Below, piece after piece: positions 1 to 64,000 of a stretch of 64,000 bases of DNA. Each line of letters starts with the position of its first letter. Positions within the stretch are counted from its first letter, which is position 1. The notes below the pieces were generated by a model. It worked only from the letters and a program-made list of their open reading frames with translations, did not search any database and had not been told where the DNA came from. Source of the stretch: the human T2T-CHM13v2.0 reference genome, Homo sapiens; NCBI RefSeq assembly GCF_009914755.1, contig NC_060927.1; one strand, given 5' to 3'. A program made the position numbers and the translations under genes.

Positions 1-80
1 TTGTCCAGATGAGGGGTCTGAGGCCCAGGGACATAACACAGTTTCCTCAGTGTCACACAGCTTTGAGTTTTAGTTAAGGT
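1..80. mobile_element. MIR fragment
   Basis: cagatgaggggtctgaggcccag...gtcacacagct resembles the MIR core. Confidence 0.55.
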
Positions 81-778
81 TCTGAGTCACAAAAATGACA
101 TCGGTTGAGGGTAGCGGGGAGAAAATATTAGGAACTTGCACACGTGTATTTTGTCAGCAAATTTGAGTTCAGTAGCAAACTGGCATAACGTTGAACAACC
201 GTGCGTTAAGTACTCTTGACAAACTGGGGGCCGGAATTGTTGATCATTGAGTTGAGAAGAGTGGGGCAGGGGACCTGGGCCACCCACCCCAGGCTCAGCT
301 TCCATGTATACTTTATCCTACTACTATTCCTGGCACCTCTTTTGCTGAAAAATTGACCTGGTTGCAGAATTTCTCACTCCTCTGCTAAGAAAAATCCTGC
401 CTTCCTGCAGCTCTCTAGGCAGAATTCAGTAAACTAAACAGAGGCGCTTTCATCTCTCAGGGCCATGCCATCCACTCTCACTTTTCTTAAGCCTTGTTTG
501 TTTCCTCTGCCTGAAAGAAGCCTTTTGCCTGGTGTGCCAGGGTTTGCTGGAGCCAGAGAACATCCAGGGCAGTGGATGCTTTGTTCCTGAGCCCCTGTGA
601 AACCTCAGAAATGCCTGTTTACATTAGAGTGAAGTTAGGCTGGCACCTTGGGGAAAGATTGTCACCTTTGCCCTACAAATTCCTGGGTGTCCCCAGAGGG
701 CACATGCTGTGACTCATTCTTCAAGCTAGAAAGTGGGTGGAGGCCTTACAAACCAGCTTTTGAGTAGTCTGTAAATGA

Positions 779-1130
<352 letters not shown>

Positions 1131-2271
1131 ACTGTGAGCCACATTTGATGTATATTGGTCTGTGTTGAAAATGAAGTAAGGTTAAACTCGAGCCAGCCTA
1201 GAGAGCCCATGGGCTGTGGTCTGCATACTTGGAACACTTAGGAGTCCCTCAGGTGGTTTTCATTGATTTCTGTTAGTCCTCAAGGTTAGCAGTGTGAAAT
1301 TTGGGAGTTTAGACCCTTTGGTTCCAGTATAAATGATAGAACCTGGGCTTTAAAGCTTCAGGGGATCCTCAGAGTCATTTGCACCAAACCCCTTCTTTCA
1401 TTTGTTGTTATTTATTCTACAGACATTTACTTAGTACCTAATATGTGCCAACACTGGTCCATGCTTTCAAGGAGCACACAATTTTTTGGGGGAGATCAGC
1501 CCTGGACAAATGGTGGTCAATGGACAATGCATGAAGCTTGTGTCTGAGATAGAGAGGCATTCCCCAAAATGTACTCCATGAAACAAATGCCATGTAGATA
1601 GGTATGTGGAGAAAGGATCCATAGTAAAGTAGGTTTGGAAATGCTGGCATATGAATACTATAGTAGAACCAAGAAAGGTGCCAGATTCTGAGAATCTGGA
1701 AATTATAATGTTAATGACAGTAATTATTTTGAGAATCTAATTTGTACTAGACACAGAGGTAAGTGCCTTATATGGATAAGTGCCTTACATTTTACAGAAT
1801 TCAGTAGTTTGGATGTGCCATAATTTATAACTGTTTTTCTACGAATAGAAATTTGGTTGTTTTCCACTTGAATTTACTGGGTGAAAGCTTAGTTTTGTCA
1901 TTTCAAGAGGGGCCTCTCAGGCTTCTGAATAGCTTTGCCAGTTGCTGTACATGTAAAATGTTCTTTGGATTTCAGAACTGTGGCTTGTGTTTCCCTTTTG
2001 AGTCTTGAGTGAGGTGAGCATTTGCTGATGTCTCCAAATTTTGTTTTTTTCAGGAAGTGCTTATACTTAAAATATTTCTTTTGTAGCAGTATGTTTCTGG
2101 GTTAAGTGTCTGGCAGCTATAAATGGAAACATCGATACTAGGAGGAGAAACAGTAGTGATTTAGGGCTATTGATCATGATTTAGGCCATCTCCCTCATTT
2201 TATAGGTAGTGAAAGCGAAAGTTATATAAAGCTTGGTTGTAAAACCTCTTTAAGAAATCTTCACATATTAG

Positions 2272-2579
2272 GGCCAGGCCTGGCAGCTCACGCCTGTAAT
2301 CCCAGCACCTTGGGAGGCTGAGGTGGGTGGATCACTTGAGGCCAGGAGTTTGAGACCAGCCTGGCCAACATGGTGAAACCCCGTCTTTATCAAAAATACA
2401 AAAATTAGCCTAGCGTAGTGGTGCGTGCCTGTAGTCTCAGCTACTTGGGAGACTGAGGCAGAATTGCTTGAACCTAGGAGGCCAAGGCTTCAGTGAGCTG
2501 AGATCGCGCCACTGCACTCCAGCCTGGGAGACAGAGCACAAAACCTGTCTCAAAAAACAAACAAACAAACAAACAAAAA
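2272..2579 (+). mobile_element. AluS
   Basis: Full dimer, (CAAA)n tail, TSD agaaatctt(c/t)acatatta. Confidence 0.93.
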
Positions 2580-3548
2580 CCAGAGAAATCTTTACATATT
2601 AGAGCCTTTGTTAAAAAAAAAAACACAAAAAACCAAAATCATATTGATTTAAATGAAACTGTCTTAGTTTTCAGAAGAACAATTGCATTTTGCAAAGTGA
2701 GAAAGTATTTCCAACTTCTGTGTATGGATCAGATAGAATATGTCTAAGTACAAGTTAAAGAAGGCTTGAATGAGGGTTCAATTTGTTAATGCATTTTAAA
2801 ACCTTTTCAAGACCACATTCATCATCTATTGTTTTTCTGCCTACAGCATCTTTCTATGTTGATACATTAATATCTGTTGTGATGCTTCCTCTTGGCTTGG
2901 TTGACTTGTTGATAGCTGTCGCATAATTAATGACTCGATCCTCTGTTGTGGCTTGTTAGGTTGTAGCATTTCACTGTGCCATACATCTTTGACCTATATA
3001 TACTTGAGCCCGAGAGCTACAGTAAATTTTGTCAGGCTGTTCTTCCAAATGTATACTCCTCGCCTTATTCCAGTAATACATAAGACTATAAGTTTCCTAA
3101 ATCAGTTGTGAACTTGAGCATCGTTATATTTTTTAAATCTTTGTTGTTGTTTTTTTAAAATCACTGTGAAGTTTCCTTAAACTGGGTGTGTATGTGTGTT
3201 GTGTTTTGGCAGGGGGAGGGAATTTTTATATCCTTTGCCCATTTTTCTTTTGGGCTATCTGCTTTAGGTCTGTGAATGAAGTGCATTATTTACATGTTGA
3301 TTTTAAGTGTTCCCGGTTTAATTTCCCTGCCAGTTTTACTTTACCATGTCTTCCTCACCTTTTGAGTTCTTTATGGTGACCTGTGTTAGTGAGAGCCCAT
3401 GAGGTGTCATCAGCAGACTTGGATCCCCTCAGGACCATCAGGGTCTTTGAGTTTCTAAATATCTGCCAATTGTTTTTGTGTATAACAGTAGCTTAATTGG
3501 GTATAGAAGTCTTATGTGACTATCTTTCACTTAAATTTCTGAGGAACT

Positions 3549-3868
3549 GGCTGGGTGCTGTGGCTCACACCTTTAATCCCAGCACTTTGGGAGGCCAAGG
3601 CAGGTGGATCACTTGAGTCCAGTAGTTCCATACCAGCATGGGCAACATGGTGAAACCTCATCTCTACTAAAAATACAAAAATTAGCCGGGTATGGTGGTG
3701 TGCGCCTGTAGTCTCAGCTACAGGCTAAGGTGGGAGGATCACCTGAGCCCGGGAGGTCAAGGCTGCGGTGAGCTGTGATTGTGCCACTGCACTCCAGCCT
3801 GGGTGATGGGAATGAGACCCTGTCTTTAAAAAAATAAATAAATAAAATAAATAAAATAAATAAATAAA
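3549..3868 (+). mobile_element. AluJ
   Basis: Dimer with A-rich tail, TSD ~aaattctgaggaa. Confidence 0.9.
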
Positions 3869-4273
3869 TTCTGAGGAATTATCCTACTGGTACGGCATGT
3901 AGAGATGTGGGGATACCTTTTTAATGTTTGTCAGATTTTTATCTAAATCTTTGGAATTTAAAATTTTTACTAGATTATATCCAAGAGTTTATTATTAGTT
4001 TTTCATTGATTTTGTCTGGGTCTTGGTGTAGAACCTTTTGATTTAAAGGTGTAAGTCTTCACCTCTAGAAAATCATTTTAAAATTAATGTTTTTATATAC
4101 TTTACTCTTTTTGTCTTAAGCTTTTTTTGTTTTTTTCTGGAACTCTCATCAGTGTGCCTTTTTATCTTCTTGCTTTAGGGATGACTTCTCAAGCTAATTT
4201 ATAGACTCGGTATCTGCATTCACTAATCTTTTCATCACTTAATTGAAATAGACATACAAAGAAAGTGTATGAG

Positions 4274-4393
4274 AGCTGGGCTTGGTGGTGTGCACCTGTA
4301 ATCCCAGCTACTTGGGAGGCTCAGGCAGGAGGATCACTTAAACCCAGGAGACCAACCTGGGTAACATAGTAAGACTCCATATTTTAAAAAAAG
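4274..4393 (+). mobile_element. FLAM/Alu monomer
   Basis: Single Alu arm with A tail. Confidence 0.8.
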
Positions 4394-4959
4394 TGTAAAA
4401 ATAGTGTGTGAATTGTAAAGAGTACAGCTTGATGGAGTTTCATGCACTGATTCTAGTCAGCAAGTCAGTCTCCAGACCAAGAATCACAACTTGCCCAGCA
4501 TGGAGAAGCCCCCTTGGGCCCCACTGGGGGTGGGTTGTGGCAGTGCCCAGCTTCCCTTGGCTTCAGCCGGTGAATTCCCATCCTGGACCCTTGACCATCA
4601 TTGGTGACTCTTGGGGGTCTTCTAGTTCATCCTGCTCAGCCCTCTGCTGTCTAGAATGTTCTGGGTTCTTCTTGAGGATTATAGGCTTTTCTAGTGAGGC
4701 AGCTTATCCATTCATCTGTATTTGAGTCACTGACTAGGCGTGACAATCCCGTTTTCTTTTTTTTTTTTTTCCTTATGCCAATCCAGTTTTATCTACATGT
4801 TGTTTTGCAGAAATTCCTAAAGGTTCCAAGCTTCTCTTGTTAACTTTCTTTTCTCACCAGGGATATACAGACTCTCCTACCCATCCTTCCCATTTTCATA
4901 TTTATTTTTTCATGTTAATGAGGGCAGGAAGTTTATTGCCTGGGCTGAGTTCATTTATA

Positions 4960-5486
4960 CAGGCTGAGTATGTCTAATGTGAAAATCTGAAATTTGAAAC
5001 TTTTCGAGTGTTTACATGACACTCAAAGGAAATGCTCATTGGAGCATTTCAGATTTCAGATTTTTGGATTTTGGACATTCATTTGGTAAGTATAAGGCAA
5101 ATATCCCCAAATCTGAAAAAAAATCATTTTTTTTTCTTTTGGAGGCAGAGTCTTGCTCTGTTGCCCAGGCTGGAGTGCAGTGGCATGATCTTGGCTCACT
5201 GCAAGCCCCGCCTCCCAGTTTCAAGTGATTCTCCTGCCTCAGCCTCCTGAGTGGCTGGGTTTACAGGCATGTGCCACGATGCCCAGCTACTTTTTATATT
5301 TTTTAGCAGAGATGGGGTTTCACCATGTTGTCCAGGCTGGCCTCAAACTCCTGACCTCAAGTGATCTGCCCGCCTTGGCCTCCCAAAGTGCTGGGATTAC
5401 AGATGTGAGCCACTGTGCCCAGTCAAAAATCCAAAATTTGAAACTCTTCTGTTCCCAAGCATTTCAGCTAAGGGATACTCCGCCTG
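4960..5486. mobile_element. MER46/Tigger4-type Tc1-mariner MITE interrupted by an Alu
   Basis: TA|CAGGCTGAGTAT ... GGGATACTCCGCCTG|TA terminal inverted repeats with TA TSD; internal ctcaaaggaaatgctcattggagcattt. Confidence 0.85.
5127..5422 (-). mobile_element. AluS nested in MER46
   Basis: Reverse Alu dimer. Confidence 0.92.
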
Positions 5487-5662
5487 TAATAGGAATTCCT
5501 GGTGTATTTTGGTAAATAAACCTGTTGGGAAAAAGGTCACAGATTCAGGGCTGTAGTTTTCTTTCAGAACTGACTCTACCATGTTGGGGGAAATGTCTAT
5601 TAACTTTCTCTTTTTGTGTGTATGTGTTTTTTAAACAAACGATAATGCATCATTTATTAGAG

Positions 5663-5986
5663 CAGTGGTTCTCACACTTTTTTTGTGGGTGTGGTCTCAG
5701 GACGCCTCAAAGTTATTGAGCCTCCTAAAGCATTTTTATTTAAATGATTCTGTTGATTCATATGTATTGTAATAGAAATTGAAACATAAGATGTAAAACC
5801 ACACGGATATGAAAGTTCCATTAATTAGCTTTCAGAGCAGTGGCATCATCACACATAATGTAGTCTCTGGAAAATTCCACTGTACATCCATGAAAGAGTG
5901 AGAGCGAGAGTGTCTGACTTTGTAGACCCTCTGAACTAGTCTCAGGAAACTCCAGGGATTCTCAGACCACACTTTGAGATCTCTTG
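5663..5986. mobile_element. hAT-Charlie-type MITE
   Basis: cagtggttctcacac...gtggtctcag start and ctcagaccacactttgaga end (Charlie-like TIRs). Confidence 0.6.
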
Positions 5987-6253
5987 TGCTGAGGAATGTT
6001 TTGTAGGTTTCCTTTTTCATTAAGCTCCTGTTTGACGTTTTGTGTGTACACATGTGATGTGTGTGCAGGTGCGCTGGGAGTTGAGGCAGCGGCACTCCTG
6101 AAATGTGTGGGAAATCGCCTGCATGTAGGTGTGCTGTTGCCGGCGCAGAGCGGAGTGTTCAGCAGCCTATGTCACATGCCATCTTTTCTCAGAAGTTATC
6201 TTTCATCCTAGTCAGATTTTAAATGAGGGTGAGTCTGTAGTTTTCATCAGATT

Positions 6254-6572
6254 CTTCTTTTTCTTTCTTTTTTTTTTTTTGAGATGAGTCTCACTCTGTT
6301 GCCCAGACTGGAGCCCAGTGGCATGATCTCAGCTCACTGCAACCTCTGCCTCCCCGGTTCAAGCAATTCTCCTGCCTCAACCTCCTGAGTAACTGGGATT
6401 ACAGGTGCCCGCTACCATACCTGACTAATTTTTTTTTTGTTTGTGTATTTTTAGTGGAGATGGGGTTTCACCATATTGGCCAGGCTGGTCTTGAACTCCT
6501 GACCTCAAATGAGCCGCCCACCTCGGCCTCTCAAGGTGCTGGGATTACAGGAGTGAGTCACCGTGTCCAGCC
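6254..6572 (-). mobile_element. AluS
   Basis: Reverse dimer; TSD ttttcatcag(a/g)ttctt. Confidence 0.92.
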
Positions 6573-7059
6573 ATTTTCATCAGGTTCTTAAAGGAGTCCC
6601 CTAATTTCTCACTGTAGCTTAAGGTAGGGGCATACCTTAAAGTTCTTAGAGAGTTGAGAAGTTATTGTGGTTGAAAGAGTTTAAGAGAAACATATCTTAT
6701 GTAATTCCATATACAAATAAAAATGTTACCTCTCTTTGTGTGTATAAATCCTGTAGGAATACAGGTTTTAGCTGTGCTCCAGTGTGTTTCTTTGCTTAGA
6801 GCTGCTTCAAGGCAGGTTTCAGTAAGCAAATGAAGCCATGTGCTCCACATTTTGGTCAATATTGATTAGTTGAATGGAACTTTGCTGCAGTTATTTTATT
6901 GAAACTAAGCAATGTGATTGGAGATGCCTTGACTTGAGAGAAACGCGTTTCAGAATTCGCAGTCTGAACGCACGTCATCCCGGGGCCCTCATTTTCTAAA
7001 GATTGTCCAGGTTTATCGATAGACTCTAACTGTGCCCCTCTCTTTCAATTGTCCCATAG

Positions 7060-7356
7060 ATTCCCTATAAGGAGCCCCTGCTGGTGCACCAGAACTACCG
7101 GGGGCCATCTGCCCAACTGCCCCAGACTCTGGCAGTGGGGCCCCCGATGGCAGTGGGCACCTCCCCGTGAAACCTGCCAAGCTGGACGCCACAGCTCTGC
7201 ACGACGACACTTTGGCCAACTCCGTGCCCCCTTCGGAGGCATGCAACCATGCAGTCCTAGCCTGCAGCCTGGGCATCCCTGAGGAACACTACATAAGCGA
7301 GGCTGTGGAAGATGCTCCCAGCTACAGAGGGTACCGGGATGCCTGCACCATTACTG
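7060..7356 (+). other. TRAK1: Upstream alternative TRAK1 exon (297 nt; nominally 5'UTR, but frame open into exon 2)
   Basis: Branch point CTAAC 7026-7030, pyrimidine tract, acceptor ccatAG|A at 7058-7059, donor CTG|GTATGG at 7356/7357; phase-1 end matches the exon 2 acceptor; translation ends RDACTIT, continuing as DVCNSTDLPEVE. Confidence 0.75.
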
Positions 7357-8399
7357 GTATGGGGGCCCTTTCCCTGCCAGGGAGGAAGGGAGGGAGGTTT
7401 CAGTCACTGAGGACTAGGGAAGGAATGCAGCCACATGGGAGGGTCTTGGGGAGGTATGTGGAGAGGAACCACCAAAGTGCAAAAGACTCTGAGCTTTCGG
7501 ATTGTGAGACCTCCAATCCAGAACCTGTTCTGCCAGTGAACCATTTTGTAACTTGTGTCAGTTGTTGACCTGCTATCCTGACTGAGAGGTAGACAGCATT
7601 TCACTAAATTGTCATGAAGGTTAAAGATGGTAACATCCAAACCTGAGCAGCAAGCATGGCCCATCACAGGCACTCAGTGTATTGAACCCTTCCTTCTCTC
7701 TTTGCACTCAGCTTCTTCAGATATAAGACAGGTGTAGTGGGAATAACATGCACTGTCATTGTGGGATGCAAAAACAGAAAACTACATGGAGTGCCCTTTG
7801 TACACCATCAGGATTTGCACAGACATGGATTTTTACAGATACCTGTGTCAGTCATAACTCTCAGTGTCCCAGGTGGTAATCACCTAACATCTGTGCGGGC
7901 ACTTAGTAGTAGAGCTATTGCTTTTTTATTTTCCCCAAGGAAGCATTGAGACAAGTGCTTGAAGCTAGCACAAGAGAGGGCTCTCAATGGAAATGGTGTA
8001 GGATGGTGTGCATAACAGCAGCAAGTGGCAAAATTATAGCTCAATCCAGTTGCATTCATATAGAAGTTTGCTTAATTTCTCATTTTTGTCTGCAGTGTTT
8101 GCTTTTGTTTGTCTGTTTGAAGTAATGCCTGATGACAGCTTAATATATGCAAGTTGGCTTCCAGTAGCTTCTCTTGGTTCTGTGTTACCAGTTAAGCCTT
8201 GAGGACCTCCTGTGTGTCAGGGGTTTCCTGGATACAGAAAGGCACAGAGAAAGCCGGGGGTCCCAGCCTGGTGCCTAGCTGCTGTGCTAGGCCCCCACAC
8301 ACCTCCTCTCCCTTTTTGTTAAGTGGCCCACATGTGTTGTCCTCCGCTTGTGACTGAGTCCCTCTCCCACTTGCCTGCCCCCTGAAGGACACAGTTCCA

Positions 8400-9872
8400 A
8401 CATCTCCCTTTTCTCTACTGCATCATTCTTTTCCCCTTGCACTTGGGTCTTTCTTATTAGTGCAGAAACATGCTATGATCTCCCTCTTCGGAAATAGAAT
8501 CCTTCTCAGTCCCGTGTTTCCCGCAGGCCAGTGTCTCTGCTCTTCTGTTTGCTTACTCTAGTTTTTCTTTTGTTCTCTCTGGAGTCCACTGCAGGCAGGC
8601 TCATGCCCCACCACACTGACAGCCTGGTTCAGTCCAGGGGTCTGTCCTCTGCCTTCACCTTACTTCACTTTTCAGTGGTAGTTCACACTGTTGCCAAGTC
8701 CTGTGTCCTGGAAGTACAGTCTTTACTTGGCTTCTGGGTCCCCACACTCTCCCTGTTCTTCTGCCTCAGTGGCTGCGTTTCTTCTTCTCCCAAGCCTGGG
8801 AACGTTGAAGGGCCCGGGGCCCAGCCTTTCCGCCTCTTTGCTCTTATGTGTGCACCTGTGCAGCACTTGATCTCACCCAGCACACAGGTTTTAAAATCGC
8901 CTTCTGTACTGGCCACTCGGTGGTTTCTGTACTCAGCCTGGCCCTTCCTCCTTAAGGCCAGATGTCTCAGACTGACTCCACATGAGTTTCCACTTAGATG
9001 TCTAACAGGCATGTCAAACTCAAATGACCAAAAATGAGCTCCTGGTTTCCACCTGCACCTGCTTTTCTTAGGGTTTTCCCCATCCTTGTAAATGGTGCTT
9101 TCATTATTCTAGTTGCTCAGGCCAAGAACCTTGGAGGCATTTGTGATTCTGCCTTTCTGCGATTCATACCCCAGTTTGTCAAGAATTCTGTTGGCTCTAT
9201 CTTCAGAGTATGTTCAGAATCTACCCAGCATTTACTGTGTCCCAGCCACCCCCATCTCACACCTGGATGACCGCACTGGCCTTCCAGTGGGGCCTCTTAC
9301 TGCTACCCTTGCCTCCCTAAAATTCTTTCTCCGCTCAACCATGAGAGTTGGCTTTTAATACAATCAGATGGTTTAACTCTCCTCCAAACTTCCAGTGAGC
9401 TCCCCTTCTATAGAGACCTGTAAGGAAGGGGCTGAATGACAGGAATCCCTCTTTGCCCTGCTGACCTGCCTCCTCTGTGCCCTCCGTGCTCCAGGTACAC
9501 TGGCCGCCTCACTTAACCTTGAACTCACCAGGCACATCCAGCCTCAGGGTCTTTGGATTGCCTTAACTCCAGATATCCTTATGACCCCCTCTTCCTTCTC
9601 CAAGTGACATTTTATTTGATGCTTTTTGTGACCCCCCCCCCCCAATACAGAGTGATCTGCCTCACCTTTCCCCATCTCCCTTTCCTGTTTAATTTTTTCC
9701 CCCAAACTTAACCATCTGCTGAACTACTGTATTTGTGTTTTGTCTCCCAAACTTGCAGTAGACTAAAGTCGCGGAGGGCAAACTCTGTGTCTACTTTGCA
9801 CACTCCTGAATCCAGTGACTAACGTAGTGCCTGCCTGTGGCCAGCGCTCAGTGAACATTTGTTGGGTGTATC
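8400..9872 (+). mobile_element. L2 (LINE-2) 3' portion
   Basis: cacttagatgtctaacaggcatgtcaaactcaa, gttgctcaggccaagaaccttggag and 3' end gctcagtgaacatttgttg are L2 hallmarks. Confidence 0.8.
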
Positions 9873-10361
9873 AATTGTGTCGATTTGTGCAGTGAGTACT
9901 ATTATCCTCTTTGTGTAAGTGAAGAGTCTAAATCTCGAAAGGTTCAGCACCTTGGTGAAACTCCTGACTGGCAGGAGTTGCATCCAGGTCTGTAGGACCC
10001 CAGGGCAAGGGTTCTTTGCTGCCTAAGAATTTAGTCTAGTTGGGGAGACAGATGAGTGAGTAGAAATTGGCTGTACACCGAGGTTAGCACAATGATAAGC
10101 ACAGCACAGTAGGGCACCAAGGAGGGTGCCAGGCTGAACCTTGGAGGGGAAAGGACAGGAGAAGACCACGAGGGCTTTGTGGAGGAGGCGATGACCCAAC
10201 TGCATCTACATTTGTCCAAACACATGAATTGATCCTTGGGATTCTAGTGGCATCTGTACCAGTGAAATCCAGGAAGCATCCAGCCTGTTAAAGTGGTTTC
10301 ACTTTCTTTGAATGTGACAGTGGAGGGTAAAGAAATGGCAGAATGTACCGCTGAAACTTCA

Positions 10362-10678
<317 letters not shown>

Positions 10679-11149
10679 AAAGAAGTGGCAGAATGTAGTG
10701 CTGAAACTTCAAACCCTATAGGATGTGGTGACTTGGGGGTTCTTTGTTGGGACCAGAGGAAAGCTGAGAAACAGCTCGGTGCTGTTGTGTTTAGCACTGG
10801 CTTGGTAAACAGGAGAGTAAACACAGACACTCTTATGCGTTTAAGGGATGGGCTGTCAGGTGATGGAGAACATGCTCGGATTAAAGTTTTATTAGGCAGT
10901 CATTGAAAGGAAGACATTAAATGGAAAAAAGTTCTCCGAGAGACCTAGACTATCCCCAAGAATGCATCTGTGGCCTCCCAGGGCTTTGCCAAGTGCAGTC
11001 TCAGGACACTGCTTGGCATTCAGCCCTTGATAAATTCACTCCTCCCCCAGTTCCCAGCAAGCCCTGAGATGAACAGCAGACTTTTTGTTCCACTTTAATT
11101 TTTAGGCAAAACCGAATGCCCATCACAAAGCCCCGTTCTCCTTGCTACT

Positions 11150-11428
11150 CCCCTTCCCCCAACCTAGAGGTATCACATTTTTGGGTGCGTCATTTTCTGT
11201 TTGGGGTGGCTTAACAAGATGAGCTGATAGGGTTCCCAGGCTGCCTGGAGTTACATAACCCATTGTGCTTCCAGGACAGCTCACAATCTTAGGATTTGCC
11301 CTAACAAGCAAACTCAGAAAACTGCTGAGGAAGGCACGGGAGGGTGGCTGTGCGAGGTACTGCCGGGGCTGAGCTCTCATGGAGGCTCTCTCTGTTCTCT
11401 GAAGTGCCTTTGGAGTTTATGTCTGCAC
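11150..11428 (+). promoter_or_regulatory. TRAK1: Putative promoter/5'UTR of canonical TRAK1 first coding exon (non-CpG-island)
   Basis: Unique sequence directly upstream of the ATG; CRE-like TGCGTCA at 11186-11192; uAUGs at 11219, 11379, 11419. The TSS cannot be determined from sequence. Confidence 0.45.
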
Positions 11429-11519
11429 ATGGCATTGGTTTTTCAATTCGGGCAGCCCGTCAGGGCTCAGCCTCTGCCAGGACTCTGCCACGGCAAGCTC
11501 ATTCGGACAAACGCCTGTG
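11429..11519 (+). CDS. TRAK1: TRAK1 first coding exon (aa 1-30, MALVFQFGQPVRAQPLPGLCHGKLIRTNAC)
   Basis: Recognised TRAK1 N-terminus; ATG at 11429; consensus donor G|GTAAGT at 11519/11520; 91 nt, phase 1. Confidence 0.95.
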
Positions 11520-12632
11520 GTAAGTTTGTTTGCCAGGTCTGTCTGCTGTCTGTTTTCTTTGTGGTGTGGTCGGAAAGGAGAAAAGACCACAGGAGAAGCT
11601 GTCTCTCTCTTGCTCGGTGCTGCTTGGGAGGTTGTTCATGGTCATGTGGTAGAGAAATTGCCATGTTGAATGATAGGCAGAGCAAAGGGACTTCAGAGAC
11701 ACAACTACTGCCCTCACCACCCCCCCATCTCCCGTTCCCAGGTCCCCTTGTCCCCTTGCCCAGGCTCAGTAGGTGCAAGTGACACTTGCAGGGCATGAGC
11801 ACAGGGCTGAGTTGAGCCCAGACCCCCTGCACTGCCACTCCCTTTCCCTTCACAGTTCTCTGCAGTGGGTGGACAGGGTTTCTAAGGCCTCCTCCGCCTC
11901 TCCAGCTCTGATTTCTCTAATCCTATGTCTTGTCTTTATCCTGATTTCTTAGATGCTAACCTGGTATCTTGGGTCAGCAAGGAGTTTTTCAGAAGGTGAA
12001 GGACAGAGTTAGACTGTCTCCCTCCCTCTCTCCCGTTTCCCTCTCTTCCACCCTCCCTTTCTTTTTTGTCCTTTACTAAATGCTTGGGCCTGGGACTCGG
12101 ATCCACACCCCAGTGATGGAGGGCTTGCTAATCAGATCTGCTGTGGCTTGTGTCTCTTGCTGTGGGGCTGACACCTCTCACTTCCTCTAAGCTGGTCAGA
12201 GTCCAGTGGTTGATGACCCATCTGGTTTCTGTCCTGTCTACACGCTGCTTCCTGAGAGCTGTCTGGGCCAGAAAACAGTTAATTCCTGAGAGAAGTGAGC
12301 TCCTGTTCCATTCCAGTCAGTTTTAGGCTTTAAAACATGTAAATCTTATTGAATAAGCCTAAAGACACTTCAAACATGCATCTTACTGAGGCAATCGTAC
12401 TTATTTTTGTGTGTTGAAGCAGCGTGCACCCAGGGCCAGGTTTTTACTGGGGTTTATGTTAATTCCTGGGGTCAGAGAGAGGACTGGTCCTGCCCTCAGA
12501 GCACAGAGGTGGGCCAGGGTGTAAAGGAGAAGCTGTAAACCGAGTGAGAATTGCCTAGGAAAAATCTGCTAACAGGAGTAGCCCTGCCTGGGAGGACTCT
12601 TCATCAAAGGGCCATGGCTTAGAATTTGTTCC

Positions 12633-12855
12633 TTTTATTTTGTTTTGTTGTGTTGTGTTGTGTTGTGTTGTGTTGTGTTGTGTTATGTTATGTTATGTTA
12701 TGTTATGTTATGTTATGTTATGTTATGTTATATTATGTTATTTCGTGACTCACTGTATTGCCCAGGCTGGTTTTGAATTCCTGGGCTCAAGTGATCCCCC
12801 TGCCTCGGCCTCCCAAAGTGCTGGGATTACAGGCGTGAGCCACCATGCCTGACCC
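12633..12855 (-). repeat. (TGTTG)n/(TGTTA)n pentanucleotide microsatellite as tail of a FLAM monomer
   Basis: Direct reading; FLAM at ~12745-12855. Confidence 0.9.
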
Positions 12856-13560
12856 AGGATCTTTTCCTTTTCTATCACTGATTTAAGCCATAAAACTTGA
12901 TGTCTTATCCTCTGAAAACATGCTCAAATAAAACATTATGGAATTCTTACACATCTTATTAATTAAATTTAAGGCCTTGTCAATTTCTCTCTAGTATAAT
13001 TTTTATTTGTGTTTTCTATTGAAAATTTATAATCTAAATGGGTCTTTTATTTGGCTATATTAATGAAACAGAAAAGAATGGACAGTGAAATATATATCCC
13101 TTTTACAACAGAGTGAGAAAATGTAAATTACAATGTAGGGAATAACACATATTTTCTAAATGTGTAATTTAGAAGTTTTTTTTTTTCTCCTTCTCTTAGT
13201 GGAATCTCCTTTATTTCACAGTTGATTTGTTTTTGCAGATGGAATGCAGAAAGGGGCCCTGTTATGCTAATTTCTAGAGAGAGCATTTGATCTTTGCAAA
13301 ACCACAGAAACATTCACCTCTGCCTTTTAAATATGCTATAAATGATTTGGGGGCCACCAGCTAATCTTCCTACCCTTCAGTTCCCTTATGACTAGGTGAG
13401 TAGGTAGAATATTTATCACAAGGTTTTTGACATAAATTGTGAAATTTATTTAAAATGTCATTTGTAAGTTATTTTCCATGTGATTTTGGGGCCATAGTTC
13501 TCAAGTATTTGATATATTTTTATCTTCTCCTAACTGGTTTTAGTTCTGCACTTGAAACAA

Positions 13561-14010
13561 ATTTTTTTCTCTCCTGTCCTCTTTTCTCTCCCCTCTCTTC
13601 TCTCTTCTCTTTTTTCTCCCCTTCCCTTCCCTTCCCTTCCCTTCCCTTCCCTTCCCTTCCCTCCCCTCCCCTCCCCTCCCCTCCCCTCCCCTCCCCTCCC
13701 CTCCCCTCCCCTCCCCTTCCTTTTTTTTTTTACAGTCTCACTTCTATCACCCAGGCTGGAGTGCAGTGGCATGATCTTGGCTCACTACAACCTCCACCTC
13801 CCAGGTTCAAGCAGTTCTCATCCCTCAACCTCCTGAATAGCTGGGATTACAGGCATGCGCCACCACGCCCAGCTATTTTTTTGTATTTTTAGTAGAGACA
13901 GGGTTTTGCCATGTTGCCCAGGCTGATCCCAAACTCCTGAGCTCAGGCAGTCCGCCTGCCTAGGCCTCCCAGAGTACTAGGATTACAGGCGTGAGCCGCC
14001 GTGCCTGGCC
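13561..14010 (-). mobile_element. AluS with tail expanded into (CCCTT)n(CCCCT)n polypyrimidine tract
   Basis: Alu 13721-14010; TSD gaaacaa..tttt at 13554 and 14011 brackets the tract. Confidence 0.88.
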
Positions 14011-14381
14011 GAAACAAGCTTTTCATGTATATAATGTATCAATCTTTGTTCACCCCAAACTATTTTTGGAAGCTGGCAAATAATAAATTATAATAGGAAA
14101 AAAAAATGGCAGTTTTTGGCAGAGTGGCCAGGTATGGGCCTCGGCACCTTCCTGCTCAGCCAAGGTCTGTTGTAGGAACGTTGACTGGGAGTGACTGAGA
14201 GGATTCAGGGTGCACCAATGCCAGGCTCAGGCTGAGCAGCTGGGTTGGTGTGTGAGTCTGGGACTCATGGCCCCAGGGGGAACTTTGGAGTCAGAAACTT
14301 CTCTGTTTTCACTGAGCCCTGATCTCTCATAAACACTGAAAAACTTGAGCAAGTCAGGCTGAAACTATCAGGAGCTGAAAC

Positions 14382-14676
14382 TTTATTTTACTTTTAGAGT
14401 CAGAGTCTCACTCTGTCACATAGGCTGGAGTGCAGTGGTGCAGTGCAGTCATGGTGTATTGCAATCTTGAACTCCTGGGCTCAAGTGACTCTCCCACGTC
14501 CACCTCCCAAGTAGCTGCGACTACGGGCTGGAGCCACCGTGCCTGGCTATTTTTTTTTGGTAGCAGTGGGATCTTGCTGTGTTGACCAGGCTGGTCTTGA
14601 ACTTCTGGCCTCAAGTGATCCTACCACCTTAGCTTTCCAAAGTGTTGGAATTATAGGTATGAGCCCCAGTGCCCGG
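14382..14676 (-). mobile_element. AluJ
   Basis: Diverged reverse dimer. Confidence 0.88.
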
Positions 14677-14728
14677 CAAAGGTGTAACTTTATAACTAGA
14701 TCTGGAAGAAATATAATGTTATAAATCC

Positions 14729-15159
14729 TGTTCTAGGTTTCTCTAGAGAAACAGAGCCAATAGGAGAAACATATATCGAAATGTATTACAAGGAATTGTG
14801 TTACTTGATGGTGGAGGCTGACAAGTCCAAGATGTGCAGTTGGCAAGCTGGAGGCCTGGGAGACCCAATGGTATAGTTGCAGTCCAAAGGCTTGACAGGA
14901 TTGAGGCCCGGGAACTGGTGTTCCAGTCCTGAAGACCCTGGGGGTGGGTCAGCCTGTTTGCTCTATTCAGACCCCAGCTGACTGGATGAGGTCCACTTCA
15001 CTCACAGTAAGGAGGCATCTGTTTTACTCAGCCTGCTTATTCATGTTCATCTCACCCAGAAACACTACCACAGACACATTCAGAATCATTCTTGACCAAA
15101 TTTCTGGCCACCCCATGGCCCAGTCAAGGAGACACATATTATACAGTTAGCCTTCACAG
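14729..15159 (-). mobile_element. MLT2 (ERVL) solo LTR
   Basis: ggtttctctagagaaacagagccaatagga...ccccatggcccagtcaag...ttagccttcaca. Confidence 0.8.
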
Positions 15160-15718
15160 ATCCTAATGGTGCTGCCATTTACTGAGGAGTAGCTCTGTGC
15201 CTGGCAGGTTTCCAAGTGTGGCTCCTGGAACTCATGTTGTCCTCAGCACAGCTCTGAGGTGGGTACTGTTACCACCTTCACGTTTGAGGAGGCACAGAGT
15301 AGGCAGCTTAACCTCTTGTATAAAATAGGGATCCTTGAGGTTTAGACCCGGCAGCATTGTTTTCTGACCCTCTTTAAGTTACTGTTCTTCATTTTTTTTC
15401 TGTTTTACTAATTTCATTTACTGTTAAATGGGGTTTTAAATTATGAAAATAACACATGCACGTGGTAAAACTTGAAAGTGTACCAAAGTATAGTCAGTGC
15501 AGAGCAGCTCTCACTCTACCATCAGTGCAGTTTAATGGGTAAAAAAATCATTCCAAGAAGTTTTTATGCACATATTCATTTTCTAAAAAACACAGATGGG
15601 ACCATATCCTATTCCTTGATCTGCATTGTAAGATGATTAACCATATTACTTAAAATGAATTCACATACTATTACCTTATTCTTTAAAATAGCGACATGAT
15701 ATCCCATTGTTTGGCTTT

Positions 15719-15761
15719 ATCATCGTCATCGTCATCATCATCATCATCATCATCATCATCA
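15719..15761. repeat. (ATC)n trinucleotide repeat
   Basis: Direct reading. Confidence 0.95.
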
Positions 15762-15778
15762 GTCATTTAATTAAACCA

Positions 15779-16134
15779 GGCTGTGGTCTGAATATTTGTC
15801 TCCCCAAAATGAGTATGTTGAAACCTAATCAGCAGTGCAAAGGTATCAGGTGGTGGAGCCTCTGGGAGGTGGTTAGGTCACAGGGGCAGAGCCCTGATGA
15901 GTGGATTAGTGGCCTTATAAAAGAGGTTTTGGAGAGCTAGCTAGCCTGTTCTACCCTGTGAGGACAGAGTGAGAAGGTGCCATCCGTGAACCAGGAACCA
16001 AGCCCTTACCAGACATTTGGTGGTGCCTTTATCTTGGACTTGTCAGTCCCCAAAGCTGGGAGAAATAAATGTTTGTTGTTGACAAGCCACCAGTTTATGG
16101 TATTTTGCTCTAGCAGCCTGAACAGGCTAGGAAA
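15779..16134 (+). mobile_element. MLT1A-type MaLR solo LTR
   Basis: tgtggtctgaatatttgtctcccc...ccttataaaagagg...gagaaataaatgtttgttg...gcagcctgaacaggctag. Confidence 0.85.
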
Positions 16135-16254
16135 ACTCAGCAGCTCTCAGTCCTGGAATACCTAATATTTCTTTTTAGAAGAAGCATTTTGTAATTCATT
16201 TTTTTGTTACCCTTAAATGAAATTCATAGATAACGAATCCTCTTAAAAACATAA

Positions 16255-16566
<312 letters not shown>

Positions 16567-18499
16567 AAACACATAATTTTAAAAGAATCAGTATAATGCC
16601 TTACCGTACTATAAAGGAGAAACTAAAGAAAAATGACATAGCTTGTATTTCAAATGTCGCTGAGGGGACGTGGCCTCATTAGAACACATAATGAGCAATT
16701 AGGCCCTGCCCCTGCAGGTAGAATTGCTGTGAAGGGGGCAGCCACAAAGGCAGTGAAGCATGCTGGCTACTCAAGGGTCCAAGACAGAACCACTGCAGCA
16801 GCCCCCATTGATGGGTGCTGTAAGTTGTTTTCAGTTCTTGCATTTTAAATGGTGCCTCAAGCACCATTCCTACTCACTCTTAGAAGCATTGGCTTAAACA
16901 GTGTGCAACAAGAAAAATGCATACAGTTTAAAGAATACACTTTGAGGTTTTCCACCTTCATCTTATTCCCAGACCTCTGCCTTTCCTCCCAAGGGAATGA
17001 CTGTTGCTTATCTTTCCAAAAATGTTCTGTGCATGCGTTTGTATGATATGTATGTCCCCTCCCCTGCTTTGAAAGCTTTCTACACACGGGAACATATACT
17101 AAACATATTGTTGCCTTTTCTCCTCAGTAATCTATATTGGAGACCTTTCCACTTAGCATACATCCATCATATTCTTTTTGCTGGCTGCCTATTTTTCATT
17201 GTCTATAAATCCCACGATTGATTTAATTAATTCCCTATTGTAAGACAAGTAGATTGTTTCCAGTATTCTGCAAATACCACTGGGTTGGGGATAGCCATGT
17301 TCCCACATATTTAAACAAATAAGTAATGAATGTATTTGTGTGAATTCCTAGGCTGGGGACTGTAATTTGATGGAGTGAGTCATAGAGGTTGTATATGGTG
17401 TGTGTTCAGACGATGTGGGAGAAGTGTGTGGGTGCTCACTGTCTGCACCCCTGGTATGAGCACATTTGCTCTTTGCCAGCTGAGGTGTATAAACGGCAGC
17501 AGCCCCTGATCTTGATTTACGTTCCTCAGTGTGTAGAGGCTGAGCATTTTCGGTATTTCCTGGAGGAATTTTTATTGTCTTTTCTGTGATCTGAGATAAA
17601 TGCTTAACAGTTTCTACTTTTAGCTCATGGAGTGATTGCCTCCAAAATTCTAATTACTATTTATATCCTATTTTTATACTTTCCTTTCCATCCCTCATGT
17701 AGCACATCACTGCCTGGTAGGCTTGGATTTCGAATTCTGGATTTTGAATACCATGCGGCACCTGCTGGGCGTACCTGAACTTTATATCAAGGACTCACCA
17801 CACAGTTTATGATTTGAGTTTTTAAATTTCCCAGACATCTGCCTTAGAAAACAGACCAAACACATACTGATAGGTTGGTCCATCAGAGTGTGCTCTGGGA
17901 AGGGTTGTGGAGGTCTCACCTTGTAAACTGCTGTGATACTGACAACTATGTGAACACCAGGGTCCAGTGATGTTTCTATTTCCGGAGGAGTATCTTGGAG
18001 GACCTTTAAGTTTTCCTTTCCTCCCTTCTTTTCATTTTTTTTCTTCTCACCCTCTTCTCTCCCCCATCTCTCCTTACCCACTTTCTGTCTGTTTCCTCTC
18101 CCCTCCCCTCCTCCTCACCCCGATATCTGTCCTTCCCCTTGCTGTCTCCTTTCTTCTCTTCCTCCATCCCCACTCCCCTCCTTTCTCTGCTTCTCTCCAC
18201 CTCCTCTTCCTTCAAGAAACAATGGCTTTCTTTTTTTTTCTTTTTAATAATTATACAGCTGAGGTGGATCTAGGTTGGTGACGCCTTTAGAAGCTTTGCA
18301 GCATTCAGTAGAGCTTCTTAAGTACAGGCAGCAGGCACTTCACGGGTCGTACTGGGTTAATGTTCTTTTGTGCTTTTCCAGCACATGGAGGAAGGGAAGT
18401 TGGGCCTGTGGTCAACTGACCCTTTCCCAGTTGAGTCTGCAGGTTGTGAGTGTGCAGTAAGTCTTTTGAATTATTAGCTGGAGTTAAATGGGAAGGAAG

Positions 18500-19400
18500 A
18501 GGTGAGGATATCAATAACGTGAAGCAGGAAGGCTGAAGACCGTGAGTTCTGTGGAGGGAACCTGACCTGCGGGAGAGAGGGAGGGAGAAAGAGAACAGAG
18601 AGCTCCAGCCAGCTCACCCTTTGGGGTGACTGGAAGCTGCCTAGAAGGTGGTTTTGCCCTAATTTACAAATTTACTGCCCTTTTGAGGCCTTATCTGGTC
18701 CAGGCTCACTTCCTACTCTGCTACCTTCTATCATGGTGTTGGAAAAGAAGGAGCGCCTAGCAGGGTGGGCCTTTTGAGCATGGGAGTCCACAGTGTACCC
18801 CTTGGAGCCCAGTTGCAGGGAGAGCAAGATGGACAGGTGGTTTCATCCAGAATTGGGTTTTGCTGTATGGGTGCCGTGAAAGTCCCATGAGAGTGAGGGA
18901 GGCCGAGCCTTAGGCACCAGCGTTGCTGGAGCCAAAGGGCTGGGGGATTCCAGCTGGACAGGAAGTGGGCGGTAGAGGCCATGCAGAGGAATTGAGGGGC
19001 TGGGGGTCTCCATGGAATAGCGGGGATAACTGAGGGAGAGCTGTGGGGGAAGGGGGTTGCAGTCAGGGAGGGGGTATCTAAATTCCAGATTTCAGAGGTG
19101 GCCCGGGTGTGGCTGGCAGAAGTGGCATGTGATAGGAGGGCCGTGGAGGTCCCAGACTTGAGAGCTGGGGAGTCAGGTGGTGTCAGGTGTAGGGGTGGCA
19201 GTGGCAGCCTGGATGAGTGGCTGCACTCGGTGGAGAGGACGGCCGCCAACCTCTACCGGGGCGGAGTTGCTGATGGGTGGACGAGTGGGCATAGGCGGGG
19301 GTAACCCAGCTGGATGGCCTGAGTCTCAAGCGAGCAAGGATTTTTAAAGGCAAATGGGAGGAAATGAGAGGGGGAGGTGGCCCAAGGAGCCAGAGGATGC
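18500..19400 (-). mobile_element. Probable degenerate L2 internal (ORF2 endonuclease region) fragment
   Basis: Purine-rich on +; minus-strand reading loosely resembles the APE endonuclease motif order of L2 (inference). Confidence 0.4.
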
Positions 19401-20069
19401 TGGCACCAACTCCAGACCTGAGTGCGGCAGCTCAGAGCAAGACCCTAATCTTGACCTTCCAGGAGGTTTAAACCCTAGTTTGATTTTGACCTAGATGATG
19501 GAACGTTTGCGTGGTACGAACTGAACCTTCTTAGTGGGAGAGATGGAAATGGTTGGAAAGACGATGGTGAGCTAAGCCTGTGGGCAGGGGCCCCTCCTTC
19601 AAACCCCAGCCACGCAGAGAGGGAGAGTCATGCTGAGGGGCTCTGACGTTCTTCTCTTAGTAGGAATTCTGTTCACTTTCCCAAACCAACATGTTCGGTT
19701 TCAGCTTATCTCATAAATATAATTATGCTCTTTTGTTCAGCTTTGAAAAATCCTGACCGTAGACCATTCAGGTCGTCATACCTTCAGGTTTGAACTCATT
19801 GCCCAGTGCTATTTTAACTGTTGTTTCTCCCTATTTATGTGAGTAGAAATGAGAAGGGGCAAAGCTGACTTTGTGACAGGGCCTGGAAGTTTTCTGTGCC
19901 CAGTGTCTCTTCCTTTGCCTTTAATTTGAATTCAGGCTGCCTGGGATGTGTGGTAAAGAATGGGCCTGTCCAGGTGAGGATGCAGCACCACCTAGTGGGC
20001 CAGAGATGCACTAGCAACAGGAGACAGGTTTTTGCAACTTTTGGAATGGATTGAAGGAAAGGGGAGTTA

Positions 20070-20480
<411 letters not shown>

Positions 20481-20680
20481 CTACCTTTATTCTCTTCCCA
20501 TCCACTCTGTTTACTGGAACTAATTCCAGAAGTAGTTTTTGTAAGGGACGGTGTCATTATAGCCAAGTGTGGCCATGTTTTTCTTGTGTAGACTCATGTA
20601 AGGAGATTCTGATGGGGGTGTAATTTCATTCCCATGTAGTGAACTTTATTCGAGCTGTCAGTGATTGTACTTTACAAGAC

Positions 20681-20980
<300 letters not shown>

Positions 20981-21006
20981 AACTTTACAGGACTTTAAAT
21001 TAGCTG

Positions 21007-21350
21007 TGTGTTAGTCAAGTGTTGCTGTAGGAGTGCTAACAGCCTCCAAATCCTAGTGGTTCCTACAACATTTATTTCTTGCTCACAGACATGGGTCATC
21101 TGAGGATTGGCTTTGTTTGTCTCTTATTTGGGGATTTGGGCCACAAAGTTGGGACCTACCTAAGGACATGTTCTCCTCTGGGCAGAGGACAAGAGCTCAA
21201 GAGGACAGACCCAACCACGCCACACAGGCATGCTTAGAGCCTCCCACTGGACATGGAGTTATGCCGGCCACAGCGAATCATGTGGCCCAGCCTGAAGTCA
21301 CAGAGTTGTGAAATATTTTGCCCATATTGGGCAAATAGTGAACCATAGCA
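21007..21350 (-). mobile_element. Old MLT1 (MaLR) LTR
   Basis: tgtgttagtca...tttatttcttgctcac...atcatgtggcccagcctgaagtca. Confidence 0.6.
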
Positions 21351-21561
21351 AGAGTGATTCAGGAAGGATGCAGGAAGAATTGTGGACAAAGTGAACAGCT
21401 TAGAGTTTAGAATATTCTTAGGTGACAGGAGTGGCACTGAATGGCCGAGGTACATTAGTTGCTTTCAGGAAAGCCTCGTGGTGCCAGTCACCTCTGAATT
21501 ATTGGCTTCTTCTATTAGCCCTGCTTGAGGAGGGGAAGGACATGACTCTTACGGCCTAGAG

Positions 21562-21781
21562 CAGGAGTTGGCAAACTCCTGTAAAGGGCCAGAGAGTAAA
21601 TCTTTTAGGTTTGCAGGTCAGAAGGTCTCTGTCTCAACTGCTTGTCTCTGCTGTTGCAGCACATGAAGCAGCCATAGACATTCCCTAGAGGAATGGGTGT
21701 GGCTGTGTTTGGGAAACACTTTTCTTTATGAAAATAGCAGAGGGCTGGGTTTCCCCTTAAGCCATAGTTTGCAGACTCCTG
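21562..21781. mobile_element. MER58A hAT-Charlie MITE
   Basis: TIRs caggagttggcaaact / agtttgcagactcctg; 8-bp TSD gcctagag/gcctagac. Confidence 0.88.
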
Positions 21782-21987
21782 GCCTAGACCTTCAAGGAAT
21801 GACCTCTGTCATGACACCAACTTAAGAGAGAACCACCTCTTTTTAGTTGGGAAGCCAAATAGTATTCAAAGAGCTGTTGGTGAGTCCAGCAATCCTCCAC
21901 CTATTTACTCCACGTTATTAAGCTGTAAACAGTCGTTTCAGGTCATTGAAAATCCCGGCAACCAAAGCTTATTGTTCTTAAGTATGA

Positions 21988-22407
<420 letters not shown>

Positions 22408-22490
22408 TAATCTTTCTCATGGATTCAGAGTTATCTTTTGTGATATCTTCTGTTTTCCAGAGATTTGCTGATGTGTTAAGGGTATGGTAC

Positions 22491-22906
22491 TGATGCTGGA
22501 TGTTTTGCTCATTAGCCCAGCAAGGTCAAGGTTCTTGTCTCATGACCAGGGAGAAGTAGGCACACGGACACTCAGAGAGAGGGGTCCTGAAAGCAGGTTG
22601 CTGGTTCTCCCTTCACAGTTGAATACAAGGGCTTCTCTGTCTGCTGATGGGGCTGTGTTCCCTATTTGTATAAGGTGTGAGTTTCTGGCGGCTCTACCCT
22701 GACCTTCCAGTGTGCATGCGGGCCCCTAGTCTGAGCCATTCCACATTGATTTATTTCCCTTACTGCGCATGTGTTAAGGGACTGAATTTTTCACTGCTGG
22801 CATGTTTAGGCAAGCCTCCTGTGCACAATGACCTTGGCAGCTCGAAAGTTCTCCAGGGACCCTCCCCTGTCTGCCTAGGAGAGTTCTCTGCTTCCTGCCT
22901 CTATCA
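22491..22906 (-). mobile_element. ERV1-class solo LTR (MER50/MER87-like)
   Basis: TGAT...ATCA termini, exact 4-bp TSD GTAC on both sides; minus strand starts TGATAGAGGCAGGAAGCAGAG. Confidence 0.8.
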
Positions 22907-22949
22907 GTACGTGTGCTCAGCAGGACTTACTTTCACATTTCTTATGGTT

Positions 22950-23170
22950 ACGTTTTTTCTTGTAACAGCTTCATTGAGATATAATTCATGCTTCATACAG
23001 TTCATCCATATAAAGTGTATAATTTAGTGGTTTTTAGTATGTTCGTGGGGTTGTGCAATTATCACCAGTTCAGTTGGTGAATCTGTTCAATTTCAGAACA
23101 TTTTCATTCACCCCCCGAAAAGCTCCTTTCCCTTTAGCAATCATCCCTCAGTCTCCTCGCATCTCCCACA
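22950..23170 (-). mobile_element. L1M 3' end fragment
   Basis: cagcttcattgagatataattca...tttagtggtttttagtat. Confidence 0.7.
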
Positions 23171-23182
23171 GTGTGGCTGCAT

Positions 23183-23487
<305 letters not shown>

Positions 23488-24747
23488 TGCGTTCTTAATA
23501 TGCTTTCAAAGATTTCTACTGTCATTGTTCTTGATTCCGACAGGCTTGCCCCTAACCTTGGAGAGCAGTGGTGGGGGATCGTTCTTGAGTGGTCATCGAT
23601 GCTATTCGAGGGTACACTTAACAGACATTTTATGGCTGGGCTCGTGTCTGTGATCCCAGCACTTTGGGAGGCTGAAGTGGGAGGATCACTTGAGCTCAAG
23701 AGTTTGAGACCAGATCCAGGAGGAGTGGTTCCAACATGGCCGAAAAGGAACAGCTCCAGTCTGCAGCTCCCAGCGTGAGTGATGCAGAAGATGGATGATT
23801 TCTTCATTTCCAACTGAGGTACTGGGTTCATCTCACTGCGGCTTGTCAGACAGTGGGTGCAGCCCATGGAGCAGGACGGGTCATCACCTCACCCAGTAAG
23901 TGCAAGGGGTCGGGGAATTCCCTTTCCTAGCAAAGGGAAGCCATGACAGATGGTACCTGGAAAATTGGGACACTCCCACCCTAATACTGCGCTTTTCCAA
24001 TGGTCTTAGCAAATAGCACACCAAGAGATTATATCCTGCGCCTGGCTTGGAGGGTCCCACGCCCACGGAACCTCACTCACTGCTAGCACAGCAGTCTGAG
24101 ATCAAACTGCAAGGCAGCAGGGAGGCTGGGAGAGGGGCGTCCACCATTGCTGAAGCTTGAGTAGGTAGACAAAACAGCCGGGAAGCTCGAACTGGGTGGA
24201 GCCCACTGCAGCTCAAGGAGGCCTGCCTGCCTCTGTAGGGAGGCAGGGCATAGCTGAACTTCTGGGGGCACTTCTGGGGGCAGGGCATAGCTGAACAAAA
24301 GGCAGCAGAAACTTCTGCAGACTTAAATGTCCCTGTCTGACAGCTTTGAAGAGAATAGCGGTTCTCCCGGCATGGAGTTTGAAATCTGAGAATGGACAGA
24401 CTGCTTCCTCAAGTGGGTCCCTGACCACCGAGTAGCCTAACTGAGAGGCAGCTCCCAGTAGGGGCCGACTGACACCTCATACAGCTGGGTGCCCCTCGGA
24501 GATGAAGCATCCAGAGGAAGGATCAGGCAGCAACGTCTGCCATCCTGCAATATTTGCTATTCTGCAGCCTCCGCTGGTGATACCCGGGCAAACAGGGTCT
24601 GGAGTGGACCTCCAGCAAACTCCAACAGACCTGCAGCTGAGGGTCCTGACTGTTAGAAGGAAAACTAACAAACAGAAAGGAATCCACACCAAAACCCCAT
24701 CTGTACGTCACCATCATCAAAGACCAAAGGTAGATAAAACCACAAAG

Positions 24748-26088
<1,341 letters not shown>

Positions 26089-27243
26089 AGACCATCAATG
26101 CTAGGAAGAAACTGCATCAACTAACGAGCAAAATAACCAGCTAACATCATAATGACAGGATCAAATTCACACATAACAATATTAACCTTAAATGTAAATG
26201 GCCTAAATGCCCCAATTAAAAGACACAGACTGGCAAATTGGATAAAGAGTCAAGACCCATCAGTGTGCTGTATTCAGGAGACCCATCTCACGTGCAGAGA
26301 CACACATAGGCTCAAAATAAAAGGATGGAGGAAGATCTACCAAGCAAATGGAAAACAAAACAAAAAAAAAGCAGGGGTTGCAATCCTAGTCTCTGATAAA
26401 ACAGACTTTAAACCAAAAAAGATCAAAAGAGACAAAGAAGGCCATTACATAATGGTAAAGGGATCAATTCAACAAGAAGAGTTTGAGACCAGCCTGGGCA
26501 ACATAGTGAGACCTCTTCTTTATTTAAGATAAAAAATAAAAATATAATAATAACAAAATAGACACTTTATGTGCACTGGAGTCTTGTGTATAGTGACTCT
26601 ATCACCTGAATAATTACTTTTTAAAATTATAATGTTGTATTTATTTATTTGTATTCTGCTTTGTAGGTTGTCCTTTGGAATTTTCCACATTTTGAATTTA
26701 TGTTTGTGTTTATTGGAAAATTGGTTCAAGTGAATGTGGAATCATTTTACTGTCAGGGTATATTTGTTTTTCTTAACTGCATATTGTCAGACTAATATTT
26801 TTTGGATGAGTTTGAAGTCTTTTAATATCCAGATGATCTCATTTGATGTTTTGAAAAAGTAACCATTGTTCATTTTTAAACAGAATTTCCTGTTCAGGAA
26901 ATAATTTAGATTAACAATAAAACAGATGAATGCATTGAATGGTAGAGGCACAGTTGGCATTGTGATTTCATGAGATTTTGTACTATTAATAAAATAAGTT
27001 TTCCTAATGTGGCACTTAACTTTTCCAGAATTTACCCCTTGATTGCCAGCTAACTTTGCTTGTCCCCTAGTTAGAGCCACCTTTGAAGGGGAAGACAGGA
27101 CAGTCAGGACAGGGGGAGGGATGTGGGCCTTGAACTCTGGCAGCTGCTCAGGCTACCTTGAAAGCCTTACAGAGTCTAATCATAAACATTGGGTAGAAAT
27201 GTTTTTGGACAACAGAAAGCAAGTCTAAGAAATCAATTATTTG

Positions 27244-27553
<310 letters not shown>

Positions 27554-27759
27554 TTATAAACAAGAAACTTCATCTGAACTCCCAGATTAGAACAGTAAAA
27601 CCCAAGAGGTTGGAGGGAGATGGGTGAGATTAAGTGCAAAAAGATTATTCTATTTTTGCTGTGGATAATTAGGAAAATACAGGTTAACCTCTTAGCCTGT
27701 AACCTCTTGGTCTGTTAACCTCTTTGCCTGTACAGATAGTACCTTTAAAGGTAACTATC

Positions 27760-28190
27760 TGTATCAGTAAGGATTAAGTTTGGCTGTATAGAACAGTGGC
27801 TTCACATTATAGAATTTATTTTTCTCTAAAGTATAAGAAGTTCAGAGGGAGACTGTGCAGTACTGGTGCAGCCCTGCTGTCCCCAGGGTTCCATGCTCTT
27901 CCTGTCCTTCAGTTCTACCATACTAGATGTCGTTTCCATCCTTAAGGTCATGTCACATCTAAGAAGGCTGCGGAAGCTCCAGCCATCATGTCTGAATTCC
28001 AGGATGTAGGGAAGGCAGCCTTTGAGAAAGGCTCTCACACCAGTGCTTTTATCTCATTGGCCAACACTTAGCCTTGTAGTCTCATTTTGCAGCAGGGGAG
28101 GCTAAGAAATGTAGTTTTTCCATGGGGCTCAGAGCTTTGATACTAAGAAGAGTATGGATAGCGGATGGCCACCATGTGTCTACCATGTCT
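27760..28190 (-). mobile_element. MLT1J-like MaLR LTR
   Basis: tgtatcagtaaggatt...ctccagccatcatgtctgaattccagg...ctcattggccaacacttag. Confidence 0.7.
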
Positions 28191-28218
28191 CCTTGACTAT
28201 AATTAAAAATATGATGCA

Positions 28219-28640
<422 letters not shown>

Positions 28641-29029
28641 TCACCCCGGACACTACCTGGCACCCTCCATTCCCAGCACTGCTTGTGGAAGCTCTGTTCT
28701 AAATCACTAGGAGAAAAAAGAATCTGGTGGCACATACTCTACAATGCAAAAGACAGCAAAGTGATGAAACCTCCAGAAGTTGAACCACCAAGAGGCATGA
28801 CAATAGTAAGATGAGTCTTGCCCAATTTGACCATAATGCTCCTGTTTGAAGGCAAAGTCTCAGAATGGGTCAAAAAGTGAAGCTTTATCTATGTGCTTTG
28901 CTTAAGAAATTCTCAAAGTATGCAAAAGACTGGAAGTTGGGCTAGGAGAAAATTTAGAGAAAGAAGAGTTATAAGGAGGGATTATTTAATCAGTGAGGTC
29001 AGGATCTTTGGGGCCAGGGGCAGGCGTGA

Positions 29030-29260
29030 GTGGTGGTTAGGATTTTGACCTCCGAGTTCAGGCTCTGTTAGAAAACCGGTTCACTATTTACAGGCTATGT
29101 GATGTGGGTCTAGGTATTCAACTTCTCTGTGCTGTAGTGTATTCATTCTTATGTCAAACGGGGATAAATGTTAGGACTCTTAGGAGGATTAAATGAGTTA
29201 ATGGATGTAAATGCTTATAAGTGCTTATGGTACCACTCCATAAGTGTTTACCATTATTAC
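29030..29260. mobile_element. MIR
   Basis: ctatgtgatgtgggtc...aacttctctgtg...aggattaaatgagttaat. Confidence 0.7.
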
Positions 29261-29367
29261 TGATGTGTTTGTTATCATTATAAGAAAGTGCAACTGGATC
29301 CCTGCATAACTCCATCAAACCCAATAAAATCCAGATGGTTCAAAAGGTGATTCAAAGATGTAATGTT

Positions 29368-29440
29368 GGCTGCTACCCTAGGCACACTGCCTGTGAATTA
29401 GCCCTGCTCAGCAAACAGCAGTTAAAATAAAATAGAAAGA
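29368..29440 (+). mobile_element. Short retroposed RNA (~56 nt + A-rich tail) with 14-bp TSD
   Basis: TSD aaagat(g/a)taatgtt at 29354-29367 and 29441-29454. Confidence 0.7.
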
Positions 29441-29651
29441 AAAGATATAATGTTAAAAATTCAACTGTGAAAGTGCTAGAGGAAAATATTGCTGGATATT
29501 TTACTAATCTTGAGATGGGAAAGTCCATCCTAAACATGGTATAAAGGCTAGAACTATAAGGAAAATGACTGATCGCTTTGAGTGTGCAAAATTAAACTTT
29601 ACACAGGCATTCTTTAACTGTGTATTTGTTCCTGAAAACATTGTGTGTGTT

Positions 29652-30101
29652 CATGCACACGTATGTTTATTGTGGCACTATTCACAATAGCAAAGACTTG
29701 GAACCAACCCAAATGCCCATCAATGATAGACTGGATTAAGAAAATGTGGCACATATACACCATGCAATACTATGCCACCATAGAAAAGGATGAGTTCATG
29801 TCCTTTGTAGGGACATGGATGAAGCTGGAAACCATCATTCTCAGCAAACTGTCCCAAGGACAGAAAACCAAACACCGCATTTTCTCACTTACAGGCGGGA
29901 ATTGAACTGTGAGAACACTTGGACACAGGATGGGGAACATCACACACCGGGGCCTGTCATGGGGTAGGGGTGGCGGGGGGGATAGCATTAGGAGATATAC
30001 CTAATATAAATGATGAGTTAATGGGTGCAGCACACCAACATGGCACATGTATACATATGTAGCAAACCTGCACGTTGTGCACATGTACCCTAGAACTTAA
30101 A

Positions 30102-30102
<1 letters not shown>
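29652..30102 (+). mobile_element. 5'-truncated L1PA 3' end (ORF2 C-terminus + 3'UTR)
   Basis: WNQPKCPSMIDWIKKMWHIYT... ; ends cctagaacttaaagtat; TSD aaaac(a/t)ttgtgtgtgtt 29635-29651 / 30164-30180. Confidence 0.95.

Positions 30103-30164
<62 letters not shown>
30103..30164. repeat. (TA)31 microsatellite
   Basis: Direct reading. Confidence 0.97.
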
Positions 30165-30168
<4 letters not shown>

Positions 30169-31196
30169 TTTGTGTGTGTTGCAAAATTGGACACTAAAAA
30201 TACCAGGAGTAATGCAACTTTGTAACCAGAACACTTATAAAAACTGTCCATGTGGGGATAACTTGAATAGCCCAGACGGGCAGTTCCCGGCTGTGGCTGG
30301 AGCCACACAAACAATAGAGGGAAAGGCTGTGGGGTGTGTATGTGTGTGTGTTGAGGGGTGGGGGTTGATGGATCTGGGGCTTCTGCTAAGGTGAGCACAG
30401 GAGAAAATACAGCCCCCTGTAAGCTGAGAGCCATGCAAGGCTGAGGTGCTCCTCTCTGGGGATGGAGTCCTACACACAGAGCTTTTTAAGTTCCTATGAA
30501 GTAGTCCTGAAAGGGTTCCTCCTGCCTTTGCAGCATAAGAGCTGAAGGGCTTTTTTCCCATTGAGGGTTGTAAACATTCACACTATTCTGACTTCCCTTG
30601 CCCAATTCAGCTTCATGTGTTGAATTTTGTTGTCCTGGCTGAGCCCCTTGCCTTTTATAGGTGGGGTGTGAGCTTTGCCATTTGACAACCAAGCTTTTTG
30701 TGGCCCAGGAGGGAGTAGAGGAGTAGAAGACAGAAAAGCAAGTCTTGCCTTGTGTATTTTTGTGACCAGGAGAAAGGCATCATTTTGGCAAAAGCCCCAG
30801 GTCTCCCACAGGTGTTCAGTGAAGGTCCTGGCCGCTCTGCTCAGTGTTTGTGAGGGTCGATTTTCCCAGCGCAGGGCACTGCAGGTGCTTGTGAAGAACC
30901 AGATGGCTGCTCATTCCATCCTGCAGCATTTATTCAGTGTCTGCTCTGGCCCTGAGCAGACCCTGTCTTTGCCCTCTTGGAGCTGTGTAGTCCAATGACA
31001 GAGACTGCTGGTAATCAATCACTAAATCAGTGACTACAAATTGTGATGGGTGGAAAATGCCAGGGGCCAAGGGGGTAACTTAGCCCACCTATCTAGAGAG
31101 GTGGCCCTGAAGAAGTCAGTCCATCTGGGATCAGAGGGCAAAGGGGTGGTTGGCAGAGAAGGGAAAAGTGTTCCAGACAGAAGGTCCAGAAGGAGT

Positions 31197-31910
<714 letters not shown>

Positions 31911-32167
31911 AACACTTGTTTTGAAAGATGCTGTGGGCTGACATCTTCTTTTTTTTTTTTTTCAAATCTAGAAAAGAGTTTTCACACTTCCCGAGCTTCT
32001 CCCTTTTTCAGGAGACTGGTTTTCAAAGCACTTTTCTGTACCAGGTGTGTGTCTTCTCTGGTCAAAAAGTAGCCCCTACTCCAGAGTGTACTAAGACTCC
32101 AAGGAAAGTTTGGGAAGAGGAATTCCATGAACCTAATGGTAATCTAATCCCTTTCCTCAGCTCTTAC

Positions 32168-33867
<1,700 letters not shown>

Positions 33868-33869
33868 CA

Positions 33870-34420
33870 TTTAAACATTTTAACGGGTATAGTTCAGTGG
33901 CGTTTAGTACATTCAAAATGTGCACCCATAACCGTTTAGTTCCAGAACATTTTCCTCACCCCAAAAGGAAACCACCTCCCCATTAGCAGTCGCTCCACAT
34001 TGTCCCTTTCCCTTAGCCTCTGCCAGCCGCTAATCTGCTTTCTGTCTCTGTGGACTTACCTGTTCTGGACATTTCATATGAATGGAATCATTCAATATGT
34101 GGTCTTTTGAGGCCGGCTTCTTTCACTTAGCATAATATTTTCAAGGTTCACCATGTTGCAGCGTATATCAGTACTTCATTGCTTACTGTGGCTGAATAAT
34201 ACTTCAGTATATCTACACATTTTGTTTATCCATTCATCTGCTGATGGGTGTTAGGATTGTTTTTATCTGTGCTACTAAGAACACGGGTGTATAAATATCT
34301 GTTTGAGTTCCCACTTTCACTTCTTTTGAAATATAAGCAGTGGCAGGAATTTGCTGAAGTGAAATTGCTGCAACATATGGCAATTGTGTTTGACTTTTTG
34401 AGGAACCTGGTTATGCATGT
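33870..34420 (-). mobile_element. L1MB-like 3' fragment
   Basis: tctgctttctgtctctgtgga...ggacatttcatatgaatggaatca...ttatccattcatctgctgatgg. Confidence 0.8.
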
Positions 34421-34709
34421 TTTTAACTTTGTCACGTGTACCGTAAACATGCTTATGAATTTTACACTTCAGATTGTTTTTATTCCTTTCTTAGATTTAA
34501 TCCCAGGTGCAATTACTGGTTTAAGGATCATGGACACATTTTTGGTTCTCTAAACATACTGTCAAACTGTTTACTGCAAGTGTTGTTCCAATTTACACCA
34601 GCTCCATCTGTCTAAACACTAGTTCAGTTGTGAGCACTTTAATTACATTCATACAGCACTGGATATTTTCATGTAAAATAATCTTCCCTTGGTTATTTGA
34701 TAATTGTAG

Positions 34710-35093
<384 letters not shown>

Positions 35094-37828
35094 TAGCAAA
35101 ACAAATTCAAATCGACAGTAATAGTCTATTTTTTGAGTATTCTCCTGGAGATTTAACTCTGGGCTGAACTTATACACGTTAACTTTTACGTTTAAAATAA
35201 ATTTGTGTACAATTTTTGCTTTGTGTTTTAATATTAGAATCAATCTAACACTAATAACCTGTACTGTAATTATCGCCTGTTTTTTTTTAGTTGTGACATT
35301 TTGGGGCCTCTGTAACAGGATCCTTCCTCCCTTTCCTTTGCCCTGCCCTTCTTGTCCTTTCTTGTTGAGCAACAAACTGGCATGCCCAAGTGGAATGCGC
35401 CACATTCCGTTGCCCTTTAGCCTCACGTTGGACACCCTGTTTCCAAACACGGCTGAGTTGGCTGGATTGGCTGTCTCTGTGTGACTGCTTCTTTGGGGGT
35501 ATGTGTCACCGGGGCTGGTGCATGTATGTGTGAGTAGATGGTAACTCGGTACGTGACACCAGGCTATGTGGAACTCAACTGTGTAATTTTGTGTCCGTTT
35601 TCTTAGAAAGCGTTTCTTCTGTTGGTAATTAAGGCCATGGAATTCTAGAGAACTCCCCAGTGTTGGTTTTCATTCCTGTCTCTGAAGCATAGTTAGTCTT
35701 TCCTTTCCCATCCTATGAGGGTTTCTCTGCTTGTCCTTCTCTCTTCTGGAGATCCCCTTTGCTGTTCACAGCAAGTGAGCTGTCCCTCAGTGGGGAGAGA
35801 GGCAGAAAAGGAAGACTTGGACCTATCCCTTGTCCCTTTGTGGCTGGGGTGTGAGCCAGGGTGGAGTCGGAGGTCTTGCTTCCATTTCTGCCACTGCTTA
35901 GCCTTGAGACTTCCCCCATGTCTCTGAACCTTGCAGGGCCACAGTTTCCCCTTCTGTCTTTTAGATCTGGGTCTCCTCATTTATGAAATGTGTTCCCAAT
36001 CCTCATCCTGCACTGCCTGCTGGCTTGTGAGAGTAAATGAAAGGCAGTAATAGATACAAGTGCTTTGCGTTGTTCAGCAAACATTTATTGAACACTTACT
36101 AGTTACCAGGCAGGGTTCCGGGTGCTGGGCAAACAGCGGAAAGCGAATCAGCATCTGGAGGTGCTGTCGCTACATCCCGAGGCCTCTTGCATGGTGGGAC
36201 CTGCCGCAGGCCAAGCACCCATCTCGAGTCTGCTGCTGGTTTGCTCTGTGACATTTGGCCACCTCCTCAGCTTGAACACAGTGTCCTTTTCCATTCAATG
36301 AGGAGGTTGCGCCAGTAGTTTTTAGCTCTAATGTCCTCTTTGTAATTTGTGGAATCACAACTTTTGTGGTATGGAAAGTAATTACTAAGACTGAATCTCT
36401 GAAGATGTTCAGCTAAAGCTGTAAACTGCATAGTCCCTTGATAGAGAGGAATTTTCTAGAAGGTTGTCTGTCAGATACCACTTACAAAGTATCACATACA
36501 TCTCCAGCACCAGTGTGGCCTATGTATGAGTCTTTATTCCTGCCCTTTAATCCTTATAATTTTAAGAAAATGGAATTGTTTCCAAGTCTGTACAGAATGG
36601 TTTCCAAGTGGCTGAGTAGGTGAGGAGTGTTGTCTTGTGAAGTCATTAAAACATTGCTGTGGGTTTGCAGTCACTGCCATGGGTAATGTGTCATGAGAGA
36701 GGGTTATTGCCTCTAGCCAGAGCGCCTGCCTCCCCAAGCATAGCCAGGGGTCATGCTCTGCACCCACCTCTCTGATGGCCAAGTGGAAAGTTGGTGGGTA
36801 AAGAAATGGAGTGGGAGAGGGACAGGGAGGAAAAAAATAAAAAAGATGGACCTCTGTATGGTGGCCACTATTTGATGAGCGAAGGTCCCTTTTCTTGTTC
36901 TTTGTCACCTTTAATGTGGTCTGTAGCATTCTCTGAAGTCCCAGAGTGTGGCGCCAGGATGGAAGTCCCAGTGTGCAGACTGGAGGCATGCATGTTTAAT
37001 CTGGTACTCAGTATTCAACATTTAGAAATCAGGGACTCTCATAAAAATACAGATCCCTGGTCTCTTGGGTGGAGTCAGCATGTCAAGGACTGGGGGCGTC
37101 ACCGGGAAGTGCTGTGAGTGGCGGCTGCCCCCCAGACACAGCCCTCAGAATGTGCAACTCTTGCTCTCACCGCTCAGAGAAATTTAGGGTATGAAGAAAG
37201 CTTTTCTGCAGCCACTTACCTTTGTTCTACAGAGGAAGAAACTGAGTCCCAGGCATATGAACATGTGATTTGCCAGAGTGATAGGACGAAGTTGAGGGGG
37301 CAGAACCGAGGCTGGGCGTCCTTTCTCCAAACTCTTGAAACTGTGCTCCTGGCCGGCACCCAGGGCCTCTCGGCTTCCAGCAGGTGGCAGTTGTGGTGCT
37401 GGTTTCCTGCCATTGCCTCTTTCTGGCATTCCTTTCCTCCCTCTCCTGTTCTTCTCTCCTCCTTTGCTTTTGCTTGAGCTTTCTCTCACTAGGTTTTTCC
37501 TCTTTCTCTCTCCTGTCTTTTATTCTTCCCTCTCCCCTTGCTGTTTTCTCAGATCTCCTGCCAACTGGGTGAGTGTCTAGGGCTACTTTCCTTCTAGACA
37601 GCTCTTCTGCACACTCTGCTCACCTTGCAGCTACTCAGGTCCCTGTTCTCCTGGGCTTAGAGCCCTCAAGCTCCAGCGTGCAGGCACGAGGCCCAGAAAC
37701 CCTGTTGGAATGATCGCACTCCCTCTCTGGAGGTGGCCACCACTCAGAGCATTTAACTCCTCTGTGGAGGAGGAGGTCCCTTGATCCTAGATAGGCTGAC
37801 TTCTTCTGAGAGTCCACATATCTGTATT

Positions 37829-38420
<592 letters not shown>

Positions 38421-39473
38421 TGAGGTTCTCTGAGTGTTAAATGTTGGACACTAATTTAGAGCTATTGCCTTTGCTGTAAAATGTAAGCATTGCCTCAGGC
38501 ACCTGGCAGGTTTTGTGAAGCTGGCATGTCACCTGAGAATCAGTGCAAATCCCTAGACGGAGGAGTCTCCTCCTAGCCGCTCTCTGCAGGTGAGGATCTA
38601 GCCCCAGTCAGGTGGAGAATGGACACAGCTGCTTCTGCAGCTCTGCACCTTCCAGGTGCCAAGCAGGCTCCAGCACACTTTCTTCACTCCCTGGTGGCCC
38701 TAACTGAAGCCCACATCCTGGGTAGGAGGGTCCATTCCAAATCTTACGCCTTGGGAAAAACCTAGGAAGGGTTATACCTCTGAAGAGGTAAAGAGTCCTT
38801 TTAGGTTATTTTACTTTCAAAGTGATGTCATAAGAATGGTAGGTATTGGATTGACATCTGCTGAGCAATTGAGGGGACATTTACCATCCCATGGGACTTT
38901 CCTCTATGCTGGATAAAGACCTAGGGTGATACTGAGGTGGGTTTGAAAAGACCTTGACACTAGATGGCTCCACCTGCCTCATGTTGCAGGCTGGGCATGT
39001 GTCTGTCCTGGACAGGCAGGGGATTCACAGACTAGTCCTGCCACCGGCTGCTGCTCTCTCCTTCCCTTGTTCCATCACTCTTCTCACACTTACTGTTGCC
39101 TGGCAAAGTAGTAAGGGCTGGGCTGAAGGTAAGGTGGATAATTCAAAGCCTTTTCTCTTGAGGGGCTCACAATTAGTAGGGAAGAGCCACAGAGAATACA
39201 CTTCTAACATCGTAGTGAAGTCATTTATGTACTGAGAACTGTGGAAGCCAGAGAAGAGAGGTTAAGGGAGGCTTTGCAATACAGAGTGACATTTGAATGA
39301 TATTTTAAGATGGAGTTTGCTAGGCAGTGAAGGGCATTCTAGGGAGCTAAAACAGCTGGTCTAAAAACTCAGATTTGTGAAAAAAATGTGTTTGGAAAAT
39401 GGTGAGAAGTTGGTATGCCTTAAGTGAAGGGAAATTGGAGAAAATAGCAGAGGCTGGGCTTGATAAGAAAGGC

Positions 39474-39885
39474 TGTTAGGGTGTTGAGTTAGCTGCTTTA
39501 ACAGAGACCAAAGTAATTGGAACTGTAGCCTCAATAAGGTAGTTGTTTATTTCTTTTACTTTTAAAAGTTCAAGTGGAAGGAGGTCCAGGGTGTTTCAGG
39601 CAGCTGAGGTAGCTCTGGTCATTTCCTGGGCATTGCCTTTACTAATTTAGCTAAGCATGGCTCCAGCACCAGGCCAACTCTGCAACTGGACAGACGGAAA
39701 GGGCATGACTTGGAAGTTCTGTTACATCCTGTTAACCAGGCATGTGGATACACCTTACTGCAGGGAAAGCTGGGAAACACAGTTTTTAGCTGGTTGGCCG
39801 TGGGCCCAGCCACATCTTGGGGGTTGCATGACCAAAAGGAAGAAGTGGCAATTGCATACTGGGAAACACTCAGTAGCCTCTCCTG
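39474..39885 (-). mobile_element. Old MLT1 MaLR LTR
   Basis: ttagctgctttaacagagacc...tgcagggaaagctgggaaacacagtttttagctgg. Confidence 0.55.
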
Positions 39886-39971
39886 TAGAAACGTAGAGGC
39901 AGAATGATGAAGCACTTTATAGGGAGCTGGGAGGTTTTTAAAGAGCAATAGTATGATTTAAAAAGCTCTTT

Positions 39972-40080
39972 GAGAGAATGAGATGGGAGGGTCATTTGAG
40001 GTCAGGAGTTCGAGACTAGCCTGGTCACCACAGTGAGATTCCATCTCTATTTAAAACAAAAAATAAAAAAATAAATAAAT
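39972..40080 (+). mobile_element. 5'-truncated FLAM/Alu monomer
   Basis: TSD aaaaagctcttt at 39960 and 40081; A-rich tail. Confidence 0.8.
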
Positions 40081-40552
40081 AAAAAGCTCTTTTCCAGAAA
40101 TGGCACCAGCCACAATGTGGCCGGCCACCATGGGGCATTACAGTAACTGGGCAAGGAGGCGATGCCGAGGGGTAAGCCTCTCCTTATGGTTGAGCCTGGC
40201 CTTTTGATGGTTTGACAGGCTGGGGGTTGGTGGGATTTTGGGCTGTTGTTATTGCATATCTACCTGAAGCCATGGACCTTTGGGCTTTGGGATTGGTCAG
40301 GAAATTGATGCCCTTCATTTGTGACTTATTTGAGAACACATTTTGACTTGTTTACATTAGCTTGTTACTAATGTGAATTGTAACTGTGGGGAAATGGTGA
40401 CCACAGAGAGCATAAAGGGTTCCTTTCCTCCATGGTGGGCCGGCAGTGTCCATTCACAGCAGGAGCTTGAATAAGCTCCTGTCCTGTGCAGGTTCCTGAC
40501 CCTCCGTGGTTCTGCAGACAAGTTAGTAAATTCTTGCCTCTGCTTCCTGTGC

Positions 40553-40858
40553 TTTTTTTTGTTTTGTTTTGTTTGAGATGGAGTCTCGCTCTGTCACCAG
40601 GCTGGAGTGCAGTGGTGTGATCTCAGCTCACTGCAACCTGACCTCCGCCTCCCAGGTTCAAGTGATTCTCCTGCCTTAGCCTCCCAAGTAGCTGGGTTTA
40701 CAGGCGCATGCCACCACACCCACCTAATTTTTGTATTTTTAGTACAGACGGGGTTTCAACAAGTTGGCCAGGGTGGTCTCGATCTCTTGACCTCGTGTTC
40801 CGCCCACCTCAGCCTCCCAAAGTGCTGGGATTATAGGCGTGAGCCACCGCGCCCGGCT
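40553..40858 (-). mobile_element. AluS (Sc-like)
   Basis: TSD ctgcttcctgtgcttt. Confidence 0.92.
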
Positions 40859-41129
40859 ACTGCTTCCTGTGCTTTAAAGGGGAAAATTATTCCAACACCT
40901 CCCTAATTTGTGATTATGTTTCATTTTACATGCCTACCACAAGTATGAAGTCTTCCACCTGTTTAGAACAAAAACTTCCTGATGATGACATCCTGGGAAT
41001 TCCCCAGCATTTCAAGTGCACCCTCCTAGGAGCTGGGTAGCAGGTGTTGGAGGGGAGATCACAGCTTTTAGTGGAACAGCTGAGGCTGCTCCTACCTGAT
41101 CTGCTGCTTAGTTAGCTGAATCAACTTGA

Positions 41130-41599
<470 letters not shown>

Positions 41600-41834
41600 T
41601 TACGTTTACCTGATGTCAGGCCTTGGATGTGTCCTCCCCTTGAGGCAAACATGGTGTCTCCTTCCATAGGGGGTCTGTGGGGCTTTTGGCCTTGTGGCCA
41701 AGGTTAAGGAGAGCTGCACGGGCCATCTCCATAATCCTATCCCATGTCCTAATTCTTTGGGCCTTTAAAGCATCTGAAAATTTGCTGCTAATGTTTATAA
41801 GGCTGGTCATGTCACAGAAAAATCAAATATACAG

Positions 41835-42132
41835 TTGTTTTTTTTTTTAAAAACAGAGTCTCGCTCTGTCGCCCAGGCTGGAGTGCAGTGGCGTGATCTT
41901 GGCTTACTGTAACTTCTGCCTCCCAGGTTCAAGTGATTCTCTTGCCTCAGCCTCCTGAGTAGCTGGGATTACCAGCGTGCGCCGCTATGCCTGGCTAATT
42001 TTTATACTTTTAGTGGAGACAGGGTTTCACCATGTTGGCCAGTCAGGTCTCGAATTCCTGACCTCAAGTGATCCACCAGCCTCAGCCTCCCAAAGTGCTG
42101 GGATTACAGGTGTGAGCCACTGCGCCTGGGCC
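41835..42132 (-). mobile_element. AluSx
   Basis: Reverse dimer. Confidence 0.9.
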
Positions 42133-43420
42133 AGAGTTTTTTAAAAAGGCATTTTTTCATAGCCTTACCTTTTGATACTTTATCTCACTGGTCATATGCT
42201 TTAAGGAAAAAGATATCACATGGGCACAAGGACCCACACTGTAAATAGGTTGACCTTCAGCCCTGGAAACATGGAAGGACGGGTCAAGTCTCAACTTTTG
42301 GGCAACTGGAAGCATGCTCATAAGTGAGACATTATTCTGAGATTTCTTAGAAGGGACTTTTTTTTTTTTTTCTGGAGTCTGTTGCCTTCCCCACCACCAA
42401 ACAGCATTGACACCAGATGATTCCAGCCTGTTGTGTGGGTGTGTCATGCGGGAATGTGTTGGTTCCCTGCCTGTTCTACTAGGGATAGGCTGGCACTGCC
42501 TTCTGTGGAGCTGCTGTGGAGACAGTTTGACCAGATCCATGTTTAGCCAAGAGATGCTACCGACTAGGTGTCAGCCCTGTTTAACCCCATGTTCCCTCAG
42601 TTACATGGTGGCATTTTGTGGCTGTGAGGTCTTTCCTAGAGATGAACTTCATGGGAACTCACTCTTTGCTTGATAGTGAGAAGAGGAAATGTTGCTTATT
42701 GTGGGCCCATCTTGAGCCTTTGGATGGTGGTTTATTGCTAGTGGGAGATGGGAAGAAATGTGAAAAATCTTCTGCCTTGAGGTTGGGCTATTGCTCTGCC
42801 TGGGGGAGGACATAGCTTCTGTTCCCAGCAGAGCTTTGCAAAGTGACGGAGCAGGTCTGGTCTTGTTTTTGGCTGGCTGAAATACCAAGTATGCTTGCTG
42901 TGACATTTCCCCCATGAGGCAGAGAAGTCCCAGCAGTGAGATAGAGTCCCCCCTCCAGGACTAAAGCTCCAACTAAAATTCTGAATGTCCTCACTTTCTC
43001 ATTTTTAACCCTTTCCTTGACATTTTGGAAAACCATGCTGACTTCCTGAGTGGAAATGCTCTATGGCAAAGCTTTGCATATTGAATTGAGGGAGAGCAGT
43101 TAGTACGGAATGGTAGGAAGCTGCGGGAGGGGTGGGTGCTGACAGGTGTTCTCAGTGGGCTCCTGCCCAAAGGGTGATGAGTCATAACTCTACGTTCTCT
43201 TTTCTCACGAATCCGTATTTTTTTCACCTGTTGAATGGCCTTCTTATTTGACACAAAGTCTCTGGCATTGCTCTTCTTCCAGGCAGAGGTGTTCCATGTT
43301 CTACCTGAGTGTGTACAGGCCCCACAGTTACTGCCTTTCTGCCTTCCTGCCTTCCTGGCCTTGGCTCAAGCAGGGGGAACAGGGAAGGGACTGGTTCTCC
43401 CTGCTGTTCCTGCTTTGGTT

Positions 43421-43472
43421 CTGCAGTGAATCCCTGGCCCTGGCCCTGCAGTGAATCCCTGGCCCTGGCCCT
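43421..43472. repeat. Perfect 25-bp tandem duplication
   Basis: ctgcagtgaatccctggccctggcc x2. Confidence 0.95.
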
Positions 43473-43873
43473 TCCTGCTTCCTGTGACAGTAGCCTCCCG
43501 TGTGGAGCACCCCAGGATCTACTCCCACTGACTGCACCAGTCATTTCCTGTGTGTGTGCAGACATGCACGCATGTGCGAGTGAATGCTCATATGTAAGAC
43601 TGGGCCTTTCTCCTTTAATTTTATCTTACCGTGTTTAGGAATACCTCATACTTTTGGTTCGTCCTCAGCATCTCCTCTTTATTTTCCCTGCTATTGTGTG
43701 GTTTTATTTGTCACAAGTATTTTTTTTTTTCTCTCCTCTGCCCCTTCTAATATCTTGGAGAGGGATGGAGACTGAAGAGTGAGTTTGGTCCTCCACTTGA
43801 TCCAGGTTCTTATTTTTGTTTTCTACTTCAAAGCGAGAACTTGGTACTGTGACTTTGATAAGAATTGACTTCA

Positions 43874-44163
43874 GGCCCAGCAAGATTTCTCATGCCTGTA
43901 ATCCCAGCACTTTGGGGGGCCAAGGCAGGAGGATTGCGTGAGCCCAGGAGTTCGAGACCCACCTGGGCAACATAGGGACCTTGTCTCTACAAAAAATAAA
44001 ATTAGCTGGGTTTGATGGTGCACATCAGTGGTCCTGGCTACTCGGGAGGCCAAGGTGGGAGGAATGCTTGAGGATCGGAGGTCAAGGCTGCAGTGAGCCA
44101 ATATTGTGCCACTGCATTCCAGCCTGGGCAACAGAGTGAGACACTGTCTTAAAAAAAAAAAAA
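43874..44163 (+). mobile_element. AluJ
   Basis: Dimer with poly-A. Confidence 0.9.
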
Positions 44164-45431
44164 GAATCAACCTCAGTAATATTCTTATCTTTTGAATAAT
44201 TTTTCTTTGTTGAAGAGTCATTCCTAGAACAAAATACCAAGTTAACTCTCCTCTCCTGTCTAGTTGTGTGCACCACAGGCACTTGGTTTATTTATGGGTT
44301 GACAAAACCACTGCTGTTCCCATGGGCTGTTTCCCATCATAGGGAATGCCTTATGCAAATAGGCTGATACAGTGGATGATGCCAGAATTAGTTGATAGAT
44401 AATTACCACTCACCCATTAGCACTTATTTAATTCAGTCTCTGTGTTCTGCTTTGATGAGTAAGCACTGGGATAGAGAAGTAGGGTACATATCCTGGTTAT
44501 GTTTGCCATGTTGTCATGTTTGCATTTTAAAGGCCTGCATTAATGTGCTTTGTGTGAATTGGTTCTCCGTCACAGGCATTAGTATGCACCCCCTGAGCAC
44601 AGCCTGGGCCAAGAGCTATGGGGTACAGGTGGTGGATCAAGGGTAGCTGTGTATGGAAGTTTGCCCTCTCCCAACAAGATGAATCAGATACTGAAATACC
44701 CACAAGACACTTAATAAGTGTAGTAACTGAAGTTCTGACAAAATGGCATGTCAGTATAGAAAGGGTAAGAGAGATTAATTCTGCTTGGTGTGCTCAAAAC
44801 ACCAAGCTATTCCTTAAAGGATGGGCACCTATTGGTGTGATTGCTGGATGCCCCATAAGGATATAAGTGTTTCAAGGGCAGGACCATGACTCTTGTGTTC
44901 ACCACTGTGTCTCCTTTGCCCGTGGTACTCAGGATTCAAATGGATGGATCGATGGAAGGAAGGAAGTGTGGATGAATGAACAGATGAATGAATAAATTAA
45001 ATGAAGGCAAAATTCTAGATAGGAGGATAGCTTCAATGGTAAAAGAGTGGCATGAAGAAGTTAGGCATACTGGTGAAATTAATACTGGTTTGGCTGACAT
45101 GTAGAACGCTTGAAGGAGAATGGCCAGAGAAAGGGTTGGAGGAAAGACTTAACTCAGATGATAAAAGCTCAAAAATTTTGGCTTTTCTTCCTAAATAGTG
45201 GACACTAAACAGCAGGAAACATTTGGGTAGGTCTTGGCCGTAAGCATGCACAATTCAAAGTTTTGAGACTAGAATTTAAATTGGAAAAAGACTCCTGATA
45301 TAGCCTTGTCTAGCTTCTTTGTGCTGTAGATAAATAACCGAAGATACCTGCCGCAGGCTACAAGTTTAGTTAACTAGCAGCAAGGCCATAGCCATTTCTG
45401 GGCTCTCATTTCTTGGTTGTCTTGTCTTTAG

Positions 45432-45626
45432 ATGTGTGCAACAGCACCGATCTTCCGGAAGTCGAGATCATTAGCCTGCTGGAGGAGCAGCTGCCCCATT
45501 ATAAGTTAAGAGCCGACACCATCTACGGTTATGACCACGACGACTGGCTCCATACACCTCTCATTTCTCCAGATGCCAACATTGACCTCACAACCGAGCA
45601 AATTGAAGAGACGTTAAAATACTTCC
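45432..45626 (+). CDS. TRAK1: TRAK1 coding exon 2 (start of HAP1_N region; DVCNSTDLPEVEIISLLEEQLPHYKLRADTIYGYDHDDWLHTPLISPDANIDLTTEQIEETLKYF)
   Basis: Pyrimidine tract + tttAG|AT acceptor, C|GTAAGT donor, 195 nt phase 1-1, in frame with exon 1; CpG-retaining coding-like sequence. Confidence 0.96.
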
Positions 45627-45821
45627 GTAAGTAGTTGTCCATGTGTGTTGTGATGGCAGTATCATGATCAGGTCTTCTTAGCCATGGCCCCAAATAAGAT
45701 CTTGTACTGGCTACCCTGTGATGTGGCTTGCCACCTCTGGAAAGGTAGTCAAAGAAATGCGGCTGTAGGGGTTAACCGCACAAAAGGTCCCAATTTTAAA
45801 TGTTCTGAATAGAAATTTTAG

Positions 45822-46156
<335 letters not shown>

Positions 46157-47358
46157 CTTTTTTTTTTTTTTGACTGTACAGAAGAATTTGAAAATGTTCC
46201 TATTTCTGTTTCTTACCAAAAATACAAATCCTTTGAAACTCACTGGGAAGGTGTTTGTCTAAATTTAAAACCAAAGATATTGGGAATATCCAGGCTTCTC
46301 ATTTATGTGACATAGCAAAATATGTGTACCAAGGCTGATAACTGTTGTGTGAAAGCTCACTAAGCTGGATGTTTGGAGAGTCCAAATATCACTGCAGCAG
46401 CAAACCAGTCATTCTGATGGGCTGCAGAGCTGATACCTGGTAGGATAAGCAGTAAACTAGGTGAGTGTTTTCAGTGTGGTCATGATGGCCAGGGTGTGAA
46501 ACTTGATATTGCAGACTTGAAAAAAAGGATAATTTAAAAAATGAATACTTTATGATTCTGATATTTATTCAAAATGTGCCTTTTTAGAAGTAATTTCACT
46601 CTTTAAAAACTTATGGCAGCCAACAATTTACATATCTGTGTATCACTGTGTCACTTAAAAAAAAGTATAGCAATCCTCCTACCTGCAGATAACTTGGTTC
46701 AAAACCAGCTTATGTTGCATCTTTAAAGATTTCTTGTAATTATTTTTACTAATACAGGCTGATCTCTCCAATTTTCTTGAATTTGTGAGATTATTTGTAA
46801 TAAACAAATTGGTACTGCAAGTTTCTCCTTTAGGGTGTATCTAGGGATGTTTTCAGTTCTCTTTATTAGATATTAATAAGAAAAAGGTTTTGCTTACATT
46901 GACCCATAAACCCTACAGAGTCTTTGTGAATACTGCAGATAATCAGTTTCAATATGGATAATAACAGAATAATCCACACCAGGGTAGATATGAAGCATGT
47001 TAGAATTGTACTCATATTGAAGTTAAAGCTTTAGAATTTCTAATGTGTCTTGTAGCATATAGGAGGCTCTTAGCAAGTCATTTTGTTGATTCACAACGTC
47101 TGTACCACCAAGGAGATATGTGGTATCATATGGAAAACTGAGTCTACAGTAACCTCCTTGGTAGATTTTGTATTTGCTTTTTTCAGACTGTAGACGTCTG
47201 CAAAAAAATTCACAAGAGAATAGTAGAGTTTGTAACAGAATTATTTTTTGGGAAATCTCTCTGCGTTACTTACCTTTCCTTAGGAGACCCTCTTGTGATT
47301 CTGCAGTACCTATCATGGCCATTTCTCTCACAGGAGGCTCCTGGGTCCCATTCATACA

Positions 47359-47670
47359 CTTTTTTTTTTTTTTTTTTTGGTTGAGACAGGGTTTTGCTCT
47401 GTTGCCCAGGCTGGGGTGCAGTGGTGCACATATGGCTTACTGCAGCTTTGACTTCCTGGTCTCAAGCAACCCTCCCACCTTAGCTTCCTGAGTAGCTAGG
47501 ACTACATGTATGTACCACGTACCACCACGCTCAGCTAATTTTTAATTTTTTTTGGAGAGATGGGGTCTCCCTATGTTGCCCAGGCTGGTGTCAAACTCCA
47601 GGCCTCAAACAATCCTCCTGCTTCAGCCTCCCAAAGTGCTAGGAAATCAGGTGTGAGCCACTGCACTTGG
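47359..47670 (-). mobile_element. AluJ
   Basis: Reverse dimer; TSD ccattca(t/c)actt. Confidence 0.9.
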
Positions 47671-47895
47671 CACCATTCACACTTTGATTAATCACTGACA
47701 TTTACAGTGTAATTGGAAGACCATCCATGGGCAACACCACACAATTTTCAGAGAACATTCACACAAATTGCCTCATTTCATTCCTGTAAAATGCCTACAG
47801 TTGGGTAGGGCTGGTTTTATCATAGGTGAAATGGATGTGTGAAAGGCTCAGTGTTTACTCCATGACACTGAGCCACAGTTTCTAAAATCTGTTTA

Positions 47896-48278
<383 letters not shown>

Positions 48279-48519
48279 TTATACAGTTAAGAAAAAAGGA
48301 GAAATCCTGGTAGTAGATAACACAACTTATGATAAAACTGGAAGAACCAAAATAAACATTGAGCAGAGATTCTGAAAGTTCTTAGAGCCTGCTTGCCTCC
48401 AAGCCTTAACTTAATTCTGTATCTTCTGTGGTTCCTGTAGTTAGAGCAACATAGCTATTTCCTAAATATCTGTTAATTGAACGATCAGGTGTTAACTCTT
48501 AAATACAGGACCCTGTAGA

Positions 48520-49145
48520 GCAGAGCTCTCTCACTAAGGTCCTGCTACCCCTAAAGGGTCTGTAGAGAGAATTTAGGGGTTCCATGCACTTAAAAAGGAG
48601 CAAAAAAATTACTTTTATTTTTATTAACTTCTAACTGAAATGCAGCATTTCCTTTAGTTATGAACATAGACACACATAGGCACAGTGGTATTAGCAGGAC
48701 CTGTGATATTGTCACCAGTAGAAATCACAGATATTTTCATGTCATGCTTCAGTGGAAGCAGTTACTTTGAATAACTGCCTTTGTTCATCACTGCCATGAA
48801 GTTACATTTGTTGTTAAATGTGCTGATAGATCTTTTATTTCATGTCACAGTTGGGTAGAGCTGTTTTGTTATAGGTGAAATGGACGTGTGGAAGGCTGAG
48901 TGTTGTGGAATACACTGGAATTCTGTCTTATTTATTTAGATCTTTTATTTCTTTTATTCTTTAATAAAGAAGCACTTATCAGATATCACAGCCTTTTTTT
49001 GTCGTTGTTAATATCCCAGAGTTTTTCAAGTTTTAGATGGAATTGTTTTCCTTTTCAGTCCTTTGTATTTTACGTCTTCAAAGCTTTCTCCTGAGGAAAG
49101 GGTCTGTGAGCCTTGCCAAACTGGCAGAGCGTCACCAGAAGGCAC
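48520..49145. mobile_element. hAT-Charlie-type DNA transposon remnant containing a templated insertion
   Basis: tttcctttagttatgaacatag...gtggtattagcaggacctgtga...gaaatcacagatattttcat...ttaataaagaagcac. Confidence 0.55.
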
Positions 49146-51226
49146 AGGTTCAGAGTCCTGCTGTGTGCATGGTATCCTTTTTGGGTTTCGTGTGTTTGTT
49201 TACACGTGTGTAACCCTGGAGATGCTGTGACTCACCAGTATGTTGTATCAGTTTTGAGGCGTGTGAGAAGACAAGGTAGCCTGCATCGATTAGGGCAGAG
49301 GTTCTCGGTTGTGGGCGGGCATGGGGATAAGGAGCGCTGGGGTTCTGATACGCTCCCCTACGTGAGAAATCCTAGAGAAGAGGGCCAGCTACACATTGCT
49401 ATGCAGATCAGAGCAGACACAGCCCCTTCCTGCACATCCTCCCCCTGAGTGGAGAAACGCGGCTTTACCTTTTAAATTTGGCCCTCACTTGACTTCCTAA
49501 GAAGAGGCGAGAAAGCTTTGGGCATCCACCTTTGCCAGGTGGTACAATGACCTTTTCAGAGAAGTTTTAGTGCTTCTCCCAGTCAGGTGGACTTGTAACT
49601 CCTGAGTCTGAGAAACACAGAAAATTAAAATGACCCACAAAACAAATATACCCACAACGATGGGACATTTGGGAGAAAGCATAGTCAACGTACGGTACTT
49701 GCAGTGTGCTGGGTAATCCTCAGAGTGGCCTGAATTTAATACTCTTGCATTCTGCACATGAGGATGGCGAGGCTCAGGGAAGTTAGGGAAAAGTCACATA
49801 CCTAGCAAGGTGAGTCAGACCTAGTTTGTCTGGTCTGACTCCATCTCTTACCCAGTATCTCAGATTAGCTACAAAGGGGACAAGAAAACTTCTTGTTTAA
49901 GAATGAAATTCATCTGGTGAAATACAAAAAAAGCAAAAACCCCATCAAAACCTTAGTTTCAAAATCTGTCAGTAGCTTATTTATTTATAAATAAATAAAA
50001 TATATGTCTAACATATTCAAAATTCATTTTTTTTCATGGCTCAGGGCATTGTCCCAAGTGACACTTAGCTTGATACAGCTTAATTTGAAGATGAGGTTTC
50101 TTTTTTCCCTGTGATTTTCACCTCCATCCTGTGGCTTGTAGGTCACACTTCCCTAATCCCTGGTGGAAATGACAGTGTGTGCTATAGACTTTTGTAGTCA
50201 CATAACACGCAGCAGACAGCAGACATGAAAGCTGCTGCATTGGTCTTTAGGTGGCTATGCAACTCTTTTTGGTCCCTTCTTCCAGGGGCTGTTCTATGTA
50301 ACTTTTTGGTTAAGGAGCATTGATTGAGGGAAAAAAAAAAAAATCCATATCTCACCTGCATATGATCTGCAGACCACCCTCCCTGAGTTTACCTGGAGCA
50401 GCTTTTTCCTAAGAAGAGAAGGTTATGAAGCAAATAAGAGTTTCAAAATATTGTTCCATCGTTTGCTTTTACTGTAAAGTAATATTAAGGAATTAGCCAA
50501 CAGTATTTACTGAGTGACTGGTATTTACCTCTGATCCTTTGAGGACTTGTTTGCATTTCAGCTCAGGTTTTCTGACTAAGGAGATAAAAACATCTCCTGG
50601 ACTATTTATTTTTTTCCGTGACCTAACCCAAGGACTTTGCACTGGGTTGGACCAATGCAGGCAGCTCTTGAGGCCTTCGGTGCCATCCTACCCTGAGTTG
50701 CTTACTTTGCTTATGTGGGAGGAGGGAGGGGGGTCTGGGAACCTGCATATTAAACCAGCTCCCCTTGCCATTTTAACTTTTAAAAATTGAACTTAAAAGT
50801 AAACAACAACAACAAAGACCTTTAATCTAGTCCAACCATCATTGTTCACATGGGGCCCCTGAGGTGCGGGGTGCATTGACTTGCTAAGCCTTGCACAGCC
50901 AGGGTATGTGGGGCCAGGAATTGTGTGCAGGTCTCCTCACCACTCTAGAGTTGTGTCCATAAAGTAGAACCTACAGTAATATTATTATACCCCCATTTTC
51001 ACCTTTGCTCATTCACTTGTGTCCACACGGTCACAGACATAGCAAGCGTTTATACGGTTGGTTTTATGGGGCAACGAACCTCATGTTTTTTACTCATGCA
51101 GGGCTCATCCCAGGAGAGTGGGAATTTGCTCAAGATAAGGCATGAGGACCCGGAGTATCTGGCATGGAGTTTAACTGGAATCCCTCTACCTCCACCACTG
51201 TACCTGGAGGCTCCTGTCTCCCCTCA

Positions 51227-52720
<1,494 letters not shown>

Positions 52721-52759
52721 CTCTAAATGTTGGCGTGCCCAGCCTGCTTCTGTCTATAT

Positions 52760-53340
52760 CCTCTCTCCCAAGGCTGTAATACCAGCCACATGTTGGTGAC
52801 TGCCAAATGTATGCCCACCCTGACCTTCCCTTCCTCCCTCAGCCTCATGTACCCACATACTGAGATTATTAACTCATCCATTGCGGAAAGTGGATTGTTC
52901 CCCCTCCACACACATTTGTCTTAATAAATACAACGTGGTTTACCCCATTTCTGTATCCTCCTGGCCATCCACTGGCCCTGTTAATTCTTCCTCCAGATAT
53001 ATCCCAGACCCGTTTTCTGACCTGGCTGCTGCCACCCTTGATGAAGCTACTGCCATCTCATCCCTGGACAGCTGTAACTGCTCTCCCAGCTTCCACTCTT
53101 GCTTCTCTGCTGTACTCTTTGGACCCAGCAGCCTGGCTTGTCTTTTTTTGAAATCCAACTGGGTCATGCCGCTCCTTTGTTTCCCATTGCCCTTTGGATA
53201 AAATGCGGGGTCTTCGGAGATTCTGTGACCTGGCTCTTGGCTCTATCCAGCCAGCCTCGTTCCACCCTCTCCTTACCCTATAGCAGCCCCACCAGTGCTT
53301 CCAGACCCTCGAATACACCAAACTCCCATGACCTTGGATC
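52760..53340 (+). mobile_element. L2 fragment
   Basis: atctcatccctggacagctgtaactg...cccattgcctttggataaaat. Confidence 0.6.
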
Positions 53341-54149
53341 ATGCCGCTCCCTCGCTACCCCTCTTCCTTTTCTTTTTTTGTTTTGTTTTTAAAGTTTTTA
53401 TTATTTCTCGAGACTGGGTCTTGATATGTTGCCTAGGCTGGCCTCGAACTCCTGGGCTCCAGCAGTCCTCCTGCCTCAGCCTTCTGAGTAGGCTGGGACT
53501 ACAGGTGCATACTGCTGTGCCCAGCTTCTTGTCTGTTCTTTGGTTCTCAACAGAAGTGTGCTGTCCATGACAAGCCTTCCTTGACCACCCCATCTGTGGC
53601 ATCCCCCACTTCTGTTGCCTTTTTCCTGCCTTCATAGCTTTCATCAATCTTTATTTGCTTATGTAACGATAACCAATAATTATAATAATGACTCACATCT
53701 ACTGAGTGCTTACCACTTGCCAGCGTTGTGCTAAATGCTTTACCTTTACGAGCACTGCAGGACATAGACACTAGATTTGTTGTAGTGCATAATCCTCTTT
53801 TTGTTTAAACAATTTTTCAAATATATTACAATTGTTTTATCTAAATTGAATTGGCCTTTTAATCCTTGTTTCAAGATATTAAAGTTAGTTTATGCAGATG
53901 TAACACTTTTTTTATAGCAATGTAAATGGACTAAAAATTTTTTTAAAAAGAATACTTTTAATACTATTGATGAAATAATAAACACATTGATATAATTACA
54001 TTAATAAGCAAAACAGGCGTGAACAGACAGGTTGGGAACACACACATGACCATTTTTCCACTGGGAAAATGCTCAATTCACAAGAGCCCAGATGCCTAGG
54101 CACATGAGACAGTGGTCAGCTGGTCGGCAGTATCAGCAGGCTGTGGGCC

Positions 54150-55030
<881 letters not shown>

Positions 55031-55439
55031 GTTTTTGGGGGCCATGGCAAGTGCAGGCTTGTCAGAGGAATTGGAGAAGCAGGGATTAGTTAGGAAAACC
55101 TCTCCACTTCTTGTGTTTCATGCCAGGTAGTGTTTGTAACTTCAGAACCCGCCCTTACCTTACCTACCTACCATGTTATGCTCATTTCACCTACTGTCCC
55201 CTGCTGTATAGGGAGTGCCTTGAGGGCAGAGATCATGTTAGTTTTGTTCCCTCTTCTGTACAGAGGGTGGAGCCCAGTACCTGGCACAGCTGAAGGAGGA
55301 ATGTGCTGCTGCTGTCTCTGTATTTCCAGGTACTCCTTGTTGACCTCTAGCCAAGACAAGGAACCTCCTTATGAGATGTCATCTTCTGAGCTCTCTTGAT
55401 GGAGGGAATACCACGGTGATGATTGAATATGAAAAGTCT

Positions 55440-55581
55440 TGGCACAGTGGCTCACACCTGTAATCCCAACACTTTGGGTGGCCGAGGTGGGAGGATTGCT
55501 TGAAGCCAGGCATTGAGACCATCCTTGGCCACCAAACGAGACCCCATCTCTACAAAAAAAGAAAAACAAAACCAAAAAAAC
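55440..55581 (+). mobile_element. FLAM
   Basis: TSD atgaaaagtct. Confidence 0.85.
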
Positions 55582-56343
55582 ATGAAAAGTCTCATCCAGG
55601 GTATTTCCCACTGGGAGTTTTACTTTCGGCCTGTGTTTGTGTGGAATTGGACTGTGTGTGGGAACATCCCAGCTCTCCTCCTCGTCTGACTAGTCATCCC
55701 TGGCTTTTTGTCTTTGTTTTTAGCTAAGTCCCTTTTTCTTTTTGGTGTGGTTAGATGTGGTCATCTGTCAGTGCTCTGGCTTGGGGTCTTCTCTTGCCTA
55801 CATCTTCTTTGCTTTGGCTGTTGCCTCTCTGCAGGTGATGGCTACGTTTCTCTCTACTGCCTGAATATGTTGCCAGAATGTCATAGAAACTGAACGTGTG
55901 CTTGTCATCCTCACACTAGCTGTTCTTACCACCTGCCCGACTTCCATAGAAACTCGGGGTGGACATGCGCCAGGCCCTCACCAATGACCCTGTCCATTCT
56001 CATAGGTGCCTTCCCCTGTTCTCCTAAATCCATCGATGCTAAGTTTGTACCTCAGTCCTGGTTCTGAAACCTGTTTCTCTATCATCATAAAGAAATCATG
56101 GAACCTCTGTGTACTTTGGTTTACTTTTTTGGTGGGTTTAAGGAAGATTCTGTGACTTCATTGGTGATGACATGGCATTGGGAGATAGGGTCCATTTCTG
56201 ATTTTCAGAGTGAGGAAGCAGGCATGTGTGTTACTGTTTTAGAGAATTGTGGCACCTACCCTGTTCTTCAGCTCTTGGTACCTGGCCTTGTAATGAACAC
56301 GAATGATCTTTAAAAGAAGTTAGATTTTAAAAATAATATTTTT

Positions 56344-56977
<634 letters not shown>

Positions 56978-58603
56978 AAAATAATATTTCTATCACAAAA
57001 GTATGCTGATTTTAGGTGATTTGAAAATAAAAACAAAAAGATGACTAACATAGTAACCACCACTCACTTTTTGTGAGATTTTTTTCTAGATTTTTTTTTC
57101 TGCAACACATTTATTTAAGGACATAATGCATTTTAAATAAATATTGTATGTTGACCATTTCCTTTGGCATTAAATTTCTTGAAAAACACAATTTTCAGCA
57201 TTGCTTAATATTCTGTCATTTATATTTGACCATTCATCTATTATTAGGAATCCAGGCTATTTCTATTTCTTCCCCAAATAACACATGGGTGAATACCCTT
57301 TTACTTCTGGATATCAGGCCAGATAGTACTTACAAGCAATTTGCCTGAAAACACTGAATTTGGTTATTTAAGAAGCCTGAACACATCCTAAAGATTTTTT
57401 TATTCGATACCTGAGGAGGGATGTCTTACCTCTTTCTTAGTTTGTGCAGGTTGTTATTCATTAGTGAATGTTTGGAAAATAACAAACAGGTAATGGTCAG
57501 GAAGGTGATGACTAAAGTTTATGTGAATATGGCATATCATTTCAAGAAAGATGGGTTTTTTCCCTTAAACTCAAAGTTATCAAGAGATCAACTTCTCAAA
57601 CTTTGGACCAAGGGCAGTTTTGTGGGGGAAAGCAGTAACGTATGCTATTTGTGGAGTTTAGCTAGAATTGATAGATGCACCTGATCCCTGTGGAGTAGTT
57701 GATATCTCTGTGTGGGTTGGGTAACGCTGCTTTATAGTGAAGCTTTTCTTCTTCCAAGTGCCTCTGAGAGGAGAGAAAGTGGTTGGAGACCCACCAGTCC
57801 TGCGTTAGAGGGCCATTTCTCCATCATCCACCGACTAAATATGTGACCTTGAGCAAATCACTTATCACTGCATTGGGACTCGGTTTCTTATCTGGAAATT
57901 AATCAGCATTAAATATTTTATGGTTCTCTGAATGTTTCTTTGAGAGATTTTCACTCTCTAGTTAATGGTATCCCATGATGAAGTTTTTTAAAATTGTTTT
58001 TTGTTTTATGACCATTTCTTAATTTTGAGTTTCTCTGTATTGCAAAATAGGCATTAAGAGAATAGGGACCTTTAATTTTTGTTTTATAGAAATTGTAGTG
58101 TGGTTTTCTTTTTCAAATGCAAGTGCTGTTAAATTGCTTTCAGGTGATAATGTAGGAACATCTTATAAGTATTCTCAGAACCCTATAGACATATGCACTT
58201 AACTCTCTAAGCATGTTTTAAATTACACAGGACTTTTCTTGTTAAGATATAGATATGTACAAGGCTTAAATTCTAGTAGATTACAAATCGTCGAAAATAA
58301 TTTTCATCTTCAGAGAGTAAATTAATGGAGCAGAGTCCATGTCTGCTTGAATGGGCCAATATCCTCTTCCCAGGGCATTGTATTGAATAGGTGCCTAATG
58401 AATGCTTCTTAAATAAGCGAAAATGCAAAGACATATTTTTAAATTTAAAAAATAAGCTTTCTCCTTCCTTATCTTTTTCCATAAAAACAAAACAAGATTT
58501 AAAACTCATGTATAGAATAACAAGATCGTTTTATTTGTTGCCACTTTCCAAAGATTGCCTTCATTTTAATTAAAATCCTAAGTGAAACAAAAATAGAGAC
58601 ACT

Positions 58604-58741
58604 GGCCAGATGTGGCGGCTCACACCTATAATCCCAGCACTCCCGGGGGCTGAGGCAGGAGGATTGCCTGAATCCAGGAGTTCGAGACCAGCCTGGGGAA
58701 CATGGTGAGGCTCCATATCTATTAAAAAAAAAAAAAAAAAA
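58604..58741 (+). mobile_element. FLAM
   Basis: Monomer with poly-A; TSD-like agacac. Confidence 0.85.
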
Positions 58742-58871
58742 GTACAGACACCACAAAATGCAGTACACCTATATAAATTAAATGAATAAATAGCACACAG
58801 TGCTGACCTTCTGAAGGGGAGTGTGGTCATAATTTTATTATTTTATGAGGTGGTGACCTAAAAGAAAGCAT

Positions 58872-58874
<3 letters not shown>

Positions 58875-58926
<52 letters not shown>
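58875..58926. repeat. (GT)26 microsatellite
   Basis: Direct reading. Confidence 0.97.
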
Positions 58927-58929
<3 letters not shown>

Positions 58930-60348
58930 GAGGAGGGGTACCTCTTGGAACATCAGAGAGTCTGTTGTCACCTAGACGTGTGCGTGGTGAGGCAGGGTTG
59001 AATGAAGGAAGGAAGGATAAATTATTGGGGTGGAGTAGGGGTTGTGCTGAGTTGGAAAGGGGATCTAATTCCCAGGAACTTTTCATTATCATCTGCTAAC
59101 AAAGCTAATGGCAAGATGTATACATTATAATGTATTTATAAGTAGTTATCAAGAATTTCTCTTGTGTAAATGCCCAAGTACTCTGGCTGTGTCCTTTCTG
59201 TCATCCCTAAGCTCTGGGGCCATTTTGTTTACAGGCAAGGACCTAAGTGAGCCCTGAGAATTGTGCCTTCTCTTCTCTTACTGCTCACGTATGCGGTCTC
59301 TTTCTTGGGCCCATTTTTCACCACTGTTAGTTGACACAGACGTCTGCAGGATCAAAGGTAGAAGCAGAGACACCCTGGAGCACAGTCACTTTCTCTACAT
59401 TAGCCAAATGCAGTCATGATGCCTCCACCCAGGTGTGGGCCTGGGTCTCAGGTGCTGAGTGGAATTGAGGGTGCCCGTCTTGGGGAAGTAATCAAAGGCA
59501 GCCTCATACCAGGGTGCACGACAGCACCAGGAGCCTTTCACAGTGTCTGGTGAGCACTGCAGCCAGGTACTCATACTGGTCAGCAGACCTACCCTCATGG
59601 TCCCTGGGCTTACTTACTTTGTCACCTGTCACCTGCCAGGTTTCATTTTTTGTCATCAAACCCGATTCCAATGTTGAGTATTTATTTTTTTCTTTTTAAG
59701 AAGAAAAATGCCTGGCAAGCAATTCTGTACAGATTTTTCTTTTTCATGTTATTTCAGCATATCTAAGACAAAGCTGGAACGGACTCAGGTGGGAAATTGA
59801 CATGACAGCTCAGCTCACACTCCACCTCCCGTGATGGGCCCAGGCTACTGTGGTTCAGCTGAGTTTTGGCGTGAATGGAATACGGGGCCGTTTGAGCTTC
59901 TGGTTTACTTGTGTTTTGAGGCCTGTGGCACCTGCTACGTGACTTGCTGGACATAGGTGTGAGATTTCCCATACAGCCTCCCAGGCTGGCAGGAGGCAGA
60001 CTCAGAACCATGCAGGCCGTGTACTGATGCTACCACACCCAAGCCCTTTTTCTTCTCTCTGTCCTTCTCAGAGGTAGGGTTGATTTTAATGAGAACTACA
60101 TCGAGGCCAGGATGCACGTTGGCTCCTCAGTGCTCTGCCAAATGCCATCTCCCTGCTTTTGGATATGTTCTCTAAAAGCCAAGCTTTGTTCCCCCACCTT
60201 CCCCTGGAGGTGGGTTGGTGCCTGTGCCTGAAATGAGGAGGAGATGGTTTGGGAGGGGGTAGTTGACAGCAAGCTGTTCATTAGCAGTCTGCCTTCTGCC
60301 GTGGGTGCTCAGTGACTGGCAGCGGCAACATTTTAAAAAATAAAGATC

Positions 60349-60739
<391 letters not shown>

Positions 60740-61483
60740 TCATGTGAGTCCTATGGCCCCCTCAAGGACGGAAGGTTAGGAAGCCTCTTCCGGGTCTTCC
60801 TCTCTTCTGCCATAGGCTTCTTGGCTGGCCCGGCATACAGGTGCCCTGACTAACAGGGAGGAAAGCTCTGGAGTCTGGAAGCAGGTTCCAGAGGGGGGTT
60901 GGGACCTCGGAGGGCTCTGTGTGCTAGCAGTAAGGTGGAGCACTGGGGATGCATAGGAATTGGGAAGTTGTTTTGTTCAGATGGCCACATCGGGGCCTGG
61001 GCATGCCTGTGCTGATCACCTGTGAGGCATGGGGGAAGGTGGGATGCGGCAATATCTGTGAGGTCTGAGACACTCGGGCAAACTCATAACTGCATCATTT
61101 ATATACTTTATTGCTCAATTGTTAGTGTTCATTCATCTTTTTAATATATTATATAAATTGAAATATTCATATACTCACCCAACTAATAAGTACAAACTTA
61201 GAAATTTTATTAAATTCTTTTAAACATTTAAATTTGATTACAAATATGTTTAATTGGATCTGCCTTAACATCACAGACCAAATCTATTAGATTCTCTTAA
61301 ATGCTTACAAAAGAGAACATGTAGTTCTAGTAATGACAGCAAAACTCCTGATACTCACACTTAATATAAGCATCAGTACTGTGGGTTTAATTCATTTCTT
61401 TGTGAATTTCTGAATCTGTTTTATATTTTTCCAGTGATCTAGTAATCTTAATAGATATTAAAGAAAATACGATCTCAGCAGCT

Positions 61484-62250
<767 letters not shown>

Positions 62251-63399
62251 TCTTTTCCTGAAATTACAGATTATTTATCTTTGGCCACTTGTGGTTGTGA
62301 CCTGGTGTCCCATCCAAATGACACACTTCACCTGGAACATGTTTGAAAACATGTACGAGTTTTGTTAGTGTCTTACTGTTATCATTAGCAGCTTTTATTG
62401 AGCTTTTATTTTCTAGGAATTTGGGGCCCCAGTGTGGGCAGTCAGCTCTCCTCTGGAGCCCTCTGGCCAATCCGTCACCTTACAGCCCTGGGGCTGATCC
62501 TGCTCCTACCTGAGTATAGTCTGTGCCCACAGCATCAGACCTTTCTGTTCTTGATACTTGCTTCCTCCTTCCATGTAGGGTTGGCTTATTCAGAGCCATC
62601 CTACTTAGAGACATATTTGTACACTGTTTTATAAAAGGTATTAGTGGCAGAAACAGCAGTCATACACATCCACCTCTGCTGCTTCCTAAAATGGATTAAA
62701 AATAACTTCCTAATATATTCTCCCTTCCTTTATATATCAGTTGCCCTGTTCACTTGGTTGCCCTTTTCATTTTGATAGTCATTGAAGATTCATGGCCTTT
62801 ACAGACTCACCTTGTCTCTTCTAACCGTTATTAACTCTGTACTCTTTTGGATATTCAAATTGTCACAACACAGTGCATGGTACGTGCATGGTAGTCCTTT
62901 TAAGATGGCTTTTATATACCTTATCACTTCTACCTCAGACCTTTTGAAGTGGTCTTTGCTTTCTTGAAACCTGGTGTTGCAGGTCCCTCTTGATTTTTCC
63001 CTGCCCGAAGACTTGGAATCAGCCACTCTACAAGGAGCCCTGTTAAGGTCTAACCTAAATCTGGGCACCAGAATGTTGACTTGCTGCTGATGGATTGGAG
63101 GGCTGTCCTTGTTGAGCCACTTGTGTGACAGAGCTGGAAAGAGTTGTTTTGTTTGTTTGTTTTTAATATCATGAAGTTACATAGATATTTTCAGTTTAAC
63201 TCTCACTTTCCTGATCATTTATTTTGTTCTTTAAAAAAAAAAAACTTCTCAATTTGTTTTCTCTGTGAGGTGCTAACTTGAATCTTTATCTTCTTTAATT
63301 GTACCTCTTCTTTTTTTTTTTTTTCTTTCAAATTCCATTAGCAAATAATCCTTGGATGCTTTTTCATTCACTTATTGAGAAGTGGAAAAGGCTTAGGAC

Positions 63400-63590
63400 G
63401 GGGATCATTCCTGGTTTATATCCAGATGCTTTTGGTATTCTCTGTGCAATCCTGGGCAAGTGACTTAAGCCACTAAGACCCCTTTCCTTGTCTCCACAAT
63501 GAGGGAGCCATTAGGTCGCAGGGGTCTGAGGAGTAAGTGAGATATAAAGTATTAAATGCCAGGTATACAGTCAGCACTTTCTAAATGGGG
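63400..63590. mobile_element. MIR
   Basis: cctgggcaagtgacttaag...tttccttgtctccacaatgagg. Confidence 0.65.
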
Positions 63591-64000
63591 CAGCCGAAGA
63601 TGCGGTGACTAAGGAATGGCTGACCAGTGGCTGTGAGGCTTACCCGAGACGGCTCCTGGGACCTGTTTTTATTCCTGACTTTCTAGTGGCAGTGATGGAG
63701 GAGTGTCAGGTCATGGTAGGGAGGAGGCTGCTTTTTCGGCTGCAGTAAACCTGGGCCGAGGGAGGGCTGTAACCCTCAGGAGTGTTGGGACTCTTGGTGT
63801 GAAGGAAAGTGGATTTGATGTCAGATAGACTTGGATTTTAATTGTGAAACTCTTCACAGAGCTATGGACAGATTACTTTGTCTTTCCAAGCATATGAAAT
63901 ACTTTTGGTGTAGTTCACTTTGAAATTGCTTGAAGCTCGTAAAAATCACCCCTAAATGATGCTGTTTCCTTTGTGCTTATTTATACATTGTTTTGTTTCT

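What the first reader, a model, noticed from the sequence alone, without database searches (positions are those of the whole stretch)
7060..7356. Hidden coding-like alternative N-terminal exon of TRAK1 with a TRAK2-like junction motif
Seen: a textbook internal exon (CTAAC branch point, pyrimidine tract, AG at 7058-59, CTG|GTATGG donor), 297 nt (multiple of 3), phase 1 at the donor. Its frame is stop-free for 95 codons from 7071 (GAPAGAPELPG...EDAPSYRGYRDACTIT) and joins exon 2 as ...YRDACTIT|DVCNSTDLPEVE. From recalled knowledge, the paralog TRAK2 reads ...HRDSESIT-DVCSNEDLPEVE at the same junction, whereas the canonical TRAK1 exon (…IRTNAC) shows no such similarity. Yet the exon has no in-frame AUG and a TAA at 7068-7070, so it would be annotated as 5'UTR. 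Inference: this is the ancestral TRAK N-terminal exon and is either translated non-canonically or decaying, which would mean an overlooked TRAK1 proteoform with an acidic N-terminus in place of the basic canonical one.
Basis: partly seen in the sequence, partly recalled or inferred. Interest (0 to 1): 0.8.

Follow-up and report, generated by a model that had tools for sequence, protein, structure and literature searches.

The report
Ancestral TRAK1 N-terminal exon lacking AUG
This alternative 5' exon of human TRAK1 is the human copy of the coding exon that starts the protein in sharks, fish and birds; it has lost its start codon but keeps an intact, slowly evolving reading frame, so it may still encode an unrecognised form of this mitochondrial transport adaptor.

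Summary
Exon 7060-7356 has a CTAAC branch point, AG acceptor and CTG|gtatgg donor. After TAA 7068-70, 95 codons are open, and base 7356 joins exon 2 as ...YRDACTIT|DVCNSTDLPEVE.

The open frame alone is not significant (4.6% of simulated exons). The homology is decisive. All 49 database hits are TRAK1 proteins, and 44 read this frame directly into exon 2. These gene models start with Met in birds, alligator, coelacanth, sturgeon and gar. TRAK2 ends its first coding exon ...HRDSESIT at the same phase-1 junction. The "ancestral exon" reading is therefore supported.

In human there is no in-frame ATG, and all three frames are closed to upstream exons. Yet the human core is 75-77% identical to alligator and pigeon, among the highest of ten mammals, and has no human-unique residue in 81 codons. 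That argues against long decay.

Whether it is translated in human, for example from CUG 7182 in strong context, was not testable here. I give about 0.45 for a non-AUG proteoform and 0.40 for a recently disabled 5'UTR exon. No paper found describes this.

The parts
7026..7059 (+). 3' splice region: CTAAC branch point (7026-7030), pyrimidine tract, AG acceptor (7058-59)
   Evidence: Read directly.
7060..7356 (+). 297-nt alternative 5' exon of TRAK1. It is the human orthologue of the ancestral vertebrate TRAK1 N-terminal coding exon.
   Evidence: It is an exon in the hub's RefSeq table. Homology. It is the only copy in the human genome.
7068..7070 (+). In-frame TAA that closes the conserved frame to anything spliced in from upstream. 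It aligns with Tyr in the cat model and Met in the vole model.
7071..7355 (+). 95-codon open frame without ATG. It encodes an acidic segment (pI 4.45, charge about -9).
7113..7355 (+). Conserved core (PTAPDSGSGAPDGSGHLPVKPAKLDATALHD...HAVLAC...EEHYISEAVED...YRDACTIT) with the motifs PAKLD, EEHYVSE and RDAxTIT.
   Evidence: Alignments. Pigeon homology spans 7098-7355.
7182..7184 (+). In-frame CUG in strong context (gccaagCUGg). It is the best candidate non-AUG start, 26 nt from the alternative exon start at 7156. Other in-frame near-cognates are AUC 7107, GUG 7167, UUG 7212, CUG 7269 and GUG 7305.
   Evidence: Use as a start codon is inferred, not shown.
7147..7170 (+). Out-of-frame uORF MAVGTSP*. 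Further out-of-frame AUGs lie at 7241 (13 codons, stop at 7280-82), 7249 (MQS*), and 7312 and 7339 (these run into exon 2 and stop at 45507-09).
7156..7356 (+). Shorter annotated form of the exon. It has no AG before it, so it is probably an alternative transcription start inside the conserved frame.
   Evidence: Hub table; (TG at 7154-55). The transcription-start reading is an inference.
7357..7362 (+). Donor site gtatgg. The exon ends in phase 1.
45432..45626 (+). Exon 2 (DVCNSTDLPEVEIISLLEEQLPHYK...), shared by the canonical and the alternative first coding exons.
   Evidence: The Pfam HAP1_N domain starts 18 residues after the junction.
11429..11519 (+). Canonical first coding part, MALVFQFGQPVRAQPLPGLCHGKLIRTNAC (basic, pI 9.69), ending in the same phase. 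It is the competing N-terminus.
   Evidence: hub table.

Best explanation
Shown: exon 7060-7356 is the human orthologue of the first coding exon region of TRAK1 as it exists in cartilaginous and bony fish, coelacanth, crocodilians and birds. In those gene models a Met lies upstream in the same frame, and the exon ends ...RDA(C/G)TIT in phase 1 before DVCNST. In human the exon is still spliced in phase to exon 2, but it has no AUG. It is closed by TAA 7068 in the conserved frame, by TGA 7168 in the second frame and by TGA 7280 in the third. Only initiation inside the exon could therefore produce the ancestral N-terminus.

Inferred: because the human frame is intact and evolves as slowly as in any mammal examined, the exon is most likely still translated, at low level or in particular tissues, from a near-cognate codon. 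The best candidate is CUG 7182 (gccaagCUGg). In transcripts that begin at 7156 it is the first well-placed start a scanning ribosome meets. GUG 7167 and AUC 7107 are alternatives.

The product would be a TRAK1 proteoform in which the basic 30-residue canonical N-terminus is replaced by an acidic, disordered segment of about 58-83 residues. That segment would carry the conserved short motifs EEHYVSE and RDAxTIT; PAKLD is kept intact only from an AUC 7107 start, since GUG 7167 replaces the residue just before KPAKLD and CUG 7182 lies inside the motif. It sits directly ahead of the HAP1_N motor-binding region.
For: Homology:
- All 49 hits are TRAK1, and 44 of 49 join this frame directly to DVCNST.
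- Met-initiated models exist in pigeon, hummingbird, ostrich, alligator, Latimeria, Acipenser, Lepisosteus and XP_007895091.
- Pigeon residues 40-126 match window 7098-7355 at 70% identity, E 1.7e-29.

Junction:
- TRAK2 has the same phase-1 intron, and BLASTP starts at YRDACTIT/HRDSESIT.
- In a 30-sequence family alignment the T before the junction is invariant, and D, T and I are 90% or more conserved.

Constraint in mammals and in the human line:
- The human core matches alligator at 55/73 and pigeon at 56/73. This is on a par with cat and camel, the best of the 10 mammals compared; armadillo and vole are at 58-64%.
- Human matches cat 65/72 and mouse 58/72, with no indel.
- There are 0 human-unique residues in 81 codons. 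Of 10 human-Saimiri differences, 0 are clearly human-derived, 4 are Saimiri-derived and 6 are ambiguous.
- The positions conserved in mammals are the same motifs conserved in fish.

Splicing: short assembled contigs (1.4-4.3 kb) encode the exon joined to exon 2 and the rest of TRAK1 (P0010, P0021, P0042-44, P0047, P0194, P0324).

Start candidates and their contexts.
Against: - There is no in-frame AUG. A stop lies three codons into the exon.
- Five out-of-frame AUGs sit inside the exon.
- Exon 1 carries a strong 37-codon uORF (gccAUGg).
- None of the 49 hits is named as a human, ape or Old World monkey protein; 12 carry no species name. The one primate model (Saimiri) changes frame near 7110.
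- TRAK1 is absent from the one supplementary file held for a survey of peptide-supported 5'UTR translation (PMC11317171).
- The only TRAK1 row in Fedorova et al. 2022 is in the 'UntranslSET' sheet, for a transcript I could not identify.
- No paper holds both TRAK1 and 'non-AUG'.
- A loss of the AUG within primates would leave the frame looking just as intact.
- Synonymous versus non-synonymous change could not be measured, because no DNA of other vertebrates was available.
- The neutral rates behind my rough estimate (omega about 0.15-0.45) are recalled, not computed.
- Most of the compared proteins are automatic gene models.
Confidence: 0.45

Rival explanations
1. Recently disabled coding exon that now acts only as a 5'UTR. 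The ancestral AUG was lost and TAA 7068 arose on the primate or human line. The exon is still spliced, but transcripts carrying it either give an N-terminally truncated TRAK1 from the next in-frame AUG in a later exon or are held down by the uORFs. On this view the frame looks intact only because too little time has passed.
For: - No AUG, and stops in all three frames from upstream.
- Five out-of-frame AUGs in the exon, and an exon-1 uORF.
- The cat and vole models still have an in-frame Met at or next to the position of the human TAA, so the human state can be derived.
- Saimiri shows 4 unambiguous lineage-specific changes and a frame switch, which suggests relaxed constraint in at least one primate line.
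- No hit named as a human or ape protein contains the exon.
- No literature or peptide support was found.
Against: - The human core is among the best conserved of the mammals against sauropsids, and has no unique residue in 81 codons. By my recalled neutral rate, roughly 7-8 amino-acid changes would be expected on the human branch since the split from New World monkeys.
- The mouse conceptual translation (P0008, deposited as a partial protein) also shows no Met although its frame is open over all 129 residues before the junction. AUG-less states are therefore not confined to human, yet the frame is kept across rodents, carnivores, camel and armadillo.
Confidence: 0.4
2. Annotation gap. In human an unannotated upstream AUG-bearing exon or alternative acceptor downstream of TAA 7068 feeds the conserved frame, so the proteoform would be ordinary and AUG-initiated.
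For: - Birds and sturgeon have a further upstream coding segment (MVKFWRGKGG..., MAGILGH...).
- Mammalian models use varied upstream Met codons (cat, armadillo, Fukomys, camel).
- The hub table lists 33 transcripts, and I could see the coding parts of only one.
Against: - Searching the human genome with the pigeon N-terminus found nothing for residues 1-39, only 7098-7355.
- The annotated alternative start 7156 lacks an AG.
- Exon 1 has no AUG whose frame reaches the conserved frame.
Confidence: 0.1
3. The conservation reflects a DNA- or RNA-level function (an enhancer or promoter for the start at 7156, or a structured RNA) and not coding.
For: An annotated exon start lies inside the exon (hub table). 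The exon is GC-rich (62%) with 10 CpGs.
Against: - No Rfam family reaches its threshold in 6500-7900.
- The fold of 7182-7262 is no better than shuffles, z = -0.69.
- The conservation pattern follows protein motifs that are coding in fish and birds, and the only indel in the mammalian core is one whole codon (Fukomys).
Confidence: 0.05

Closest known systems
N-terminal coding exon of non-mammalian TRAK1 gene models (for example Latimeria isoform X3, Columba isoform X2, Alligator sinensis isoform X2, Acipenser ruthenus)
   Same: Same gene and same position before exon 2. Same phase-1 junction ...RDA(C/G)TIT|DVCNST. Same motifs PVKPAKLDATAL, HAVLAC and EEHYVSEA. 70-77% identity to the human translation.
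   Different: Those models begin with Met in the same frame. In coelacanth and XP_007895091 that Met lies 11 residues before 'EPG', which by ungapped counting maps to the 5' edge of the human exon. Human has no AUG, and has TAA at 7068.
First coding exon of the paralogue TRAK2 (MSQSQNAIFTSPTGEENLMNSNHRDSESIT)
   Same: Same intron position and phase. Shared R-D-x-x-x-I-T before DVC.
   Different: Only 30 residues, AUG-initiated, and lacks the PAKLD and EEHYVSE motifs. No similarity was detected upstream of the last 8 residues.
Non-AUG-initiated N-terminal proteoforms of human genes (the class catalogued by Fedorova et al. 2022, PMC9789052)
   Same: A conserved in-frame region upstream of the first AUG, with near-cognate codons as the only possible starts.
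   Different: Here the region is a separate, alternatively spliced exon that replaces the canonical N-terminus instead of extending it. That pipeline's step 3 drops extensions overlapping coding exons (passages read), so it probably did not score this exon. No footprint or peptide evidence is known to me.
N-terminal splice variants of Drosophila milton (recalled; Glater et al. 2006, PMC2063864, seen only in the search listing)
   Same: Alternative 5' exons give the TRAK/Milton adaptor different N-termini ahead of the kinesin-binding coiled coil. As I recall, these differ in kinesin binding.
   Different: The fly variants are AUG-initiated and I did not examine their sequences. Homology to this exon was not tested.

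Membership tests
Ancestral vertebrate TRAK1 N-terminal coding exon | Lies in the TRAK1 gene upstream of the DVCNST exon and joins it in phase 1 | tested here: met
   and the hub table. G7356 + AT 45432-33 = Asp.
Ancestral vertebrate TRAK1 N-terminal coding exon | Translation homologous to the N-terminus of TRAK1 proteins of other vertebrates | tested here: met
   49 of 49 hits are TRAK1, with E down to 1.5e-43. Birds are 62-71% identical and alligator 75%. Coelacanth, sturgeon and gar.
Ancestral vertebrate TRAK1 N-terminal coding exon | An AUG in frame at or upstream of the exon | tested here: not met
   There is no ATG in the frame, and TAA 7068 lies three codons in. The exon-1 frames end at TAA 7068, TGA 7168 or TGA 7280.
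TRAK/Milton family junction motif | (D)-x-x-T-(I/L)-T immediately before (D/E)(V/L)C | tested here: met
   T is invariant, and D, T and I are 90% or more conserved in 30 sequences. The motif is present in 28 of 83 unnamed representatives that have at least 8 residues upstream; many of the other 55 look like unspliced models. TRAK2: 112 of 120.
Non-AUG-initiated N-terminal proteoform | In-frame AUG-less region conserved at protein level | tested here: inconclusive
   Protein identity and the relative-rate comparison favour constraint. No codon-level test was possible without orthologous DNA.
Non-AUG-initiated N-terminal proteoform | Near-cognate start in favourable context, conserved across species | tested here: inconclusive
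   CUG 7182 has A at -3 and G at +4. The encoded Leu of KLD is conserved, but its codon in other species is unknown.
Non-AUG-initiated N-terminal proteoform | Ribosome footprints or peptides in the frame | not testable with these tools
   No Ribo-seq or mass-spectrometry data were available. TRAK1 is absent from the supplement of PMC11317171.
Decayed (pseudo-)exon | Accelerated change, frameshifts or internal stops relative to functional orthologues | tested here: not met
   There are no stops or frameshifts in 95 codons. Human is among the closest of the mammals to sauropsids and has 0 unique residues in 81 codons.
Pfam HAP1_N (PF04849) | Match to the domain profile | tested here: not met
   The exon translation matches no Pfam family. 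In P0320 and P0009 HAP1_N starts 18 residues after the junction.

The most novel reading that the evidence does not exclude
Human, and probably most placental mammals, still make a TRAK1 proteoform that carries the N-terminus shared with cartilaginous fish, without any AUG. Initiation would be at a near-cognate codon such as CUG 7182, on transcripts from the internal start at 7156. Its acidic disordered head, with the motifs PAKLD, EEHYVSE and RDAxTIT, would tune motor or partner binding differently from the basic mammalian MALVFQ... head that the TRAK1 constructs I recall from the literature carry.
Probability: 0.35. Interest if true: 0.7.

Novelty: new member of a known kind. Interest (0 to 1): 0.5.

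Why it matters
TRAK1 links mitochondria to kinesin-1 and dynein. As I recall, TRAK1 variants cause severe encephalopathy.

The residues just after this junction lie in the N-terminal part reported to matter for kinesin-1 binding (residues 23-138, as quoted in PMC12916290, passages read).

If the ancestral N-terminus is still made in human cells, three things follow:
- Work that uses only the MALVFQ... form would miss a proteoform.
- Variants in 7071-7355 would be coding, not UTR.
- The gene would be a clear case of a protein start exon that survived the loss of its AUG.

If it is not made, the locus is a dated example of start-exon turnover: a new mammalian first coding exon replacing an old one.

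Tried and rejected
- **ORF length as evidence.** Rejected. 4.6% of simulated exons are as open, and the opposite strand has 97 open codons.
- **Pfam on the three long frames over the exon.** No family.
- **Rfam on 6500-7900.** Only two sub-threshold hits, both outside the exon.
- **Hairpin after CUG 7182.** z = -0.69, no support.
- **Structure.** An AlphaFold2 model of P0194 built with 30 aligned sequences predicts almost all of residues 15-145 (the exon-encoded part and most of exon 2) at pLDDT below 50. No fold was available to compare, so no fold search was run.
- **Human counterpart of the bird upstream coding segment.** Not found. Its weak likeness to the mammalian MSLRD... exon (E about 1e-4 in a two-sequence search) was not pursued.
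- **TRAK2 orthology of the PAKLD-bearing representatives.** P0239, P0257, P0284 and P0297 are closer to TRAK1 (50-57%) than to mammalian TRAK2 (39-49%). They do not show that the long exon predates the TRAK1/TRAK2 split.
- **Retrocopies or paralogous copies of the exon in the human genome.** None.
- **Literature.** Six searches found no description of this exon or of non-AUG TRAK1.
  - PMC12916290 deals with a different short isoform (passages).
  - The TRAK1 rows in the supplement of PMC11974929 are gene/number lists.
  - The Fedorova et al. row concerns ENST00000613405, whose structure I could not establish.
- Paper reading closed. As a result the supplement of PMC3483550 and the text of PMC3208247 were not read. 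PMC3208247 reports alternative TRAK1 start sites in colorectal cancer and mentions uORFs (listing only), so it may bear on the 7156 start. The search of earlier findings was not open.
- **No orthologous DNA.** dN/dS, PhyloCSF, and the codons at 7056-58, 7068-70, 7167 and 7182 in other species could not be examined.

Full report
**1. The observation**

- CTAAC at 7026-7030, a pyrimidine-rich stretch, and AG at 7058-59.
- A 297-nt exon, 7060-7356.
- The donor ACTG|gtatgg.

In the frame with codons at 7071+3n the exon reads DSL*GAPAGAPELPG...EDAPSYRGYRDACTIT. TAA lies at 7068-70, followed by 95 open codons and no ATG. The last base, G7356, plus AT at 45432-33 gives Asp, so the junction reads ...TIT|DVCNSTDLPEVE. 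The canonical first coding exon (MALVFQFGQPVRAQPLPGLCHGKLIRTNAC) ends in the same phase.

The other two frames stop at 7168-70 and 7280-82.

The open frame alone is weak evidence. 921 of 20000 composition-matched simulated exons are as open in that frame, and a minus-strand frame has 97 open codons.

The shorter annotated exon start at 7156 follows TG, not AG. I read it as a transcription start. This is an inference.

**2. What the exon is**

A search with the 95-residue translation found 49 proteins, all TRAK1.
- 44 of the 49 read RDA(C/Y)TIT directly into DVCNST.
- The other five run into intron-like sequence or carry an insert (P0002, P0003, P0039, P0040, P0045).
- The hits include about 30 bird clusters (62-71% identity), Alligator sinensis (75%), and mammalian models from cat (86%, full coverage), vole, beaver, squirrel monkey, camel, Fukomys, mouse and armadillo.
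- They also include unnamed proteins from short assembled contigs (1.4-4.3 kb) that hold the exon joined to the rest of TRAK1. Because the contigs are far shorter than the intron, these must be spliced transcripts.

A second named search, with the sturgeon N-terminus, added Latimeria, Lepisosteus and two records labelled XP_007895091/082.

These non-mammalian models begin with Met in the same frame. They share PVK(P/S/A)AKLDATAL, a central AC, EE(H/Y)YVSEA and (Y/C/H)RDA(C/G)TIT.

In Latimeria and XP_007895091 the Met lies 11 residues before 'EPG'. Counted without gaps, that falls at the 5' edge of the human exon. This is an inference.

The pigeon N-terminus matches the human genome only at window 7098-7355 (70% identity, E 1.7e-29). 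Nothing was found for pigeon residues 1-39. The exon has no second copy in the human genome.

**3. The TRAK2-like junction**

- Human TRAK2 exon 2 begins ag|AT GTC TGC, which is the same intron position and phase.
- 112 of 120 listed TRAK2 proteins read ...(R/K)(D/N)S(E/D/Q)SIT|DVC.
- BLASTP of the cat TRAK1 model against orang-utan TRAK2 starts exactly at YRDACTIT/HRDSESIT.
- A PDB search aligned the same stretch to residues 21-30 of a solved TRAK2 chain, 9dgv.
- In a 30-sequence family alignment the Thr before the junction is invariant, and D, T and I are 90% or more conserved.
- Among the 150 unnamed representatives listed for exon 2 (357 hits at E <= 0.001), 83 have at least 8 residues upstream of the junction. 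28 of those end (S/T)(I/L/V)T. Many of the other 55 look like unspliced models.
- Only one listed representative (P0174) carries the canonical MALVFQ... head.

The donor consensus may contribute to the invariance of the last Thr codon. This is an inference.

**4. The human state**

Exon 1 of the gene is L009:301-775, with the donor cgg|gtaagc. It has a 37-codon uORF with gccAUGg.

Its three frames enter the exon and stop at TAA 7068, TGA 7168 and TGA 7280.

Inside the exon there are five out-of-frame AUGs, at 7147, 7241, 7249, 7312 and 7339. The last two run into exon 2 and stop at 45507-09.

In-frame near-cognate codons are:
- AUC 7107
- GUG 7167
- AAG 7179
- CUG 7182 (gccaagCUGg, with A at -3 and G at +4)
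- later ones, including UUG 7212.

In the alignment, human TAA lines up with Tyr in the cat model and Met in the vole model. The cat Met lines up with human ATA 7056-58. Without their DNA this stays an indication only.

**5. Constraint**

Over the 72-residue core (7140-7355), one search gives these identities:

| Comparison | Identity |
|---|---|
| Human vs alligator | 55/73 |
| Human vs pigeon | 56/73 |
| Cat and camel vs five sauropsids | 71-77% |
| Rodents vs five sauropsids | 63-69% |
| Armadillo vs five sauropsids | 56-62% |
| Human vs cat | 65/72 |
| Human vs camel | 65/72 |
| Human vs Saimiri | 62/72 |
| Human vs mouse | 58/72 |
| Human vs armadillo | 49/72 |

The only indel in the mammalian core is one codon, in Fukomys.

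Over 81 codons (7113-7355) no human residue is unique. Of the 10 human-Saimiri differences, 4 are Saimiri-derived, none is clearly human-derived and 6 are ambiguous.

With neutral divergences that I recall and did not compute, these identities correspond to omega of roughly 0.15-0.45. Several more human-branch changes would be expected under neutrality.

Upstream of about 7110 the frame is not kept. The mouse and Saimiri models change frame there.

Two caveats apply. Species with broken frames would not appear among predicted proteins, and most of the sequences are automatic models.

**6. What the peptide would be**

- The segment is acidic (pI 4.45, charge about -9), against pI 9.69 for the canonical head.
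- It matches no Pfam family, and HAP1_N begins 18 residues after the junction.
- An AlphaFold2 model of a 402-residue relative predicts almost all of residues 15-145 as disordered, at pLDDT below 50.
- The conserved pieces therefore look like short linear motifs. Their partners are unknown.

**7. Explanations**

I favour the following, at 0.45. The exon is the ancestral coding exon. It lacks an AUG in human but is still read, most plausibly from CUG 7182 on transcripts that start at 7156. On those transcripts that codon precedes every AUG.

The rivals are:
- A recently disabled exon that now serves only as a uORF-laden 5'UTR (0.40).
- An unannotated AUG-bearing upstream exon or acceptor (0.10).
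- A DNA- or RNA-level function (0.05). Rfam and folding gave nothing.

**8. Literature**

Six searches found no description of this exon or of non-AUG TRAK1.
- In Fedorova et al. 2022 (PMC9789052; passages and supplementary sheets read), TRAK1 appears once. It is in the 'UntranslSET' sheet, for ENST00000613405, with zero coverage of its theoretical extension.
- I could not establish that transcript's structure. The pipeline's step 3 drops extensions that overlap coding exons, so this exon was probably not assessed.
- TRAK1 is absent from the one held supplement of PMC11317171.
- Paper reading closed. PMC3208247, on alternative TRAK1 start sites in colorectal cancer, was therefore seen only as a listing.
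- I could not see the coding annotation of the other 32 RefSeq transcripts. The frame may already be annotated somewhere.

**9. Verdict**

- The "ancestral exon" interpretation is well supported.
- The "hidden proteoform" remains open but plausible.
- Interest is moderate, at 0.5.
- If true, it would be a new member of the known class of non-AUG N-terminal proteoforms, with the unusual feature that a whole ancestral start exon outlived its AUG.

Noticed in passing
window 6455-6623: This annotated alternative exon is an antisense Alu (ggagatggggtttcaccatattggccaggctggtc...). A sub-threshold SRP/Alu-type Rfam hit lies at 6500-6571 on the minus strand. It is an exonised repeat, not conserved coding sequence.
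   Followed up: partly
L009:316-429 (G000:C3:42031616-42031729), TRAK1 exon 1: A 37-codon uORF (MARGRAAAPATVPAS...) with strong context gccAUGg sits in the GC-rich first exon. The rest of exon 1 is open in two frames without any AUG.
   Followed up: partly
P0009/P0013 residues 1-45 versus P0006 (camel) MSLRDVGGEEECFEYDCQDEE...: The bird upstream coding segment (MVKFWRGKGGPGKEECFADDQEQRE...) weakly resembles the mammalian alternative first exon MSLRD...EECFEYDCQDEE. The match is 50% over 16 residues, E about 1e-4 in a two-sequence search. It could be an old exon duplication or chance.
   Followed up: partly
P0045/P0046 (unnamed; their exon residues match the camel model P0006): These translations run from exon 1 through the second frame of the exon (IPCKEPLLVCQTS...GPPMA) and then jump into the conserved frame at ACNHAVLAC. 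This suggests an internal splice or deletion in that species.
   Followed up: no
P0039, P0040 (Cygnus TRAK1 isoform X1): A 12-residue insert (GKLHQSLLLFPA) sits between ...DACTIT and DVCNST. It would fit an alternative donor or a micro-exon at this junction in swans.
   Followed up: no
P0239, P0257, P0273, P0284, P0297 (unnamed representatives): A second group of TRAK1-like proteins is 50-57% identical to TRAK1 and 39-49% to mammalian TRAK2. P0239, P0257, P0284 and P0297 carry a PAKLD-like motif and ...(D)(A/V)(S/A)T(I/L/V)T before (D/E)(V/L)C. This may be a further vertebrate paralogue that retains the long ancestral head.
   Followed up: partly
window 6808-6937 (+): A sub-threshold match to snoR127 (25.1 bits against a gathering score of 37, E 0.041) lies just upstream of the exon. 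It is probably chance.
   Followed up: no
PMC3208247 (search listing only): A 2011 exon-array study names TRAK1 among nine genes with tumour-specific alternative transcription start sites in colorectal cancer, and mentions uORFs. It may concern the starts near this exon. It could not be read because paper reading had closed.
   Followed up: no
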